Source of the DNA: a virus
Lineage: Duplodnaviria; Caudoviricetes
Length of the DNA: 64,000 bases
IMG/VR virus record: IMGVR_UViG_2563366732_000001
Coordinates: 3,242 to 67,241 of that record
Strand: one strand, 5' to 3'
Shown: piece by piece, positions 1 through 64,000 of the stretch
Layout: each line of letters starts with the position of its first letter
Position numbering within the stretch: the stretch's first letter is position 1
Notes under the pieces: generated by a model
Databases searched by the model: none
What the model saw: only the letters and a program-made list of their open reading frames with translations
What the model was told of the DNA's origin: nothing
Made by a program: the position numbers and the translations under genes

Positions 1-2
1 TA

Positions 3-134
3 GCAAAAGCAATACATAGAAGTACATCGCTAGTTTGTGATATAGAGAAAGGGAGAAAAAAACCAAGTATGCCTGTTATGGTAGAAATAGCGAAAGTATT
101 AGAAATATCATTAGATAGTACGTTTTTAAAATAA
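3..134 (+). CDS. XRE/Cro-like HTH protein, C-terminal part (5' end outside the window)
   Basis: Manual translation AKAIHRSTSLVCDIEKGRKKPSMPVMVEIAKVLEISLDSTFLK*, a typical XRE helix pattern. Confidence 0.75.
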   Translation, partial: AKAIHRSTSLVCDIEKGRKKPSMPVMVEIAKVLEISLDSTFLK

Positions 135-247
135 AATTACGCTTTATGAGTAAAATACATCAATTAATATACTTGAAATTCCCAAAACAATAAGTAATAG
201 GACAATCAATTTAAAACATAAAAATCATTAAAGGGAGGCGGTGATAT

Positions 248-418
248 ATGTATAGCAAAGTTAAATCAGTAACTATGGAAATACCAGAAGATTTAGTTGA
301 ATTACAAAAAATATATGCAAGAACAATAGTAAAAATACTTGTAAAAAAATTATCATCGAAACAACTTGATGAATTAATAGAGAAAGTTTTTGATAGAAAT
401 ATAAATTTCCATCATTAG
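248..418 (+). CDS. Small phage hypothetical protein (56 aa)
   Basis: RBS AAGGGAGG, then MYSKVKSVTMEIPEDLVELQKIYARTIV... Confidence 0.6.
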   Translation: MYSKVKSVTMEIPEDLVELQKIYARTIVKILVKKLSSKQLDELIEKVFDRNINFHH

Positions 419-433
419 AAAGAAGGAGTAAGA

Positions 434-1237
434 GTGAACAACTTAATACCAATTGAGTTTAATAATCAGAGAATCATGACAACTAAAATTTTGGCGGATG
501 AATTTGGAACAGAGGAAAAGAACATTCAAATGAATTTTTCAAACAATCAAAGCAGATTTATTGAAGGAAAACATTATGTTAAATTATGGGGACAAGCATT
601 GAAGGATTTCAAAAATAGCTTACCAAATGAAATTAGAAAACCTTTAAAATTTGTACCACAACTTATTTTATGGACAGATCGAGGAGTAGCAAGACATGCA
701 AAAATATTAGAAACTGATGAAGCATGGGAAGTGTACGAGCAATTAGAAGAAACTTATTTCAGGGTAAAGCAGAACAATATTGAATTTGACGAGCTTAGCC
801 CAGCGTTAAAAATGTTTAAGCAGATGTTTCAGGTAATAGCACAAGATGAATTGGAACAGAAGAAATTACAGAGATCGGTAACAGAAACAAAGAAAGAAGT
901 ACAAGACATAAGAGATGTAATAACACTTAATCCAAGTGCCGCATGGAGAATGGAGTGTAATAGGATACTAAATGCAATTGGAAGAGAAACTGGAGATTAT
1001 AAAGCACCTAAAGATCAAGTATACACAGCATTAAAAACTAGAGCAAGTTGCAGACCCAATGTTTTAATATCAAATCTACAGAAAAGAGCAAAAGCAAATG
1101 GAATGGCTCCAAGCAAAATTGAAAAATTGAATTTACTAGATGTACTTGAAAATGAACCAAGATTAAAGGAAATCTACGTAACTATAGTAAAAGAAATGGC
1201 TGTTAAAAATAAAGTAAGTCTTAGGTGGGATATGTAG
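434..1237 (+). CDS. ORF6N-domain phage antirepressor-like protein
   Basis: N-terminal IEFNNQRIMTT...FIEGKHY...LWTDRGVARHAKILETDEAWEVYEQLEETYF; early-region position. Confidence 0.85.
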   Translation: MNNLIPIEFNNQRIMTTKILADEFGTEEKNIQMNFSNNQSRFIEGKHYVKLWGQALKDFKNSLPNEIRKPLKFVPQLILWTDRGVARHAKILETDEAWEVYEQLEETYFRVKQNNIEFDELSPALKMFKQMFQVIAQDELEQKKLQRSVTETKKEVQDIRDVITLNPSAAWRMECNRILNAIGRETGDYKAPKDQVYTALKTRASCRPNVLISNLQKRAKANGMAPSKIEKLNLLDVLENEPRLKEIYVTIVKEMAVKNKVSLRWDM

Positions 1238-1239
1238 AG

Positions 1240-1389
1240 ATGAATAATCGTCAAAAAGCAATCAATCAGATTTCAAAAGATGATATGAGATATAGCATAT
1301 TTGGATTTCGTAAAACAAGGATATTAAGTAGGAAGAATGTTAGAGACTTAGATTTTGAAGAGTTGATAATTTATAAAAATTTGAGGTGA
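1240..1389 (+). CDS. Small phage protein (49 aa), paralog of 27731..27892
   Basis: MNNRQKAINQI...FRKTR...DLDFEELIIYKNLR aligns with MNNRQKVINKI...FRKTR...DLDFHTLLIYKNLG. Confidence 0.65.
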   Translation: MNNRQKAINQISKDDMRYSIFGFRKTRILSRKNVRDLDFEELIIYKNLR

Positions 1390-1580
1390 AGCTGATGGAT
1401 ATTAAGCAAACACAACCAATTGAGAAACCATATAATTATGACTTTGACCAAGAAAAAATATATGACACTAAGACAGGCTGTACTGTAGCTGAAATAAATA
1501 TTGAAGGTGTGTTAAGTAAAATTTTCAAGGATGGTGGAAAGTTAAATGATAAGAAAAATACTAGAGGAGGATGGAATTAA
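1386..1580 (+). CDS. Phage hypothetical protein
   Basis: ORF in a tightly packed operon. Confidence 0.5.
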   Translation: MKLMDIKQTQPIEKPYNYDFDQEKIYDTKTGCTVAEINIEGVLSKIFKDGGKLNDKKNTRGGWN

Positions 1581-1731
1581 ACTTACAGACAAGGAATTTA
1601 AGAAGGTTATGAAAGCGGCTACCCAGGATATTAAATTTAATCGTATCGGTTTTAAAAAGAAAACAGATTCAAATGAAATGATTGATATTGTAAAAATATG
1701 TTGCGTTGTAAGAGAAAGATCGGAGGAGTGA
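1546..1731 (+). CDS. Phage hypothetical protein, paralog of 28848..29060
   Basis: MIRKILEEDGIKLTDKEFKKVM...DIKFNRIGF aligns with MIRSLLENQGVNLTDLEFKEIM...DIRENRIKF. Confidence 0.7.
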   Translation: MIRKILEEDGIKLTDKEFKKVMKAATQDIKFNRIGFKKKTDSNEMIDIVKICCVVRERSEE

Positions 1732-1734
1732 TAG

Positions 1735-2043
1735 ATGATGATTAATAAAAAACATACTGACTCTATTAGAGAAAGGGTATTATGCATTGCTAATTACACT
1801 TTAGAAACTAAAAGCGACATCAGAAGTACTGCTAAAAAGTTTTTCGTAAGTAAGAGCACTGTTCATTCAGATTTGAGTAAGAAACTTAAAAAAATAGATC
1901 CAGTATTGTATTCAAAGATACATGTGATACTTATAGAAAATAAGTATGAAGGTCAATTAAAAGGTGGTGAAAGTACCAAGAAAAGATATAGTTATCATTT
2001 TCAAGAACAAAAAAAGAACTCTCGGCAAAGAGTTCAAATGTAA
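1735..2043 (+). CDS. spoIIID: SpoIIID-like sporulation transcription factor (phage-borne)
   Basis: IRERVLCIANY.LETKS.IRSTAKKFFVSKSTVHSDLSKKL..IDP.L...KGGESTKKRY matches the SpoIIID signature (VSKSTVHKDL, RGGEATK). Confidence 0.85.
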   Translation: MMINKKHTDSIRERVLCIANYTLETKSDIRSTAKKFFVSKSTVHSDLSKKLKKIDPVLYSKIHVILIENKYEGQLKGGESTKKRYSYHFQEQKKNSRQRVQM

Positions 2044-2097
2044 CAATCCAACTACATTATATAAAAGAAAATAGAAAAAATCAAATGGGGGAGAAGA

Positions 2098-3042
2098 ATG
2101 TATAAAACATTAGCTAAAACTAAATTAATGACCGAACTTGAATGGCTAAAAAGTAGACAACAAGGTATTGGTGGAAGTGATGCAGGAGCAATCCTCGGGG
2201 TTAATAAATGGAGGACACCTTTCCAGGTATATATAGATAAAACTCAAGAAATCATTGAAACTAATGAGTCAAGTGAAGCCGCTTATTGGGGAAATCAACT
2301 TGAAGATGTAGTTGCAAAAGAGTTTTTTAAGAGAAGAGGTAAAAAAGTTAGAAGGAGAAACGCAATACTTCAAAGCATTGAATATCCTTTTATGACTGCC
2401 AATTTGGATAGAGAGATTGTAGGAGAAAATGCTTTGCTTGAATGTAAGACAGTAAATGTATTTGGAGCTAAAGACTGGGATTCTGATGAAATACCTGCAA
2501 GCTATTTGGTGCAAGTAATGCATTATTTAGCAGTAACAGGATATGGAAAAGCTTATATAGCGGTGCTTATAGGCGGACAACATTTTATATATAAAGAAGT
2601 AGATAGAGATGAAGCACTTATAAAAATGATTATTAAAGCAGAAAAAGACTTCTGGGAGAATAATGTTGTTAAAAAATCACCGCCTGCATTAGATGGTTCT
2701 AGTGCAGCAGAAAAATATTTAAAGGAAAAGTATAAGGATTCTAACCCTGAATTAATCGTCGATTTGAAATCAGAGTACAAAGATAAAATAAAAGACTATT
2801 TTGAACTTAAAAATACAATAAAAGAGCTAGACGGGCAGGCAAAAGAAATTGAAAATAATATAAAGCTTGAAATGGGAGAAGCAGAAAAAGGCTACGCATT
2901 GGATTATGAAATTGATTGGAAAACCATAACTTCAAATAAATTTAATAGTAAAGAGTTTAAGAAGGATCATCCAGAGTTTTTCAAACAATATTTGAATACA
3001 AACTCATATCGAAAGTTCAGTATCAAGGAGGTAAAAGAATAA
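2098..3042 (+). CDS. YqaJ-like viral recombinase/exonuclease
   Basis: EWLKSRQQGIGGSDAGAILGVNKW, ANLDR, LLECKT and YLVQVMHYLAVTG motifs. Confidence 0.92.
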   Translation: MYKTLAKTKLMTELEWLKSRQQGIGGSDAGAILGVNKWRTPFQVYIDKTQEIIETNESSEAAYWGNQLEDVVAKEFFKRRGKKVRRRNAILQSIEYPFMTANLDREIVGENALLECKTVNVFGAKDWDSDEIPASYLVQVMHYLAVTGYGKAYIAVLIGGQHFIYKEVDRDEALIKMIIKAEKDFWENNVVKKSPPALDGSSAAEKYLKEKYKDSNPELIVDLKSEYKDKIKDYFELKNTIKELDGQAKEIENNIKLEMGEAEKGYALDYEIDWKTITSNKFNSKEFKKDHPEFFKQYLNTNSYRKFSIKEVKE

Positions 3043-3215
3043 TGGATTTAGCCTTTAATACATTGATTAGTAATTTAAACGCACAGATAAAGGCATTAAA
3101 CGATAATAATTTTAAATTATATGATGCTGAAAACCGTGAGTATTTTATAGACACTATTAGATATGACAAAGACGAAGACAAATTGGTATGTGAATTTAAG
3201 GAGGATGAAGAGTAA
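3042..3215 (+). CDS. Small phage protein (57 aa), similar to the C-terminal half of 28281..28646
   Basis: LNAQIKALNDNNFKLYDAENREYFIDTIRYDK aligns with INSQMRILNENGYLIHDAENLEFVISQIRYDK. Confidence 0.65.
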   Translation: MDLAFNTLISNLNAQIKALNDNNFKLYDAENREYFIDTIRYDKDEDKLVCEFKEDEE

Positions 3216-3757
3216 TGGCTACAAGTGAGAGTTTAAAAAATCAATTAGTTAATAAGGAGACTAGACCACCTAAAGATCCATTTAAGGCATTGGTTTATTC
3301 CGCAGGTATAAAGAAAAGATTTGAAGATATGCTTGATAAACAAGCGAATGGATTTATAACAAGCTTACTTAATTTGAAACAGGATAAATTAAAAAGTTGT
3401 GATGATTTCACGGTTCTTGGGAGTGCGTTGAAAGCCGCAGCTTTAAAGCTACCCATTGATCCTAACCTTGGTTTTGCTTGGATAATACCTTTTAAAAATC
3501 ATGGAAAATTGGAAGCACAGTTTCAAATAGGATATAAAGGATTTATTCAAATGGCTCAGAGATCAGGACAGTATAAAAAACTTAATGTAACAGAAATTTA
3601 TGAGGGACAACTCAAAAGTTTTAATCCTTTAACTGAAGAGATAGTGCTTGATTTAGACAATATCAAATCTGATTTAAGGAAGATAAACAAGAGGTACCTG
3701 ATAGTCATGAGGATGAATTTGCTGGCACTCCATTTGAGAAAGATAAGTAAAGGCTAG
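3215..3757 (+). pseudogene. recT: RecT-family recombinase with an internal deletion and frameshift
   Basis: RecT motifs (LPIDPNLGFAWIIPF, AQFQIGYKGFIQMAQRSGQY) stop at about residue 153. An acidic tail ending ...EDEFAGTPFEKDK* lies in another frame (stop at 3750). Confidence 0.8.
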
Positions 3758-3770
3758 GCAAAATAAGAAG

Positions 3771-4661
3771 GTGATAGAGTGGCAGATGGTAGAGAGAGGT
3801 TGGATATGTTTATACAGAAAAATTCAAGATAGTTGGTTGTGGAAGGAGAAACCTTTCTCAAAAGGGCAGGCATGGATTGATCTTCTACTAAGTGCCAACC
3901 ATCAAGACAAAAAAACATTATTTGATAGTAATTTGATTGAAGTTAAAAGGGGGCAATTTATAACATCAATAAGGAAATTATGTGAAAAATGGGGATGGAG
4001 TAATTCTAAAGTAAAAAGGCTCTTAGAATTATTAAAAACTGATGGGATGATAACTTATAAAAGCGACACTAAAAAAACCACTATAAATATAGTGAATTAC
4101 GGGATTTACCAAGATATGGGCATCACTAAAAGCACCACAGAAACGTCACCAATCAATCACAGAAGCATCACAGAAACGCCACAGAAACATACAAACAACA
4201 ATGTAAACAATGATAACAAGTATAGTCTGAACTCAAATGAGTTTAGACTCTCCCAATATTTATTCAATCATATTAAAGAGAATAACCCTAATGCTAAGGA
4301 ACCCAATTTTGAAACATGGTCCAGGCATTTTGATTATATCTTAAGAATTGATAAGAGAGACATAGAAGAGGTTAAGGCAATAATTAAATGGTGTCAGCAT
4401 GATAGCTTTTGGTACATGAATATTCTTAGTCCCGATAAGCTACGTAAGAAATACGACACGTTAGTGCTACAGATGAATGATCCTAAGAAGAATGTTAATA
4501 GCAAACAAGGCAAAGTAACTAATTTTGCTAATTATCCAGAGCAAAGGCAATATGATTTTAATGATCTTGAAGATAAACTTTTAAATAAAGCAGTAATACC
4601 ACAATCGGATGATGGTGACAGTGAATATGATGAACTTCGAAAGAAACTTATAGGAAAGTGA
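3771..4661 (+). CDS. Phage replication initiation protein (replisome organiser type)
   Basis: GWICLYRKIQD...AWIDLLLSANH...KRGQFITSIRKLCEKWGWS winged-HTH N-terminus; FW..NILSP.KLRKKYD C-terminal motif. Confidence 0.85.
   Translation: MIEWQMVERGWICLYRKIQDSWLWKEKPFSKGQAWIDLLLSANHQDKKTLFDSNLIEVKRGQFITSIRKLCEKWGWSNSKVKRLLELLKTDGMITYKSDTKKTTINIVNYGIYQDMGITKSTTETSPINHRSITETPQKHTNNNVNNDNKYSLNSNEFRLSQYLFNHIKENNPNAKEPNFETWSRHFDYILRIDKRDIEEVKAIIKWCQHDSFWYMNILSPDKLRKKYDTLVLQMNDPKKNVNSKQGKVTNFANYPEQRQYDFNDLEDKLLNKAVIPQSDDGDSEYDELRKKLIGK
4136..4188 (+). repeat. Iteron-like CACAGAA(A/G)C repeats, candidate phage replication origin
   Basis: Copies at 4136, 4158, 4169 and 4180 (11/22-bp phasing) inside the initiator gene, followed by an A-rich tract. 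Confidence 0.65.
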
Positions 4662-4671
4662 GGCGTTTGGT

Positions 4672-4812
4672 GTGAAAGTAAAACAACTTACAGAGCTAGA
4701 TCGTTTAGAACTTTCACTTAAATATAGTATTTCAGAAAAACATAAAAAAATATTGATTGAGAGAATAAATGAGATAAAGAACAGTCAGATTAGTATGTTT
4801 GAAATAAAATAA
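4672..4812 (+). CDS. Small phage protein (46 aa), paralog of 30121..30279
   Basis: KQLTELDRLELSLKYSISEKHKK aligns with KELTELEKLKLSFKYSISEIHKK. Confidence 0.65.
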   Translation: MKVKQLTELDRLELSLKYSISEKHKKILIERINEIKNSQISMFEIK

Positions 4813-4904
4813 AAATGAATTTAAACTTTTGTAGTAAGCAAATTTAGAAATTGATTTTATAAAGTAAGTCTATGTCTAAAAATGATATTTCATAAAATAG
4901 AAGT

Positions 4905-5357
4905 TCATTTATTAAAAACTCCGATTTTTTTAAGTTTATGATAGTACCAATAACCTGTTATATATGGAGGTATATAAGACAAAAATGTCCAGCCAATATT
5001 CCATCCATTATTATAGGTTACCATTCCAAACATTAAACCTAAATACTCCGCTACCGTAGTCATAAAAGTGAAAATCATGATAATTATATACGGCGATGTC
5101 TTTTTTATTTGAATATAATATATTAAATAACAGCCTAATATAGGATATAAACCTAGATTTATTGTCATGGTTGTGATGTCATCATTAATTAAAGGTGCAA
5201 ATCTATTAAAATCGAGATCAAATAAAGCTTCATTTACAATATATGCCCATACTGACATAAATGGAGCAATAACTAATAAGGTTTTTTTATCTTTAAAATA
5301 AAGTAATACCCCAAAGATCCAAGGAATAATAAATCCTAATATTATATTTAGAATCAT
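4905..5357 (-). CDS. CBO0543-family-like multi-pass membrane protein (accessory gene)
   Basis: Hydrophobic, with NLGLYP and TVAEY..L.FGMVTYNNGWNIGWTF motifs; opposite strand with its own RBS (AGGAGA). Confidence 0.7.
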   Translation of the reverse strand: MILNIILGFIIPWIFGVLLYFKDKKTLLVIAPFMSVWAYIVNEALFDLDFNRFAPLINDDITTMTINLGLYPILGCYLIYYIQIKKTSPYIIIMIFTFMTTVAEYLGLMFGMVTYNNGWNIGWTFLSYIPPYITGYWYYHKLKKIGVFNK

Positions 5358-5471
5358 GTAGTCATCTCCTATCTAATATTATAGTTTTATTATTTCCTAA
5401 ACAATTTTTTTTATAATTAATCTAATGAACAGTACAAATAGATTGTAATCAATAAATAAGCAGGTGAGGAA

Positions 5472-5672
5472 ATGAATGATAAATATTTAATTCTATCTAT
5501 GGCAAAAACAGAAATAGAAAAGAAATTAGAGAAGGCTGAGAAAAAAGTAAGAGATACATCAGCCAAGCTACAACAGCATGATCCATTCAAAAGTACAAAA
5601 CGAAAAGGTGTAAGACTAAGAATAAATGCAGAACTAGCAGCAGAGGAAAGGGATAGATGGAGAAAAGATTAG
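5472..5672 (+). CDS. Phage hypothetical protein (possibly truncated)
   Basis: RBS AGGTGAGG; ORF track. Confidence 0.55.
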   Translation: MNDKYLILSMAKTEIEKKLEKAEKKVRDTSAKLQQHDPFKSTKRKGVRLRINAELAAEERDRWRKD

Positions 5673-5753
5673 AGATAACAAATCAAATGTTGATGGAAGC
5701 TAGCAAATGAGTTGTTGCGAATAATATTTTACGTGTTATAGGGGATGGATTTT

Positions 5754-5888
5754 ATGGGTAAATTCACAGAAATATCACTCAGGATGAAAGCAGACATAGA
5801 GAAAAAGCATAAAAATGCCGAAAGAAAAAAACAATGGATTGCAAATAATTATAAATATAGCAAAATAGCCAGTAGAAAACGGAAATGA
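5754..5888 (+). CDS. Small basic hypothetical protein (44 aa)
   Basis: RBS AGGGGA, then MGKFTEISLRMKADIEKK... Confidence 0.5.
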   Translation: MGKFTEISLRMKADIEKKHKNAERKKQWIANNYKYSKIASRKRK

Positions 5889-5899
5889 GGAGGGCAAAT

Positions 5900-6235
5900 A
5901 TGACTAATTCAAAGCAAAAGGGCGCTCGTGGGGAGCGTGAATTATCATCTAAATTAAAAGAGTATGGCTATAGAACTAGACGTGGACAACAATATTGTGG
6001 AGCCAATGGTGATGCCGACGTTGTTGGGCTAAATGGCGTACATATTGAAGTAAAAAGAGTTGAAAGATTAAAAATTATATATGATGCAATAACTCAAGCT
6101 AAAACGGATGCTAACGAGGGAGAAATGCCTACAGTATTTCATAGGAAAGATAGATGTGAATGGCTAGTAACTCTTAGATTAGATGATTATATGAAAATGT
6201 ATAGAGCTTATGAAGAGTTAAAAGGGGCTGTGTGA
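5900..6235 (+). CDS. Holliday junction resolvase (Hjc-like PD-(D/E)xK nuclease)
   Basis: SKQKGARGERE...DADVVG...HIEVKR; ATG at 5900 after RBS GAGGAGG. Confidence 0.85.
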   Translation: MTNSKQKGARGERELSSKLKEYGYRTRRGQQYCGANGDADVVGLNGVHIEVKRVERLKIIYDAITQAKTDANEGEMPTVFHRKDRCEWLVTLRLDDYMKMYRAYEELKGAV

Positions 6236-6536
6236 ACGAAATTTACAGGTAACCCAAGTAGCAAATACTTTTTTAATCCAGGAAAGTTTGATGAAGATGA
6301 ATAATTAACAGAATTGTACTTTGAAAATTAAATTATACAGTGTAAAAAAACGTCGTTTTTCGACAAATATTTCATTGAAACAATATAAAAAAGATGTTAT
6401 AATTTCAGTGCAAGTTAAGTAGGATTGGCAATTTGTTATGAAGTAAGATGTTTTGAAAGTATTTACTCGAATTTGGGGATCTATGTAATTGGGTTTTGAA
6501 TAAGCATTATATTAAAATAATTTTGGAAGTGATGTT

Positions 6537-7004
6537 ATGGGATATACCGTTATAGATGTGATTAATAAAGCTATAAATATTGCAATTCGAAAAAAAACTG
6601 TATATGAGAGTGTGGGACAAGGGGAATTGGATATTCCATCCATACAGATAATGTCAAAGGTCTTAGTAAAACAAATAGATAGAACCATTAAGTATTATGA
6701 GGAATTAAAAGATGAAGTAAGCGAAGCAAAGTTTGAAGAAATTAATTTCTATATATATGATAAAATGTCTTTTTTAATAGATGAGTTTAATAAAAATATA
6801 TATGCAACAGAAATTAATAATAATAAAGAGTATTTGAAGTTTTCACTTGATTTAGAGAAGAATAGCAAAGCGCTACTTATTGATGTCCAAGGTAGATTTG
6901 TGAAAAACACAACTGATATACATACAAAAACATATAAAATATTATCGGATATGATTAATAATAAAGATAAGCTTATTACAACCCTTGAAACGATTGTAAA
7001 ATAA
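6537..7004 (+). CDS. Conserved hypothetical helical protein (accessory cassette gene)
   Basis: Intact 155-aa ORF with its own upstream region and a downstream hairpin at 7105-7140. Confidence 0.7.
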   Translation: MGYTVIDVINKAINIAIRKKTVYESVGQGELDIPSIQIMSKVLVKQIDRTIKYYEELKDEVSEAKFEEINFYIYDKMSFLIDEFNKNIYATEINNNKEYLKFSLDLEKNSKALLIDVQGRFVKNTTDIHTKTYKILSDMINNKDKLITTLETIVK

Positions 7005-7104
7005 AATTTACTCTTGAAGTTTTTTCTGAATATTTTTGTTAAGAATGAGTAATAATGTTATTATTTAAGGACTTAATTATAAAAATCGAATAATTATTTT
7101 AAAG

Positions 7105-7140
7105 GCCGTATTATTCAGAAATGAATCTTATGGCATTTTT
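7105..7140 (+). terminator. GAAA-loop terminator-like hairpin (cassette right boundary)
   Basis: GCCGTATTATTCA-GAAA-TGAATCTTATGGC followed by ATTTTT; 18 nt identical to 33119-33136. Confidence 0.6.
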
Positions 7141-7228
7141 GCGTTGAAAAATAAATTAGTTAGTCGAAACAAAGAAACATGAAGATTTTGAGAAGAGTTG
7201 AATATATGGGAAAGTAGGAGGTGGCACT

Positions 7229-7657
7229 ATGAATTATTATAAAGCCGTTGAGGCTATGTTATACGGTTACAAAGCAATGCATGCTGAGATTAAAAATATA
7301 GATTTAGAAATCGCTGAGTTAGAAAATCAATATCAAGGGTGTGGATCTATTTCATACGAGGAAAAGTCAGCTCCAACCAATAAATTTAACAGTCCAGTTG
7401 AAAATGAAATGATAGAAAGAAGATATAAACCAGAGTGGCTTAAAAAAAGGAAACACAAGCTAGAGGTGCAAATAGAAAAAATCGATAATGCTCTTGGGAT
7501 ACTAAGCGATAGAGAATATAAAATAATAGAACTTAGGTATTTTGAGAATATATCCAATAAAGATGTAGCCGCAAGACTGGAGTTAACGGAGCAGAGGGTA
7601 AGTGAAGTTAAGTCTAAGATAATAAATAAATTAATTAGCTTGGTGCTCGTAGTGTAG
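7229..7657 (+). CDS. ArpU/RinA-like late transcriptional regulator (sigma70 region-4-like C-terminus)
   Basis: IEKIDNALGILSDREYKIIELRYF....KDVAARLELTEQRVSEVK; last gene of the early/middle module. Confidence 0.85.
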   Translation: MNYYKAVEAMLYGYKAMHAEIKNIDLEIAELENQYQGCGSISYEEKSAPTNKFNSPVENEMIERRYKPEWLKKRKHKLEVQIEKIDNALGILSDREYKIIELRYFENISNKDVAARLELTEQRVSEVKSKIINKLISLVLVV

Positions 7658-7815
7658 GGTTGGAAAATAAGTTTATTGAAAGTTGATAAATGGAATAGTT
7701 TGTACTATTATATAAATATTAGTTAAAATAGATGATGAAATTATGTTATTAGTTACTTCGGAATAGTAAAAAATTGTGTAATAAACGATTAATTTTAGAT
7801 TGGGGTAAAAATTAT

Positions 7816-8295
7816 ATGAAGAAAATAACTAGATATTTAAAAAAGCACTATAGGGATGTCGAAAGTGACTTAAGATATTTTAATATAGACCTGTCTAAAA
7901 AATCGTGGTATGGAATGTGGCACATCCATTTAGATTGGGATGGAATAACTTCCACGAGTGATAAGCATAGAAAAATTCACATTTTGTATTATCTTAAGAT
8001 TTTTGAGAAAATCGATAAACAAACAAAAGAAAGTAAAAGAGATTTTCAAACGTGGATATATTTAGATGGGTATGATGGAGTTGATGATGCCATTTACTTC
8101 CATACTGAAAATCCAGAATGTGATTTTCCTTATCGATTAGATAATATTGAATGGAATATAGAAATTCCTCCAATACTTAAAGGCTTATTGGATTTATCAA
8201 AGTTCAATATTGGTATGCTTAATGATAAAAAAGAAAATGCACATTCATATATAATCCAAAGAAAAGGATTAGGATTGGATATAAACAAAGGATAA
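7816..8295 (+). CDS. Hypothetical accessory protein
   Basis: Intact ORF; ATG at 7816 after GGGGT. Confidence 0.65.
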   Translation: MKKITRYLKKHYRDVESDLRYFNIDLSKKSWYGMWHIHLDWDGITSTSDKHRKIHILYYLKIFEKIDKQTKESKRDFQTWIYLDGYDGVDDAIYFHTENPECDFPYRLDNIEWNIEIPPILKGLLDLSKFNIGMLNDKKENAHSYIIQRKGLGLDINKG

Positions 8296-8380
8296 ATATT
8301 GAACGTCACAATATTAATTTACTGTTGAATAATAGTAAATTAATACTAAGAGATTAATATGTGTAGATTGGAGATAAAGT

Positions 8381-8824
8381 ATGAATTGGATAGAAGTTAA
8401 AACAAAAGATGATATAAAGAATTTATTAGATGTATTTGATTTTTTTCATGATGGGTGTCTAAGAGAAATACACTTATGGAACAGTTATTATATTGGAAGT
8501 GATTTATCAATGGCGGCAGGAGAAGGGACATTAAATGCGAAAGTAATCTTTCAAAGGCAATCTAAAAATCCTTCCGCAATAGAAGTTTGTTTCAGCGAAG
8601 TCCAAAGGATGAACATCGTTGCAACTAACCCTAATTACTGGTATATGATATTAGGTGCGTCATTATTTTATAAAGGAGGCTTATATTACTGGGCAGATGA
8701 AGAACAGTGGAATATTAGTGAACCAAGTAATAGTGAAATAATGTGGATTTCTGCTAAAGGGATAAAATGGCGTGATAAAAGTGAATGGATGAAAGATACG
8801 TTAAGGTATGGTTCAAGAGAATAA
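8381..8824 (+). CDS. Hypothetical accessory protein (FHDGCLRE motif)
   Basis: Intact ORF with RBS GGAGA. Confidence 0.7.
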   Translation: MNWIEVKTKDDIKNLLDVFDFFHDGCLREIHLWNSYYIGSDLSMAAGEGTLNAKVIFQRQSKNPSAIEVCFSEVQRMNIVATNPNYWYMILGASLFYKGGLYYWADEEQWNISEPSNSEIMWISAKGIKWRDKSEWMKDTLRYGSRE

Positions 8825-8896
8825 GTATCTTTAAAGTGTTTCACAGTTTTCTTATAAGACGAACAATTATTTAACAAATAAAGGAGATGTTAATAA

Positions 8897-9262
8897 GTGA
8901 AGATAAAGAAAATATTAACTCGCTTATATGTACATGATATAAATACATCTATAGATTTTTACAAAAAATTATTGAATCAAGATTGTGATTTATTATTTAA
9001 GTATAGTGAGATGAATTTAGACTTAGCACAAATAGGTAACATTTTAATTTTAAGTGGTACTGATGATGCATTAAAACCATTTAAGGATACAAGAGCAACT
9101 TTTTTAGTAGATTCTGTCATTGAATTTAGAGAATTCTTATTAAAGAATGGTGCTGTAATTATTAGAGACTTAAAGAAAGTTCCAACAGGAATGAATTTGA
9201 CTGTGAAACATTTAGATGGCACTATAATTGAATATGTTGAACACAAAAATGTTAATACATAG
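8897..9262 (+). CDS. VOC/glyoxalase-bleomycin resistance family protein
   Basis: ILTRLYVHDI..SIDFYKKLL, ATFLVDSV and HLDGTIIEYVE motifs. Confidence 0.85.
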   Translation: MKIKKILTRLYVHDINTSIDFYKKLLNQDCDLLFKYSEMNLDLAQIGNILILSGTDDALKPFKDTRATFLVDSVIEFREFLLKNGAVIIRDLKKVPTGMNLTVKHLDGTIIEYVEHKNVNT

Positions 9263-9308
9263 TTTTTTGACTTAGCATCACAATTGAAAACTTGAATAAT
9301 TATTTAAA

Positions 9309-9345
9309 ACACCGTATTATTTAAAATGAATTGTACGGTGTTTAT
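9309..9345 (+). terminator. Terminator-like hairpin related to those at 7105 and 33117
   Basis: ACACCGTA...TACGGTGT stem after the VOC gene. Confidence 0.5.
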
Positions 9346-9423
9346 GCGTCGCATTTCAAATATTCTACGTAGTAACTATTAAAACTAACTATACATTTTA
9401 AAGCAACACTTAAATATATTTGA

Positions 9424-9460
9424 AAAAAAATATTAAAAAAATATTAAAAAAATATTAAAA
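9424..9460 (+). repeat. Three tandem AAAAAAATATT units (phased A-tracts) upstream of a -10 box
   Basis: Units at 9424, 9435 and 9446; TATGATAAT at 9491. Confidence 0.75.
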
Positions 9461-9521
9461 TTATTTTAAATATATCTTAATTCATAGTAGTATGATAATA
9501 TCATAGAAAAAGCAAGAGAGT

Positions 9522-9549
9522 AACATTCAGAAATGAGTGTTCTTTTTTT
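9522..9549 (+). terminator. Intrinsic terminator in the leader of the Ig-domain gene
   Basis: AACATTCA-GAAA-TGAGTGTT followed by a T tract; same 20-mer at 33735. Confidence 0.7.
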
Positions 9550-9648
9550 ATTTGTAATTAATTTATTTATTATGGAAATTAAAGTTTATATGTAAAATAT
9601 ACGAAAATAATAAAGAATAAAATAGAAAATATGCAAGGGGGAGCAAAA

Positions 9649-10776
9649 GTGAAAAAACATTTTAAATTAATAGGAGTATTTTTATGTGCATTATTAATAG
9701 GAACTTCATTCATATTTAGTAAAAGTAGTAATAACAAAGTATATGCAGATGATAATTCAGAGGTTGGAACAGCTAATTTAAACAATACAGCTGATAATAG
9801 TGCCAAGGTTGGAGATCAATTAGTACATCCTGAAAAAGGTTGGAAAAGGTATGATGACAGTAATAGCATGATACAATATATAGGTAATGATTGGGTATAT
9901 GATAATATACATGCTAGTGTTTCAAATTATTGTTATAATAAGGGTTCACATATTTCTGGCGACCATTATGGTGTGGCTGATAATTGTGATGGTGATGAAC
10001 AAATTAAATTTAAGTTTACTGGGAGTAAAATCAGAATAATTGCAATAGATACAACAGATAATCAATGGGCAACAAATATAGAAATAAAAATTGATGGTAA
10101 TTCATATACGTATTCTAATAAAATTAAAAGTAGTGGATGGCAAAGCGTTGTTTTTGAAAAAACAGATTTAGAAAATAATATTCATAATGTTATCATTACA
10201 AATAAAACAACTACTCAAATGAATTTTGATGCAGTAGATATAGATGATACAGGAAGTTTAGATGATTCATCAACAGTTATGTCAACAGGAATATCATTAG
10301 ATAAAACATCATTAGATATGAAAACAGGAGATACAAGCAATTTGACAGCAATAGTGGCACCAGATAATTCTACAAATAAAATTGTTAAATGGACTTCAAG
10401 TGATCCTAGTATAGCAACAGTAGATGCAAATGGTAAGATTACGGCAGTGAAAGAAGGATCGGCTACAATTACAGCATCTACACAGGATGGAAGTAATAAA
10501 ACTGCTACTTGTACTGTAAATGTAAAAAATCCTGCTGACGGTAATGGGTTATTAACAGTAACTATGACAGATGGACAACAGAGAACATATGACATAAAAA
10601 TGAGCCAAATCAATGATTTTATAACATGGTATAACAACAGAGCAAACGGACAAGGTAACTTTACTTATTCGTTTAACAAAACTCCAAGTTCGGCAGCATA
10701 TACAAAAAGAACTGAATATTTAGTGTATGATAAAATATCAAATTATGATGTTGATGAATACAAAGCACAAAATTAA
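9649..10776 (+). CDS. Secreted Ig-like (Big_2) domain protein, paralog of 60147..61175
   Basis: Signal peptide; GISLDKTSLDM..GDTSNLTA...VKWTSSD.SIATVDANGK.TAVK.G.ATITA Big_2 domain; GTG at 9649 after GGGGGAG. Confidence 0.85.
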   Translation: MKKHFKLIGVFLCALLIGTSFIFSKSSNNKVYADDNSEVGTANLNNTADNSAKVGDQLVHPEKGWKRYDDSNSMIQYIGNDWVYDNIHASVSNYCYNKGSHISGDHYGVADNCDGDEQIKFKFTGSKIRIIAIDTTDNQWATNIEIKIDGNSYTYSNKIKSSGWQSVVFEKTDLENNIHNVIITNKTTTQMNFDAVDIDDTGSLDDSSTVMSTGISLDKTSLDMKTGDTSNLTAIVAPDNSTNKIVKWTSSDPSIATVDANGKITAVKEGSATITASTQDGSNKTATCTVNVKNPADGNGLLTVTMTDGQQRTYDIKMSQINDFITWYNNRANGQGNFTYSFNKTPSSAAYTKRTEYLVYDKISNYDVDEYKAQN

Positions 10777-10783
10777 TGGTATT

Positions 10784-10814
10784 AGAAGGGCGTTCAGAAA
10801 TGGACGTTCTTTTT
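10784..10814 (+). terminator. Intrinsic terminator
   Basis: AGAAGGGCGTTCA-GAAA-TGGACGTTCT followed by TTTT. Confidence 0.7.
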
Positions 10815-10822
10815 ATATATAA

Positions 10823-10878
10823 ATCTTTGTTTTGGTGTGACGGGCGGTGTGTAAATAACATAATATCAAAATAAGGAT
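10823..10878 (+). ncRNA. Candidate cis-regulatory leader hairpin carrying a 21-nt anti-16S rRNA sequence
   Basis: Core stem 10827-10838/10863-10874 (3 G-U pairs), extendable to 10823-10878 over the SD AAGGA; 24-nt loop; homologous copy at 33831-33880. Confidence 0.6.
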
Positions 10879-10886
10879 GCGATAAT

Positions 10887-11645
10887 ATGATGTTAAAACC
10901 ACCAATTAGTAGAATGGGGGGAAAAAGTAAGTTAAGAAAGACAATAATAAGTATGTTACCTGAGCATATTTGTTATGTAGAATTATTCTTTGGAGCAGGA
11001 TGGGTTTATTTTGGAAAGCAACCTGCAAAGGTTGAGGTTATAAATGATATAGATAAAGAATTAATAAATCTATTCAGAATGATAAAATATCATGCGCCAG
11101 AAGTTGAAAGGATGCTTCAATATGATTTTTCAGGAAGAGATATATTTGAAGAATATAAGAATGAGAGTATAGGAAACCTTACAGAGATAAATAGAGCTGT
11201 AAGGTTTTTATATTTGATAACGCAAAGTTTTGCAAGTAAATGTGGTAATTACGGTTATGGGACAAATACAAAACCAGGACAGCAAATATTTTATACTGAG
11301 ACACTAAAAAACTTGAAAGAGAGGTTGCGTAATACTTATGTTGAAAACCTAAGCTTTGAAAAAATAATAGATAAGTATGATAGGGAATATACATGCTTCT
11401 TTGCAGATCCGCCTTACTTTGAAACAGCAGGTTATGCTAATGACTTTGGGGAGAAAGAACATTTGTTACTTAGAAATAAGTTAAGCAATATCAAAGGCAA
11501 ATTTATTTTAACAATAAATGACCACGAAAAAGTAAGAGAGTGGTACAAGGATTTTAATATAAAAGAAGTTCAAGTAAATTATTCAGTATCAAGAGAAAAG
11601 AAGGCTAGAGGCAAGTATAAGGAATTGATTGTAACTAATTATTAG
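10887..11645 (+). CDS. DNA adenine methyltransferase (D12/Dam class), orphan
   Basis: RMGGKSKL, YVELFFGAG, EVINDID and FFADPPY motifs. Confidence 0.95.
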   Translation: MMLKPPISRMGGKSKLRKTIISMLPEHICYVELFFGAGWVYFGKQPAKVEVINDIDKELINLFRMIKYHAPEVERMLQYDFSGRDIFEEYKNESIGNLTEINRAVRFLYLITQSFASKCGNYGYGTNTKPGQQIFYTETLKNLKERLRNTYVENLSFEKIIDKYDREYTCFFADPPYFETAGYANDFGEKEHLLLRNKLSNIKGKFILTINDHEKVREWYKDFNIKEVQVNYSVSREKKARGKYKELIVTNY

Positions 11646-11809
11646 TTGTAACAATATTTATATACAACTGTAACATAACACTTGAATATGGGATGAATTA
11701 AGGTTAATATATAGATGTAGAAAGATTCCCCCTTTTTATATCTAAAAGCATTTGGTTAATTCCAAGTGCTATTTTTATGCAAAAATATAATGATTCAGAG
11801 GTGAGAAAT

Positions 11810-11972
11810 GTGAGAATAGGACAAATATTAAAAGGGAAGCGAACAAAAGAATTTAAAAACTTAAGAACTATAATGCTGAGTATCTCCTTTTTCACGAGAT
11901 TCAGGAATTAATGAAACATAGGCGTTATATTATAGGTATGGTAAAGGTGGAACTTTTAGGCAAATGAGATAA
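11810..11972 (+). pseudogene. Frameshifted small phage ORF
   Basis: RBS GAGGTG; pieces in three frames (MRIGQILKGKRTKEF / ELMKHRRY / GKGGTFRQMR*) recall the C-terminus of 34671..34889 (NGAIRQRR). Confidence 0.35.
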
Positions 11973-11986
11973 ATAATCTAGTAAAA

Positions 11987-12014
11987 GAAGGAATTTAGGA
12001 TTGGGTGTAGAAAT
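11987..12014 (+). promoter_or_regulatory. SigH-like promoter candidate
   Basis: AAGGAATTT-N10-GTAGAAAT; the same geometry occurs at 34889-34915. Confidence 0.45.
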
Positions 12015-12040
12015 ATGCTGAAGAAGGGTGGTTGCTTTTT

Positions 12041-12319
12041 ATGAAGATTACTTTAGTACAAGAAGTTCAATTAAAAAATTTGAAAAATGGGTACAAGGAG
12101 ATAAGGAAGACATTTGATTCAAATATAATGCCACATGAAGGCGATTTTGTAACAGATTCAGTATGGCAAGATTCTTATGAATATAGAGTAAGGGAAATTG
12201 TTATAAATTACGAAGAAAATAATGTACATGTACTCTTAGAACCAGTAATATTAGAAACAAATAATAATGAAGCATTAAATGAATACTACGAAATGGTAAA
12301 ATTACATAATTGGGAATAG
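12041..12319 (+). CDS. Hypothetical accessory protein
   Basis: ATG at 12041 after AGGGTGG; followed by a terminator-like hairpin at ~12333-12369. Confidence 0.65.
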   Translation: MKITLVQEVQLKNLKNGYKEIRKTFDSNIMPHEGDFVTDSVWQDSYEYRVREIVINYEENNVHVLLEPVILETNNNEALNEYYEMVKLHNWE

Positions 12320-12415
12320 TAATTGAAAAATAAGAGAGCTCTCTATTAACTTAATAGGGTTCTTTTTTTATGTAACAAAACAAAACGAATAACCAACTAG
12401 GGCAGGTGAGGTGAT

Positions 12416-13168
12416 GTGCCAAGACAAAGGAGTCCAAATAGAGATAAGGCATTTCAAATTTATAAGGAACATAATGGAAATATTAATAATAGGGAAATTG
12501 CAAAGATTTTAGATATCCCAGAGAAAACAGTGGGAGGATGGAAATGCAAGGATAAATGGCAAGATAAATTGAATGGAGTACTCCAAAAGGAAAATTCAAA
12601 TAATACGGAGTACTCTAAACGTAAAAAAGGTGGTCAACCCAAAAATAAAAATTCAAAAGGTCATGAGGTTAGCGTGCCAAGAGGTAATAAAAACGCTGAA
12701 ACTCATGGCTTTTTTTCTAAGATTTTTCCACCCGAAACAATAGATATAGTTGAGGATATTATGATTAAAGATTCCTTGGATATGCTTTGGGAAAATATTA
12801 TAATCCAATATACAGCCATAGCAAGATCACAAAGAATTATGAATGTTAAAAATCAAGATGATTTAACTAAGGAACTTAAAAGGGAAAAAGAATCAAGTGG
12901 TGATGCATCTGACAGCTGGGAGAAAGAATATGAACTACAATTTGCTTGGGATAAGCAAGCAACATTTTTACAGGCACAGAGTAGAGCAATGTCAGAATTA
13001 AGAAATCTTATTAAGCAGTATGATGAAACACTTCATGCTAAATGGGAGCTTGCTACCGAAGAGCAAAAACTAAGGATTGAGAAGTTAAAGCTTGATATAG
13101 AAAAAGTGAAATCGCCCGAGAGTAATAAACCAATAGAAGTAGTTATAAAGCGAAAGAGTGAGGTATAA
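12416..13168 (+). CDS. Phage terminase small subunit (YqaS/XtmA-like)
   Basis: MPRQRSPNRDKAFQIY...W..KDKW N-terminal HTH; GGQPKNKN...GNKNAETHGFFSK; AWDKQATFL.AQSRAM. Confidence 0.9.
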   Translation: MPRQRSPNRDKAFQIYKEHNGNINNREIAKILDIPEKTVGGWKCKDKWQDKLNGVLQKENSNNTEYSKRKKGGQPKNKNSKGHEVSVPRGNKNAETHGFFSKIFPPETIDIVEDIMIKDSLDMLWENIIIQYTAIARSQRIMNVKNQDDLTKELKREKESSGDASDSWEKEYELQFAWDKQATFLQAQSRAMSELRNLIKQYDETLHAKWELATEEQKLRIEKLKLDIEKVKSPESNKPIEVVIKRKSEV

Positions 13169-13317
13169 AATGCATATTTGTATAAAATATCATGAATAAA
13201 TATTAAGAATATACTTGAAATTTGTATTATTATTCATATAATAGTGCGAAAATCGTATCTTTAGTGCATAAAATGTGCGCTTATTACGGGAAATAAAAAT
13301 TTGACGCAATAAATGGT

Positions 13318-13349
13318 AAAAAAAGAGACTTATTGATAAGTCTCTTTTT
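13318..13349. terminator. Bidirectional intrinsic terminator
   Basis: AAAAGAGACTTA-TTGA-TAAGTCTCTTTT perfect stem with A and T flanks. Confidence 0.8.
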
Positions 13350-13430
13350 ATGAATAATACGTCGTATCTATATGGTTATTTCAAAAAAATCGCTACAGAG
13401 CATAGAACGTTTATAACATATTCCAATAAG

Positions 13431-13772
13431 CTATAAACGATTTTCCCCACCCCAAGTACACATCATATCTAAAATAGGTATGAGTGATTTCCCACGCTCT
13501 GACAAACCATATTCAACTTTTGGTGGAATTTGAGGATATTCTTTTCTTATTATTAATTGGTCATTTGCCATTTCTTTAAGCGTTTTACTTAAAGTTTTAA
13601 ATGATATTGTGCCAATAGAACGTTGTAGTTCATTAAATCTCATAACTGACTTACATCCAGCAAGCCAATACATGATAATCATTTTATATTTACCGTTTAT
13701 AAGTGATAATGTATATCCAAAATCAGTATCATTTAAATTTACACCAGTTTGACTGCAGTTCTCGATGGACAT
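13431..13772 (-). CDS. HxlR-family winged-helix transcriptional regulator
   Basis: GKYKMII.YWL...RFNELQR...ISFKTLSKTLKEM...YPQIPPKVEYGLSERGKSL. Confidence 0.92.
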   Translation of the reverse strand: MSIENCSQTGVNLNDTDFGYTLSLINGKYKMIIMYWLAGCKSVMRFNELQRSIGTISFKTLSKTLKEMANDQLIIRKEYPQIPPKVEYGLSERGKSLIPILDMMCTWGGENRL

Positions 13773-13889
13773 TTTACACTTCCCTTCTGGTTAGTATATA
13801 ACCTCAATGTGCGTACTTTACTAAAAAGATATTATAGCTTATGCTTAAATTGTTGTCAACAATAATATTTAAGAAAGGATGAATAAACT

Positions 13890-14435
13890 ATGAAAAAAAA
13901 AATTTTAGTATTAACCGGTAGCCCAAGAGTTGGAGGAAATAGTGATTTATTGGCTGATGCGTTTATAAGAGGAGCCATCAAAGCAGGACATGAAGTGTTT
14001 AAATGTGAAGTTGGTAAAAAAAATATTAAAGGGTGCATAGCTTGCAATACTTGTTACAGTAAAGGAACACCGTGCTCTTTCGATGATGACTTTAATAATA
14101 TTGCTCCACATATAGAAAAAGCAGATATGATTGTTTTCGCAACACCACTATATTGGTTTACGTTTCCATCTGAGCTTAAGGCAGTCATTGATAAAACTTA
14201 TTCATTTCTAATCGGAGAAAAGGAACTAAATATAAAGGAAAGCATGCTTCTTGTTTGCGGAGAAGATAATAAGGAATCTGCTTTTGATGGGATTGTTAGT
14301 ACATACAAACTGATTCTTTCTTATCAAAAATGGACAGATAGGGGACATTTAGTTGTTCCAGGCGTGCTCAACAAAGGAGATATATTATCTACTGATTATC
14401 TTGTTCGTGCAGAAAAAATTGGCAATAATATTTAG
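13890..14435 (+). CDS. Flavodoxin family / iron-sulfur flavoprotein (NADPH-dependent FMN reductase)
   Basis: GSPRVGGNS, CIACNTC, C...DD and ADMIVFATPLYW motifs; divergent from the HxlR regulator. Confidence 0.92.
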   Translation: MKKKILVLTGSPRVGGNSDLLADAFIRGAIKAGHEVFKCEVGKKNIKGCIACNTCYSKGTPCSFDDDFNNIAPHIEKADMIVFATPLYWFTFPSELKAVIDKTYSFLIGEKELNIKESMLLVCGEDNKESAFDGIVSTYKLILSYQKWTDRGHLVVPGVLNKGDILSTDYLVRAEKIGNNI

Positions 14436-15534
14436 TAGTTAAAGAAGACCCATCACCTATTCCAGTGAAAGGATGGGGGGCATTACTATAATATATAATT
14501 AAACTTTCAATCACTTCAAAAAAGTATATGTCATTTATAATATGGTTCGGCGTTCCAAATTCTAATACCTTATTACAGTTAAGTCGCCTTATTTTACGAT
14601 TCTGAAGTAAAGTGTAACATAAATGTATAACCATGGGAATAAAAAAAGGTTTATAGCTTATTATTGACAAACATTATGAATAACAATTGCCCAACTTAAT
14701 GTAATAGGCATCTTGTAACGGAAAAACACTCTAAGATTTAGATTATTGGGTAAGGTAACTAAGAACAATTCATCAGCAATTAATAAACAAACTAAATAAA
14801 TAAAAGTAAAATAAAAAAAGCAATTTGGAGATTTTTTAAACCAAATTGTTTTTTTTATATAAAATTTTACTGCCGACAGTTCCGTCAAAACCACTTCAAC
14901 CCAATTAATGGTATTGCATAGGAAACTAAAGTAATCTAAAGTAATTGCAAGTTTGATTTTCTTAATTATGAAGCAAATTATCCTGGTTAAAAAAACAAGC
15001 AATCACCTGACAAGGTCAAATATAGCCTAAAATCAGTGACGGTATTTTACATAATTGGTCAAAATAATTCTTTTGTATTATTCAATTAAATTTTTTAAAT
15101 GAATAATACAATATGTAACATTAAGTAAAGTTTATTACATAATAGACGATAATTCCTATAAATAACTAATAGGCGATGTATTAATAATGTAAAAGGTTCT
15201 CCAACATCAAATAACACTACCAATCTAATTATACAAAAATTACCTAATAAAGATTATAACGAACTTAAGTTGCAAGTCTTAAATTATGTAAAAGAAAATC
15301 GACAAAAAAATAATGTAGAATTGTATGCATTAGGTGGACCTGCACCCGCATTAACATCTTTGTATGTAGCTTCAATATACTCTGACCAATATGGAACTGA
15401 ACAAATTGCTAAAATCGACGACAATACAGTTGCTAGAAGATAGGTTGTTAGCATTAATGGATTTAAATTACCTTTGATATTAACAGTTCCCTAAAAAAGT
15501 CTTATAATACATTTCTGTATGAGATCATTCATTA

Positions 15535-15867
15535 TCAGACATTTTTAAATTTTGTTCCACAATAAATTACCTTGCCCCTGGTTACAGGGATGCTACCATT
15601 ACCCCGAATTGTAGGTATTAAACTAGGAATACATTTTACTTCTGTAGCTCCTCGCAGTTCGGACATTTCTAAAAGAACTTGTCCTCCTGAATTAGTTACA
15701 AATTTCTCTACATTACTATCAATGCTATTATTTTTGTATGTAATAATTAAGTTGATATTAGAAGATGTAGTACTTTGTGCATAAACATTACTATTTAGAG
15801 ATGTTATTGCAAGAAGCAATAACATAAAAATGAAACTTTTGATTTTTTTATAAAATCTCCTCCTCAT
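15535..15867 (-). pseudogene. Truncated S8-type secreted protease (signal peptide and propeptide only)
   Basis: Signal peptide plus LIITYKNN...FVTNSGGQV...E......VK propeptide pattern; no catalytic domain. Confidence 0.5.
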
Positions 15868-15993
15868 GTATTGGTAAATATATCATAAGCTACAATAATA
15901 TAATATATTTTTAAAAATAAATACAATTCGACAATATTTTTATAAAATTTGATGTATAATACATTTGAATAAATTTTTAAGGGGGATTTAATA

Positions 15994-16473
15994 ATGAAAA
16001 ATTTAAAGATTAAAGCATTAACTTTAGGGATTTTAGCTACTGTAGTAATTTCCTCAACACCTGCTTTTGCTGCAACTAATGCTAGTACAAGCAGTTCAAC
16101 AGCTAGTGTTATTACTACAACACCTGCTATACCTGGAACTGTTAAAACAGCATCAAACCCATATGCCACAGCAATAACAATACGGTTTAACGATACTGTT
16201 TGTGAAATTCAAGGATCTAATGGATTTTTTTATGGTCTTCAAATCTATATTTCTGATGACAACGTTGGTAATGGTTGTGTCAATCGAGCATATAATGTAG
16301 AAGCATTACAATTAGCATTGAATCATTATGGCTATAATTTGGTTGTTGATTCACTGTTTGGTACAAATACACGAAATGCATTAATAAATTTCCAAGGAAG
16401 AGCGGGTTATGGTTTAACTCAAGATGGAATTTGTGGTCCAAATACATGGCTAGCACTTGGTAATCACTTTTGA
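15994..16473 (+). CDS. Secreted peptidoglycan-binding-domain protein
   Basis: Signal peptide, S/T-rich linker, C-terminal VEALQLALNHYGY...DSLFG..TRNALINFQ...GL.QDGICGPNTW.AL. Confidence 0.9.
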   Translation: MKNLKIKALTLGILATVVISSTPAFAATNASTSSSTASVITTTPAIPGTVKTASNPYATAITIRFNDTVCEIQGSNGFFYGLQIYISDDNVGNGCVNRAYNVEALQLALNHYGYNLVVDSLFGTNTRNALINFQGRAGYGLTQDGICGPNTWLALGNHF

Positions 16474-16669
16474 TGATTTAATTGGAGTGGAAATAGCCTT
16501 TCACCCAGGGGCAAAGTAGGTTAATACAACGATTTTTAGGTATTGTGAATGTTACTCAACTTGATTGCTTAACATTCCCTTTTCTTATTTACCAAAGATT
16601 TTTCATGTAAAACATGAAAAGCTGGTACAGCCGACATACGTGCAAAAATGAGCCATATCATGGATAATA

Positions 16670-16812
16670 TAAACTCCCACCTGTCAAGTAGACAGTTGAA
16701 ATAATAAAATTGAGTTAAGCGGCTAAAGCCATAAAATCCGTGGGGTAATGCCTTTTAATCTTTTTTGTAATCGCTTAGTATTGTAGAAATTGATATATTC
16801 ATCAATTGCGTC
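16670..16812 (-). mobile_element. IS3-family transposase 3' end and terminal inverted repeat remnant
   Basis: Minus strand reads AIDEYINFYNTKRLQKRLKGITP (frameshift) ALAA*, then ACTGTCTACTTGACAGGTGGGAGTT, an IS3/IS150-like right end. Confidence 0.75.
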
Positions 16813-17109
16813 AAATTTAGGTTTTAGACAGATATAATTTATAGGGAAATAAACAAAACACTCGCTGAAAATAGCAGGTGCTTTTTATTTCGGTGGTATT
16901 AGAATTATTAATTACGTGCTCATAATTTAAATTACAGACGAGTTTAAAAGTTATTAATGAAGAATTGCACTACTGAAATTAAAATAAGCATACGAGCCTT
17001 TAAATGAGTTTTAAAGGTATAGGACTAATGCTTAAATGAAATTGTAAGAATGGCTATTTATAAGGGGTTAAGACAAGACACTATAACTTAAAATAAGCAA
17101 AGATACACA

Positions 17110-17154
17110 TTCGCAATCAGTAGGTGGAGTGTTCAAATCACTTCGGGAGCACCA
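17110..17154 (+). tRNA. 3' half of a degenerate tRNA-Thr(CGT)-like gene (att-site relic, not a functional tRNA)
   Basis: TTCGCAA-TCAGT-AGGTG-GAGTG-TTCAAAT-CACTT-CGGGAGC-ACCA: intact T-arm and CCA, no 5' half. Confidence 0.6.
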
Positions 17155-17433
17155 AGACAAGTATCCAAAAAATCATCATAGAATTGAATGAAGAACAACA
17201 GTTAATACTCCTACACGCATTACTTGCAAATTATATGAGCACGAAACTTTTTTTCAAAGAGAACAACATTGATGAGGAAGATGTAGGAATTATAACACCA
17301 AAGCAATATGCAGATCTACACAACATAATTATCCAAAAGGCTCATGATGAAGGCAATTTACAGACGTTTAGTTTGATTTGATCTGATCTGATTTGTAATA
17401 CAGGTACATTTTTAATGACATTAACAACAACGT

Positions 17434-17483
17434 AAAGACCTGCAAAACTTTTATCACCAGTTCAAATCTGAGTGAAATATCCA
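17434..17483 (+). tRNA. Degenerate tRNA-Cys(GCA) 3' fragment
   Basis: CTGCAAA anticodon loop, then ACTTTTATCACCAG-TTCAAAT-CTGAGTG; acceptor stem and D-arm decayed. Confidence 0.55.
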
Positions 17484-17744
17484 AAATGAAACAGGGAATT
17501 TGAATATACTTGCTAGAATAAAACAAAATTGATAAACCTTATTTTAAAGAGTGGCTTGTGCCACTCTTTATTTTTTCTGAGTAAAAAACGTATATTCCCT
17601 CCTATGACTCCATAACAGCAATTATAGAACATATGCTATTAATTGAGAATAAGTACAAGTTATGGTAACATGGTAATGTGAAAAGATAAAATAATAAATG
17701 ACAGTTTATTAAAAAGAAAATCTTAACGATAAGTGAGGGTTAAT

Positions 17745-18014
17745 ATGCTAAGTTTGCATCCAGAAATGGCGGGAAGTTTAAAAAGTTCATCACAATTATT
17801 AGTAAACTATAGGGATTATATATACAGAGAATATAATATAATTGACAATAAAATGAATAGTATAGATATTAATTGGAAAGGTGAGTCAAAGGAAGCGTTT
17901 AAAGCAAAATATGTGGAACTAAAGAGCGAAGTAAATGCAATAATTCTCTTAATAGACGAGCTATCAAAAAACGTAATAGAAGTAGCTTCAAGTATAGAAA
18001 AGACAGTTAAGTAA
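17745..18014 (+). CDS. WXG100-family (EsxA-like) type VII secretion substrate
   Basis: About 90-aa helical hairpin with central NWKGESKEAF. Confidence 0.8.
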   Translation: MLSLHPEMAGSLKSSSQLLVNYRDYIYREYNIIDNKMNSIDINWKGESKEAFKAKYVELKSEVNAIILLIDELSKNVIEVASSIEKTVK

Positions 18015-18041
18015 GAAAATAGATTAAGAGGAGAAAATTTA

Positions 18042-19178
18042 TTGAGCGATAAAATTTTAGTGAAATATAAAGTATTAGAGGATATCGGAGACAATATAAA
18101 TAGTTTAAATGATATAATAGGAAATGTTATCGCACAGATAAGAAAGCTAGGATATCAGTGGCAATTTGATGGATTAGATAGATTAGAACATCCAGAGATA
18201 AATAAATTAGAAGAAAATATAGATTCATTATTACATAAGGGTGGAAATACACCAGAAAAATTGAAAGAATTAGAAATGGATTTAAAGAGAGTAGTGCAAA
18301 AGTTTTATGATGCTGATTATCAGGGCGTAAATGTAAATATATCACCAGATGGAAGTAATATGTTTGGTCCAAAGGCACCATTACCAAATAATCCAAATGC
18401 AAAAATAAAGGAAGCAGAGCATACAGGCATAGTAAATGGTGAGAATAAGGTAAAAGGTGTATTGGAAAAAGGAGCGATATTAGGACCAGGATTATTAATG
18501 GCAAATGACTTTATATATGGAATAGCTAATAATGGAAGTACGTTGCTACGAGGAAAAGATTTAGATAATCAAGTTAAAACCGATATTGACAGGCAGGATG
18601 CATTTGTTTCAGAGGTGAAAGATGTTGGAGGACTGGATCTTGGCGGCGCGTTTAAAGCTGCTGATGGGGTAGTAAGTAGTACTGATTTATATGCTGAACT
18701 TAATAAAATAACAGATACTCAAGCAAGGTATGAATATTTATTAGATAAAGCAAAAACAATGGATGTTTCAACAGAAAAAAATGGAGCTATTTTTTATGCT
18801 GGAAGGATTGAATCCAAAAGTGGTATAGTAACGGCAAGAGAAATGGCTGAAAGCTACGCGGATAAGCTATGTAATGAAAAAGGAATTGTTAAACTTACAC
18901 TAGAAAGAACTACAGGGGGTAAGTGGATGGATAATTTTAAATTATATAATCAAACTGCAGATGGAGTTCCAAAGTATGAGGAGTTAGGATTAACACGCCA
19001 ACAAACAGATAAAATTTGGCGAACACTTTCTAGTAGATATGCTAATGGTACAAGCGGAGCGATAACAGCATTTGCTAAAAATGTACCAGATTTATGGAAA
19101 CCTAAAACTATATTTTGGAGCACTGAGTTACCACAGCTTAGAAGTAATTTAAATATTACACATATTAATATAAGGTAG
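18042..19178 (+). CDS. Polymorphic toxin: WXG/LXG-like N-terminus, putative Tne2/TelB-like NADase C-terminus
   Basis: Helical N-terminus with QWQFDG; C-terminal AIFYAG...TLERTTGGKW...IWRTLSSRYANGTSG.ITAF...IFWSTELPQL..N.NI; follows a WXG100 gene. Confidence 0.65.
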   Translation: MSDKILVKYKVLEDIGDNINSLNDIIGNVIAQIRKLGYQWQFDGLDRLEHPEINKLEENIDSLLHKGGNTPEKLKELEMDLKRVVQKFYDADYQGVNVNISPDGSNMFGPKAPLPNNPNAKIKEAEHTGIVNGENKVKGVLEKGAILGPGLLMANDFIYGIANNGSTLLRGKDLDNQVKTDIDRQDAFVSEVKDVGGLDLGGAFKAADGVVSSTDLYAELNKITDTQARYEYLLDKAKTMDVSTEKNGAIFYAGRIESKSGIVTAREMAESYADKLCNEKGIVKLTLERTTGGKWMDNFKLYNQTADGVPKYEELGLTRQQTDKIWRTLSSRYANGTSGAITAFAKNVPDLWKPKTIFWSTELPQLRSNLNITHINIR

Positions 19179-19186
19179 GTGATTTT

Positions 19187-19513
19187 ATGGGAAATGAATA
19201 TAAAGATAAATTTACTGTAGGAACGGATGGAATGGATAAATTAATATATGAAGATTTAAGCTGTAGAATAGATTTACCTGCTGCTGATGTGAGAGATATT
19301 TCTATATGGATATCAATTGGTAAGGTAATAAGCAAAAATGGTAGTAATATTGTTAAACTAACAGAAAAACAAAGACTACAGGTATATAAGCGTGTATCAG
19401 CTGTCATCAGAATAGAAGGACATGATGGAATATATACAGATGAATTTAAATTTATAGAGGAAGATATAGATAATATAGATTATTCTAAAAGTATATTATC
19501 TATAGAAGGATAG
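19187..19513 (+). CDS. Putative immunity protein
   Basis: Small acidic ORF directly downstream of the toxin. Confidence 0.6.
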   Translation: MGNEYKDKFTVGTDGMDKLIYEDLSCRIDLPAADVRDISIWISIGKVISKNGSNIVKLTEKQRLQVYKRVSAVIRIEGHDGIYTDEFKFIEEDIDNIDYSKSILSIEG

Positions 19514-19522
19514 GGGATTAAG

Positions 19523-20077
19523 ATGGTAATAATAAATGATAAAAATAATAAAAAGATTAGCATCAAAATGGGCTGGAAACATTTAAGCTATATTCAAGGT
19601 GATGAAAAAATAGTTTTTAACATTGAACCTATGGTTGGAGAAGCAGATATTATATATATTCCAAATGATGAAATATGGAGTGAAAGCCAAATAAATTGGG
19701 CAAGGGAAAGTAAAAAAGAAATTTTAAGAGATATAAACACTATAGATTGGAATCGAGACATAGTATTAAATGAATGTGATATAGCTTTAAAATGTATGCC
19801 AATTGATAATGATGAGATTGAAGAAGGCACGATGGAATCAACAGAAGCAGCTAAGGAATTTGGAAGTCTTTATTTGTTTGATCCAGATAAAAAAGTACAA
19901 AAAGAACAAGTACATGAACTATGGTGTACTTTAGAACAGAGATTTGCAGAACAAGCACAAGGGAAAGTAACTGTATATGCAAATGCTATAATAGAAAATA
20001 GTGTTTTTAATAAGATATCAATTGAAACATTATTAAAAAATGATAATGTAGTATTAAATATAGTTGGAAATAAATAA
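19523..20077 (+). CDS. Putative immunity protein with a C-terminal toxin-like domain
   Basis: C-terminal LWCTLEQRFAEQAQGKVTVYA...SVFNKISIETLLKNDNV aligns with the C-terminus of the toxin. Confidence 0.6.
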   Translation: MVIINDKNNKKISIKMGWKHLSYIQGDEKIVFNIEPMVGEADIIYIPNDEIWSESQINWARESKKEILRDINTIDWNRDIVLNECDIALKCMPIDNDEIEEGTMESTEAAKEFGSLYLFDPDKKVQKEQVHELWCTLEQRFAEQAQGKVTVYANAIIENSVFNKISIETLLKNDNVVLNIVGNK

Positions 20078-20239
20078 TAATATAAAAAAACGCAGACTAA
20101 CATTGGATGTGTATTACTTTGTTAGCTTTCGTTAGGAATTTCATTCAAGAATAATGGACTTAAAATGTAAATTAGAATATTATATATTTTTACATAGATA
20201 TAATATTCACCAGTAAAATCAGGATTATTAAAGGAAAGC

Positions 20240-20588
20240 GTGGTTGAAATATGTACTAATTGCTGGAGGAAATCAAGTACATTGTTCATGGTAGGAGTTG
20301 AATCCAAAATGGTTTGGAAAATAGAATGTGATTGTAATGAACGAGTTGGAATAAAAATTGAATCTATAAAATTGTTTGGAGAATTAAAAGAATTTTTTGA
20401 CACACAAGTTGAGAGAGGAATATTTAAAGATGAAGAGGTTACGGAGACATTTTATATTTGGAAAGGCGATGGAGAAGAAAAAAAAATGGTATGCTACAAA
20501 GTGGTATAAATGTCTACAATGTGGATGTTTATGGGAGTTTGATAAAGATATTTATTATGCAAAAGCTGAGGAAAATAAAAGATGGTAA
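20240..20588 (+). pseudogene. Frameshifted Cys-containing hypothetical gene (orphan immunity-like)
   Basis: CDCNERVGI...FYIWKG in one frame continues as WYATKWYKCLQCGCLWEF in another frame across an A-run near 20478-20487. Confidence 0.45.
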
Positions 20589-20854
20589 CAGTAGAGTTAA
20601 TTAATAAATTAAGTGAAGCTTCAAAATATTTAAGCAATAATGATAAAACTTTAGAAGGTAATGAATTAGAAAGTTTATCAAAACAACTCCAAGAGGTAAA
20701 TGGTAGTAAAGAAAAATTAGAAGAAATAAAGAAAAATATTATAATTAGATGTGACGTAAGATGGTTGGGAGATATATACATTAAAGAAATGGGAAGCCCA
20801 TATAAATGGTGGAACTTTTTGGGCAATGTAAAGGCACTTGCAGAAAAACTTTAA
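20582..20854 (+). CDS. Hypothetical protein (orphan immunity-like)
   Basis: 90-aa ORF with RWLGDIYI...WWNFL. Confidence 0.55.
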   Translation: MVTVELINKLSEASKYLSNNDKTLEGNELESLSKQLQEVNGSKEKLEEIKKNIIIRCDVRWLGDIYIKEMGSPYKWWNFLGNVKALAEKL

Positions 20855-21153
20855 ATATTAAAGGTATCAATAATCTTTAGAAATAACAACCTTAAAAATA
20901 AGAGCTCACTACATAATTAGTGTTCTGCGCTGAGCGAGTGGTTTCTTGTTAAAAAATATACTCTAAAAACATCAAACAGTTATTAAAATAAATGTCAGCA
21001 GGAATGAAAATACTGGTTGGTTCTATTTTTTTACATAACAAATAACGTATCTTGGGCACGTACTTCTGGATGGGCATTGTAAAATTTGTCTTTTTAGATT
21101 ATTAGCTTATGTAATAAAAATATTCATTTAAAGAAATGGTGGGAAAAGTAAAA

Positions 21154-21172
21154 TTGCCACCATTTTGCCACC
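21154..21172 (+). repeat. TTGCCACC direct repeat, candidate tyrosine-integrase arm sites
   Basis: Copies at 21154-21161 and 21165-21172. Confidence 0.5.
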
Positions 21173-21304
21173 GCATCAATAAAATTTCTGTTTTTACATA
21201 CTTTTATTGATAGGTACATTAAAATACTGTGAGCCTTGTAATATCAATACTTTAAGTATATTTATTTTTAAATTATTTTATACAATTATACAACTTATTT
21301 CAAA

Positions 21305-21320
21305 TACAGAACTCGGCTTA
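21305..21320 (+). other. RNase P RNA (rnpB) 3'-end-like fragment, candidate att core
   Basis: TACAGAACTCGGCTTA matches the conserved ACAGAAnnCGGCTTA 3' motif of type A RNase P RNA; no full gene is present. Confidence 0.45.
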
Positions 21321-21348
21321 ATATGTATATGGATTATTAACACATTAA

Positions 21349-21798
21349 CTATAAAAATTTTTTAAATATATCAAAGTGATTTCTATCAATTATAGATCCA
21401 TTTTCCCAGTTTCGAATAGATCTATAATTGATTCCAGTAACTTTTCCAGCTTGCCAAAATGTTAAGTTATTATTTAATCTCCAATTTTTAATCTTTTCAG
21501 TAAAATTGTTAAATATAAATTTATAATAATCATCACAAAAGTATTCTAGAGGCTTTTCTAATGTTTGAGATACGCAAATTAATATATCAGGAGAGGGATA
21601 ACATTTATTTGATTCATAGTCCTCAACTGTGGAATACGATATATTTAATGATGTAGCTAAATCCTTTTGAGTATATCCTTTTGATAACCTTGCTTTTTCT
21701 ATTCTATTTCCAATTGTGGCTTCACTTAAATTTTTATACGATTCTTTAAAAAAATTAAATGATAATTTTTGTGTAATTGTTGCACTTTGGTGGTTCAA
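21349..21798 (-). CDS. Tandem XRE HTH protein next to a recombination junction
   Basis: Two HTH units: IGNRIEKARLSKGYTQKDLA and KIKNWRLNNNLTFWQAGKVTG. Confidence 0.8.
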   Translation of the reverse strand: MNHQSATITQKLSFNFFKESYKNLSEATIGNRIEKARLSKGYTQKDLATSLNISYSTVEDYESNKCYPSPDILICVSQTLEKPLEYFCDDYYKFIFNNFTEKIKNWRLNNNLTFWQAGKVTGINYRSIRNWENGSIIDRNHFDIFKKFL

Positions 21799-22769
21799 GC
21801 TTCTGTATGACCTACAAAAAGGCCACCTTTTTCACCAGCACAAAACAGGTTATCAATGCCTTGTACTTTCATATCATCAGCTCTTGGTGCAACAGATAGG
21901 TATCTTATAGAATTCCCTTTTCCTCCAGCATAAGGATCAATAAATTTAGCTTTTTCAAGTCCTGGAATCTTCCTGAGTTTTTGTAGTGGATAAAATGTGG
22001 TCATGAGTTTTGCATGTCCGGTATCAAGGAGGACGACGTTTTCAGCAAATTCCTTTAAGGCATATTGCTGGCAAACCTTTAATTTAAGTTTATCCATATT
22101 TATGTCTTCCTCGGGTATTTTAAGAATCACCACACCTTTTTCATCTAATTCCTGTACTATATCATCACTTAAAGTATCCTTGGAAAGTTTGCATGAACCA
22201 CTAAAAGCACCAAGCTCGCCATCATCTCTTTCTCCTTGCAGATCATCTACCCCAGCCCGACTGCTAATGCTAACTCTTGGTCCAAAGGATGGACAGCGTA
22301 ATATACACATTGAACAACCATTCCCATAACGCAAACAATTGCCCATTGGTCCAGTGGAGCCTGTAGTCTCAATAAAGACATCGCCACTGACATAAGTACC
22401 ATCTGAAAGGTATATTCCATCTATTATATTTTCGTGCTTTTTTATATCAATAACTCTTTTAATTAAATTAATGGATATGCCTAAGCTTTTAATATAATTA
22501 TGAATATCGGGTTCGATTTTATTAACATCGTACAGTGAGGCATGTTTATGACCAGGAAAATCAACATTTTTATGTCTTGAATTTTTATCAATAATTTTTA
22601 TAAGTTCACCTGCACCTAATGCAGAAATTTCTTCTGTTGCAGTAAATCTACCGTTATTTCTCATTATACCACCAACATTTCCAAGTCCCAGAAGCATGTC
22701 AGTCTTTTCAAAAAGTTCCACATCTGCTCCAGCATTATGGGCAGCAATACTAGCAGCACAACCTAGCCA
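21795..22769 (-). pseudogene. Internal fragment of a GidA/MnmG-like FAD-dependent oxidoreductase, cut at both ends
   Basis: Frame is open upstream of the ORF call and reads WLGCAASIAAHNAGADVELFEKTDMLLGLG, but the GxG start of the Rossmann motif is missing. It ends abruptly at LFCAGEKGGLFVGHTEA*. Confidence 0.8.
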
Positions 22770-22786
22770 ATTTAAATAGCTGTAAT

Positions 22787-24319
22787 TTAATGCATGGCTA
22801 ATTCAATGTTGACCAAGCCATTTTCCGAATCCCATACCGCTTCTTTTATTATATTTTTTATATAATGTCTTCTTTCTTCAATAGTAGTATTAGCATCTAG
22901 GAATCTATCAATTTGTTGTTTAAGTAAATTTTGATTGTTTTCATCTTGTTTTTCAAATAAACGCTCTCTTTCTAAATATAATAATTCCTCCTTCAAGAGA
23001 TTATTCATTTGAGTTAAATCATCTATCTTTTTTGTAACTAGAATTGACGAATCATTGGATAATACCATTAGTTTATCGATTAGATTATTTATAGATTTAT
23101 TGTTAGTTTCTATTTTTTTATTTATATTTTTAAACTCTGAATTCACTGATCTAACATTTTTGGTTTTTTTCATAAATTCATTAAAATATTTTTCATCAGT
23201 AAATTTTTCAAGATAATCAAATATTGCTTTTTCAGCGATATCAACTCTTAAAAATTTACTATATGAACAACTTTTTCTTCCTTCTTTGCCTTGACATCTA
23301 AAATAATATACTCTTATATTATCTTTATTAGGACGTCCGGCAGAAACACTCATTGTATTTCCACATTTGCATTTAACAAGCGTTGAAAGCCAAGTAAATT
23401 GACTTACACGTGGGTGAGGCTCCATTTCTTTCTCTTTAAATTTTTCTTGAACCCTAAGCCATAAATCTAAATTTATCAATGCTTTATGTTTAGAAACACC
23501 AACTAATTTATTTTCGCCATTCCATAACTTCATACCATTTTTTAACGGTCTACGATTGTATGGTAAAAAACCATGACTATTGGGTTCACCAAAAACCTCA
23601 TATCCTTGGTTTTTTAAATAAGCAACAGATTCTTTTGAGGACAGTAAATAGGTAGGATTATTTAATATATTTTGGATAGTTGTAATTGGGTAATTGAAGC
23701 CTTTTTGCTTAAAATATTTAGTTATTTTATATAATGAATACCCATCAGCATATTTTTCAAACATTTCTTTAACATTTACACAATCATCTCTTATTTTTAG
23801 ATATGTGATTTGTTTACCATTATCCAAAACTTTTTCAGTAGTATATCCTGTCGGAGGAGTCCCACCAGACCACCTTCCAAATTTCGCTAATTCCTTCATA
23901 TTATCCTTAACCCTTTGAGCGATATTCATTCTTTCCATCTCAGCAAAGGAGGCTAATAACATCATCATCATTTTTCCTATTGGTGTACTTGGGTCGAACC
24001 CTTCGGTAATAGACACAAGTTTTACATCCATTTTTTCTAATTTATCATATGTATTAACAAAATCAACAATATTTCTAGCAATTCTATCTATCTTATAAAC
24101 TACAACAGCATCAAACTGCTTTATCTTAACAAGTTCCATCATTCTTTTGAATGAAGGACGATTTATATTTCCACCTGAAAAGCCCTCATCTTCAAATATT
24201 TCAAATTTACAATTTTTATTTTGTCTATTAAAATATTCTTTACATAATGTGATTTGATTTTTTATACTTTCACCTTTATCAGTTTCAATTGATTTCCTTG
24301 AATAAATAGCAACCTGCAT
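22787..24319 (-). CDS. Large serine recombinase (phage integrase)
   Basis: VAIYSRKS catalytic motif, FEDEGFSGGNINRPSF, DRIARN, recombinase domain and zinc ribbon (KCKCG, YFRC). Confidence 0.95.
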   Translation of the reverse strand: MQVAIYSRKSIETDKGESIKNQITLCKEYFNRQNKNCKFEIFEDEGFSGGNINRPSFKRMMELVKIKQFDAVVVYKIDRIARNIVDFVNTYDKLEKMDVKLVSITEGFDPSTPIGKMMMMLLASFAEMERMNIAQRVKDNMKELAKFGRWSGGTPPTGYTTEKVLDNGKQITYLKIRDDCVNVKEMFEKYADGYSLYKITKYFKQKGFNYPITTIQNILNNPTYLLSSKESVAYLKNQGYEVFGEPNSHGFLPYNRRPLKNGMKLWNGENKLVGVSKHKALINLDLWLRVQEKFKEKEMEPHPRVSQFTWLSTLVKCKCGNTMSVSAGRPNKDNIRVYYFRCQGKEGRKSCSYSKFLRVDIAEKAIFDYLEKFTDEKYFNEFMKKTKNVRSVNSEFKNINKKIETNNKSINNLIDKLMVLSNDSSILVTKKIDDLTQMNNLLKEELLYLERERLFEKQDENNQNLLKQQIDRFLDANTTIEERRHYIKNIIKEAVWDSENGLVNIELAMH

Positions 24320-24693
24320 TATTTATCACCTTTTTTATTTTTTTTTAATTTAAAAGCAATCTGGGCGTTTACGGCGTCAAAAATCATATCGTATGTTTCT
24401 TTATCTATATTATTATCAGTAATGATTTTTTCATCAATTAAAGAAGTAATAAAATCATCAATTAGATTAGCTTTAATTTTCCCATTTAAATTTTTTTCTT
24501 CGCTTCTTCCATTTAAAAAATCCAATGAAACATTAAAAAAGTTGGCAATCTTATTTACAACATCAGATGAGCCACCTCTTTTCCCTATTTCAATCATTCT
24601 TATTGTGGATGCAGAAACTCCGATTTTTTTCGCCAATCCTTCTTGAGTTAAATTTGATTGTAGTCTTAAAGATTTTAAAATATTACCATTCAT
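24319..24693 (-). CDS. CI-like XRE repressor
   Basis: LKSLRLQSNLTQEGLAKKIGVSASTIRMIEIGKR; divergent from the Cro-like gene. Confidence 0.9.
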   Translation of the reverse strand: MNGNILKSLRLQSNLTQEGLAKKIGVSASTIRMIEIGKRGGSSDVVNKIANFFNVSLDFLNGRSEEKNLNGKIKANLIDDFITSLIDEKIITDNNIDKETYDMIFDAVNAQIAFKLKKNKKGDK

Positions 24694-24733
24694 TTTAATT
24701 CCTCCAAATGTTATTTACTATTATTATAATAAT

Positions 24734-24893
24734 AGCACAGTTCGTGCGTAAATCAAGCGAACGTATGTGCTTAGTGTAGAAAATTTGTTCTACACTAAGC
24801 TACATAACAACGGTTTCATCACATCACGAAATGTGATTAAATTTGACATAATATTGGGCAATATAAGAGTTTAAGTATAGCACGGTTCGTGCT
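24734..24893. promoter_or_regulatory. Lysis-lysogeny switch region with palindromic operators
   Basis: AGCACG-GTT-CGTGCT (24879-24893), AGCACA-GTT-CGTGCG (24734-24748), ATCACG-AAA-TGTGAT (24823-24837); TTGACA at 24843. Confidence 0.7.
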
Positions 24894-24922
24894 GTAATTT
24901 GTATATGGAAGCGAGGTGGAAA

Positions 24923-25156
24923 ATGACTTTTAAAGATTTAAGAATTAAGTCAGGACTAACAGAAAATACAGCAGCTAAAAAACTTGGTATAAAAGAAGCA
25001 ACTTATCGTAAATATGAATATTCTATGAGGTTGCCAGGTAAATTAATACTATTACAAATGAAAGAAGTTTTCAAGTGTACAGGAGATGAATTATTAGATG
25101 CATTTAATTGTCACAAGGAGGTGCAAATAAAGAGATATGGAAAAACAAACCCTTGA
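24923..25156 (+). CDS. Cro-like HTH protein
   Basis: MTFKDLRIKSGLTENTAAKKLGIKEATYRKYE; RBS GAGGTGG. Confidence 0.85.
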   Translation: MTFKDLRIKSGLTENTAAKKLGIKEATYRKYEYSMRLPGKLILLQMKEVFKCTGDELLDAFNCHKEVQIKRYGKTNP

Positions 25157-25283
25157 AAATAATTTATATGAAAATTTAAAAAAGTTTTCTATAGAAGATG
25201 TACAAGCTATTATTGAAAAATCTAAACAAGAAATAAAGGAACGTATTACCGTTCAGAAGCATATTATAAATAAAAATTCATAA
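25137..25283 (+). CDS. Small phage protein (48 aa)
   Basis: RBS AAGGAGG; MEKQTLENNLYENLKK... Confidence 0.5.
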   Translation: MEKQTLENNLYENLKKFSIEDVQAIIEKSKQEIKERITVQKHIINKNS

Positions 25284-25298
25284 CGTGGGGAGTTATTT

Positions 25299-25442
25299 AT
25301 GGGAAAAAAGAAGACAAGAGAATTGAAAGTGGTGATTATCAATCCCGAAGCAATTGAAGGAGCTAGAAAGAAGGCAACTGAAATAGCGGTTGAATTGTAT
25401 ATGAAAGCTATTAGGGACGGAAGAATAAAACCAATAAATTAA
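25299..25442 (+). CDS. Small phage protein (47 aa)
   Basis: RBS GGGGAG; MGKKKTRELKVVIINPEAIE... Confidence 0.6.
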   Translation: MGKKKTRELKVVIINPEAIEGARKKATEIAVELYMKAIRDGRIKPIN

Positions 25443-25550
25443 TCAGAAATCGGATTAGAAAATGAGTAACAATAATCACTTCTAACAAATATCGTATCTA
25501 ACGTAGGACAAGCACTTGAAGAAATAAAAAAGACTAAGGAGAGAAAAATA

Positions 25551-25703
25551 ATGGTAAACAGTAAGAAAGAACTAACGTTTGTGGTAACAAAACAGCCAAG
25601 CCAAGATGCCATGAAGTTTTTAGCTAATTTTGTGTATCGAATGTGTTTGGAGGGTAAGATCAAAACACTTCAAGAAAATAAGCAAGAGGAGAAAGCGTCT
25701 TAA
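25551..25703 (+). CDS. Small phage protein (50 aa)
   Basis: RBS AAGGAG; MVNSKKELTFVVTKQPSQDA... Confidence 0.55.
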   Translation: MVNSKKELTFVVTKQPSQDAMKFLANFVYRMCLEGKIKTLQENKQEEKAS

Positions 25704-25737
25704 TAGTTACGAGGTTATTATAGGCAATAAGGAAGTG

Positions 25738-26748
25738 ATGAAAATAAAATTTAATGATATAAAAGTTAATTCTGAATTTAAGCATTTGTTGCCACCACTT
25801 GGAGAGGAACAGAAAGTAGAACTAGAAAAAGACATTATAAAAAATGGCTGCTTAAATCCATTGATGGTTTGGCAAAACATATTAATAGATGGGCATCACA
25901 GATATGAAATTTGTACTAGAAATAATATACCATTCGACCTTACAGAAATGGAGTTTAAGGACAAGCTAGAAGCTATGGAGTGGGCTTGGAGTAATCAGAA
26001 GAATAGAAGGAATTTAAATAAGTATGAATTGGCTGAAATAGCTTTGAAATTTAAACCAGTAATAGAAGCTAAAGCAAAAGAAAATTTATCACTAGTAGGT
26101 GGAGATAAAAAGAGTGAAAATGCAAAATCACCTTTGATGAATCCACCAAAGGTGATAGAAAAGCCAATAAATACAAGAAAAGAATTATCTCAGATATCAG
26201 GGGTATCAGAAGATACTATTTATAAAGTAGAAGTTATAAAAGAGCAGGGAACGGAGGAAATAAAGAAACAAGCTGCAGCGGGAGAATTAACAATTAATAA
26301 TGCTTATGTATTAACTAGATCAGCAACAGAAGCTAAGAAGAAAAATGAAGAACTTGAAAATGAATACCAGGAAGAGGCTGAAAGAGAAAAAATTGAATTA
26401 GAGGAAAAACAAAAGCAAGAAGAGCTTCAACAATCATTACCTGGAAACGCAGTTGTTCTTGAAAAATTCAGGAAGCCAAAAGAAACTCATATTTTTGGTA
26501 TTGATGATTTTAATAACTTAACTGAGAAACAATCTAAAGATTGCTTGGATCACACAAAGAAGTATCAAAACACAATATCTAAAGTAGCAGAATTACACAT
26601 AGATAATGAATCGCTAATGGCTTGGAATTGTGTTTTGGAAAATCAAACAGAAGTTTCTCTTGAATTAAGCACTATACAAGTTGCAATACAAAATCTAATA
26701 GCAATACAAAATTATTTTAAGGGGGTGGAGAAAAATGAGCAGATATAG
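25738..26748 (+). CDS. ParB/Srx-like N-terminal domain protein
   Basis: EFKHLLPPL...LEKDIIKNGCLNPLMVWQNILIDGHHRYEIC; central HTH-like TRKELSQISGVSEDTIYK. Confidence 0.75.
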   Translation: MKIKFNDIKVNSEFKHLLPPLGEEQKVELEKDIIKNGCLNPLMVWQNILIDGHHRYEICTRNNIPFDLTEMEFKDKLEAMEWAWSNQKNRRNLNKYELAEIALKFKPVIEAKAKENLSLVGGDKKSENAKSPLMNPPKVIEKPINTRKELSQISGVSEDTIYKVEVIKEQGTEEIKKQAAAGELTINNAYVLTRSATEAKKKNEELENEYQEEAEREKIELEEKQKQEELQQSLPGNAVVLEKFRKPKETHIFGIDDFNNLTEKQSKDCLDHTKKYQNTISKVAELHIDNESLMAWNCVLENQTEVSLELSTIQVAIQNLIAIQNYFKGVEKNEQI

Positions 26749-27136
26749 CGGTCTTGAAAAAAAGGCAAGAGAAACAATCATTACGCAAATGGATGACATT
26801 GGAGAGATTACAACAGAAGAACTTATGGAGATTATAAGACCATACTATATGTTTGATATACGTAAGCTTAGAAATCAAGCCTTACGAAGAACAGCTAATA
26901 GTCTTATGAGGAATAACAAAGATGATAAAGGCATTAGAACTTGTTTCAGCTGCAAAAACAAAGAAGGAAAATCAACTTATATAAATATAGACACTACAAA
27001 AGATTTAAAGGCTCTTGAAAAAATTGAATTGCAGTTAGTAAAAAAATACAAAGGACTAAATGCATCCAAGAAAAAAGTTAAGCTGAGAATGGAAGCATTA
27101 TCAGATCAAATAAAGATTAATGAGGAGGCTATATAA
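26735..27136 (+). CDS. Phage hypothetical protein
   Basis: Overlaps the ParB-like gene, suggesting translational coupling. Confidence 0.7.
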   Translation: MSRYSGLEKKARETIITQMDDIGEITTEELMEIIRPYYMFDIRKLRNQALRRTANSLMRNNKDDKGIRTCFSCKNKEGKSTYINIDTTKDLKALEKIELQLVKKYKGLNASKKKVKLRMEALSDQIKINEEAI

Positions 27137-27358
27137 ATGAACCGAGATAAAGTATTGGGTTATGTATCAGCATTGATAGATGGTTATGTAAATAAGGAAG
27201 AAAGAGCAAGAAAATCATCCGAGAAAAGAAATTTATTAATAATTATAGAGGATTTAAATAATTTAAAGGGATTTATAGAAGAAGCTGCTCTTGAGGGACA
27301 AACTCAAGAACAACCAAGAAAATTTATACCTGAAGATAGTAATGGAAAACATTATTAA
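27137..27358 (+). CDS. Phage hypothetical protein
   Basis: RBS GAGGAGG. Confidence 0.65.
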   Translation: MNRDKVLGYVSALIDGYVNKEERARKSSEKRNLLIIIEDLNNLKGFIEEAALEGQTQEQPRKFIPEDSNGKHY

Positions 27359-27377
27359 GATAGTGAAAAATGTACAT

Positions 27378-27653
27378 CTAATTAAAAATATTGTCATTGA
27401 TGTATTTCCACTGCTTTTCAGTTAGCCAACCTTGTTTATTATCGCTAACTTCAATGGCTATTAAACGATCATTTTTATCCAGATATTGAGTGATTTTATC
27501 AGAAACTTGGTTAACGGTAAGATTCGATTTTATAAGATATGAAGATTTCCAATAAGAACACCAATCACCAGTAGAGGAATCTTTTATAGCTTTAATAACA
27601 TCTTCATATTTTTGGCCAGGATCATTTAAATCATAAGTAATCATATAAACCAT
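27378..27653 (-). CDS. Cas2/VapD-like small ferredoxin-fold protein (stand-alone)
   Basis: MVYMITYDLNDPGQKYEDVIKAIK...W....KSSYLIKS; RBS AAAGGTGG before the ATG at 27653. Confidence 0.6.
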   Translation of the reverse strand: MVYMITYDLNDPGQKYEDVIKAIKDSSTGDWCSYWKSSYLIKSNLTVNQVSDKITQYLDKNDRLIAIEVSDNKQGWLTEKQWKYINDNIFN

Positions 27654-27730
27654 CGACAATTCACCACCTTTCCCCAATATTTTACCATAATCGGACAAGT
27701 TATACAAAATATAAATCAGGAGGACTAACC

Positions 27731-27892
27731 ATGAATAATCGTCAGAAAGTTATTAATAAGATAACCAAGTCTAATATAGAGTTTTACAAAAAAATATTAG
27801 ACTTGGAATTTAGAAAAACAAGAAGAATGATCAGAAGAACGACAAATGATTTAGACTTTCATACGTTACTGATTTATAAGAATTTGGGTTGA
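27731..27892 (+). CDS. Small phage protein (53 aa), paralog of 1240..1389
   Basis: RBS AGGAGG; similar to the prophage 1 ORF. Confidence 0.65.
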   Translation: MNNRQKVINKITKSNIEFYKKILDLEFRKTRRMIRRTTNDLDFHTLLIYKNLG

Positions 27893-28071
27893 AAAAGATG
27901 GAGATAAAATCAATACAACGCATTGGACAGGCTAAATCTAAACATGACTTTATAGGTAAGAAGACTTTTAACACCAGGGAAGGTAAAACAGTTGCGAAAA
28001 TAACTTTTGGAGAGGTACTGGATAAGATCTTAAAGGAAGGTGAAAGTAATGATTATAATGACAAGCCATAA
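27889..28071 (+). CDS. Phage hypothetical protein
   Basis: Packed operon. Confidence 0.5.
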   Translation: MKKMEIKSIQRIGQAKSKHDFIGKKTFNTREGKTVAKITFGEVLDKILKEGESNDYNDKP

Positions 28072-28303
28072 AAACACAGATTCGGTCATTGACCTATCTA
28101 ATAATAAAATAGTTAAAATTTTAAAACATAAAATTGATGAACAAGTAGCTGAAAATAAAAAGCTACTAAATGAAAAATCCAAAACAAGTAAGGAACTCTA
28201 TGAACTTTATGAAAAGAATCATGAGCTTGAAGTACAAATTGATAGTATGTCGGAAATAATATTGGATTTGGAGGCTAGCAATGATGTCAGTATTAAAAGA
28301 TGA
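28040..28303 (+). CDS. Phage coiled-coil hypothetical protein
   Basis: Packed operon. Confidence 0.55.
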   Translation: MKVMIIMTSHKNTDSVIDLSNNKIVKILKHKIDEQVAENKKLLNEKSKTSKELYELYEKNHELEVQIDSMSEIILDLEASNDVSIKR

Positions 28304-28646
28304 AATATATTATTTCAAAGAATTATTAAAAAAACAAAAACTAAGACTTAAAGAGCTTTACAAGGTTAGTAATGGAGTTGAACATTCTGGAACTATGGAT
28401 TGTAAAAGACAAATAGAAAGATACGAATCTAAGATCAAAGATTTAGAACAAGAAATGGACCAAATACCTAGTAAAGTATTTGAAACAATTACTGAACTAA
28501 TTAATAGTCAAATGAGAATTTTAAATGAGAATGGTTATTTAATACATGATGCTGAAAATTTAGAGTTCGTTATATCACAAATCAGATACGACAAAGGGGA
28601 CGGCTTAATCAAGTTTGATACTACTAAGGAGAATTCAGATGATTAA
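28281..28646 (+). CDS. Phage hypothetical protein
   Basis: C-terminal half is similar to 3042..3215. Confidence 0.65.
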   Translation: MMSVLKDEIYYFKELLKKQKLRLKELYKVSNGVEHSGTMDCKRQIERYESKIKDLEQEMDQIPSKVFETITELINSQMRILNENGYLIHDAENLEFVISQIRYDKGDGLIKFDTTKENSDD

Positions 28647-28842
28647 AATTATTGGTTCTAAGGAGGCTAAAAGCATAATTAATGAGTACAAGCCAAAAGG
28701 ACTATTTATAATTTTAGATGCTAAAGGTACTTATGTAGGAATAGACAACATGTCATGTAATGCATGGACAGAGGAATTTAAAGATTTAAAAGTATGCCTA
28801 ATGTGGCTGAATGGTTGGAATTTTGAAGATTTGGAGGCGTGA
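28615..28842 (+). CDS. Phage hypothetical protein
   Basis: YVGIDNMSCNAWTEEF..LK.CLMWL motif. Confidence 0.65.
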   Translation: MILLRRIQMIKIIGSKEAKSIINEYKPKGLFIILDAKGTYVGIDNMSCNAWTEEFKDLKVCLMWLNGWNFEDLEA

Positions 28843-28847
28843 AATAA

Positions 28848-29060
28848 ATGATAAGAAGCCTTTTAGAAAATCAAGGAGTTAATTTAACAGATTTAGAGTT
28901 TAAAGAAATTATGACAATAGTAACTGATGATATTAGAGAAAATCGTATCAAGTTCAATAAAAAAACAAATATAGAAGAAATGTTCACTATAGCATTAAGA
29001 ACATTTTGCTTAATGAAAAGAGTCGTAACTTTTGATGTACCCTGGTCAATTATTGAATAA
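28848..29060 (+). CDS. Phage hypothetical protein, paralog of 1546..1731
   Basis: RBS GGAGG; sequence similarity. Confidence 0.7.
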   Translation: MIRSLLENQGVNLTDLEFKEIMTIVTDDIRENRIKFNKKTNIEEMFTIALRTFCLMKRVVTFDVPWSIIE

Positions 29061-29374
29061 AGGAAATGGGACACTAAACAATGGTAATATTTGTAAATGA
29101 TATAGAAGAAATAAACATTACAGAAAAAAGAAAAACACATTATCACTTTTAGAGAGCAGACAATGTGTTTTTAATGAAAGATTGTGTAAAAAACCTTATG
29201 TATTTATTTTAAACCTAATCATGTTGTATAGTCAAGAACTCTTTATTTTAAAAGACTTAAAGCCCTTGTAATGGGTATTATCTTATCGACTACACTAGCA
29301 AATTAAACATAAGGTAAAAACACATATCTTTATTTCTCTGTAAATAAAACTTACTTAATACTGGAGGATAAGAA

Positions 29375-30109
29375 ATGCCATACAGAGAGAAAAAAATATA
29401 CAGTGGAAAAATAAAAGAGGTAGAAATATATCCAATCTCTATTCAGGAGAGAAAACAGCCAAGGGGGAAAAAGGTAAAGGAATCTCTCAACAAGCAAAAA
29501 AACCTAAATGATAAGAATGCAAAGAAACATTGTATAAGATTACTAAATACAAATTTCACCAATGATGATTTAGCATTACATCTTACGTATACAGATAAAG
29601 AGTTGCCAATAGATGAAAAAGAAGCCAGAAGAGATATAACAAATTATATCCGCAGAATAAAACACTATAGAAAAAAGCAAGGACTGCCTCCGTTAAAATA
29701 CGTAGCAGTAATTGAATATGGCAAGGAGAGGAAAAGAATACATCATCATATCGTAATTAGCGGCATGGATAGAGATGTAGTAGAACAGCTATGGGGAAAA
29801 GGACGAGCTAATGCAGACAGATTAGAAGAGGATGAATCCGGCTTTGAAGGATTAGCTAGATATATTACGAAAGACCCAAAAGGAAATAAACGCTGGGTGC
29901 AATCCAAAAATCTAAAACAACCAATTATAAAAGTTAATGATTTTAAATTCAGCAGAAAGAAAGTAGAAGAATTGGCAAGGGCTCAAGGAGATAGAGCAGT
30001 CTTTCAAAAACTTTATCCTGGTTATATTCTGAATGAATGCAAAGTGTTTGTAAATGAAATCACGGCAGGTACTTATTTATATATTAAAATGCGAAAATTA
30101 AAAATTTAA
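29375..30109 (+). CDS. HUH-superfamily rolling-circle-type replication initiator
   Basis: Motif I LHLTY, motif II RIHHHIVI, motif III LARYITK. Confidence 0.75.
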   Translation: MPYREKKIYSGKIKEVEIYPISIQERKQPRGKKVKESLNKQKNLNDKNAKKHCIRLLNTNFTNDDLALHLTYTDKELPIDEKEARRDITNYIRRIKHYRKKQGLPPLKYVAVIEYGKERKRIHHHIVISGMDRDVVEQLWGKGRANADRLEEDESGFEGLARYITKDPKGNKRWVQSKNLKQPIIKVNDFKFSRKKVEELARAQGDRAVFQKLYPGYILNECKVFVNEITAGTYLYIKMRKLKI

Positions 30110-30120
30110 GGAATGATTGA

Positions 30121-30279
30121 ATGATACAAATAAAGGAACTTACAGAACTTGAAAAACTTAAACTTTCGTTCAAATATAGTATTTCAGAAATACATAAAAA
30201 ATCATTAGAGGAGAGGATAAACAAAATTGAAAGTTCCCAATTAAATATATTTGGAGAGGTGCAAAATGGAAGAAAATAA
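30121..30279 (+). CDS. Small phage protein, paralog of 4672..4812
   Basis: Sequence similarity; both copies directly follow the replication initiator. Confidence 0.65.
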   Translation: MIQIKELTELEKLKLSFKYSISEIHKKSLEERINKIESSQLNIFGEVQNGRK

Positions 30280-30640
30280 ATATTGTGAAATATGCGGAGA
30301 ACCAGGGGAAAAACATCATATAGTTTTTAGGGGTAAATGTGCTGCAATGATAAATGCAAAAATAAATTATAAGTATTTATGCGGTGAACATCATAGAACA
30401 GGCAAGGAAGCGCCACATAACAATAGGCAAGTAGATATAAAGTATAAACTAGAACTCCAAAAGAAGTTATTCCAAATGTTTAGTAATAATTATTACCATA
30501 AAACAGAAATTGCAGAATTGCTTGAGATAAAACCTAAAGAAGTGGATCAGTTTGCTAAAACCTTAATGTGGTATTCAGAAGGATATAAAAGCCTAGACAT
30601 AGTTATTAAATGTATGGGAGGAGGATTATATGCTAAGTGA
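30266..30640 (+). CDS. HNH-like zinc-binding protein
   Basis: CEICG....KHHIVFRG...LCGEHHRTG...PH. Confidence 0.7.
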   Translation: MEENKYCEICGEPGEKHHIVFRGKCAAMINAKINYKYLCGEHHRTGKEAPHNNRQVDIKYKLELQKKLFQMFSNNYYHKTEIAELLEIKPKEVDQFAKTLMWYSEGYKSLDIVIKCMGGGLYAK

Positions 30641-30884
30641 TTCAGAAAAATTGGAATTAATCAATGCCATGGAGTTCATTGAAGATGATGCAGATGGAGA
30701 AAATTGTACTTCTGTCACAGTAAAAGACACTAAGATCAATAGAGATATTCTTAACAAAATTGGCTTTGATAGAAGCTACCTAGAATATGAAGGCTTGATT
30801 GATGAATATGGAGATATAAACGTGGCACCTATAGCCTTTAAATATTGCAACTGGTGGTCTGAATACTATTTTACTCATAGATAA
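30630..30884 (+). CDS. Phage hypothetical protein
   Basis: RBS GGAGG. Confidence 0.55.
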   Translation: MLSDSEKLELINAMEFIEDDADGENCTSVTVKDTKINRDILNKIGFDRSYLEYEGLIDEYGDINVAPIAFKYCNWWSEYYFTHR

Positions 30885-30935
30885 AATTCAATACATCACA
30901 TTATGAAAATATTACGAAGGAAGTGAGGTGGTTAA

Positions 30936-31151
30936 ATGTTTACTGGAAGAGTGAATCTAGTAAAAAGAAATAAATTAATTCATGTAGGCTTTACGATGAA
31001 CGGTTGTATGGTAAGTGGTTGCAATACCACATGGGATATTAGAGATAAAGTAGCGGAAGGTAATTCGTCTGAGGTTACATGTAAAAGGTGTAAAAAGTTA
31101 CTAGAAAAAGCAGATGAAAATGGGCATGCTATTCTAAGCCCAAGAAAATAA
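30936..31151 (+). CDS. Phage hypothetical protein (Cys-containing)
   Basis: RBS GAGGTGG. Confidence 0.6.
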   Translation: MFTGRVNLVKRNKLIHVGFTMNGCMVSGCNTTWDIRDKVAEGNSSEVTCKRCKKLLEKADENGHAILSPRK

Positions 31152-31190
31152 ATTGAAAACAATGCGTAACAACGAAAGAAGGAGTGAAAA

Positions 31191-31250
31191 GTGAAAAATA
31201 TATTAGAATTTCCATACTTTAATCCTGGTATGCCAGGTTACGAGGTTTGA
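31191..31250 (+). other. 19-codon leader ORF followed by a structured ~190-nt intervening sequence
   Basis: Strong RBS GAAGGAG, GTG, MKNILEFPYFNPGMPGYEV*; several hairpins up to 31412. Confidence 0.4.
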
Positions 31251-31416
31251 GCCTACACAGGGCAATAGGTTAGCAACCCTAGAATGAACCGTAAAAGTGT
31301 TTAGTTAAAGTATAAAGTTCTCTATTAGTTGCTTCAATTTATAGCTAATAAGTTGGAATGGGAAGCTTTGAGAGCTGACCTCACTAGATGTGTAAAAACA
31401 TTTAGAAGGTCAAAGT

Positions 31417-32205
31417 GTGGGAAAAAGAAAGCATATAATATTTTACTCTGGTGGTATTGGAAGCTACTTTACAGCCAGAAGAGTTGTTGAAAAAGAAGGA
31501 AAGGAAAATGTAATACTTCTCTTCACAGATACAAAAATTGAAGATGAAGACTTATATAGATTTTTGGAAGAAACGAGTAAGAAACTGGGAGCCAAATTAA
31601 TTAAGTTGGCGGACGGAAGGACTCCTTGGGAAGTAGCAAAGGATGTAAAATTCCTACCAAATAGCAGAATTGCACAATGTAGTCATTTATTAAAACAGAA
31701 AATGTCTGATAAATGGATTAAAGATAATTTCAAACCGGAAGAATGTGTTTTATACCTTGGGATAGATTGGACAGAAGATCACAGAAGGGCAGCACCTAAA
31801 AAAAATTATCTACCCTATGAAGTAAAATTTCCAATGTGTGATAGACCTTTTCTTACCAAACCACAGATGCTAGATATATTAGAAAAGGAAGATGGAATCA
31901 AAAGACCAGCACTTTATAGATTGGGATTTGCACATAATAATTGTGGCGGTTTTTGTTTCAGAGCCGGACTTGGACATTTTGAAAATTTACTAAAGAAGAA
32001 CAGAAAGTTGTATTTATGGCATGAAGGTAAAGAGCAAGAAATGCGAGATTACTTAGGAAAAGACGTAACTATCTTAAGAAGAACCAGGAATGGACAAAGG
32101 ATTAATCTAACACTAAAGTCTCTCAGGGAAGAATTGGACAAAGGCGATCAATTAAGCTGGGATGAGCAAATAGATGTTGGTGGTTGTGGTTGCTTCTTAG
32201 ATTAG
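31417..32205 (+). CDS. PAPS-reductase/PP-loop family protein
   Basis: HIIFYSGGIGS PP-loop, LLFTDT, HNNCGGFC and C-terminal GGCGCF. Confidence 0.8.
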   Translation: MGKRKHIIFYSGGIGSYFTARRVVEKEGKENVILLFTDTKIEDEDLYRFLEETSKKLGAKLIKLADGRTPWEVAKDVKFLPNSRIAQCSHLLKQKMSDKWIKDNFKPEECVLYLGIDWTEDHRRAAPKKNYLPYEVKFPMCDRPFLTKPQMLDILEKEDGIKRPALYRLGFAHNNCGGFCFRAGLGHFENLLKKNRKLYLWHEGKEQEMRDYLGKDVTILRRTRNGQRINLTLKSLREELDKGDQLSWDEQIDVGGCGCFLD

Positions 32206-32454
32206 TTCACAATTCAACTATATTGCGAAGCAACTTTTATAAATAAGAAATACGAATAATGTTCTTTGAAAACTGAATAATACGGTGTTAAACTAAAAAA
32301 CATTCCCTTCTACTATAAGTATAATGATGTATCAAATAGTAAATTATAGTGTCATATCAATACATAATTGGATTATTTTGGTAGTTATATCAAATATGAA
32401 AAAGGATCTGTATACTATTAAAATTTTTCTATGAATAAATTCTTTAAAGTTTGT

Positions 32455-32482
32455 AACAAGGATTACTTCGCTTCATATAATA
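32455..32482 (+). promoter_or_regulatory. SigK-like sporulation promoter candidate
   Basis: AACA-N15-CATATAATA upstream of the Met-rich gene. Confidence 0.4.
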
Positions 32483-32517
32483 CAAATGTAGGTAAAATTA
32501 TTTGTGGGGTGTAATTA

Positions 32518-33093
32518 TTGAAAACTGATATGAGCAATCCAACGCAAGGTATACATCCAATGATGGGAATGGAAGGTATGTGCCCAATGATGATGGAAGG
32601 TATGTATCCAATGATGATGGAAGGTATGTGTCCAATGATGATGGAAGGTATGTATCCAATGATGATGCACGGTATGCATCCTATGATGGATATGCAGAAC
32701 ATGAGCCCTATGATGGATATGCAATTTCCTATACCAATGTTAGTAAAATTGGAACAGATTTCGCCTAATCAAATTCAAATTAGCTATGATAGAGATGTTG
32801 ATGTAATGTTAGGAATGAAGTCAACTAATTACTGGGTCAAGGATATAATGAATGCTATCCCCAGGGGTATAGCTACTCTTGGTAGAAATGATAATGTGAA
32901 TTCTGGAAATTCACTTACAGATAATATGGTCAGAATAGATCCCAAAAATGGCTCAGCAAAAACATTTATTTTAACTTTCAATAGAACTATTCCTAGCGGA
33001 GCAGAATATATGCTTATAATTTGTTATGTAACAGTTAAAGGAGCACCTCCTTACAGCGGAGCTAATGGAATGGCTAATTTTGTTGGTAAATAA
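32518..33093 (+). CDS. Met-rich repeat protein with a C-terminal Ig-like domain (accessory cassette gene)
   Basis: (MEGM[C/Y]PMM)n N-terminus; beta-rich C-terminus QIQISYDRDVD...TFILTF...YMLIICYV. Confidence 0.75.
   Translation: MKTDMSNPTQGIHPMMGMEGMCPMMMEGMYPMMMEGMCPMMMEGMYPMMMHGMHPMMDMQNMSPMMDMQFPIPMLVKLEQISPNQIQISYDRDVDVMLGMKSTNYWVKDIMNAIPRGIATLGRNDNVNSGNSLTDNMVRIDPKNGSAKTFILTFNRTIPSGAEYMLIICYVTVKGAPPYSGANGMANFVGK
32569..32688 (+). repeat. 24-bp coding tandem repeat, five units
   Basis: ATGGAAGGTATGT(G/A)(C/T)CCAATGATG at 32569, 32593, 32617 and 32641; degenerate unit at 32665. Confidence 0.9.
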
Positions 33094-33116
33094 ATTACAA
33101 TTAATAAACGTAGTAA

Positions 33117-33153
33117 TACCGTATTATTCAGAAATGGGTTATACGGTATTTTT
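33117..33153 (+). terminator. GAAA-loop terminator-like hairpin (cassette right boundary)
   Basis: TACCGTATTATTCA-GAAA-TGGGTTATACGGTA followed by TTTTT. Confidence 0.65.
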
Positions 33154-33213
33154 ATGCCGCAATTCAAGCAAATTTAGAAACAATTAATAATATATAATTT
33201 AGGAGGAGAGGCA

Positions 33214-33660
33214 TTGAAAGATCACATAAGAGACTATACAATTGCAGCATTTAGATTCTATGCTTCAAGGGGAATATCGGCTGATGAATATAAAAAAATA
33301 ATTTATGATGCAGCACTGGAAAACTATGAAAGAAAAATGAATGGATGTGGTATAAGTTTTCCAACAGAAACAGCAATAATAGCCGCTGAAAATGAGGTTA
33401 CCCAGAGACTTGCAGAAATAAATGATATGGAAGCCGTAGAAATGACAATGGCAGAACTAAGAGCAACATCAAAAATATATAGTGTACATGCTATAGAAAT
33501 TGTATATTTTAAGGACGCAGATAAAGAACTACAAAAGGGGGATATTAGTAATAGGGTTCATGAAGCAGTATTAAGTATTCCAATGGGCGAGGCAACAGTA
33601 TATAGGTGTCTAAGTAAAGCAAGAGAATTATTTGCAGAAAAAAGGGGATTAAGAATTTAA
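33214..33660 (+). CDS. Putative late-gene transcriptional regulator
   Basis: C-terminal HTH-like EATVYRCLSKARELFAEKRGL; syntenic with 7229..7657 and followed by the same TGAAAGTTGATA motif. Confidence 0.7.
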   Translation: MKDHIRDYTIAAFRFYASRGISADEYKKIIYDAALENYERKMNGCGISFPTETAIIAAENEVTQRLAEINDMEAVEMTMAELRATSKIYSVHAIEIVYFKDADKELQKGDISNRVHEAVLSIPMGEATVYRCLSKARELFAEKRGLRI

Positions 33661-33732
33661 TTGAAAGTTGATAGTACAAGGGGGATGTCAAGAGGTATAA
33701 TGTGTACAGTTACAAAAAGTGAATAGAGGAGA

Positions 33733-33762
33733 GGAACATTCAGAAATGAGTGTTCCTTTTTT
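33733..33762 (+). terminator. Intrinsic terminator just downstream of the putative late promoter
   Basis: GGAACATTCA-GAAA-TGAGTGTTCC followed by TTTTTT. Confidence 0.75.
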
Positions 33763-33776
33763 CATGTCTAAGATAG

Positions 33777-33800
33777 TTATTCACAACATATTGTGGATAG
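33777..33800. promoter_or_regulatory. Inverted pair of DnaA-box-like 9-mers
   Basis: TTATTCACA (fits TTWTNCACA), 6-bp spacer, then TGTGGATAG (reverse complement of CTATCCACA). Confidence 0.5.
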
Positions 33801-33830
33801 TGTATATAAGTAATGCTATATATTGTATTA

Positions 33831-33885
33831 CTTGCTTTGATATGACGGGCGGTGTGTAAACAACCTAATATCAAAACAAGGGGAG
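33831..33885 (+). ncRNA. Second copy of the methylase leader hairpin, with a 16-nt anti-16S sequence
   Basis: Stem 33831-33843/33868-33880 (12 of 13 pairs); 24-nt loop; SD AAGGGGAG overlaps the 3' arm. Confidence 0.6.
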
Positions 33886-33893
33886 ATGCACAA

Positions 33894-34658
33894 ATGATAA
33901 AAATGTTAAAACCACCTATTAGTAGAATGGGAGGAAAAAGCAAGTTAAGAAAGACAATAATAAGTATGTTACCTGAGCATGTTTGTTATGTAGAATTATT
34001 CTTTGGAGCAGGATGGGTGTATTTTGGTAAGGAGCCTGCAAAGGTCGAAGTTATAAATGATATAGATAAAGAGTTAATAAATCTATTCAGAATGATAAAA
34101 TATCATGCACCAGAAGTTGAAAGAATGCTTCAATATGATTTTTCAGGAAGGGATATATTTGAGGAATACAAGAATGAGTGCGTAGGGAACCTTACAGAGA
34201 TAAATAGATCTGTAAGGTTTTTATATTTAGTAACTCAAAGTTTTGCAAGTAAAGGTGGTAATTATGGTTATGGGACAAATACAAAACCTGGACAGCAGAT
34301 ATTTTATATTGAAGCACTAAAAGATTTGAAAGAGAGGCTGAGTAATACTTATGTTGAAAATTTAACCTTTGAAAAAGTAATAGATAAGTATGACAGGGAA
34401 TATACTTGTTTCTTTGCAGATCCGCCGTATTTTGAAACAGCAGGTTATGGCAATAAATTTGGAGAGAAAGAACATCTGTTACTTAGAGATAAGTTGAGCA
34501 ATATCAAAGGTAAATTTATATTAACAATAAATGACCATGAAAAAGTAAGGCAATGGTATAAGGATTTTAATATCAAGGAAGTTGAAGTGAATTATTCTAT
34601 TTCTAGAGAACAGAAGGCTAGAGGTAAGTATAAAGAACTTATTATAAAAAACTATTAA
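33894..34658 (+). CDS. DNA adenine methyltransferase (D12/Dam class), close paralog of 10887..11645
   Basis: Same motifs (RMGGKSKL, FFADPPY); near-identical protein. Confidence 0.95.
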   Translation: MIKMLKPPISRMGGKSKLRKTIISMLPEHVCYVELFFGAGWVYFGKEPAKVEVINDIDKELINLFRMIKYHAPEVERMLQYDFSGRDIFEEYKNECVGNLTEINRSVRFLYLVTQSFASKGGNYGYGTNTKPGQQIFYIEALKDLKERLSNTYVENLTFEKVIDKYDREYTCFFADPPYFETAGYGNKFGEKEHLLLRDKLSNIKGKFILTINDHEKVRQWYKDFNIKEVEVNYSISREQKARGKYKELIIKNY

Positions 34659-34670
34659 GAAGGTGGGAAT

Positions 34671-34889
34671 GTGTTAAGTATCTATACGAGTTATAAATGT
34701 AAGACATGCAGTAAAGAGTTTGTATTGCTAAGTGAAGATGTTGAGTTAATGAGTAAGGATAGATACTTAACTTGTCCTTACTGTAATAGCAAAAGAATAG
34801 TAGTTGATAAGGTAGAAGACAGTGTCAAAGAGTGTATGAAAGAAAGAAGTTATAAGAAAATAAATGGAGCAATTAGACAAAGAAGATAA
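34671..34889 (+). CDS. Small zinc-ribbon phage protein
   Basis: YKCKTC...LTCPYCNS. Confidence 0.75.
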   Translation: MLSIYTSYKCKTCSKEFVLLSEDVELMSKDRYLTCPYCNSKRIVVDKVEDSVKECMKERSYKKINGAIRQRR

Positions 34890-34915
34890 AGGATTTTATC
34901 TTCTTTTGTAGAAAT
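34889..34915 (+). promoter_or_regulatory. SigH-like promoter candidate
   Basis: AAGGATTTT-N10-GTAGAAAT. Confidence 0.45.
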
Positions 34916-34944
34916 ATAAGGCAAAAGGAGATGATATCACAATA

Positions 34945-35556
34945 ATGAAAAAAATACATATTTTTATAGGGGCAATAATATTATTGATAATAGAGTTAGT
35001 TCTTGGGGGATTTTTTATATTTATATTTATTTTATTTATTGTATTACTTGTTAGATTATTAGTAGTTAAAAGGATAAATGATATATTTATATATAATAGA
35101 TTTACACATAATATATCCCAAAATCCCTCTATTGTAGTATTAATTAAATTAAATACAAAAAATAATTTTATTAATAGTAAAACATATTCACATATGTTAA
35201 AAAAAACATTATGGAGATGTAAAGTTAAGGCAGTAAAATTTTTCGAGAAAACTAAGGTAAAAAAATTCAATACACGAACAAATGAAAATATTGTTCAACA
35301 GTTAGACCACTTTGAAAAAAATGGACTTATTATATTAGTTAAAATTGAAGAGGTAAAGAATAAAAAAGTTTCTGTATGGTCAAAGATAAAGAATAAAATA
35401 ATAAAAGAGGAAAATAATCAACCAATAGAAAAAATGCTTTTATTTGGAGTATTCACAATTATAAAAAATCGTAACAATAAAGAATTTTGGGATTTTATTA
35501 ATAGAGAAGAGATAGTCCACAAGTATGAAATATTAGCAAATAAAAAGAACTCTTAA
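34945..35556 (+). CDS. Membrane-anchored hypothetical accessory protein
   Basis: N-terminal hydrophobic hairpin; very AT-rich. Confidence 0.65.
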   Translation: MKKIHIFIGAIILLIIELVLGGFFIFIFILFIVLLVRLLVVKRINDIFIYNRFTHNISQNPSIVVLIKLNTKNNFINSKTYSHMLKKTLWRCKVKAVKFFEKTKVKKFNTRTNENIVQQLDHFEKNGLIILVKIEEVKNKKVSVWSKIKNKIIKEENNQPIEKMLLFGVFTIIKNRNNKEFWDFINREEIVHKYEILANKKNS

Positions 35557-35596
35557 CGGTTTTTTTTTATGACCAAAAGTATAGAGGTGATAATAA

Positions 35597-35785
35597 ATGA
35601 TTGAAGTAATTTATAAATACACTTGTAACAAATGCGGTAAAGTGGTTGAAGTACCGGCGCAAGTACTCTTGAACTTTCTTCCACCTATGCCAATGATACC
35701 ATTTGGTTGGAATAGATTTAATGATGATGTTATCTGTGAAGATCACTTAGTTGGAATAATGGATAAAACTTCTAGTCAAGGATAA
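35597..35785 (+). CDS. Small zinc-binding phage protein
   Basis: YTCNKCG...ICEDH. Confidence 0.6.
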   Translation: MIEVIYKYTCNKCGKVVEVPAQVLLNFLPPMPMIPFGWNRFNDDVICEDHLVGIMDKTSSQG

Positions 35786-35845
35786 ATGAAAGGAGGATAA
35801 CGCCTTTAAGATATAGAAGTATATAATAGAAGGACGGTAGATAAT

Positions 35846-36508
35846 ATGGATAAAAATGTAAATAAAGCATTGATTACAAAACATAGTGCCACACTAATAG
35901 CTCTTTTATTAAATCCAGAGCCAATTACTAAAGCTATATTTATGGGAGTAGAAATACATAATATTATAAATGATTATAACAATAAAAAAGAAAGTGAAAA
36001 TATAGAAGAAACAATAAAAATATTAAATACCAATAAAGATAAGATGATATCAGAATTAAAAAAATTGGATGATAATGAATGGGAAACTGTCAATAAATTT
36101 ATTCTTCCTAAAGTATTTCATGAAGTAAAAAAAGAAGATGAAAAGGAGAAAATCAAATATATAATGCAGGGATTCTTATATTCAGTTAATAATAAAATTT
36201 ATAAAAAGGATATTATATTATTATATTATGACGTATTAAATCAACTGAGAGCTCTTGATATAAAGATATTAGAATCTCTTGATAAATCCGGAAAAGTAGA
36301 TATAAAATTTTCAGAAGAAGTAAAAGAAAATATTTCAATACCAGTGAATTATATATATTATAAATTGGAAAAACTTAATATATTAGATATAGCTCATGAG
36401 CTAGATTATTTAGCTGGTCTAGGTGAGGAAACCATAAAATTTGAAAATATTAAAATAAGCAAATTTGGAGAACAATTTATTAATTTCATTTTTAATAGAG
36501 AATTTTAA
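35846..36508 (+). CDS. Hypothetical accessory protein, Abi-alpha/DUF4393-like pattern
   Basis: DEKEKIKY...YYDVLNQLRALDIKIL...KLEKLNIL...ISKFGEQFINF, a C-terminal winged-helix-like signature. Confidence 0.5.
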   Translation: MDKNVNKALITKHSATLIALLLNPEPITKAIFMGVEIHNIINDYNNKKESENIEETIKILNTNKDKMISELKKLDDNEWETVNKFILPKVFHEVKKEDEKEKIKYIMQGFLYSVNNKIYKKDIILLYYDVLNQLRALDIKILESLDKSGKVDIKFSEEVKENISIPVNYIYYKLEKLNILDIAHELDYLAGLGEETIKFENIKISKFGEQFINFIFNREF

Positions 36509-36535
36509 TTATATATAATTTAAAATATACACGTA

Positions 36536-36565
36536 AAAAAGAACTCTTAATAGGGTTCTTTTTTT
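36536..36565 (+). terminator. Intrinsic terminator
   Basis: AAAAAGAACTCTTAATAGGGTTCTTTTTTT. Confidence 0.75.
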
Positions 36566-36594
36566 ACGCCCAAAATAAGAGAGAAGGCGAGATA

Positions 36595-36807
36595 ATGGAA
36601 ATTACATTAACAGATATAAAATACAACTGGGATATACAAGATGTTTATTATGCCAATGAAAAGCATCAAGAAAGAACTTTAAAAGGTTATACAGTATTAT
36701 TTCTGATTAATGAAGATATAGAATCTAAAATGGATATATGGACACAACAAGAACTAAGTATAGAAGGAATAAAGGCAAAGATAAAAGAAAAATTGGAGGG
36801 AAAATAA
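36595..36807 (+). CDS. Phage hypothetical protein
   Basis: RBS AGAAGG; ORF track. Confidence 0.55.
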   Translation: MEITLTDIKYNWDIQDVYYANEKHQERTLKGYTVLFLINEDIESKMDIWTQQELSIEGIKAKIKEKLEGK

Positions 36808-36808
36808 T

Positions 36809-37081
36809 ATGTTTAAAAGAAAAGAATTATCAAAATTAAAATCAACGTCAATATTGGTAGCAGATGTGCAACCTATATATGTTAATGAGTATAAAGAAGC
36901 ATGGCAAAAATTAAAGGAACAATTAATCAAGGAAGATAATAAAGACTTAATAAAAGCAATGGGAGAGATAGAAGCTGAAATATATAAACAATCTATTGAG
37001 TATATAAATACAGATAAAGAATTAAAGAATGATGAATTAAAGAAAATAGAAGATGCTTTCTTTAAACGATATTCAAAGTAG
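36809..37081 (+). CDS. Phage hypothetical protein
   Basis: RBS GGAGGG. Confidence 0.6.
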   Translation: MFKRKELSKLKSTSILVADVQPIYVNEYKEAWQKLKEQLIKEDNKDLIKAMGEIEAEIYKQSIEYINTDKELKNDELKKIEDAFFKRYSK

Positions 37082-37238
37082 ACACATGGAATATTAACAG
37101 GAGATGTATATAAGATAGTAAGTAATGCAATAAAATCAATGTGAATTTAGTGAGTTATATCAATGAACAATAATACTCGGATTGGAGTAATAAGAACCCA
37201 AGTAGCACAGCCACCATTATAAAGTGAGATGATATCTA

Positions 37239-37610
37239 ATGGCACAACATAGTTTAAGACCATGTAAGAAGATGGGATGTCCAGAACTAACAAGAGATGA
37301 AAGTGGGTACTGTGATAAGCATAGATACATATATGAGGAACAACAAAAGAAAAGATGGAACACCATGGAAAAAGATAGGAAGAGCGCAAGAGAACGTGGG
37401 TATGATACAAGGTGGGATAAGGCAAGAAAAGGTTATCTGATCAAGCATCCGTTATGTGTAGAGTGTATGAAAGAAAGAAGATATACACCAGCAACAGTAG
37501 TGGACCATATCAAACCACATAGAGGTAATAAGCAATTGTTTTGGGATAGAGATAACTGGCAATCATTATGCAAGAGGTGTCATGATATGAAGACGGCAAG
37601 AGGTAACTAA
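37239..37610 (+). CDS. Terminase-associated HNH endonuclease
   Basis: RPCKKMGCP...YCDKH...ERGYDTRW...HPLCVEC...VVDHIKPHRG...NWQSLCKRCH. Confidence 0.95.
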   Translation: MAQHSLRPCKKMGCPELTRDESGYCDKHRYIYEEQQKKRWNTMEKDRKSARERGYDTRWDKARKGYLIKHPLCVECMKERRYTPATVVDHIKPHRGNKQLFWDRDNWQSLCKRCHDMKTARGN

Positions 37611-37637
37611 GAATGAGAATAAGGATGGTGAGTATAG

Positions 37638-37844
37638 ATGGTACAAGTAGTAATGATGGGTGATGCAACGATGCATAGATTGAGTGAGAAAGAATTAAAA
37701 GATATTGCGGAATATATTTGTAACAAAGATAAACTCATTGAAAGAGTTAAAATATATTATAGAGAAGAGAATGGCAATGTGATTACCAATGAGAAGGTAC
37801 TAGAGTATGATTGTACACCTAACACTATCATAGAGACTAACTAG
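37638..37844 (+). CDS. Hypothetical protein
   Basis: ORF track. Confidence 0.45.
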   Translation: MVQVVMMGDATMHRLSEKELKDIAEYICNKDKLIERVKIYYREENGNVITNEKVLEYDCTPNTIIETN

Positions 37845-37964
37845 AGTGAGACATAACACTTACTACTAATACTAATATGGTAAAGACACTAGTAAAGCGA
37901 TAACTAATAAACAATAGTTGTCTCTTTTTTTATTGTTGTAATGATTAGGTGAGTATCAAATGCA

Positions 37965-38045
37965 GGGTAGGGGGTATGTAAATCCTTGGGGCTATTTACG
38001 GGGGACCGTGTAGTCCAGATTTCCTCATAAAATATTCCCTTTATC
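37965..38045 (+). other. Probable cos/packaging region
   Basis: GC-rich GGGTAGGGGG...GGGGGACCG...AAAATATTCCCTTTATC between the HNH gene and terS, the usual position in HK97-type cos phages. Confidence 0.55.
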
Positions 38046-38066
38046 AGATTTTTAGGAGGTGAGGTC

Positions 38067-38603
38067 ATGGGTAGAAATGCAAAACCAATTAATTTATTAT
38101 TGGCACAGGGCAAGAAACACTTGACCAAAGCCGAAATTGACAAAAGAAAAGATACCGAAATTAAATTAGGAAATAATAAATTAGTATGCCCTAATTATAT
38201 CAAAAATAACGTAAATGCATATAAGAAGTGGAAAGAAATCGTTAAAATTTATAAAGAAGTTGATTTTGTTTCTAGTGGAGATACTGGATTGTTATCAAGA
38301 TACTGTATGACACATAGTGAATATTTGAATTTATGTGAAACTAGGGACAGATTGAGCGGATTACACGCAGATTGGTCACAATATCAAAATATATTTCCAG
38401 AAGAATTTCAAGAAACTGTTGAAAGAGTTTTATATTCAAATACAGATCTTCAAATGGAGACAGCAATTAATAAAAAAATGGATATGCTTATAAAAATGGA
38501 AGATAGACTATTCTTAAATCCATTATCAAAAGTGAAAAATGTGCCAAAACAGGAACCTAAACAAACACCTAGCACATTTGACCAAAAGTTTGGTGATATA
38601 TGA
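38067..38603 (+). CDS. Terminase small subunit (P27-like)
   Basis: MGRNAKPINL...KKHLTKAEI..RK..E; EDRLFLNPLS. Confidence 0.85.
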   Translation: MGRNAKPINLLLAQGKKHLTKAEIDKRKDTEIKLGNNKLVCPNYIKNNVNAYKKWKEIVKIYKEVDFVSSGDTGLLSRYCMTHSEYLNLCETRDRLSGLHADWSQYQNIFPEEFQETVERVLYSNTDLQMETAINKKMDMLIKMEDRLFLNPLSKVKNVPKQEPKQTPSTFDQKFGDI

Positions 38604-40324
38604 GCCTTTTAGAAGAACTAATTCAATACAGTAACGATATAGTGGAAGGTAATATAGTAGCTTGCAAAAAACACAAATGGGCTTGTCAAAGATTTTTAAA
38701 TGATTTAGCAAGAGAAGGTACAGAGGAATTCCCTTATGTTTTTGATGAAGAAAAAGCAAATAACTTTTTAGATTGGATGAGATTTTTCAAACATACTAAA
38801 GGACCATTGGCAGGGACACTTATAGAACCCCATATTATTCAAAGGTTTAATTTTGGGAATATATATGGATGGATAAAAATAAAAAATGGTTATAGGAGAT
38901 TTAAGAAATCATACTGGCAAGTAGGGAGGAAAAATGCGAAGTCTCAAAGTGAAGCTTGCGTTGGTAATTATGAAACTTTTGCTGATGGTGAAAGCGCAAG
39001 TGAAGTATATTGTGCTGCAACAAAAACTAAACAAGCAAAAATAGTATGGAACGAAGCAAGATTACAAGTTAAAAGGTGCCAATTTTTGAAAGGTAAAAAT
39101 AAGATAGCCAATGGTCAAATAATTCATATTAAATCAGACTCTTACATGACATATCTTAGTAAAGAAGATGGTAAAACAGGTGATGGATTTAATCCTCAGT
39201 GTGGAATAATTGATGAATATCACGCCCATCCAACAAGTGAAATGTATGACATTATTGTATCTGGTATGGGTTCAAGAACGCAACCATTAATGATGATTAT
39301 TACAACTGCTGGATATGAATTAAATCATCCTTGCTATTCGGTTGAGTATAAATATGTTAGTAATATATTGAACCCCGACAGTACTACAGAAAATGACGAA
39401 TATTATGTAATGATTAATGAGCTTGATAAAGACGAAAAGGGTAATTTATTAGATGATATAAAGGACGAAAAAGTATGGCTTAAAGCCAACCCAATAGTAG
39501 CTGAAAATGAAGTTGGACTTGATTATTTAAGAGGAGAGCTGAAAGCGGCACTAGATGCACCTGAGAAAATGAAAACATTTCTTACTAAAAACATGGATGT
39601 TTGGATTGATAAAAGAGCAAGTGGATATATGGAAATGGATAGATGGAAAGCTTGTGGTGATGATAAATTTGATTTAAATATATTAAAGAATGCAGAATGT
39701 ATAGCAGGTTTAGATTTATCGGCAAAGATTGATTTAACATCTATTGATTGTGAGTTTAAACTTGACGATGGAAAAAGGGTTGTATTGAGCCATAGTTTTA
39801 TGCCAAAAGATAGACTTGCAGCTAAAATGGACCAAGACAAAGTACGCTATGATCTATGGGAAGAGCAAGGATGGCTTACATTAACTCCAGGAAGTGTAGT
39901 TGATTATAAATATATTAAAAAGTATATCAAAGACAAGGAACGGCTATATAGATGGAGGTTTAAAGAAATAGTATATGACCCATGGAATGCTACACAATTT
40001 GCTCAAGATATGGAATCAGACGGATATACTATGGTTGAAATGCGACAAGGGATAAGAAGCCTAGGAGAAGGTACAAAGGATTTTAGAGACGAAGTTTATG
40101 CAGGTAATATAATTCATAACAACAATCCAGTTTTAACATGGGCACTAGGAAATGCGGTTACTAAAGAAGATGCTAACGAAAATATTATGTTAGATAAAGC
40201 TAAAAGTACATTTAGGATTGATCCAGCTGCTGCAGCTATGAATGCACATGCAAGAATGATTATTATTAATCCTAATGCTGGACATTCAGTTTATGCAAAA
40301 CGTGGAATGAGAAGTTTATTATAA
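38600..40324 (+). CDS. Terminase large subunit
   Basis: QVGRKNAKSQ Walker A, GIIDEYHAH Walker B, GLDLSAKIDLT, RIDP.AA. Confidence 0.97.
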   Translation: MSLLEELIQYSNDIVEGNIVACKKHKWACQRFLNDLAREGTEEFPYVFDEEKANNFLDWMRFFKHTKGPLAGTLIEPHIIQRFNFGNIYGWIKIKNGYRRFKKSYWQVGRKNAKSQSEACVGNYETFADGESASEVYCAATKTKQAKIVWNEARLQVKRCQFLKGKNKIANGQIIHIKSDSYMTYLSKEDGKTGDGFNPQCGIIDEYHAHPTSEMYDIIVSGMGSRTQPLMMIITTAGYELNHPCYSVEYKYVSNILNPDSTTENDEYYVMINELDKDEKGNLLDDIKDEKVWLKANPIVAENEVGLDYLRGELKAALDAPEKMKTFLTKNMDVWIDKRASGYMEMDRWKACGDDKFDLNILKNAECIAGLDLSAKIDLTSIDCEFKLDDGKRVVLSHSFMPKDRLAAKMDQDKVRYDLWEEQGWLTLTPGSVVDYKYIKKYIKDKERLYRWRFKEIVYDPWNATQFAQDMESDGYTMVEMRQGIRSLGEGTKDFRDEVYAGNIIHNNNPVLTWALGNAVTKEDANENIMLDKAKSTFRIDPAAAAMNAHARMIIINPNAGHSVYAKRGMRSLL

Positions 40325-40336
40325 GGAGCTAAATAA

Positions 40337-40741
40337 ATGTTTAATATATTAAGTAAACTAAAAAGGTCAAAAGATGTACCGCTAGCCAATTTTAAAATTG
40401 ATAGGCCACCTAAACAACCACGGAAAATACCTATGCCACCATGTGCACCACCAAGTTCAAAAATTGCACAATTATATACACTTAGTGATTTAATATCCTT
40501 AAGTGACAGAAACGTAATATCAGATAATGAATTTAAAAAGCTATCGAGAGGTTTTCTAAAACTAGATGCTGATAAACCATTAAGTAAAAATTATAGCTGT
40601 ATTCATTGTGAAAAAGCTTTTCAAAGTAAACTGGATGATGCAAAATGCCCCAAATGTGGTGCATATGGAATTAGAGTACCACGAGTAAAACCAACTCCAC
40701 CAAGGAATAGAGTAGTAAGGGATGAAAATCACCCTAAATGA
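40337..40741 (+). CDS. Pro-rich zinc-ribbon hypothetical protein
   Basis: PPKQPRKIPMPPCAPP; CIHC...CPKCG; RBS AAGGAG. Confidence 0.6.
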   Translation: MFNILSKLKRSKDVPLANFKIDRPPKQPRKIPMPPCAPPSSKIAQLYTLSDLISLSDRNVISDNEFKKLSRGFLKLDADKPLSKNYSCIHCEKAFQSKLDDAKCPKCGAYGIRVPRVKPTPPRNRVVRDENHPK

Positions 40742-40891
40742 AAACGTGGAAATATTCGGGAAGAACTTAGGAAATATGTACTATATTAGTGTGCTATACT
40801 TGCAATATAGAAAAATTATTAGAGGGGCAGAATATGCCTTATTTTTATTTAAAGCTTTTTTATTTCAGATATGATTGGAGGTGGTTAAAAT

Positions 40892-42157
40892 TTGAATGAA
40901 TTTCAGCAAAAAGCTGCAAAACTTATATTTGGTAAGACGTTTCAAGAAAAAGTTTCGGACTTTTTAACAGGTAATGATTTAGAAGGAGATAGCACAACAG
41001 GATTCAATATAGATAAAGTAACGGCAATGAAGTATAGCGCAGTTTTTGGTTGTGTGAGAGTTTTAGGAGAAACCTTTGCTAATACACCAGCCATGTTGTA
41101 TAGAAAAGATAAAAACGGTGAAAGAAAAGAAACAAATGATCTAGCAATATATGATATTTTACACAACGAACCCAACAGTGAAATGTCACCTTTCAATTTT
41201 AAAGAAATGTGTATGAATTCTTTAAATTTGGGAGGGAATAGTGTATCTCAAAGATTGCTGAATCGCAAAGGCGAATTGATAGGATTATATCCGTATGTTT
41301 ATGATAGAGTGGAGATTCATAGAGATATTAATACCAAAAAACTTATATATACAGTAGATGGTAAGAAGGATTTTTCAAGAGAAGAGGTTCTGCACATACC
41401 AGGTATAAGTTTTGATGGGATTGTGGGATTAACACCAATAGAATACGCTGCATCTGCTATAAGATTAGGAATTTCATATGAACAATTTGGTGTTAATTTC
41501 TATAAGAATGGTGCAAACTCAACAGGTGCTTTTAAAAGTCCAGGAGTGCTGGAGGAAGTAGCATTTAATAGACTTAAAAAAGAATTGAAAACAAATTATA
41601 CAGGTTTAAAAAATACTGGTACTCCAATGATTTTAGAAGATGGGTTAGAATTTCAACCATTTCAAATTAAACCAGTTGATGCCCAACTTTTGGAAAGTAA
41701 GTATTTTCAAATAGAAGATATTTGCCGAATTTATAGAGTACCACAACATTTAGTCAATAAACTTGATAGGTCCACAAATAATAATATAGAGCAACAAAGC
41801 CTTGAATTTGTTATGTACACAATGCTCCCATGGTTTAAAAGATGGGAAGACAATGTGAATATGCAATTATTAACACGAGAACAAAGACAAGCAGGCTATT
41901 ATTTGGAATTTAAAGCAGACGCACTGTTACGTGGAGATATAGCAAGTAGAGCAACTTACTATGCACAAGGCAGGCAATGGGGTTGGCTATCTGTAAATGA
42001 CATTCATAGACTTGAAAATATGCCTTCTATTGGAGAACCAGGAAACATCTATTTACAACCTTTAAATATGGGTAAGGCTGGTGATATACAAACAAAAGAC
42101 CAATTAAAGGCTATGACAGAAGCCATATACAATACTATTTTAAACAAAAACAAATAA
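40892..42157 (+). CDS. HK97-family portal protein
   Basis: SAVFGCVRVL, ILHNEPN, GIVGLTPI, EDICRIYRVP and EQQSLEF motifs. Confidence 0.97.
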   Translation: MNEFQQKAAKLIFGKTFQEKVSDFLTGNDLEGDSTTGFNIDKVTAMKYSAVFGCVRVLGETFANTPAMLYRKDKNGERKETNDLAIYDILHNEPNSEMSPFNFKEMCMNSLNLGGNSVSQRLLNRKGELIGLYPYVYDRVEIHRDINTKKLIYTVDGKKDFSREEVLHIPGISFDGIVGLTPIEYAASAIRLGISYEQFGVNFYKNGANSTGAFKSPGVLEEVAFNRLKKELKTNYTGLKNTGTPMILEDGLEFQPFQIKPVDAQLLESKYFQIEDICRIYRVPQHLVNKLDRSTNNNIEQQSLEFVMYTMLPWFKRWEDNVNMQLLTREQRQAGYYLEFKADALLRGDIASRATYYAQGRQWGWLSVNDIHRLENMPSIGEPGNIYLQPLNMGKAGDIQTKDQLKAMTEAIYNTILNKNK

Positions 42158-42242
42158 AAGGCTATTAAGCCTTATTTTTATGCTTAAAATTAAGTTTAAC
42201 TACTTATTTTATAGATTAATTACTTTGAAAGGAGGTAAATAT

Positions 42243-43118
42243 ATGCCTAAAATATATCAATTTACTAAAAAAGATAAAACAGGGAATATTAAGAATGTTG
42301 GCAAAATGGAAATTAAAAATCAATCAAACAATTCAGCAGATTTATATTTTTATGGTGATATTGTAAGTATTGCTTACAATGCGGAAGATTGGTGGAGTTT
42401 TGGAGACCCGGAGGATAAAGCACCACAAGATGTTGCGGATTTTTTAAATGAACTTGATGGAATGACAGATGTAAATATACACATAAACAGTGGTGGTGGT
42501 GATGTATTTGCTGGAATAGCGATATATAACATACTCAAAAGCAATGATGCGAACAAAACAACTTATGTTGATGGACTAGCTGCAAGTGCTGCAAGCATAA
42601 TAGCATTGGCAGGAAATACAGTAATAATTCCTTCATCAGCGCAATTTATGATACACAATGCATGGACTTTTGCACAGGGAAACGCAAATGATTTCAGACA
42701 AACAGCAGATTGGCTAGACCAAATTGGATTGTCTCTAGTAAATATCTACATGGACAATGCAAAAGATGGTGTAACAGAAGAACAAATAAAACAAATGATG
42801 GATGATGAAACATGGATGACAGGGGAACAAACATCAGAGTATTTTAATGTACAGGTAGATAAAACAGCAACAGTGGCAGCTTGTGCAAATAGTGAATTCT
42901 TTGGAAAGTATAAACACTTACCTAAAAGCCTTGCTAAGAAAGAGCCACAAGCAGCTAAAAACTCACAAGACAGTAACAGTGAAATATTAAAAGCACTAAA
43001 TAAGATAAATAATAAACTTGAAGAGTTAGAAAAAACAGTTATTGAAGAGCCTAAACTACAAGATAACAAAACAATAGAACAATTAAAAGCAAAATTGGCT
43101 TTAGAATGCACACTCTAA
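42243..43118 (+). CDS. ClpP-like prohead protease
   Basis: HINSGGGDVF, DGLAASAASII, FMIHNAW, MDDETWM; likely ATG at ~42243 after AAGGAGG. Confidence 0.95.
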   Translation: MPKIYQFTKKDKTGNIKNVGKMEIKNQSNNSADLYFYGDIVSIAYNAEDWWSFGDPEDKAPQDVADFLNELDGMTDVNIHINSGGGDVFAGIAIYNILKSNDANKTTYVDGLAASAASIIALAGNTVIIPSSAQFMIHNAWTFAQGNANDFRQTADWLDQIGLSLVNIYMDNAKDGVTEEQIKQMMDDETWMTGEQTSEYFNVQVDKTATVAACANSEFFGKYKHLPKSLAKKEPQAAKNSQDSNSEILKALNKINNKLEELEKTVIEEPKLQDNKTIEQLKAKLALECTL

Positions 43119-43159
43119 GGTTATTTTTATGCAAAAAATAAAAATTCGGGGGTAAAAAA

Positions 43160-44443
43160 TTGGATAAATTAAAAGAATTACAAGACAAAAAAGCAGCATT
43201 ACAGGTACAAGCAAAGGCATTAATCGCTAAAGATGATGCTACAGCGGAGGAAATACAGGCAAAACAGGATGAAATAAAGGCTGTAAATGCAAAAATAAGT
43301 GCTCAAGAACAAATAATTGAGGATGAAAAAGTACAAGCAGCAGCAAAGGCATCTGCTAAGAAAGTAGTTAACGATCCTTTATATGCCGACCCAGCTAATC
43401 ACAGTAAAGACAAGTGGAAAGGCGGCATAGGTGAATTTTTACAAGCAGTTTCACAGGCATCTGCACCAAGTGCTAGAATAGATAATCGTTTAATATTACA
43501 GAATTCTGCAAGCGGGACAAATGAAAATGTTGGTTCAGAGGGTGGATTTTTAATGGATACCGACTTTATAACTGATCTTATGAGTTCAATGAATGCTGAA
43601 ACACAAGTTGCTAACAGAATAAGAAAAATCCCTATAGGCGCAAATACAAATAAATTAAATACTGTAGGAATTGATGAAAATAGCAGGGCAGATGGAAGTA
43701 GATGGGGCGGTGTTCAAGCTTATTGGGGTGCAGAAGCTGGAACAGTTGCAGCCAGTAAACCAAAGTTTAGAGATTTCGAATTAAAGCTTGAAAAGCTAAT
43801 CGGACTTTGCTATGCAACTGATGAATTACTTCAAGATTCTACAGCATTAGGAAATATAATTCAACAAGGGTTCGCAGAGGAAATGTCATTCAAAGTTGAT
43901 GATTCAATAATTAACGGCGATGGTATTGGAAAGCCTTTAGGAATATTAAATTCAAAAGCATTAATTACTGTACCAAAAGAAACAAGTCAAGCTTCTGGAA
44001 CTATAGTAGCGGCAAACATAAATAAAATGTGGATTAGGTTGCCTGCTAGATTAAAGAAAAATGCAGTTTGGTATATAAATCAGGAACTAGATTCACAACT
44101 TACTGAAATGGCATTTAATGCTGGAACAGGCGGTACTATTCATCCGTTAGCAATTGAATATTTGCAAAAAGGAACATTAAAAGGAGCACCAGTTATTCCA
44201 ATAGAACAGGCAGCTGGATTAGGAACTGCTGGAGATATTATATTATGTGATCCTACACAATATGTTGGAATTGATAAGAGCGCACCTAGAGCTGATGTTT
44301 CTATTCATGTAAGATTTTTATATGATGAACAATTATTCAGATTTATCTATAGATTTAATGGAGCACCATTTAGGGATAAGCCTATTACTCCATACAAAGG
44401 TACAACTACATTAAGCCCATTTGTAACATTAGCAAGTAGATAA
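43160..44443 (+). CDS. Major capsid protein (HK97 fold)
   Basis: Coiled-coil delta domain, SEGGFL, AYWGAEA, TDELLQDS, DDSIINGDG.GKPLGILNS. Confidence 0.96.
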   Translation: MDKLKELQDKKAALQVQAKALIAKDDATAEEIQAKQDEIKAVNAKISAQEQIIEDEKVQAAAKASAKKVVNDPLYADPANHSKDKWKGGIGEFLQAVSQASAPSARIDNRLILQNSASGTNENVGSEGGFLMDTDFITDLMSSMNAETQVANRIRKIPIGANTNKLNTVGIDENSRADGSRWGGVQAYWGAEAGTVAASKPKFRDFELKLEKLIGLCYATDELLQDSTALGNIIQQGFAEEMSFKVDDSIINGDGIGKPLGILNSKALITVPKETSQASGTIVAANINKMWIRLPARLKKNAVWYINQELDSQLTEMAFNAGTGGTIHPLAIEYLQKGTLKGAPVIPIEQAAGLGTAGDIILCDPTQYVGIDKSAPRADVSIHVRFLYDEQLFRFIYRFNGAPFRDKPITPYKGTTTLSPFVTLASR

Positions 44444-44464
44444 TTTGAGAGGAGAGATATTAAT

Positions 44465-44896
44465 ATGAGATGTTTAACATTTATACCAGAATCACATAGA
44501 ACAAGAGTACTTTTAGCGCCACAAACAACAGCAGTAGGAGAGGCGAGCTATGTTGCCCCAACTCCTGGTGTTCAAAAAATAACTATAAGGGCAATTGTGT
44601 CTATGGGAAATGCAGCACCACTGGCACTAACTTTAAATTCTGCTGATGATGCAGTGGGAACAAACCCAGTGGCATTTGCTGATATTCCTGTTTTTGTCGG
44701 AGGAGTTAGACAAACAGACGCACACTTGTATACCATAGATGCCGATACTGGTAATTTTATAGTGGATTTTTGCATAACACCTGAACTTATTCCACAAGGA
44801 AAAACATTAGGATTAAGTTACGCAATTAGCAATGCAGCGAATTTAATTTCTGCTGAAATAATTGAAGAAACTGTATATGCTCCAACAGCTTCTTAA
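44465..44896 (+). CDS. Virion-associated hypothetical protein
   Basis: Directly after the capsid gene; beta-rich. Confidence 0.65.
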   Translation: MRCLTFIPESHRTRVLLAPQTTAVGEASYVAPTPGVQKITIRAIVSMGNAAPLALTLNSADDAVGTNPVAFADIPVFVGGVRQTDAHLYTIDADTGNFIVDFCITPELIPQGKTLGLSYAISNAANLISAEIIEETVYAPTAS

Positions 44897-44934
44897 TAAT
44901 TGGTGGCTAGTCCACCTTTTAAGGTTGTGATCTT

Positions 44935-45582
44935 ATGAATACAGAATATAATTTAAAACTGGTTACACCACCAGTAATTGAACCTTTAACGTTGCAAGAA
45001 GCACAAGCATATTTAAGGGTAGAAGATATAACAGATGATGAAGAAAACTCTTATATTCAAACGCTTATAACAGCCGCTAGAGAATGGTGTGAAACATATC
45101 AGCACAGGGCATATATAACTCAGACGTGGGAAATGTCATTAAAAGAATTTCCATGCGCTAGGGAGGATTCTTTAAACAATTATCATATACCTAATATTAT
45201 TGAAATACCTAAAGGAAATTTGCAAACTATTAATAGCATAAATTACAAAGACATATACGGTACTGAATTTAATTTAGTTGAAAATGTTGATTATATAGCT
45301 AGTAATAGTGGGATTTTAGGAAAGATATGCCCACCATATGGCACAATATTTCCGTATGGACCATTATGGCCATTAGATCCTATAATAATAAATTTCACTT
45401 GTGGATACGGTGATAATGCTACTAAAGTACCACAAAAAGTCAAACAAGCTATGTTTATGCTTATAAGCCATTGGTACGATAACAGGTCTATTATAAGTGA
45501 ACTAAGAAGTGTTGATGTTACAAAAGAAATGGCATTTGCCGTTACATCTTTATTAAAAATGGATAGGATAACTATATTGTAG
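44935..45582 (+). CDS. Head-tail connector (gp6-like)
   Basis: PP..EPLTLQEAQAYLRV...LITAAREWCE...VKQAMFMLISHWYDNR. Confidence 0.9.
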   Translation: MNTEYNLKLVTPPVIEPLTLQEAQAYLRVEDITDDEENSYIQTLITAAREWCETYQHRAYITQTWEMSLKEFPCAREDSLNNYHIPNIIEIPKGNLQTINSINYKDIYGTEFNLVENVDYIASNSGILGKICPPYGTIFPYGPLWPLDPIIINFTCGYGDNATKVPQKVKQAMFMLISHWYDNRSIISELRSVDVTKEMAFAVTSLLKMDRITIL

Positions 45583-45594
45583 GTGGTGGATTAA

Positions 45595-45945
45595 ATGGGT
45601 GCAGGAAAATATAATCACAAAATAACAATTGTTCAAAATATAAATAGAAATTTATCTAATCCGCCTACAGATGAAAATGGTACACCTTTAGAAAATTGGC
45701 AACCATTTAAAAAACCTTGGAGTAGAAAAGAAGGATTGAACGCAAGATTATTTTATGCAGCGGCCGCAAGTCAAAGTGAAACAGACACAATATTTTTAAT
45801 TAGATATTTTAAAGGCATTACTCCAGATATGAAAATTGTTGATAATGAAGGCACTTATTTAATTAAAGGTAAGCCAGCGGATAAAGATGGAAATAGAAAA
45901 GAACTGACTATTTATACAGAAGAGGTGGTTAATAGTGGGAGTTAA
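45595..45945 (+). CDS. Head closure / head-tail adaptor
   Basis: GKYNHKITI...FLIRYFKGITPDMKI. Confidence 0.85.
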   Translation: MGAGKYNHKITIVQNINRNLSNPPTDENGTPLENWQPFKKPWSRKEGLNARLFYAAAASQSETDTIFLIRYFKGITPDMKIVDNEGTYLIKGKPADKDGNRKELTIYTEEVVNSGS

Positions 45946-46330
45946 TGTAGAACTCCAAGGTATGGGGGACTTACTCAATAGAATTGAAATGATGGGGCAG
46001 AAAACATCTAAGGTTATTAATCCAATACTAAAAGAAGCAGCTGGACCAATGCTTGAAGAAATTCAGAAAACAACAGAATTTATTGACCATTCACACAACC
46101 TTAGAAATGCCATGAAAATGAGTAAGGTTAAAACTATTAATGGTGTTAAGGCTATATGGGTTGGTGATGTAGATAAAGAAGCAAACTATAGTTGGTATGT
46201 AGAATTTGGACATACGAATCAACATGGAAAGGTTGTTCCAGCGCATCCATTTATGCGACCAGCTTTTCAAAATAACAAATATGTGGCTAAGAAAATAATA
46301 ATATCCAAATTAAAGGAGGCTTTAAGATGA
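45935..46330 (+). CDS. HK97 gp10-like tail component
   Basis: YSWYVEFGH...PAHPFMRPAF. Confidence 0.9.
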   Translation: MGVNVELQGMGDLLNRIEMMGQKTSKVINPILKEAAGPMLEEIQKTTEFIDHSHNLRNAMKMSKVKTINGVKAIWVGDVDKEANYSWYVEFGHTNQHGKVVPAHPFMRPAFQNNKYVAKKIIISKLKEALR

Positions 46331-46661
46331 ATATTTATAATGTTCTTAAAACTGCTTTAGCATCTTTAACTATTCCATGTGTGCAGACAATTTATGGGGG
46401 GCTGCAACAACATATATCACCTATTCTAAATATAACGATAAAGGTAGTGCGTTTGCAGAAACTACAAAGGAAATGGCAAAACATTATCATGTACAGGTTG
46501 ATTTGTGGAGTAAAGAACTTCAAGTTGAGTTAGAAGAACAGATAAAAATTTTATTATCAAACAATGGATTCTGTGAGATAACAGCACAAAATTTATATGA
46601 ACCTGAAACAAAAACATATCATACACCGATTAGTTGTACGTATGTAGACGAGCACTCATGA
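46327..46661 (+). pseudogene. Tail terminator-like gene split by a frameshift in a G6 run
   Basis: MNIYNVLKTALASLTIPCVQTIYGG and AATTYITY...VQVDLWS...LYEPETKTYH join in frame if the G run at 46396-46401 has 7 Gs. Confidence 0.75.
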
Positions 46662-46704
46662 TTGAGTGCATTTTTTATGTAAAAATTTAAGGAGAGTGAT
46701 TTTA

Positions 46705-47613
46705 ATGCCAGCAACAGGAATAACAAAATTTGCAGTAGCAATAAATACAGCAGATACAATAAATAACTTAGCATATAATACTCCAGTAGTATTTCAGAAC
46801 ATACAGGAATTAGACATAAAGCCAAAACAAAATACAGACAAGGCATATGCAGAAAACAGACTTATAGATCAAGCAACTTTGTTTGATTCAGCAGATTTAA
46901 CGGCACAATGGTACGATTTATATGTACAAGAAAGGGCGCTTATATTAGGACAAAATATATCAGCAGAGGGTGGAACTTATGCAGCATTAGGAGATACAGC
47001 ACCTTATTTAGCAGCTCTTTATAAATCACCACTAACAGGAAACCAAGGTAATAGGTACGGAGTAGTTTACAAAGGGCAGTTTACATTGCCTGATGACACA
47101 ATGAAGGGACTGGAAGGCAAACCGGATTTAGGACAAGTACCTAAAGTGACAGGTTCATTCCAACCAACCAATTTTGTAATTAAAGTTACGGATCCGAATA
47201 CAGGATTACTCGTAGAGAAACATCCGTGGGAATATCATATTGATACTACACAGGATTTGGATGAAATGTGGTTTGGAAATGTTTATATTCCTGGAGTAGA
47301 TACAACTGCATTGACAGCAACTACGATACCACTTGATGCGGCAACAGGGGTTTCAGCTAGTGGAAGTGTAGTTATTACATTTAATAAAGCATTAAATGTC
47401 GATACGGTAAATGGTACTAACATATTTTTGATGAAAGCTGATGGAACTTCCATAGCCACAGCAGTAACAATTGATAGTACAAATAAAATAATTACAATTG
47501 ACCCAATAGCAAATTTAGCAGTTGGTGATTATGTAGGAATTGTGACAGAAGGAGTAACTAGCCTTAGTGGTGTTAAATTATCAGATAAATTAGCAATTAA
47601 CTTTACAGTATAA
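46705..47613 (+). CDS. Major tail protein with a C-terminal Ig-like domain
   Basis: N-terminal tail-tube region; C-terminal VVITFNKALN..TVNGTNIFL Ig-like module; likely start MPATG. Confidence 0.88.
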   Translation: MPATGITKFAVAINTADTINNLAYNTPVVFQNIQELDIKPKQNTDKAYAENRLIDQATLFDSADLTAQWYDLYVQERALILGQNISAEGGTYAALGDTAPYLAALYKSPLTGNQGNRYGVVYKGQFTLPDDTMKGLEGKPDLGQVPKVTGSFQPTNFVIKVTDPNTGLLVEKHPWEYHIDTTQDLDEMWFGNVYIPGVDTTALTATTIPLDAATGVSASGSVVITFNKALNVDTVNGTNIFLMKADGTSIATAVTIDSTNKIITIDPIANLAVGDYVGIVTEGVTSLSGVKLSDKLAINFTV

Positions 47614-47717
47614 AAGGAAAGGGCGTAAAAACCCTTTCTATTAAATTTGAAGAAAATAGTTTATAACCAAGCAGGTAATGAACTTTATAATAACTTTAAG
47701 ATAAGATAAAAAATATA

Positions 47718-48077
47718 TTGGAGCGTGAAAAAATAATGGAATTAGAAATAGTTTTAGAGAAGGGTAAAGGAATTGATAAAAATAATAAGCCAATTATAGA
47801 AAAGAAAACTTATAAAACATTTAATCCAAAACTTAAAATGGTTAGAAAATCACTTGAGGTTTTAAATAGCGGAGCATTTGACCACATTACTCCAGAAAGC
47901 ATTGATGAGATAGGAAATTTCATAGTTGAACTATTTGAAAAGCAATTTACTATAGATGAACTATTTGAGGAATTACCAGCTGATCAATTTAAAACTAAAG
48001 CATTTGAATATATGAATACTATCTTAAATACCATGGGTGTGAAATTAAATACAGTCCCCCAAGAAAAGGTGGAGTAA
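47718..48077 (+). CDS. Tail assembly chaperone (G-like)
   Basis: Lies between the major tail protein and tape measure genes; FEKQFTIDEL. Confidence 0.8.
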   Translation: MEREKIMELEIVLEKGKGIDKNNKPIIEKKTYKTFNPKLKMVRKSLEVLNSGAFDHITPESIDEIGNFIVELFEKQFTIDELFEELPADQFKTKAFEYMNTILNTMGVKLNTVPQEKVE

Positions 48078-48244
48078 CTAAAAAACTAACTCCACTGGAT
48101 TTTATTAAAGAACTTTATATAGATCTAATGCAAACACAATCTATATCGCAAATTGATGATATGGATTTCTTTTGGTACTTAGATTTAATAACATATTCAG
48201 TAGTAAAGCCAAAAGAATTAACACCTATAGACCAAATCTTTTAA
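48074..48244 (+). CDS. Tail assembly chaperone T-like extension (-1 frame)
   Basis: Open -1 frame LTPLDFIKELYIDLM...IDDMDFFWYLDL with no obvious RBS and start of its own. Confidence 0.6.
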   Translation, partial: VTKKLTPLDFIKELYIDLMQTQSISQIDDMDFFWYLDLITYSVVKPKELTPIDQIF

Positions 48245-48262
48245 GAAAGGAGGTTAATTTAT

Positions 48263-51200
48263 ATGGCAGATGAAATAGCGGGATTAGCGGTCAAAATCGC
48301 GATGGACGATTCTAGTTTTACAACTGGTATTCAGGATTTGAAAAGGCAATTAACAGTATTAGACACTGGTTTTAAATCAAGTATTACAAGTTCAGATACT
48401 TTTGGCAAGTCACTAGATGGCTTAAAACTTAAAGCTAGTTCACTAGGTGAACAAATAACTGTTCAAAAGCAAGTAGTTCAACAATACCAAGAGCAATTAC
48501 AAAAGTCTAAAACTGCATTAGAGCAAGAATCTACAACAATGATGGAATTGAAAACTAAAGTTGATGCATCAAAAACAGCATGGGAAGAAAGTAAAATTAC
48601 CATGGGTGAAAATACTGAAGCTTCAATTGACCTAGAAAAACAATATAAGGCCTTAGATGCAGAATATACAAAGCAAGAAGCATCTGTAATTAAGAATTTC
48701 AAAGCAGTAGATGGTTATACTATTCAAACTAATAAACAGCAAGCATCCTTAAACTCTATGCAGAATAGTTTGGCAAGTACAAATAAAGAAATAGCAACCC
48801 AAGGGAGCAATTGGATTACTGCAGGGACACAATTAACAACTTTATCTACAAAGACAAAGGCCGTTGGTGAGAGTTTAACTACAGTTGGAGAAAGTTTAAC
48901 CACTAAGGTTACTTTACCAATAGTGGCAGGATTAGGATTAGCGACTAAATCAGCGTCAGACTTTGAACATCAATTAGCGGATATAAGAAAAGAAGTTGCT
49001 GCAACAGGTATTCCAGTCTCACAGGTTAATTCATTGATGAGCCAAATGTCTAGTTCATCATTAACATGGAGTGAGGATTTCGGACAATCTACAGATGATA
49101 TAAATCAAGGTTTATTAACACTTGTTAAAGATGGATATACTGCTAGTGAAGCAATGGATACTATGCAAACATCTTTATATACGGCGAGAGGTTCAAATGA
49201 AGAATTAGAAACTACAGTAGATAAATTAGGCTCGTCACTAGAAGCCTATGGGATGAAAACCAATGATGCTGCTACAACTACTGCAAATATGACACATATG
49301 GCAGATACTTTCGCTTATACTGCTAATCACACTAAAGCTAGTATTTCAAGTTTAGGAGAAGCTTTCAGTATTGTTGGACCATTAGCTAGTCAGTTAAAAA
49401 TTCCAATGTCTCAAACAGCTGCGGCTATTGGAGAACTAGAAAGTAATGGTATAGATGCATCTACGGCAGCAACAAGTTTACAAGCAGGGTTAGTAAACTT
49501 AACAAAGCCTACTAAAAAGATGCAAACTCAATTAGATTTAATGAAATTTTCAGCGTTTGATTCAAATGGGAAAATGAAAGACCTTACAACAACTATATCA
49601 GAAATGTCACAGAAAACGTCTGGGTGGACAGATAAGCAAAGAGAAGCAGCTTATGCGACTATATTTGGGAAAGAATCATTAGCATCTTGGGGAATATTGA
49701 TGCACAAAGGTAGTGGATATTTAAGTACACTTTCTACTAATGCTAATAATGCTACAGGAGAAGTTAAAAGATTATCCGATAGTATGAAAGATACAGCACA
49801 AAACAATTTTAAAGAATTACAAGAATCCGTTTCAGCACTTGGGATTGCGTTTGGACAAGATGTATTACCATCATTAGTACCTGTTGTAAAACAAGTAACC
49901 TCATTAGTTCAAGGTTTTAGCAAACTGGACGATAGCACTAAAAAAAATATTGTAACAGTTTTGGAAGTAGTTGCTGTGGCTGGACCTACGTTACTTATAA
50001 TCGGTAAAGTAGCTACGGGACTTAGTGTTGTAGAGAAAGGTGTAGGTAGGCTCACTGGTTTTATTGGTAAAAAAATTATTGCAAGTCAAGCAGATGCAAT
50101 TGCAACAGAAGCAAGTACAGTGGCCACAGAAACCACGACTACGGCAACCGAAGCAAATACAGTTGTAGAAGAGGTAAACACAGCAGCTGAAGAAGCAAAT
50201 ACCGTAGCAAAAGGCACCGGAGCCGTAGCAACGGAAGCAACTACAGCTGCTACTGTTGCAAAAACAGCTGTAACTGAGGCAAGCACATTAGCCGAAGGGG
50301 GAGCAGCAACTGCAGCAGCAACAACTGCTACTGAAATTGCAGGAGTTGGAGTAGCATCTGCAACAGCTGGAGAAGCTGTTGCAGGAGCAGGAGCGGCAGC
50401 CGTTGGTGCTGGAGAAGCATTGGGTGGAACTGCATTAGCTGGAGGAGTAGCAGCAACAGGATTAGCAGCACTTGCAATATCAGCAGCTCCTTGGCTAATA
50501 GCTGGAGCTGCTATAGTAGGAACAGGGATAGCTATACATCATGCAATAACAGAACAAGCAGCTCCAAGCGTAGATTTATTCAATGATAAAATTCAAGAAC
50601 ATACAAAAACCATGGGTGCATATGGTACGGAGATGGATGTTACAACAACTAAAACAGTAAACTTTGATGATGCTACTAAAACTGCAGTTAGTTCATACAT
50701 GCAAATGGATGATAATGTTAAAAAAACTATGACAGATATATATGTAAATTCTGATAAGTTCACTGGGCAAACAAAAACAGCAGTTATATCACAATTTACA
50801 GATATGGCAAATAAGGTTACTAACTTAAATGGTAATGCTAAAGATAAGGTTTTAACGGATTTTACAAATATGGTTGGTAATACAAGCACTTTATCTACTA
50901 AAAATAAGAATGATATTGTAGCACAATATACACAAATGGTAAGCAAGGTTAGTGGATTAACAGCACAGCAGAAAACTGATACTATTAAAAAGTTTACAGA
51001 CACTATGACACAAAGTACAGGCATAACCAAAACGCAAGTAGACAGTGTAGTGAGCCAATTTTCAGCTATGGGCACTAAAATTAAAAATGCAGATGATACA
51101 CAATATAATACTAGATTTAAAACTATGCAAGATTATTTCGCTAAAAGTGATGCTTTAAGTACAACTGATGAACAAAAAGTATTAGCGAATATGACTTCAA

Positions 51201-52264
51201 ATAATAATGCACAAAAAGCTAAAATAGACACATATGAAGCACAAATAACAGCCATTTATACTAATGCATCTAATCAGCATAGACAATTAACTACTGCTGA
51301 ACAAACACAAGTTAATGACATACAAAATAAAATGAATACTACTGCAGTAACGTCTTTAAGCAGTAATGAAATACAAAGTAAAGTAATTCTTGAGAGAATG
51401 AAAAGCTATGGTACAAGTATCACAGAGCAACAAGCAACTAGTATTATTCAAAGTGCTAATAAGCAAAGAGATGGATCCGTAGCGGCAGCAAACGACCAGT
51501 ATAATAAAACAGTTGCGAATTTTATCTATCAAAGGGATGTAACTCATTCTATAACAGCTGACCAAGCTACGAAACTAATAGCAGATGCTGGAAAGATAAG
51601 AGACCAAAGTATACAATCAGCGAAAGACCAAAGAGAACAAGTAGTTGGGCATCTAACTAAGATGAACAGCGATTTAGTTAAGGATATGGATACAAGTACA
51701 GGGAAAATGCTATCACCTTTTACAAAATTCGGCGATAGCGTAGGACAAGAATTTGCAAAAATATCTCAAGGGTGGGCTAATTTGAGCTTTCCCGAAAAAA
51801 CATTAAAGGTTGTAGGTAATATTGTAAGTGGGTTAACTGGTCTTTCTATACCAGGACTAGCCACAGGTACAACAAATGCCACAAAGGGTTTGACCTTAGT
51901 GGGTGAAAAAGGTCCTGAACTTGTATATATGGGTGGTGGTGAAACAGTTTTAAATAATAATGATACCACAAAGCTTATGCAGAACGGGATTTCGAATAAT
52001 TTATCGTCAATGGCAAATAGCATGAGTAATATGCAAGTACCTTCATTATCATCTTTAAATACATCAAATAATACTACCAATAACTACGTAAATAATGTAT
52101 CTAATAATGCAGATGGTGCTAATTCAAACAATAGTGGTTCTAGTAAAATCGGTGATTTAATATTTAACGTTGAAAAGGTTATTGGATATCCTGATTTAAA
52201 AAAATTGATGAGAGATGCAAATAACATTAAGACAAATATAAATATGGGGAAGGGGGCGGTGTAA
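48263..52264 (+). CDS. Tape measure protein (TP901-like)
   Basis: 1333 aa; FEHQLADIRK, LGEAFSIVGPLA, IFGKES and GLATGT...VGEKGPEL motifs. Confidence 0.96.
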   Translation: MADEIAGLAVKIAMDDSSFTTGIQDLKRQLTVLDTGFKSSITSSDTFGKSLDGLKLKASSLGEQITVQKQVVQQYQEQLQKSKTALEQESTTMMELKTKVDASKTAWEESKITMGENTEASIDLEKQYKALDAEYTKQEASVIKNFKAVDGYTIQTNKQQASLNSMQNSLASTNKEIATQGSNWITAGTQLTTLSTKTKAVGESLTTVGESLTTKVTLPIVAGLGLATKSASDFEHQLADIRKEVAATGIPVSQVNSLMSQMSSSSLTWSEDFGQSTDDINQGLLTLVKDGYTASEAMDTMQTSLYTARGSNEELETTVDKLGSSLEAYGMKTNDAATTTANMTHMADTFAYTANHTKASISSLGEAFSIVGPLASQLKIPMSQTAAAIGELESNGIDASTAATSLQAGLVNLTKPTKKMQTQLDLMKFSAFDSNGKMKDLTTTISEMSQKTSGWTDKQREAAYATIFGKESLASWGILMHKGSGYLSTLSTNANNATGEVKRLSDSMKDTAQNNFKELQESVSALGIAFGQDVLPSLVPVVKQVTSLVQGFSKLDDSTKKNIVTVLEVVAVAGPTLLIIGKVATGLSVVEKGVGRLTGFIGKKIIASQADAIATEASTVATETTTTATEANTVVEEVNTAAEEANTVAKGTGAVATEATTAATVAKTAVTEASTLAEGGAATAAATTATEIAGVGVASATAGEAVAGAGAAAVGAGEALGGTALAGGVAATGLAALAISAAPWLIAGAAIVGTGIAIHHAITEQAAPSVDLFNDKIQEHTKTMGAYGTEMDVTTTKTVNFDDATKTAVSSYMQMDDNVKKTMTDIYVNSDKFTGQTKTAVISQFTDMANKVTNLNGNAKDKVLTDFTNMVGNTSTLSTKNKNDIVAQYTQMVSKVSGLTAQQKTDTIKKFTDTMTQSTGITKTQVDSVVSQFSAMGTKIKNADDTQYNTRFKTMQDYFAKSDALSTTDEQKVLANMTSNNNAQKAKIDTYEAQITAIYTNASNQHRQLTTAEQTQVNDIQNKMNTTAVTSLSSNEIQSKVILERMKSYGTSITEQQATSIIQSANKQRDGSVAAANDQYNKTVANFIYQRDVTHSITADQATKLIADAGKIRDQSIQSAKDQREQVVGHLTKMNSDLVKDMDTSTGKMLSPFTKFGDSVGQEFAKISQGWANLSFPEKTLKVVGNIVSGLTGLSIPGLATGTTNATKGLTLVGEKGPELVYMGGGETVLNNNDTTKLMQNGISNNLSSMANSMSNMQVPSLSSLNTSNNTTNNYVNNVSNNADGANSNNSGSSKIGDLIFNVEKVIGYPDLKKLMRDANNIKTNINMGKGAV

Positions 52265-52990
52265 TTGGCAACATACATAACATTTAAAGATATTTGCTCT
52301 TTAGATATTAAAGGTGTATATATTCAAACATATCCCTTACCTGATGCATCATCCCCAAGTAGACGTGTAACTAAAACTCCGGTGGCTGGAAGAAATGGTA
52401 ATTTGAGAATTTTAGAAAGTGACGATTATGGACAAGATGTATTTGATAGCATAGAAAAATCCATTGATATTCTATACAAAGGTGATAACTTGGATTTAAT
52501 GAAAAACTGGCTTAGAGGTAATGGAAAGTTAATTTTAAGTAATGCATCTGATAGGTATTGGAAGGCTAGTATAGATAATATTATATCTATAGATAAATTA
52601 CTTATTAATAATTTAAGGACTTTTACGGTGGTATTTTCATGTTTCCCATATGCCTTTTTAAAATTTGGTGATACACCTATAGTCTATAATCCAACAACTA
52701 CAACTTGGGAAACAATAATTATGAATGAATATGATTTATCTTTGCCACACTTTAAAATCTATGGGCAGGGTGATATTGGATTACTTATAAATGGTGTTGA
52801 AACTGATTTTTACGCAGTGGATCAGTTGGTTGAATGTGATTCAGATTTACAGCAGTGCTATAAAGGCAACCAAAACTTAGGCATGAATATGTCGGGTGAA
52901 TTTCCAGTATTATATCCAGGTAAAAATGTTATTGAATTTATAGGCAATATTAAGCAAGTAATATTAACTCCACACTGGAGAACTTTATAG
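52265..52990 (+). CDS. Distal tail protein (Dit)
   Basis: PVAGRNGNL, NWLRGNGKLILS and GEFPVLYPGKN...TPHWRTL. Confidence 0.88.
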   Translation: MATYITFKDICSLDIKGVYIQTYPLPDASSPSRRVTKTPVAGRNGNLRILESDDYGQDVFDSIEKSIDILYKGDNLDLMKNWLRGNGKLILSNASDRYWKASIDNIISIDKLLINNLRTFTVVFSCFPYAFLKFGDTPIVYNPTTTTWETIIMNEYDLSLPHFKIYGQGDIGLLINGVETDFYAVDQLVECDSDLQQCYKGNQNLGMNMSGEFPVLYPGKNVIEFIGNIKQVILTPHWRTL

Positions 52991-52996
52991 GAGGAA

Positions 52997-53473
52997 TTGA
53001 AATTGAATAAAGAAGATGTAATTAAGATATACAAGGCAATAGGTGCTGAAAAAGATAAGGGAAATGTAAAATTTAGATATGTACTATTAAAAAATGAAAA
53101 TATTATTAAATCTGAGATAGAAGCACTCATAGAGATAGAAAATGGCATAGACAAAATAATAGAACCTTTGAATAAAAAAAGAGGAGAATTGATTAAGGAG
53201 ATAGGCTCACTAAATGAAGCAACAAACGAATATACTATCAAACCCGAAGAAACAGAAAAAATCAATGAGTTTACTGAGAGATTTAAAGCAATACAAGAAA
53301 AATATAAGGATTCAATCGCTGAATATAACAGGAGCTATGCTGAATATAAAGAAATGTTAAAAGAAGATTTAGAGACTCCTTTAAATTTATTCGAAGTTAA
53401 AATTGAAAATTGTCCCGAAGATTTACAAACAGAAAGTTTAGAAATATTTATGAAATGTGAAATTATAAAATAG
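52997..53473 (+). CDS. Phage hypothetical protein
   Basis: RBS AGGAGG. Confidence 0.7.
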   Translation: MKLNKEDVIKIYKAIGAEKDKGNVKFRYVLLKNENIIKSEIEALIEIENGIDKIIEPLNKKRGELIKEIGSLNEATNEYTIKPEETEKINEFTERFKAIQEKYKDSIAEYNRSYAEYKEMLKEDLETPLNLFEVKIENCPEDLQTESLEIFMKCEIIK

Positions 53474-53485
53474 GGAGATGATTAG

Positions 53486-54421
53486 ATGTTTGATGGATTT
53501 TATCCTTTGAATTTAGAAGTAAATAAAGCGTTGGCAGATCTTCCAGATGTTAAAACCACTGACCACAAAAGTCGTGGACTTGATATAACAAGAACCTTAA
53601 ATGGAGTTGTACAAAATACAGCTAATCAAGCCATATATCTTAATGCTAAAACACCGAATGGGAGGACAATATTTGAAGTAGCAGACGTAATTGACACTGG
53701 GGTTGGGCATTATATGGTAACTTATCCTGACAGTATGGTAAATGTAGCGGGAGCGGTAAGCCTTGAACTTATGATAGTAGACCCAACTGGAACAATATCA
53801 ACCAATACTGGAACAGTTAATGTAGTTCAAGCAGTAAGTAACTATGAGGATATAATAAGTGATCCAAACTATCCAGCCCTATTAAAAGCACTTAATACTA
53901 TACAAGCTATGCAGGCATCACTTGTGGACATGCAAACTCAAATCAATAATGCAGAGCACTACGAAACAGGAGATATAGTTGCTTCACCAGTAGCAAAAAA
54001 TATAGCTCACTGGCTACCTTTAGATGGTAGGTCAACGAGTGGATATAGTGGATTAGCTTCAATTTATGGGGCTAACTTACCAAATGTGGATGGTAAAACA
54101 CTCGTACAAATAGATGCTACACAAACTGAATTTAATGCCATAAGTAAAACTGGCGGAGAGAAGACACATACTCTATCCATAGCGGAAAGTGCTGCACATA
54201 TACATGGATTAGATATGTATAAATGTAGCGAAGAAAATGCAGGGCATTATTCTTTATTACCACAAGGATATAACGGATACAATGGTTTTGCAGATAGAGT
54301 AATGGTTGTTGCATCTAATGGCGCTCGCTCAACCGAGTATATTGAGAGTACAGGCGGAGGTCAAGCACATAATAATTTACAACCATATATTGTTATTGGT
54401 AAGTTTTATGTCCATATCTAG
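53486..54421 (+). CDS. Baseplate upper (BppU-like) protein with a tail-collar-like C-terminus
   Basis: DHKSRGLDI N-terminus; KTGGEKTHTLS.AE...H.H...GGGQAHNNLQPY. Confidence 0.8.
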   Translation: MFDGFYPLNLEVNKALADLPDVKTTDHKSRGLDITRTLNGVVQNTANQAIYLNAKTPNGRTIFEVADVIDTGVGHYMVTYPDSMVNVAGAVSLELMIVDPTGTISTNTGTVNVVQAVSNYEDIISDPNYPALLKALNTIQAMQASLVDMQTQINNAEHYETGDIVASPVAKNIAHWLPLDGRSTSGYSGLASIYGANLPNVDGKTLVQIDATQTEFNAISKTGGEKTHTLSIAESAAHIHGLDMYKCSEENAGHYSLLPQGYNGYNGFADRVMVVASNGARSTEYIESTGGGQAHNNLQPYIVIGKFYVHI

Positions 54422-54432
54422 GTGGTGATTAA

Positions 54433-57400
54433 ATGATAATACTTTATGACAAAAATAAAACAAGTAATTTTGATAGAAATGATTTGGTACTACAAAATGT
54501 TACTAAATGTGAAGTGACATGGGAGAAAAATGGGCAGTTTCAAATTGATTTAATTTATGCAATAACCCCCGGGGATACAATATGGGAAAGTATTGTTAAG
54601 GGGGCTATTATTAAATGCCCAGTGGCACATCAACAAGATCAGTTGTTTAGACTTAATACACCAACAAAAAAGATGGATGAGAATAGTCAGTATATGTATA
54701 TCGAAGTTACTGGATACCATATAACTTACGATTTAAATTATAATTTTTTAGAGGATGTAAAAATAGCAAATATGAGTGGTATAGATGCTGGAAATTATAT
54801 TCTAGCAAATACACAATATTTACACCCTTTTAGTTGGGTAGGTGATATTGCTAGTGTAAATACGGCTGAATATGTAAGACGAAATGTTGTTGATGCTCTA
54901 GTCGGCAGTAACGACCAGGAGTATATTAACTTATGGGGTGGGGAACTTGTAAGAGATAATTTTAATATTGGAATGTATAAGCAAGCTGGACAAAATAATG
55001 GTGTAGTAATTAAATACTCAAAAAATCTTACAGGCTTTGAACAGTCGGCAGATGATAGCAATTTAATTACAAGAGCAATGCCCACATTAGGTAGTACAAG
55101 CACTACCACAGATTCAACAGATACAAGTACAGATACGGTGTTACCCGAAAAATATGTTGATAGCCCATTGATAAATAACTATGCCAATATCTATGTAAAA
55201 GAAGTGCAAGTAACACTTACAGATGCACAAAAATTATTACCTAATGACCAAATTTATCAACTCATGAGGGACTATGTTAATGCTCAGTATGCTAATCATA
55301 TTGATATTCCCATTTACTCTTATGTAGTAAATTTTATTGAGTTATCTAAAACAGAGGAATATAAAAAATTTGCAATATTGGAAGAAGTTAAACCATATGA
55401 CTTCATAACTATAAAGGCATTAGATATAGATGTAATAGCTGAATTGGTTGGATATACTTACGATTCATTAGTCAAAAGGTATGAAGAGGTTACCTTGGGT
55501 AATGTTCAAAACGATATTATAAGAAGTAATCAAAAATCACTGTTTCAATTATCACAACAGAATCAACAAAGTATTAAAATATTACAAGCACAAATGGGAT
55601 ATGTGCCTAACAGTATGTTATCAATTGCTAATTCTGCCACAAGCGGTGGTAATAATCTTTTTGACCATGCATTGGTATTAAGTAATACCGTACAAGAATG
55701 GGTTACTAGTGGGGCTAGTGTGGTGACTGACCCAACTTTACACGATACAGATTCAGTTTGGAAGTTAACACCCAATGGATATGTTAATAAAAATGATGTT
55801 ATCATCAATCCCAATAACTATATTGGTAAACAAATGGTTTTTAGTTTGCAAGCCAAATATAGTGATATAACACTTACGGACAGCGGAGAGTATGGTGTAT
55901 TCCAAAGCAATGTTCTATTAGGTGCATTAGATGCAGTCATCAAACGTTGCTTAGTGGGTGTACTTGGAACTACGTGGAATTTTAATAGTGCAGGAACTGG
56001 TCTTATATCAGAAATGGTAACAGTAACACCAGGGACTTCTATTACAATTTCTAACCAAAAAAATTATAGCTATATATTACATGGCTATGATAATAACCAA
56101 AACTTTGTAGTTGATTTTACAGTAGGAAGTATACCAGCTGGAGTATCTTATATGGTGGCTGAAATATTAGTGTCTTTAAGTCCCCAGAATATTGTGGGAT
56201 TTAATGTTGCTGAGACTAACCCATACACTTCACCAAATATATGTAGGATATATGCAAATCAAGCAAATAGTGATTGGACAGTCCAAGAACAGGATTTTAA
56301 CTTAGCAACTGAACATCCCAGTGATATTATACAATCCATAAACTTTAGGTCACTAAATGGTGATTCAAATGCAACTATATATATAGCTGCATTTATGATT
56401 AATACTGGAACTGTAAGAAGTGATTTCTCACAAAGCAGTAATGATACAGTTGAAACTTTAGTAGCCCACCAGATTGTGGCTGATTATATTACAGCTAAAT
56501 CAGCAGATATTGATAATCTTCATGTAACGAATGAGACTGTAGATAACATAAGTATTGGCATTGCAAATGTAATAGATTTAACTACTGGTACATTAAAAGC
56601 TGGCTCTGTCACTGCCGATAGTATAAAGGCTGGAACTATTACTGTAGGAAGTGCAATAATTGCAAATGGTGCTATTACAAATGCATTAATTGCCAATGCA
56701 GCTGTGCAAACAGAACAAATTGCAGATGGTTCAGTCACAGACTTAAAAGTTGTAGATTTATCTGCCAATAGTATAACAGCTGGAACTTTATCTGTGGATA
56801 GACTTGTAATAAGGGGAACTAATAGCAGCATAGTATATGCATTAAACAATATTACAGGAGCTTTACAATCACAGAATGTGGACACTTTGAACGGTGAGAC
56901 ATTAACACCACGAACACTAACAGCAGATAAGCTTGTGGCAGATTCAATAACTGCAAATGAAATAGCAAGTAAGACTATTACAGCCAATGAGATTTTGACT
57001 AATACTATAACCGCAAATGAAATAAAGGCAAATACCATAACATCAAATGAAATAAAGGCTAATACAATAACTGTAAATGAACTATCAAATACTGTAGGAA
57101 GCAACTTGGATATATCTAGTAATACAAATTTAACTTTAGCAATTAAGAATGTTCAAGTTGGGGGAGTTAACTTTCTTACTAAAAATTCAATGCAAAATAT
57201 TCAACAGATTGGGGGAAATTCAGTAGCCACCTATAATGGTGGAATTGCAATGGATGGTACACAAACAGCTATTAGCATAGCCAGTGGGACTAACCCACAA
57301 CGTATGAGGTTTAACTATGTTTTACCATCCATAAATGGAAACTATAATATTTCATTTTGGGCTAAAACTACAGGTTCAGTCAATATTAATGGAGCAGTTG

Positions 57401-59241
57401 CATTTACTGACCTTAATACTCAGAGTATTGTTATCACACCAAACTGGACTAAAATAAGTGTAGCCATCAATGTAACTAATTTACCCTATAGTACCAACTT
57501 TTTTGAAATTACTGTAACTACCCCAAGTGTAACAGCTTTATTTGATAAGATAATGATAGAAAGTGGTAATAAAGCTTCAGATTGGGTTCCAGCAATAGTT
57601 GATAGTAATGCTCAAATATTTAATATATCCTTTAATAATTTGGTAAACTGTGCTGTTAATTATAATGTTATGACAAAATTAAATAATACTACTGGCTGGG
57701 ATGCAGGTGGAGGTTCTCCTGAGACTATATCAAATGGCCTCTATGTAGAGGAAACAGTTACAGCTACAACTGGGATTCATATGACAGGATTAAGCTATAC
57801 AAATCCAGATGCTAGTTACGAACATATTCAGTATGCATTTTATGTTGCTGGAAATAGTCTTTTACATGTATATGAGAATAATGTAGACAAGGGCGGTATT
57901 GGAACTTGGGCTGTTGGTGATGTTCTTAGACTATCAAGGGAAAATGGTAATATACTTTATTATAAAAATGGTGTTTTGTTATATACAAGTACAACCCCCA
58001 CTACACAATACCCATTATATTTAGACACATCCATCTATGCTTATAATTCGACAATTACTGTGAAGAGTGGTTCAACTCTAAGTGGTGTTACATTTAATAG
58101 TAGTATACTATCATCAATCAATTTATCACCTGAAGCTGTAACTATTAATGCCAATAAAATAAACTTAAATGGCTATGCAACATTTAGTAGTCTTAGTACT
58201 CCAGGAACTACAACTATAAATGGTTCCAATATAACGACAGGAACAATAAATGCTAATTTAGTAACCGTTACAAACTTAAATGCCAGTAATATTACAACTG
58301 GTAATTTAACAGCAGATAGGATTAGTGGGGGCACACTAATACTTGGAGGTGCAACAAATGGAGTTGCAATAGTCAAAAATGCAGGTAATCACGAAGTTGT
58401 TAGGCTTGATACTGATGGATTAACAATCACATTACAAAATACATCAACAGGATTATTTGGTAATGCATTTAGAATACAAGCTTATACAGGCACTACTTTA
58501 CTAAACATAGATGGTGGTGGTCAACTTATATACGCTGGTGTCTTCTCAGTTGGTACTCCTGGAAATGTTCAAGGTGAAACCATTATAAATGATGGGCTAA
58601 TAACTGTATGCAATTCAGCAGGTACTCCAAAATTAAGTATGCAGAATGTATACCCACAAGTTGTAGGTGATGGAAGTATACTTCAGTTAAGCTTCAGAAA
58701 CTCAACTGCTGATGGAAATGGGGTTGTCCTAGAAGGTGGTGGATTTAGGTCTGCAGGAAATGCCACTATGAACCTTGGTAATGCTGGTTATAGGTGGGCA
58801 ACATTATATGCAGCTTCAGGGACTATAAATACTTCAGACAGAAATGAAAAGAATACTATTGAGTCATTGGATAGCTCAAAGGCTACAGAATTTATAATGG
58901 CAATTAACCCAGTATCCTATAAACTAAATTGTGGGGAAAGTAATAGAACCCATTATGGTATGATAGCACAAGATGTAGAGGATACCATGGTAGATTTGGG
59001 AATGACTTCATTAGACTTTGCTGGATTTATTAAATCTCCAAAGACTAAACCTGTTTTGGGAATTAATGAAGCTGGTCATGAACAGTATATAGATGTTGTT
59101 ATTCCCAATGAATATACTTATGGCTTAAGATATGAGGAATTTATTTCACCATTGATTAAATGTGTTCAACAATTAAATGATAAAATAACAAGCTTAGAAA
59201 ATGAAATGTCAGAATTAAAAAATGGGGCATCTACTGATTAG
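54433..59241 (+). CDS. Tail spike/fibre: Tal-like N-terminus, beta repeats, CBM-like modules, S74 chaperone
   Basis: WGGELVRDNF, KYSKNL, 10-aa TITANEI repeats; C-terminal SDRNEKNTI...HYGMIAQDVE...LRYEEFISPLIKCVQ. Confidence 0.92.
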   Translation: MIILYDKNKTSNFDRNDLVLQNVTKCEVTWEKNGQFQIDLIYAITPGDTIWESIVKGAIIKCPVAHQQDQLFRLNTPTKKMDENSQYMYIEVTGYHITYDLNYNFLEDVKIANMSGIDAGNYILANTQYLHPFSWVGDIASVNTAEYVRRNVVDALVGSNDQEYINLWGGELVRDNFNIGMYKQAGQNNGVVIKYSKNLTGFEQSADDSNLITRAMPTLGSTSTTTDSTDTSTDTVLPEKYVDSPLINNYANIYVKEVQVTLTDAQKLLPNDQIYQLMRDYVNAQYANHIDIPIYSYVVNFIELSKTEEYKKFAILEEVKPYDFITIKALDIDVIAELVGYTYDSLVKRYEEVTLGNVQNDIIRSNQKSLFQLSQQNQQSIKILQAQMGYVPNSMLSIANSATSGGNNLFDHALVLSNTVQEWVTSGASVVTDPTLHDTDSVWKLTPNGYVNKNDVIINPNNYIGKQMVFSLQAKYSDITLTDSGEYGVFQSNVLLGALDAVIKRCLVGVLGTTWNFNSAGTGLISEMVTVTPGTSITISNQKNYSYILHGYDNNQNFVVDFTVGSIPAGVSYMVAEILVSLSPQNIVGFNVAETNPYTSPNICRIYANQANSDWTVQEQDFNLATEHPSDIIQSINFRSLNGDSNATIYIAAFMINTGTVRSDFSQSSNDTVETLVAHQIVADYITAKSADIDNLHVTNETVDNISIGIANVIDLTTGTLKAGSVTADSIKAGTITVGSAIIANGAITNALIANAAVQTEQIADGSVTDLKVVDLSANSITAGTLSVDRLVIRGTNSSIVYALNNITGALQSQNVDTLNGETLTPRTLTADKLVADSITANEIASKTITANEILTNTITANEIKANTITSNEIKANTITVNELSNTVGSNLDISSNTNLTLAIKNVQVGGVNFLTKNSMQNIQQIGGNSVATYNGGIAMDGTQTAISIASGTNPQRMRFNYVLPSINGNYNISFWAKTTGSVNINGAVAFTDLNTQSIVITPNWTKISVAINVTNLPYSTNFFEITVTTPSVTALFDKIMIESGNKASDWVPAIVDSNAQIFNISFNNLVNCAVNYNVMTKLNNTTGWDAGGGSPETISNGLYVEETVTATTGIHMTGLSYTNPDASYEHIQYAFYVAGNSLLHVYENNVDKGGIGTWAVGDVLRLSRENGNILYYKNGVLLYTSTTPTTQYPLYLDTSIYAYNSTITVKSGSTLSGVTFNSSILSSINLSPEAVTINANKINLNGYATFSSLSTPGTTTINGSNITTGTINANLVTVTNLNASNITTGNLTADRISGGTLILGGATNGVAIVKNAGNHEVVRLDTDGLTITLQNTSTGLFGNAFRIQAYTGTTLLNIDGGGQLIYAGVFSVGTPGNVQGETIINDGLITVCNSAGTPKLSMQNVYPQVVGDGSILQLSFRNSTADGNGVVLEGGGFRSAGNATMNLGNAGYRWATLYAASGTINTSDRNEKNTIESLDSSKATEFIMAINPVSYKLNCGESNRTHYGMIAQDVEDTMVDLGMTSLDFAGFIKSPKTKPVLGINEAGHEQYIDVVIPNEYTYGLRYEEFISPLIKCVQQLNDKITSLENEMSELKNGASTD
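56930..57085 (+). repeat. About 30-bp coding repeats (TIT[A/S/V]NEI[K/A/L]xN)
   Basis: Five or more consecutive 10-aa units in the tail fibre. Confidence 0.75.
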
Positions 59242-59292
59242 TGGGTGCCTTTTTTAATATAAAAAAATAATAAAAAAAGAGGATGGTATGAA

Positions 59293-59568
59293 ATGATGAT
59301 TAATGAATCAACAAACATGAGTGGAAGTATAGTAGTAAAGAGTACTGTAGGAAATGGTGATGTAGACACAATTGTAGCTTATGTAACAGCTTCACTGGAT
59401 GGCAATGCACAGAGTCTTAATATCAATTTAAATGTTTCCAATAAAGTATTATTAAATTCAACTGGAGCTATGGATATTGCTGGAGAAACTCCTGCAGTAC
59501 AATATACAGAATTTGAAACAGCAGTAAAAGCAAGAGCAAAAGAATTAGGTTATGTAATATTTGTTTAA
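59293..59568 (+). CDS. Phage hypothetical protein
   Basis: RBS GAGGATGG. Confidence 0.7.
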   Translation: MMINESTNMSGSIVVKSTVGNGDVDTIVAYVTASLDGNAQSLNINLNVSNKVLLNSTGAMDIAGETPAVQYTEFETAVKARAKELGYVIFV

Positions 59569-59583
59569 TAAAACATATATTTT

Positions 59584-59994
59584 ATGAGAGGCTTTATATC
59601 CTATTTTATTTTTTGCAGAAAAAAGGTAGTAGATTTGGTCAGCAATTGGATTTACAAGTGTCTATCTTTGCTAATAGCTTTTTTATGTGACAATCCAAGA
59701 TATTTTAAATTAAAAGCTTATCAAAAAATCTTAATAGGTGGCTTAGTTATAACACTGGGGGAATTAATCTCTGGTGTTATTTTAAATTTATGGTTGCATC
59801 TTAATATATGGAGTTATGCAAGTGATAGATTTAACTTCTTAGGGCAAATAGAATTAAAAAACTGTATTCTTTGGACACTTATAATAACGCCACTAATTCT
59901 TTGGTTAGATAGCCACTTGACTTATTATTTATATAAAGAGGATAAGCCTATTAGTTTAATTGGATTTTATAAAGATTTATTTACTCTGAAATAA
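59584..59994 (+). CDS. Putative-ABC-permease-like phage membrane protein (N-terminus possibly damaged)
   Basis: LIGGLVITLGELISGVILNLWLHLNIWSY...NFLGQI. Confidence 0.65.
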   Translation: MRGFISYFIFCRKKVVDLVSNWIYKCLSLLIAFLCDNPRYFKLKAYQKILIGGLVITLGELISGVILNLWLHLNIWSYASDRFNFLGQIELKNCILWTLIITPLILWLDSHLTYYLYKEDKPISLIGFYKDLFTLK

Positions 59995-60146
59995 CGAATT
60001 AAATAATGAATTACAATTAAACATATACCTTATAAAGTAAGATATGACGATATTTAAGGAAATTTGTAGCATGAAAGTTATTGTAATAATATGTAGAATG
60101 GTGTTAACTTTTATATATAAGTAAATTAATTATTAGGGGGATTAAT

Positions 60147-61175
60147 ATGAGAAAGGTAAAAACTAATTGGAAGAAAATATTTGGAGTAATATGTTGCATA
60201 TTTTTAATAACAGGAATTTTGGCTAGTACAAGTAGTGCTAAATATGTAAATGCTGCAACAATCGGACAATCATTGCCTACTCCTGAAAGCGGGTGGCAGA
60301 GAATTGATGATAGTGACAGTAAAATAAATTATGTTGGAAATTGGAGTAAGGAATCTATATCTGGAAATTATAATTTGACTAGCCATTATTCATATTCATT
60401 GTCGGATTCGTATAATTTTAAATTCTATGGTACTAAATTTAGGCTAATTGCTGCCTATAATACGGTTCATTCAAATAATGTAAGAGTAACAGTTGATGGT
60501 GTAAACTATAATTATTCTGGATATTACACATCATTAATTAGGGGCGTATTGGTATATCAATTAACAGATCTTTCTTTAGGAGTACATACTGTCACAGTAT
60601 CAAATCAAGCAAACGGCGCTATAACATGTGATGCTATTGATATAGATGATACAGGATATTTTATAGAACCATCAGCAACACTAGCAACAGGAATATCATT
60701 AGATAAAACATCATTAGATATGAAAATAGGAGATACAAGCAATTTAACGGCAACAGTAACACCAGATAATGCAACCAATAAAACTGTAAAATGGACTTCG
60801 AGTGATACAAGTATAGCAACAGTAGATGCAAATGGTAAAGTTACAGCAGTAAAACAAGGTTCTGCTACCATTACAGCGACTACGCAAGATGGTAGTAATC
60901 AGTCAGCAACTTGTACAATTAATGTGAAAAATCCTGTTGATGGTAATGCATTATTGACGGTAACCATGACAGACGGACAACAAAGAACTTATGATATAAC
61001 TATGAGTCAAGTTAATGACTTTATAACATGGTATAACAACAGAGCAAATGGACAAGGTAATTTTACTTATTCATTTAATAAAACTCCAAGTTCAGCAGCA
61101 TACACAAAAAGAACAGAGTATTTAATATATGATAAGATATCAAATTATGATGTTGATGAATATAAGGCAAATTAA
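60147..61175 (+). CDS. Secreted Ig-like (Big_2) domain protein, paralog of 9649..10776
   Basis: Signal peptide, GWQRIDDS, Big_2 domain, near-identical C-terminus. Confidence 0.88.
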   Translation: MRKVKTNWKKIFGVICCIFLITGILASTSSAKYVNAATIGQSLPTPESGWQRIDDSDSKINYVGNWSKESISGNYNLTSHYSYSLSDSYNFKFYGTKFRLIAAYNTVHSNNVRVTVDGVNYNYSGYYTSLIRGVLVYQLTDLSLGVHTVTVSNQANGAITCDAIDIDDTGYFIEPSATLATGISLDKTSLDMKIGDTSNLTATVTPDNATNKTVKWTSSDTSIATVDANGKVTAVKQGSATITATTQDGSNQSATCTINVKNPVDGNALLTVTMTDGQQRTYDITMSQVNDFITWYNNRANGQGNFTYSFNKTPSSAAYTKRTEYLIYDKISNYDVDEYKAN

Positions 61176-61410
61176 ATAGCATTAGTACAAAAAATAGAGT
61201 CTGAAATACGGCTCTTTTTTTACATTTAAAATAGTTACAATAGAAAATTAATGTAACATAACAAAGGCAGAATAGAGGACTAGGAATAGTCTTTTTATTT
61301 TGCCTATTTTTAGTGGAAAAACTTAGGAAGAAAGTGTCTTAATTATATAGTAGAATAATAGTATAAAGAGTATCCAATTGGGTGCTCTTTTTTATTTGGA
61401 GGAGGTACGA

Positions 61411-61708
61411 AATGGATGCAACCATTGTAGGTATTATTTGTGGAATAGGGGGACTTGCTATAGGTTTTTTAGGATTTGTAAGAAATACGAAGCAAGATAC
61501 AAGACAAGACACTCAAGAACAGGTTAGTAATTCAACTAGAGTGGAAATCAAGCTAGACTATGCTATCACAGGTATCAATGAAATCAAAGCAGATACAAAG
61601 GATACTAAAAAAGATGTAATAGCAGTATCAGAAAGGCTATTAAAAGTTGAAGAAAGCGCTAAATCAGCTCACCACCGACTAGATAGAATAGAAGATATAA
61701 AGGAGTGA
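61411..61708 (+). CDS. Holin-like/XhlA-like membrane protein
   Basis: N-terminal TM helix, coiled coil, VEESAKSAHHRLD; RBS GGAGGAGG before MDAT. Confidence 0.75.
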
Positions 61709-61712
61709 ATTA

Positions 61713-62738
61713 ATGAAAACTAAAAACAGAATATTAACCATGTTAGTAGCATTTACATTTGTATTTGCTACTTTTTTATTTCCTTTAAATGTACAAGCAG
61801 TAACAACATATAAAGGGGTAGATGTTTACGAATATGACAATATAAGCAACTATCAGCAATTTAAAGACACTGGTACACAAGTGGTCATACAAAAGGCAAC
61901 AGAAGGTTTATACCACAATGATAGTTTATTATATTACAGATACAATCATCTGTTGCAATATGGCTTTAAAGTGGGATTTTACCACTATGCAGATAACACA
62001 AGTAATCCAACAGGAGAAGCACAACATTTTCTAAATGAAATTAGTGTTTTACATTCTGATACTGTTCTATGGCTAGATATCGAAAATGAGGGCGAGTGGA
62101 GCAAAGACCAAGCTATAAGCTATACCAATGCTTTCATAAATTATGTACAAGCAAAAGGCTATAAGGTTGGTTTGTATACAGGTCAAAGCTTTTACCACGA
62201 TTATCTTGAAGGCAATATATCTAGTGTACCTTTATGGCTTGCAAACTATAGTACAGCACCAACACTATTTCCCAATAGCTTATCATGGCAATATAGCGGA
62301 ACTGGAAGAATTGACGGAGTTATTGGAGATATAGATTTGGATTATTTCAATTCTAGTATTTTCACTGGAAAAGCACCATCTCAAGCACAGGCAACTAAAA
62401 TCAAAGATACTACTAGTACACAATTTTGGGGTGGCTATGACATAGATAAAGTAAGAAGTTTACAAAAATTATTGAATGGATTAGGAATAGCTAAATTGAA
62501 CGAAGATGGAAAACTAGGTACTCAAACATTAAGAGCTATGGCAAGGTTACCTGTTGCAAAATATTCAAATTATCATAATTCAGCTTACACTAATTGGCTT
62601 GAAATTCAGTTAGGGAAAACTCCAGATAATATATTTGGTAACGGCATGAGTAATACTGTTAAAACTTTTCAAAGATCAAAAGGAATTTCGGCAGATAGTA
62701 AGGTTGGAATTCAAACTTTAAAAGAACTATTAAAATAA
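61713..62738 (+). CDS. GH25 muramidase endolysin with a signal peptide and C-terminal PG-binding domain
   Basis: KGVDV, KATEG, GFYHY, WLDIE, LWLANY, WQYS..G...G...DIDLD. Confidence 0.93.
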   Translation: MKTKNRILTMLVAFTFVFATFLFPLNVQAVTTYKGVDVYEYDNISNYQQFKDTGTQVVIQKATEGLYHNDSLLYYRYNHLLQYGFKVGFYHYADNTSNPTGEAQHFLNEISVLHSDTVLWLDIENEGEWSKDQAISYTNAFINYVQAKGYKVGLYTGQSFYHDYLEGNISSVPLWLANYSTAPTLFPNSLSWQYSGTGRIDGVIGDIDLDYFNSSIFTGKAPSQAQATKIKDTTSTQFWGGYDIDKVRSLQKLLNGLGIAKLNEDGKLGTQTLRAMARLPVAKYSNYHNSAYTNWLEIQLGKTPDNIFGNGMSNTVKTFQRSKGISADSKVGIQTLKELLK

Positions 62739-62745
62739 AAAAATA

Positions 62746-63333
62746 TTGGAGGAATATAAAATGTCAAATTATAATTTATATGTAGCAGTTATCATAATTG
62801 TAGTAGTAATAGGGGGTATGGCTATTGTAGCACCTTATCTAAAAAAGAAAGGTATAAAAGCGGGTACTATACTAGAAAATGTAGAAGCAGATGTAATTAA
62901 GGCAGGCACAATAATAAAAGCAGCAGAATCTTTATCACCTAGTCCAGTATTAAACTATTTAGATATCATAGATAGTCTTGCAGAAAAAGCAGTAAAAGCG
63001 GCACAACAACTTTATATATCTTCACAATTACCATTAGATCAACGCAAGACTAAAGCTAGAGAAATTATACTTGATGGATTAAAAACTGCTAAAATAGCGG
63101 ATACAAGTGAATTAGATACATTAATAGATGCTGTTATAGAAAGTACTATTTTGGATACTAAGACACCTGAGGAGCAGAAAACACAAGAACAAAATACGTT
63201 AACTCAGCAAAATACAGCGCTACAAGCTACTGTTACTCAATTAAACACAGACAAGGCACAATTAGAACAGCAAATTGTGGACTTAACTGCTAAGATTAAT
63301 ACAGTACAAGCTACAGTAATTACACAAGTATAG
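62746..63333 (+). CDS. Holin (LL-H-like) with a coiled-coil tail
   Basis: N-terminal TM; AVKAAQQLY...RKTKA...LIDAVIES; follows the lysin. Confidence 0.75.
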   Translation: MEEYKMSNYNLYVAVIIIVVVIGGMAIVAPYLKKKGIKAGTILENVEADVIKAGTIIKAAESLSPSPVLNYLDIIDSLAEKAVKAAQQLYISSQLPLDQRKTKAREIILDGLKTAKIADTSELDTLIDAVIESTILDTKTPEEQKTQEQNTLTQQNTALQATVTQLNTDKAQLEQQIVDLTAKINTVQATVITQV

Positions 63334-63372
63334 TAAAGAGCCTAGCGGGGTTAAAATCTCACTAGGCTCTTT
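63334..63372. terminator. Bidirectional terminator
   Basis: TAAAGAGCCTAG...CTAGGCTCTTTA 12-bp stem. Confidence 0.8.
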
Positions 63373-63416
63373 ATATCAAGTTATAATATATTCAAATACA
63401 TATTGGGAGTGATTTT

Positions 63417-63533
63417 ATGGAGTTTTTTATTTATATAGCCCCTTGGGCAACAATGGGTTTTAGCATTATATACTTATCAATAGAAAATGATAAATTAAGA
63501 AGTAGAATTGAAATTCTTGAAAAAAGAAAATAA
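63417..63533 (+). CDS. Small membrane peptide (38 aa)
   Basis: RBS GGGAG; MEFFIYIAPWATMGFSIIYLSIENDKLRSRIEILEKRK*. Confidence 0.5.
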   Translation: MEFFIYIAPWATMGFSIIYLSIENDKLRSRIEILEKRK

Positions 63534-63535
63534 CA

Positions 63536-64000
63536 TTATTTTTTAAATTTTGTCCATCCTAAAATAGCAATTATAATCGTAACTACAATTGAGACTATTC
63601 CAATGGCTAGATTTTCATGAATTTTGAACCAACTGTCTTTAGCGGACACTTGTGTGGCATTTTCGGTTGTAACAGCAGTTTCTTCAATTGATTTTTCAAT
63701 TTCTATAACCCCTAGATTATTCAAATATTTTTTATATTTATAAGCTGTATCATCTACCCAAGATTTATTACTGGAGCTAAAACTGATTGTACTATAAGAT
63801 ATAATTGAACTTAATCCAATTGAATATACATCATCAATATCAATGCCACATAATACTATTAACGTTACTGATTCAATTGTATCGTTTGTATGTACTTCAT
63901 TTTTAAATTCCTCAATATTAGAAAAATTGTAATGTTCGTTACCTGACAAATATATATCAAGAATTAATTGAATATGACCAATATTAACAGCAGATATCAT
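63536..64000 (-). CDS. Hypothetical accessory protein with a C-terminal TM helix (5' end outside the window)
   Basis: Open frame running to the window edge; C-terminal AIGIVSIVVTIIIAILGW. Confidence 0.7.
   Translation of the reverse strand: MISAVNIGHIQLILDIYLSGNEHYNFSNIEEFKNEVHTNDTIESVTLIVLCGIDIDDVYSIGLSSIISYSTISFSSSNKSWVDDTAYKYKKYLNNLGVIEIEKSIEETAVTTENATQVSAKDSWFKIHENLAIGIVSIVVTIIIAILGWTKFKK

Follow-up and report, generated by a model that had tools for sequence, protein, structure and literature searches.

A conserved hairpin leader with complementarity to the decoding-site strand of 16S rRNA upstream of DNA methylase genes in Clostridia prophages

The methylase leader and its surroundings

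The window, by which we mean the whole stretch of 64,000 nt of viral DNA that was analysed, contains a gene for a D12-class methylase (PF02086, E = 3e-27) that is preceded by a hairpin leader (Table 1). A first-pass annotation had described this leader as a hairpin that displays a complement of the 16S rRNA decoding site and hides the ribosome-binding site of the methylase, and the structural parts of this description are correct. The 21-nt complement was read directly and checked against E. coli rrsH, and it is exact, with 6 nt in the 5' arm and 15 nt in the loop. The stem, P1, has the 12-bp core that was claimed (10827-38/10863-74, with 3 G-U pairs) and can be extended to 16 bp, with 4 G-U pairs, when 10823-10838 pairs with 10863-10878. 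The Shine-Dalgarno (SD) sequence falls inside the 3' arm and is in this way hidden in the hairpin. The match to 16S rRNA ends abruptly, with mismatches at 10832 and 10854, and there is no homology to rDNA beyond 21-24 nt. RNAfold predicts the hairpin, and the 125-nt region around it has a z score of -4.6 relative to shuffled sequences. The hairpin alone is predicted at -15.5 kcal/mol and a duplex of the leader with 16S nt 1385-1420 at about -49 to -51 kcal/mol.

The terminator-like structure of the upstream gene lies close to the leader, and in many relatives its U-tract abuts the 5' arm of the leader stem. Two contigs from wetland metatranscriptomes map to 10600-10784 only, which is the end of this upstream gene; neither the leader nor the methylase is covered, a result that speaks neither for nor against them. 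The ribosome-binding site of the methylase (10873-10886) is an extended SD of the AAGGA-N-GUGAU type, and most relatives have the same one regardless of whether they carry the motif. This extended SD is complementary to 16S nt ~1531-1541 and spans nt 1532-1534, which belong to the alternative helix of the inactive 30S subunit. The setting of the first copy (8381-13772) resembles a prophage remnant, with a Big_2 protein, the methylase, small open reading frames (ORFs) and a small terminase, which is followed on the minus strand by a regulator of the HxlR type that looks host-like.

The genome contains more copies of the leader. Scanning it with a covariance model gave six, four strong and two degenerate. 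Two of the strong copies lie elsewhere in the genome, carry the perfect 21-mer as well and stand upstream of C5-cytosine methylases (PF00145). A second leader in the window precedes a paralogue of the first methylase, and in its stem two of the G-U pairs of the first copy are replaced by A-U pairs. The prophage that holds this second copy is apparently complete and has its large terminase, portal and tail genes at ~38-60 kb. Directly 3' of the second methylase there is a 72-aa zinc-ribbon ORF (CxxC...CxxC; 34671-34889, plus strand) with a weak match to Lar-like restriction alleviation proteins and a weak match to PF09723. On the other side, the ORF at 32518-33093 (plus strand) opens with a Met/Pro/Gly-rich tandem repeat (MMMEGM-like units) and has no PHROG match. 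Between the two, at 33780-33830, the 7-nt word ATATTGT is directly repeated ~30 nt apart just upstream of one type of leader, and the same repeat is found upstream of the leader in L166, L167, L172, L178 and L180. An identical leader, together with the first four codons (MIKM), occurs joined to methylases of either type, D12 or C5, which suggests a mobile module of promoter, leader and start codon region that has been fused to both methylase types. Truncated methylases also occur behind intact leaders, such as a C5 methylase of 192 aa in the same genome (C20:38869-41937, L167) and a D12 ORF of 13 aa (G003, L178), and from these it appears that the leader can outlast its own gene.

Table 1. Leader and neighbouring features in the window, with the basis on which each was assigned
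Feature	Position	Strand	Basis
Terminator-like hairpin and U-tract at the 3' end of a Big_2-domain gene	10784..10815	+	RNAfold
P1 5' arm, 16 nt, U-rich; final 6 nt within the 16S complement	10823..10838	+	RNAfold, covariation
21-nt perfect complement of 16S 1393-1413 (end of h28 3' strand, linker, h44 5' strand)	10833..10853	+	
P1 loop, 24 nt	10839..10862	+	RNAfold
8-nt core GGUGUGUA, complement of 16S 1393-1400	10846..10853	+	Comparison of leaders
Site of second loop block, degenerate in the first copy	10854..10862	+	Comparison of leaders
P1 3' arm, A-rich; SD at 10873-10877	10863..10878	+	RNAfold, covariation
D12-class N6-adenine DNA methyltransferase, 252 aa, ATG at 10887	10887..11645	+	PF02086
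Second leader hairpin; arms 33831-33843 / 33868-33880, loop 33844-33867	33831..33880	+	
16-nt complement of 16S 1393-1408, second copy	33843..33858	+	
Second D12-class methyltransferase, paralogue of the first	33894..34658	+	

A leader family with a covarying stem

About 47 distinct sequences of this leader occur in prophages of Clostridia, and the named hosts are Clostridium, Hathewaya, Tissierella, Zhenhengia, Holtiella and their relatives. Among 80 viral contigs that encode a D12 methylase of 72-87% identity, 26 have the leader; the remaining contigs have different leaders, often with a LexA-type box that overlaps the promoter. When the upstream regions of homologous methylases were compared, as the first-pass annotation had proposed, the hairpin was conserved in the family, but many homologous methylases have quite different leaders. 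A pattern scan that was blind to the downstream gene found that the leader precedes methylases of both classes, D12 and C5. Over all searches, seven instances stand before C5 methylases. A covariance model trained on the first relatives was then used for whole-genome scans. Not counting the genome of the window itself, the leader was present in 7/100 relatives and in 8/150 members of the family and in 0/150 genomes from other families of the class, for which 33 candidates per genome were scored. With one exception, the matches in these unbiased scans were immediately followed by a methylase gene or by what is left of one, and no free-standing copies of the leader were seen. A search of 2.9 million viral contigs for the exact 21-mer gave four occurrences, of which three belong to this leader and one to the end of a genuine 16S gene. 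The leader is absent from the cultured phages of the collection, where phiSM101 has the methylase without it. A comparison with Rfam, also proposed in the first-pass annotation, was run at permissive E-values, and no Rfam 15 family matches the leader in 20 instances (window and 18 relatives). Some matches of the pattern scan were treated as chance hits, either because they are coding-like sequence (L091, L094, L136 and similar ones) or because no methylase lies downstream (L087, L095, L099).

Two other features of these loci deserve a description of their own. In many of the homologous phage methylases that lack the hairpin, a Firmicute LexA-type box (CGAAC-N4-GTTCG-like) lies over the -35/-10 promoter, ~60-100 nt upstream of the methylase start (L039, L042, L047, L051, L063, L066, L068, L072 and others). 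In these phages the methylase looks SOS-controlled, judging from the box. Phage-borne tRNA genes are found ~200 nt upstream of the leader in L026 (1187-1257) and L041 (1155-1243). Homologues of the zinc-ribbon ORF follow the methylase at 12 of 40 motif-bearing loci and at 1 of 96 others. This ORF is missing beside the first copy and at most loci, and as it is present at a subset of loci only, we rejected it as an obligatory partner of the leader.

The P1 stem is a real RNA stem of the plus strand, based on its G-U pairs, the covariance-model scores and its covariation. Over 34 aligned leaders, 87% of the cells are paired, compared with 77% in shuffled sequences and 47-60% when the register is slid, and 10 of the 16 P1 pairs have been altered on both sides with compensation. 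The covariance model scores 79-86 bits on the plus strand and ~19 bits on the minus strand. RNAalifold returned no consensus structure for the 34-sequence alignment, in which the stems are A-U rich and gaps are frequent, and the support for P1 is therefore given as pair counts. Across the relatives the stem always ends in or at the SD. P1 is the only helix supported by covariation; no pseudoknot or multi-helix pocket was found, and an inner helix of 3-6 bp, with an invariant 3' side, is possible in one sub-family.

The loop is built from two conserved blocks. The core, GGUGUGUA, is present in most leaders, with near-invariance limited to its first 5 nt (GGUGU). The second block, with the consensus UUAACCCAA, follows at a distance of 1-12 nt, and an ACG after the 5' arm is conserved as well. 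Three sub-families can be told apart by the flanks of the core. The first carries the long complement of 16S rRNA, in the second three nucleotides are swapped for a short segment that is able to pair with the second block, and in the third the core adjoins the stem or lies partly inside it. The loop blocks have been conserved while the methylases are only 72-87% identical and the flanks, spacers and stems have changed, which indicates purifying selection on the loop.

Extent and position of the 16S rRNA complementarity

As the assembly contains no more than ~100 nt from the 5' ends of the host's 16S rRNA genes, E. coli rrsH was used as a proxy, and for each of 47 leaders the longest exact complement to 16S nt 1380-1420 was determined. 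The longest run is 21 nt in 7 leaders, 14-20 nt in another 7, 11-12 nt in 4, 8-10 nt in 25 and 6-7 nt in 4, and in every leader this complement of 6-21 nt falls at 16S nt 1390-1413. Decoy controls, in which the same leaders were compared with the sense, reversed or complemented 16S sequence, gave means of 7.5-7.9 and maxima of 9-12, and 27 methylase leaders without the motif had a mean of 7.9 against the true 16S complement. The long matches are thus far above chance, and the short ones are ordinary in length yet lie at a constant site. Because runs of up to 10 nt have the background length of a blind search, it is only their constant position that argues for 16S rRNA in those leaders. The prediction that the loop would track 16S complementarity across homologues was borne out by the position of the match in all relatives, but less so by its length, since the hairpin is kept with runs of 8-10 nt in 25/47 and of 6-7 nt in 4/47. 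This amounts to half of the outcome that the first-pass annotation had named as refuting its reading. As the 16S target is universally conserved, covariation between leader and target cannot serve as a test.

The first-pass annotation had also put the probability of a chance match at ~4e-5 for one window. This arithmetic is right, but across ~250,000 windows it would give ~10 chance matches. Chance can be excluded because there is a second copy, because the genome contains two more 21-mers and because there are dozens of diverged relatives.

The complement does not grow in the same direction in all leaders. It extends to nt 1413 in one sub-family and to nt 1390-1392 in another, and in L040 it extends both ways (1391-1402). 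Some of the changes relative to 16S rRNA keep a wobble pair, such as C-to-U opposite G1405 and G1401, and A-to-G opposite U1393, the last with complementary flanks retained in L200 and L215. Others, in several lineages, are disruptive, for example a G-to-A in the 5' arm that makes the hairpin stronger and the pairing with 16S rRNA weaker. In the main sub-family, 4-7 nt of the 5' arm are complementary to 16S rRNA, and the Gs of this arm, which form only G-U pairs with the 3' arm, could form G-C pairs with 16S rRNA. A complement that reaches into the stem is absent in the inner-helix sub-family and partial in the third sub-family. The toehold-switch geometry that was suggested for the first copy, with a complement continuing from the loop into the 5' arm, consequently applies to the main sub-family but not to the family as a whole.

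The second block UUAACCCAA is complementary to 16S nt 1085-1093, in helix 36. In the inner-helix sub-family (group B), a U-rich 9-mer is complementary to 16S nt 1495-1503; this match was noticed post hoc, with ~0.45 such matches expected per leader against the whole 16S rRNA, and we take it as a hint only. None of the conserved loop blocks has a complement in 23S or 5S rRNA. The window contains no sense copy of the 21-mer at up to 3 mismatches, neither the window nor the assembled genome offers another RNA target for the 21-mer, and the genome has no site with complements of both loop blocks.

Candidate partners of the loop and comparison with known systems

Work on the 30S subunit makes it possible to place these complements. 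Conserved alternate folds have been described for two regions of 16S rRNA, h36 and h28/h44, also in C. difficile; the two regions are close neighbours in the neck and differ between inactive and active 30S (PMC4438973). Protein S5 binds the junction of h1, h2, h28, h36 and h44 (PMC3996153). In the inactive 30S, nt 921-925 part from nt 1391-1397 and the top of h44 undocks, and immature 30S subunits in cells take this inactive state, which was also seen in S. aureus (PMC11182017). Substitution at nt 1393 is tolerated (PMC11182017). Since inactive or immature subunits leave nt 1391-1397 and the top of h44 unpaired, a trigger that depends on the state of the ribosome is physically reasonable. The first-pass annotation had named ribosome state or rRNA damage as the signal sensed, and while the former finds this backing (PMC11182017), damaged or fragmented rRNA is without support.

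Based on these data, we propose that the element is a conserved cis-regulatory leader RNA in which the loop pairs with an exposed strand of 16S rRNA, opens the stem and frees the SD. We give this reading a probability of about 0.45. Pairing with 16S rRNA is ranked first because the core complements the strand that is freed and the second block complements the neighbouring labile helix. As P1 locks the SD in its 3' arm, the default state is predicted to be one of low translation, with the loop held single-stranded and displaying the complement of 16S rRNA around nt 1391-1413. Where 30S subunits are free, inactive or immature, the 3' strand of h28 (1391-1397) would be without a partner and the top of h44 undocked, and the loop could pair with the exposed h28 strand. 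In the main sub-family, the duplex would then grow into the 5' arm of P1 and displace its weaker, G-U-containing pairing with the 3' arm, after which the remaining A-U rich stem would fall apart, the SD would be free and the methylase would be made. The difference between -15.5 kcal/mol for the hairpin and about -50 kcal/mol for the duplex with 16S rRNA means that opening of the stem is energetically allowed. Expression of the methylase would in this way follow the pool of non-translating or immature small subunits, a pool that is expected to stay low while a lysogen is growing and to rise with the collapse of host translation in the lytic phase.

We infer both the direction of control, activation and not trapping, and the physiological trigger. 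Several points speak against parts of this proposal. Pairing with nt 1393-1400 would occupy the P-site strand and would have to be released before initiation on the same subunit, so the interaction between leader and 16S rRNA could equally be a trap. Pairing of the second block with h36 would require melting of the h36 stem. Moreover, sensing of the ribosome state alone does not explain why the leader is restricted to DNA methylase genes, a restriction that would follow more naturally from a SAM-type ligand or a phage regulator.

The main rival explanation, which we consider less probable but still serious, is that the loop binds a protein or a small molecule that stabilises or opens the SD-sequestering stem, so that the likeness to 16S rRNA would reflect the origin of the loop and not its partner. 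The partner might be a translational activator from the phage, similar to Com of Mu, or an RNA-binding protein of the host, or else SAM or SAH in the manner of a riboswitch. The leader tracks two unrelated families of SAM-dependent methylases, D12 and C5, as is typical of regulators specific for a gene function, and nucleotides of the loop outside the 16S core (the ACG and the second block) are conserved. The short inner helix that one sub-family can form, and the enrichment of the zinc-ribbon ORF at motif-bearing loci, which recalls Com and mom, point the same way. What a protein or ligand leaves unexplained is that 14 leaders have kept 14-21 nt of perfect antisense to 16S rRNA although their flanks and spacers diverged, that the complement is extended in directions specific to each sub-family, and that the second block matches h36. 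A single covarying helix, with neither a pseudoknot nor a multi-helix pocket, and the absence of any matching Rfam family also argue against it, and the zinc-ribbon ORF, besides missing at most loci, is weakly Lar-like, i.e., anti-restriction. It is improbable, in our estimate, that the hairpin is simply a constitutive translational attenuator whose loop is a partnerless relic of captured rDNA. Sequestration of the SD would by itself lower translation, in many lineages the complement has shrunk to 8-10 nt, and the first copy, with its degenerate second block, lies in a prophage remnant; against this, the loop blocks were conserved while flanks, spacers and stems changed, and homology to rDNA does not go past 21-24 nt. 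The related suggestion of the first-pass annotation, an rDNA or attachment-site relic, is not supported, given this same lack of homology past 21 nt, the stop of the match at 10832/10854, the covariation of the stems and the fact that in many phages the leader has methylase and terminase genes as neighbours.

The perfect 21-nt complement of an essential and universally conserved site, on a strand that is accessible in immature 30S subunits (PMC11182017), also brings to mind an action in trans, in which the leader would be an antisense RNA to the decoding-site strand that blocks maturation or function of the 30S subunit during phage growth. We regard this as quite improbable, as every leader is attached to a methylase SD, the stem covaries with the SD region, free-standing copies were not found, and the phage needs functional ribosomes late in infection. 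The inverted repeat near a small terminase gene could finally be a site in the DNA itself, such as an operator, a promoter, a pac site or an attachment relic, with a sequence partly in common with the 16S gene. However, the stem sequence varies while pairing is kept, with G-U pairs that exist only in the plus-strand RNA, the spacing between the loop blocks ranges over 1-12 nt, and the 16S homology ends abruptly. A promoter-like match at 10837-10864 is at background (3 in 10650-10950 versus a shuffle mean of 2.0), and the second copy has none. The strand-specific covariation largely refutes a function at the DNA level, and we hold it to be very improbable.

Pairing of the loop with 16S rRNA can be taken one step further, although we do so tentatively and think the extended version unlikely to hold in full. 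The leader may naturally sense which conformational or maturation state the small subunit is in, with the loop as a multi-part antisense probe of the neck switch of inactive or immature 30S, so that the methylase would be licensed by free or unfinished subunits. The targets of such a probe would be the h28 3' strand with the h44 5' strand (1391-1413) and h36 (1085-1093), and in one sub-family perhaps the 3' strand of h44 (1495-1503). As C1402, C1407 and U1498 lie in these targets, the sensor might also respond to subunits that are not yet methylated. On this extended version, the leader would be the first known mRNA that is switched by rRNA pairing at the decoding site.

The inactive 30S is known from work in vitro and from probing inside cells, and we know of no regulatory use of it. 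If the loop pairs with 16S rRNA, bacteria and phages would have a form of translational control by mRNA-rRNA pairing away from the anti-SD. It would act at the decoding-site strand and would then be a ready-made natural probe of inactive or immature 30S subunits, and an indication of how temperate phages silence potentially harmful DNA methylases in lysogens. Even with a protein or a ligand as the partner, the leader is well defined and widespread and links two unrelated methylase families.

A literature search for rRNA-complementary leaders found nothing relevant. The D12-methyl RNA motif, which Weinberg et al. reportedly described in 2017, is said to be a candidate cis-regulatory RNA upstream of D12-class DNA methyltransferase genes; neither a link to 16S rRNA nor a tested function is known for it, and a literature search under its name did not retrieve it. 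The two may be the same element, as both stand upstream of D12-class genes, with seven instances of the present leader that precede C5 methylases instead. In phage Mu, the ribosome-binding site of the modification gene mom is buried in a hairpin that is opened by the zinc-finger protein Com. Common to both systems would be a phage DNA-modification gene with its ribosome-binding site in a hairpin that needs a factor in trans, as is proposed here, but our leader shows no sign of a protein partner common to all loci, and its loop suggests that the partner is an RNA. In mRNAs activated by small RNAs and in synthetic toehold switches, an RNA acting in trans first binds an unpaired region and from there opens up the SD-sequestering stem by invasion. 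Here, in contrast, the proposed trigger is rRNA, the toehold is a loop and not a 5' tail, and only one leader sub-family has the geometry for invasion of the stem.

Elements of mRNAs that pair with small-subunit rRNA and so control initiation are known from the SD/anti-SD interaction and from loop IIId of HCV-type IRESs with 18S rRNA. The target of our leader is instead the decoding-site strand of h28/h44, and possibly h36, rather than the 3' tail or an expansion segment, and the complement reaches up to 21 nt. To our knowledge, there is no bacterial precedent for an mRNA that pairs with the decoding-site strand; the 'downstream box', which was thought to pair with 16S nt 1469-1483, is an idea that was not upheld. 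Leaders related to rRNA also occur in front of methyltransferase genes in ermC autoregulation and in the 23S-methyl motif, where they mimic the rRNA substrate of an rRNA methylase, whereas the leader of the prophages is a complement of rRNA and stands before DNA methylases. The leader itself is probably of a known type, and it is 16S rRNA as its partner that would be new.

What the first reader, a model, noticed from the sequence alone, without database searches (positions are those of the whole stretch)
33831..33885. Second anti-16S leader copy shows structure-preserving substitutions and an invariant loop
Seen: 33843-33858 (TGACGGGCGGTGTGTA) is complementary to 16S 1393-1408. Three G-U pairs of copy 1 are G-C, A-U and A-U here. 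The loop is again 24 nt, its first 17 nt are identical, and the SD overlaps the 3' arm. Sequence outside the hairpin is unrelated between the copies. Inference: selection acts on both the RNA stem and the loop sequence, which argues against primer contamination or neutral rDNA debris. Weak alternative: the loop GGCGGT could pair 5/6 with ACCACC in the methylase's first codons.
Basis: partly seen in the sequence, partly recalled or inferred. Interest (0 to 1): 0.8.

Follow-up and report, generated by a model that had tools for sequence, protein, structure and literature searches.

The report
Anti-16S leader RNA before phage methylases
The flagged stretch is one copy of an uncatalogued folded leader RNA that sits in front of prophage DNA-methylase genes in Clostridiaceae, and its exposed loop carries conserved blocks that are the exact complement of two universal parts of 16S ribosomal RNA, which hints at (but does not prove) a new kind of messenger-to-ribosome pairing.

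Summary
TGACGGGCGGTGTGTA lies at 33843-33858 in the 24-nt loop of a hairpin just before a D12 DNA-methylase gene. A second copy lies at 10838.

It is not a two-copy curiosity. The genome has four copies, two of them before C5-cytosine methylase genes. A covariance model finds the same leader before methylase genes in 29 related phage contigs and in 9 of 59 sampled Clostridiaceae genera. It finds none in 146 genomes of other Clostridia families. Rfam 15 has no match, and its D12-methyl model does not recognise these leaders.

Stems differ between lineages but stay complementary. The 3' arm usually covers the Shine-Dalgarno site.

The loop is invariant only within this genus. Family-wide, two blocks persist:
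- GGUGUG(UA), antisense to 16S 1393-1400, extended in register to 1390-1413 in some lineages.
- UUAACC(C/U)AA, antisense to 16S 1085-1093.

Both 16S segments border the cleft that holds the SD duplex.

Contamination and the ACCACC pseudoknot are rejected. Neutral debris is unlikely.

My best reading is a translational-control leader whose loop recognises 16S rRNA. I rate the family as real at about 0.9 and 16S pairing at about 0.35. Nothing has been tested experimentally.

Earlier notes of this scan report other phage RNAs with anti-rRNA loops on other DNA.

The parts
33726..33768 (+). Upstream intrinsic-terminator-like hairpin plus U-run that closes the preceding gene (33214-33660). It is homologous to the one before copy 1.
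   Evidence: The fold is -23.3 kcal/mol with z = -6.7. It aligns with 10785-10813 and shows compensatory stem changes.
33785..33830 (+). Spacer with two operator-like half-palindromes (ACAACATATTGT and CTATATATTGT). It is present before this copy and in L001 and the G194 copies, but absent before copy 1.
   Evidence: Sequence reading. The simple scan found no sigma-70-like promoter.
33831..33843 (+). 5' arm of the leader hairpin (CUUGCUUUGAUAU).
   Evidence: MFE fold. Covariance model R1 scores it 55.1 bits, E = 1.4e-9.
33843..33858 (+). Block 1: a 16-nt exact antisense match to 16S rRNA 1393-1408. The family-wide core is GGUGUGUA at 33851-33858.
33860..33868 (+). Block 2: ACAACCUAA, a degenerate form of the family consensus UUAACCCAA, which is antisense to 16S 1085-1093. 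Here 7 contiguous pairs remain possible, including one G-U.
33868..33880 (+). 3' arm (AUAUCAAAACAAG), running into the Shine-Dalgarno site.
33879..33885 (+). Shine-Dalgarno sequence AGGGGAG, 8 nt before the ATG at 33894.
   Evidence: Sequence reading. Paired probability is 0.27 in this copy.
33894..34658 (+). D12-class N6-adenine DNA methyltransferase gene. The likely start is the ATG at 33894 (MIKMLKPP...). The ATG at 33903 is also possible.
   Evidence: Pfam PF02086, E = 9e-26.
10785..10813 (+). Terminator-like hairpin plus U-run before copy 1.
10823..10878 (+). Copy 1 of the leader hairpin. 10833-10853 is a 21-nt exact antisense match to 16S 1393-1413. Block 2 (10855-10863) is degenerate. 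The SD AAGGA (10873-10877) is fully inside the 3' arm.
   Evidence: (65.4 bits).
10887..11645 (+). Paralogous D12 DNA methyltransferase gene. It is 89.8% identical in nucleotides to the gene at 33903-34658.

Best explanation
The stretch is one member of an uncatalogued family of cis-acting leader RNAs. They precede orphan DNA-methyltransferase genes (D12 adenine or C5 cytosine type) of Clostridiaceae prophages.

Shown:
- A U-rich 5' arm pairs with an A-rich 3' arm that runs into the Shine-Dalgarno site. The 5' arm is often the U-tract of the preceding terminator. By default the ribosome-binding site is therefore hidden, or nearly so.
- The hairpin holds open a 24-35 nt loop that carries two conserved blocks.
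- Both blocks are antisense to universally conserved 16S rRNA segments. One is 1393-1400, extended in register up to 1390-1413 in some lineages. The other is 1085-1093.

Inferred:
- The loop base-pairs with 16S rRNA. The partner would be either a 30S subunit whose neck and decoding region are not locked, or 16S that is not yet or no longer in a mature ribosome.
- This pairing tethers the small subunit next to the SD site, or pulls the 5' arm off the 3' arm, or both. That would switch methylase translation on.
For: The family is real.
- There are four copies in this genome, two before C5 methylases.
- Model R1 gives 38 hits in 88 sources. All but one weak hit (L114, E = 0.5) abut a methylase start.
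- The model hits 10 of 151 genomes and 9 of 59 genera of the family. In the class sample (151 genomes), only G000 matched. None of the 146 genomes from other families did.
- The same leader lineage precedes either a D12 or a C5 gene, for example L113 against L193 and L223, and L094 against L237.

The structure is supported.
- Every leader folds into a hairpin that encloses both blocks.
- 69.3% of cells are paired against 62.2% in shuffles (0 of 500 shuffles reach it). Double-change cells number 46 against 24. Slid controls give 41-55%.
- Cognate arms average -11.5 kcal/mol against -8.9 for non-cognate arms, permutation p < 1e-4.
- The SD has a mean paired probability of 0.75.

The 16S link is supported.
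- In nearly all of the 33 distinct leaders the longest antisense match to the genus 16S falls inside 1390-1413. A few, such as L094, L096 and L107, have an equal or longer match elsewhere. In-register extents differ by lineage: 21 nt at 1393-1413, 12 nt at 1391-1402, 11 nt at 1390-1400, 15 nt at 1399-1413.
- Block 2 equals the antisense of 1085-1093.
- In dinucleotide-shuffled antisense 16S, P(block 2) is 0.0063, P(core of block 1) is 0.0145, and P(both) is 5e-5.
- No other locus in the assembled genome carries both sense blocks close together.
- h28 and h37, which contain the two target segments, both border the cleft that holds the SD duplex (PMC4611024).
- A free 16S fragment would out-compete the hairpin by 18-25 kcal/mol.
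Against: - No experiment and no RNA-seq data exist for this element.
- In mature 30S subunits, 1393-1396 is paired in h28, 1401-1408 is paired in h44, and the GGG of 1087-1089 is paired in h37 (own knowledge). Pairing would therefore need an unfolded state.
- The best-known earlier proposal of non-SD mRNA-16S pairing, the downstream box, was refuted (PMC4611024).
- Family-wide, only about 6-8 nt of block 1 are conserved. Many members have substitutions that break 16S pairing, such as GAGUGGCGG and GGUAUGAA.
- In the flagged copy, block 2 is degenerate and the SD is barely sequestered.
- The two blocks are collinear with antisense rDNA, so common descent from one captured rDNA piece could explain the likeness without any present-day pairing.
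- The leaders are related, so the statistics across them overstate independence.
- Substitutions in block 2 are mostly transitions. That fits wobble-compatibility, but it fits ordinary transition bias equally well.
Confidence: 0.4

Rival explanations
1. Same leader family and SD-hiding hairpin, but the conserved loop blocks are the docking site of a protein or a small ligand. The protein could be a phage or host translational regulator. The ligand could be S-adenosylmethionine or S-adenosylhomocysteine, which both methylase families use. On this reading the likeness to antisense 16S is only a trace of the element's origin.
For: - The association with two unrelated SAM-dependent enzyme families is the pattern expected for a regulator that senses something common to them.
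- Only short cores are conserved, and many members break the longer 16S complementarity.
- The loops are partly self-paired in the ensemble, with blocks 50-60% unpaired.
Against: - No known riboswitch or protein-binding RNA family matches at E up to 10.
- The spacing between the two blocks varies from 0 to 11 nt, and no internal helix co-varies. That is unlike a defined ligand pocket.
- This reading does not explain why different lineages extend the complementarity in register with 16S in different directions.
- It also does not explain why both blocks match 16S.
Confidence: 0.3
2. The leader, or a processed fragment of it, acts in trans as an antisense RNA against host 16S or pre-16S rRNA. 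It would interfere with ribosome assembly or function as a phage host-takeover or exclusion device. The position before the methylase gene would be incidental.
For: - There are 16-21 nt of perfect antisense to the decoding-centre strand.
- Duplex formation with a free 16S fragment is strongly favourable.
- States with a destabilised helix 44 and decoding centre exist (bioRxiv 10.1101/525360).
- Earlier notes of this scan describe other phage RNAs with anti-rRNA loops. Those notes are unchecked.
Against: - The element is strictly tied to methylase starts and overlaps their SD.
- No own promoter or terminator delimits a small RNA (reading).
- Many members have only 8-10 nt of complementarity.
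- rRNA vastly outnumbers any mRNA leader (own knowledge).
Confidence: 0.1
3. The anti-16S sequence is a functionless relic. A piece of antisense rDNA was once captured upstream of a methylase cassette. It is carried along because phages exchange the terminator-leader-start module by recombination. Only the stem, which occludes the SD, is selected.
For: - The blocks are collinear with antisense rDNA.
- The module is clearly shuffled between D12 and C5 genes, with junctions just after the first codons (ATGATAAAAATG shared).
- The two window copies are close paralogues.
Against: - Across lineages whose arms and spacers have been completely replaced, the two cores persist.
- A relic has no reason to keep exactly the universally conserved rRNA blocks.
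- Decayed copies next to pseudogenes or with no gene (L246-L249) do show erosion of the blocks. That is what is expected if intact copies are under selection.
Confidence: 0.1
4. The match is an artefact: universal 16S primer (1392R/1406R type) contamination or a chimeric assembly.
For: The 16-mer overlaps the classic universal primer and probe site (own knowledge).
Against: - The element sits at homologous positions in independent assemblies: G000, G121, a MAG (G194) and many IMG/VR contigs.
- It has unique flanks, lies inside a co-varying hairpin, and diverges from 16S immediately after GTGTGTA, reading A rather than C.
Confidence: 0.01

Closest known systems
D12-methyl RNA motif (Rfam RF02950)
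   Same: It is a candidate cis-regulatory RNA named for its position before D12 DNA-methylase genes. Its model length (64 positions) is similar to my model R1 (66).
   Different: - Its covariance model matches none of these leaders. There is no hit at E up to 10 on the window copies, none at E up to 1 on 18 diverse leader loci, and none at E up to 0.1 on 19 further loci.
- A search of the whole genome found nothing, and it was not found in 151 Clostridia genomes.
- I could not see its consensus, so a very distant relationship cannot be excluded.
SD-sequestering leader hairpins (translational operators, fourU-type RNA thermometers)
   Same: A U-rich strand pairs with AAGGA/AGGAG so that the ribosome-binding site is closed by default.
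   Different: Those elements need no conserved large loop. Here the loop carries the most conserved bases, and these are antisense to rRNA.
Proposed non-SD mRNA-16S pairings: T7 gene 10 epsilon enhancer and the downstream box
   Same: These are mRNA segments complementary to 16S rRNA outside the anti-SD, proposed to raise translation.
   Different: - They are 9-15 nt single sites in helix 17 or helix 44.
- Downstream-box pairing was disproved by inverting the rRNA sequence (PMC4611024).
- Here there are two sites (h28/decoding strand and h37), up to 21 nt, displayed in a hairpin loop upstream of the SD.
TURBS of caliciviruses (own knowledge; lead from earlier scan note e1-5631587)
   Same: A structured viral mRNA element displays a motif complementary to small-subunit rRNA that is thought to tether the subunit near a start codon.
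   Different: TURBS is eukaryotic, targets 18S helix 26, and serves termination-reinitiation. Here a terminator and about 100 nt separate the upstream stop from the start.
Loop-initiated antisense recognition (CopA/CopT, synthetic toehold or loop-initiated riboregulators; own knowledge)
   Same: An exposed hairpin loop nucleates pairing with a trans RNA, and strand invasion then frees a sequestered RBS.
   Different: The proposed trigger is ribosomal RNA itself rather than a dedicated small RNA. This is untested.

Membership tests
Rfam D12-methyl (RF02950) | Scores at or above the gathering threshold (57 bits) of the family covariance model | tested here: not met
   There was no match even at E up to 10 on both window leaders. 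There was none at E up to 1 or 0.1 on 37 related loci. A whole-genome search of G000 found none.
Rfam D12-methyl (RF02950) | Located in the 5' leader of D12-class DNA methyltransferase genes | tested here: met
   PF02086 genes start 8-27 nt after the hairpins. The leader is also found before C5 methylase genes, PF00145.
Intrinsic transcription terminator | GC-rich hairpin followed directly by a U-run | tested here: not met
   The leader hairpin is followed by the SD and the start codon with no U-run. The separate hairpin 33726-33768 upstream does fit this description.
SD-sequestering translational leader hairpin | The Shine-Dalgarno bases are paired within the leader helix | tested here: met
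   Mean SD paired probability is 0.75 over 33 leaders and 1.00 in copy 1. It is only 0.27 in the flagged copy 2.
SD-sequestering translational leader hairpin | The helix is supported by compensatory change | tested here: met
   13 of 15 pairs show double changes. 69.3% of cells are paired against 62.2% in shuffles (0 of 500 reach it) and 41-55% when slid. The cognate-arm test gives p < 1e-4. The sequences are related, so these are not probabilities.
16S rRNA gene fragment or pseudogene (SSU_rRNA_bacteria, RF00177) | Matches the SSU rRNA model over a substantial stretch | tested here: not met
   RF00177 finds nothing in G000 although four leaders are present. The similarity is limited to 16-21 nt plus a 9-nt block, in antisense orientation.
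Known riboswitch classes (including the SAM and SAH classes in Rfam 15) | Match to a curated aptamer model | tested here: not met
   No riboswitch family was listed at E up to 10.
mRNA elements acting by base pairing to small-subunit rRNA (SD, epsilon, TURBS) | Conserved complementarity to an rRNA segment | tested here: met
mRNA elements acting by base pairing to small-subunit rRNA (SD, epsilon, TURBS) | Pairing demonstrated by compensatory mutation, crosslinking or structure | not testable with these tools
   This needs experiments. The target blocks are universal, so host-tracking covariation cannot be used.

The most novel reading that the evidence does not exclude
Clostridial phages use a second, SD-independent base pairing between an mRNA leader and 16S rRNA. 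A hairpin loop pairs with the h28/decoding-centre strand (1390-1413) and with h37 (1085-1093), the two rRNA elements that flank the SD-duplex cleft. This captures a small subunit in a non-canonical or immature state, or senses free 16S, and so gates translation of DNA methylases.
Probability: 0.3. Interest if true: 0.9.

Novelty: new variant of a known kind. Interest (0 to 1): 0.68.

Why it matters
The finding defines a new, easily testable cis-regulatory RNA family that controls phage DNA methylases. These enzymes let phages escape host restriction and can reprogramme host epigenetics.

If the loop really pairs with 16S rRNA, it would be a natural case of mRNA-rRNA pairing beyond Shine-Dalgarno in bacteria. 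That idea has been open and contested since the downstream-box debate. The pairing would involve the decoding-centre strand, which is usually thought to be inaccessible.

The element is short (about 55 nt) and portable between genes. Reporter assays, 30S toeprinting and structure probing could therefore settle the question quickly.

Tried and rejected
- **Exact 21-mer in IMG/VR.** A scan for GACGGGCGGTGTGTAAAYAAC found nothing.
- **16-mer in genome contigs.** A scan for GACGGGCGGTGTGTAA gave 68 hits. Apart from a MAG of the same genus, all were 16S variants or chance matches in coding DNA.
- **RNAalifold on the MAFFT alignment.** It gave no structure, because the stem slides relative to the conserved blocks between lineages. 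I used a hand-set structure, a covariance model and an arm-swap test instead.
- **Two-block pattern in IMG/VR.** GGTGTGTAN{0,12}TTAACCCAA gave 71 hits, about the number expected by chance by my arithmetic. Only about 17 are this leader. A 14-contig group looks like coding sequence.
- **RNA-seq.** No RNA holder was listed for the locus.
- **Named phages.** Only phiSM101 matched, through the gene, and it has a different upstream module.
- **D12-methyl examples.** A search of 151 Clostridia genomes for an example to compare found none.
- **Promoter reading of the blocks.** I rejected this because the block spacing is variable, the -10 match is poor, and the scan found nothing.
- **Internal GGU/ACC helix in the loop.** It is not conserved (W1 and L087 break it).
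- **ACCACC pseudoknot.** It is absent from the C5-linked copies.
- **Third anti-16S block.** TTGTTACGA in the 5' arm of L096 and L113 matches 16S 1495-1503. I do not count it, because about 0.4 chance 9-mer matches to 16S are expected per leader by my arithmetic, and other chance 9-11-mers are visible.
- **Wobble-compatible substitutions in block 2.** They cannot be told apart from transition bias.

Full report
**1. Observation**

The 16-mer TGACGGGCGGTGTGTA occurs twice in the window, at 10838 and 33843 on the + strand. Shuffles expect 0.01 matches.

The assembled genome contains no 16S gene. Two other genomes of the genus do. Their 16S reads ...CCUUGUACACACCGCCCGUCACACCAUGAGAG.... The 16-mer is therefore the exact antisense of E. 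coli positions 1393-1408. In copy 1 the match runs 21 nt, covering 1393-1413.

- The arms are 33831-33843 and 33868-33880.
- The loop is 24 nt.
- The fold energy is -17.5 kcal/mol, z = -2.9.
- The three G-U pairs of copy 1 are G-C, A-U and A-U here.
- The first 17 loop bases are identical between the copies.

Four corrections apply:
1. Copy 2 also has a new C-A mismatch.
2. The sequence outside the hairpin is not unrelated. The upstream terminator hairpin is homologous between the copies.
3. The genes are 89.8% identical in nucleotides, with 70% identity at four-fold sites. The two-copy comparison alone is therefore only mildly beyond neutral, with a binomial value of about 0.01 by my arithmetic.
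4. The SD of this copy only touches the 3' arm.

**2. Surroundings**

Both hairpins lie 8-27 nt before D12-class N6-adenine DNA methyltransferase genes, Pfam PF02086. Each cassette follows a strong terminator-like hairpin with a U-run. Each sits just upstream of phage packaging genes: the small terminase at 12416-13168 and the large terminase at 38600-40324. The window therefore holds two prophage-like regions with paralogous methylase cassettes.

**3. It is a family**

Copies in this genus:
- The genome has four copies.
- The two copies outside the window precede C5-cytosine methylase genes, PF00145. Both genes are disrupted or truncated.
- The near-exact 33-nt loop occurs only in this genus, in 3 of 8 genomes, among 401 genomes of the family.

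Diverged versions in phage contigs:
- Fetching relatives of the D12 methylase from IMG/VR and reading their upstream DNA revealed many diverged versions.
- Each shows the same layout: terminator, U-rich arm, large loop, A-rich arm, SD, start.
- Arm sequences differ widely, for example UUUGGUU/AAUCAAA, UUUUGUU/AACAGAA and AAAACAG/CUGUUUU.

Reach of the covariance model:
- Model R1 was built from 33 distinct leaders.
- It finds 38 hits in 88 sources. All but one weak hit (L114, E = 0.5) lie directly before a methylase start.
- It hits 10 of 151 genomes and 9 of 59 genera of the family.
- In the class sample of 151 genomes only G000 matched. None of the 146 genomes from other families did.

Gene association:
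- The same leader lineage precedes either a D12 or a C5 gene.
- The association is therefore with DNA methylases as a class, not with one gene family.
- Copies next to pseudogenes or with no gene are eroded (L246-L249).

**4. Structure**

- Every leader folds into a hairpin that encloses the conserved loop blocks.
- On the model-fitted alignment, 69.3% of cells are paired against 62.2% in shuffles (0 of 500 reach it).
- 46 cells have changes on both sides against 24 expected (0 of 500).
- Slid registers give 41-55% paired.
- Swapping arms between leaders weakens the duplex from -11.5 to -8.9 kcal/mol, permutation p < 1e-4.
- The leaders are related, so these figures are support rather than probabilities.
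- The SD has a mean paired probability of 0.75.
- In many members the 5' arm is the U-tract of the preceding terminator. Only read-through transcripts would then carry the gene, and they would start out translationally closed. This last point is inference.

**5. The loop**

The loop is invariant only within the genus. Family-wide, two blocks persist:
- GGUGUG(UA).
- UUAACC(C/U)AA, separated from the first block by 0-11 variable bases.

Block 1:
- Block 1 is antisense to 16S 1393-1400.
- In nearly all of the 33 distinct leaders the longest antisense match to the genus 16S falls inside 1390-1413. A few, such as L094, L096 and L107, have an equal or longer match elsewhere.
- The matches run in register with different extents:
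  - 1393-1413 (21 nt) in the window genus, L086, L087 and L111.
  - 1395-1410 (16 nt).
  - 1399-1413 (15 nt).
  - 1391-1402 (12 nt).
  - 1390-1400 (11 nt).
  - 1391-1400 (10 nt).
  - 1393-1400 (8 nt).

Block 2:
- Block 2 is the exact antisense of UUGGGUUAA, 16S 1085-1093.

Chance estimates:
- In 20,000 dinucleotide shuffles of antisense 16S, block 2 appears with P = 0.0063, the block 1 core with P = 0.0145, and both with P = 5e-5.
- This test is post hoc.

Other checks:
- No other place in the assembled genome has both sense blocks close together.
- The two 16S segments lie in h28 and the decoding-centre strand, and in h37. The review PMC4611024 states that the SD duplex sits in a cleft surrounded by h20, the 723 loop, h28 and h37.
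- The leader's three complementary parts (extended SD, block 1, block 2) therefore point at one region of the 30S subunit.

**6. What argues against real pairing**

- The target bases are mostly paired in mature subunits (own knowledge).
- The downstream-box precedent failed.
- Many members carry substitutions that break the longer complementarity.
- Block 2 is degenerate in the window's own copies.
- The blocks are collinear with antisense rDNA, so a single ancient capture of antisense rDNA followed by exaptation is possible.
- States with an unfolded helix 44 and decoding centre do exist.
- A free 16S fragment would out-compete the hairpin by 18-25 kcal/mol.
- Neither of these last two points shows that pairing happens.

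**7. Comparison with the known**

Rfam 15 has no match at permissive thresholds on the window copies or on 37 related loci. Rfam does hold a D12-methyl motif, RF02950. Its model finds nothing in this genome or in 151 Clostridia genomes. The family described here is therefore not that motif as modelled, although I could not inspect its consensus.

In kind, the element is an SD-hiding leader hairpin. Its anti-rRNA loop resembles earlier ideas (epsilon, downstream box, TURBS) without belonging to any of them. Earlier unchecked notes of this scan report other phage RNAs with anti-rRNA loops on other DNA. The same reader flagged copy 1 of this window.

**8. Verdict**

| Reading | My estimate |
|---|---|
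| A new leader RNA family exists | about 0.9 |
| It acts by occluding the SD | about 0.65 |
| Its loop works by pairing with 16S rRNA | about 0.35 |
| Protein or ligand site | 0.3 |
| Trans-acting anti-rRNA RNA | 0.1 |
| Relic | 0.1 |
| Artefact | 0.01 |

Noticed in passing
window 33785-33830; also L001 1430-1482 and the G194 copies (L007, L009): Two operator-like half-palindromes (ACA[A/G]CATATTGT) lie between the terminator and the leader in some copies but not before copy 1. This looks like an inserted promoter/operator module, but the simple scan saw no sigma-70-like promoter.
   Followed up: partly
L093, L100, L105, L108, L114, L130, L137, L138 (D12) and L152-L156, L158 (C5), about 90 nt before the gene starts: A second, unrelated conserved upstream module (aaaggcaaagtagg..hairpin..ttttgcctatttttacatcaaaagaa) is shared by other D12 and C5 methylase genes of clostridial phages. 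It has no Rfam match either.
   Followed up: partly
L170 1990-2060 (also L177, L202, L204, L238): An intergenic element of freshwater phage contigs reads GGTGTGTAACACTTAACCCAAG just before a small hairpin and a gene start. Here ACTTAACCCAA is an 11-nt antisense match to 16S 1085-1095. It may be chance, or an unrelated leader with the same two blocks.
   Followed up: partly
L001 1549-2448 and L004 421-1466 (own genome, contigs C3 and C20): Both C5-cytosine methylase genes behind leader copies in this genome are broken or truncated. One has a stop after 48 codons followed by a 234-aa C-terminal ORF. The other is a 192-aa N-terminal half.
   Followed up: partly
window 33894-33905, L001 1549-1560: The D12 gene of copy 2 and the C5 gene in L001 share the first codons, ATGATAAAAATG (MIKM). 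This marks a recombination junction just inside the coding start, so leader plus start codon moves as one module.
   Followed up: no
window 31417-32205: A phosphoadenosine-phosphosulfate-reductase-like gene (phrog_424) lies in the prophage region upstream of the second methylase cassette.
   Followed up: no
L096 1187-1257 and L113 1155-1243: tRNA genes lie about 250 nt upstream of the leader in two related phage contigs. The one in L113 has a 29-nt insertion in the anticodon arm region of the alignment.
   Followed up: no
family leaders, 3' of the hairpin (for example L094, L096, L111, L113): The ribosome-binding site is an extended SD, AAGGAGUGAU or AAGGAAGUGAU. It is complementary to the 16S 3' end AUCACCUCCUU with one bulge or mismatch.
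   Followed up: no
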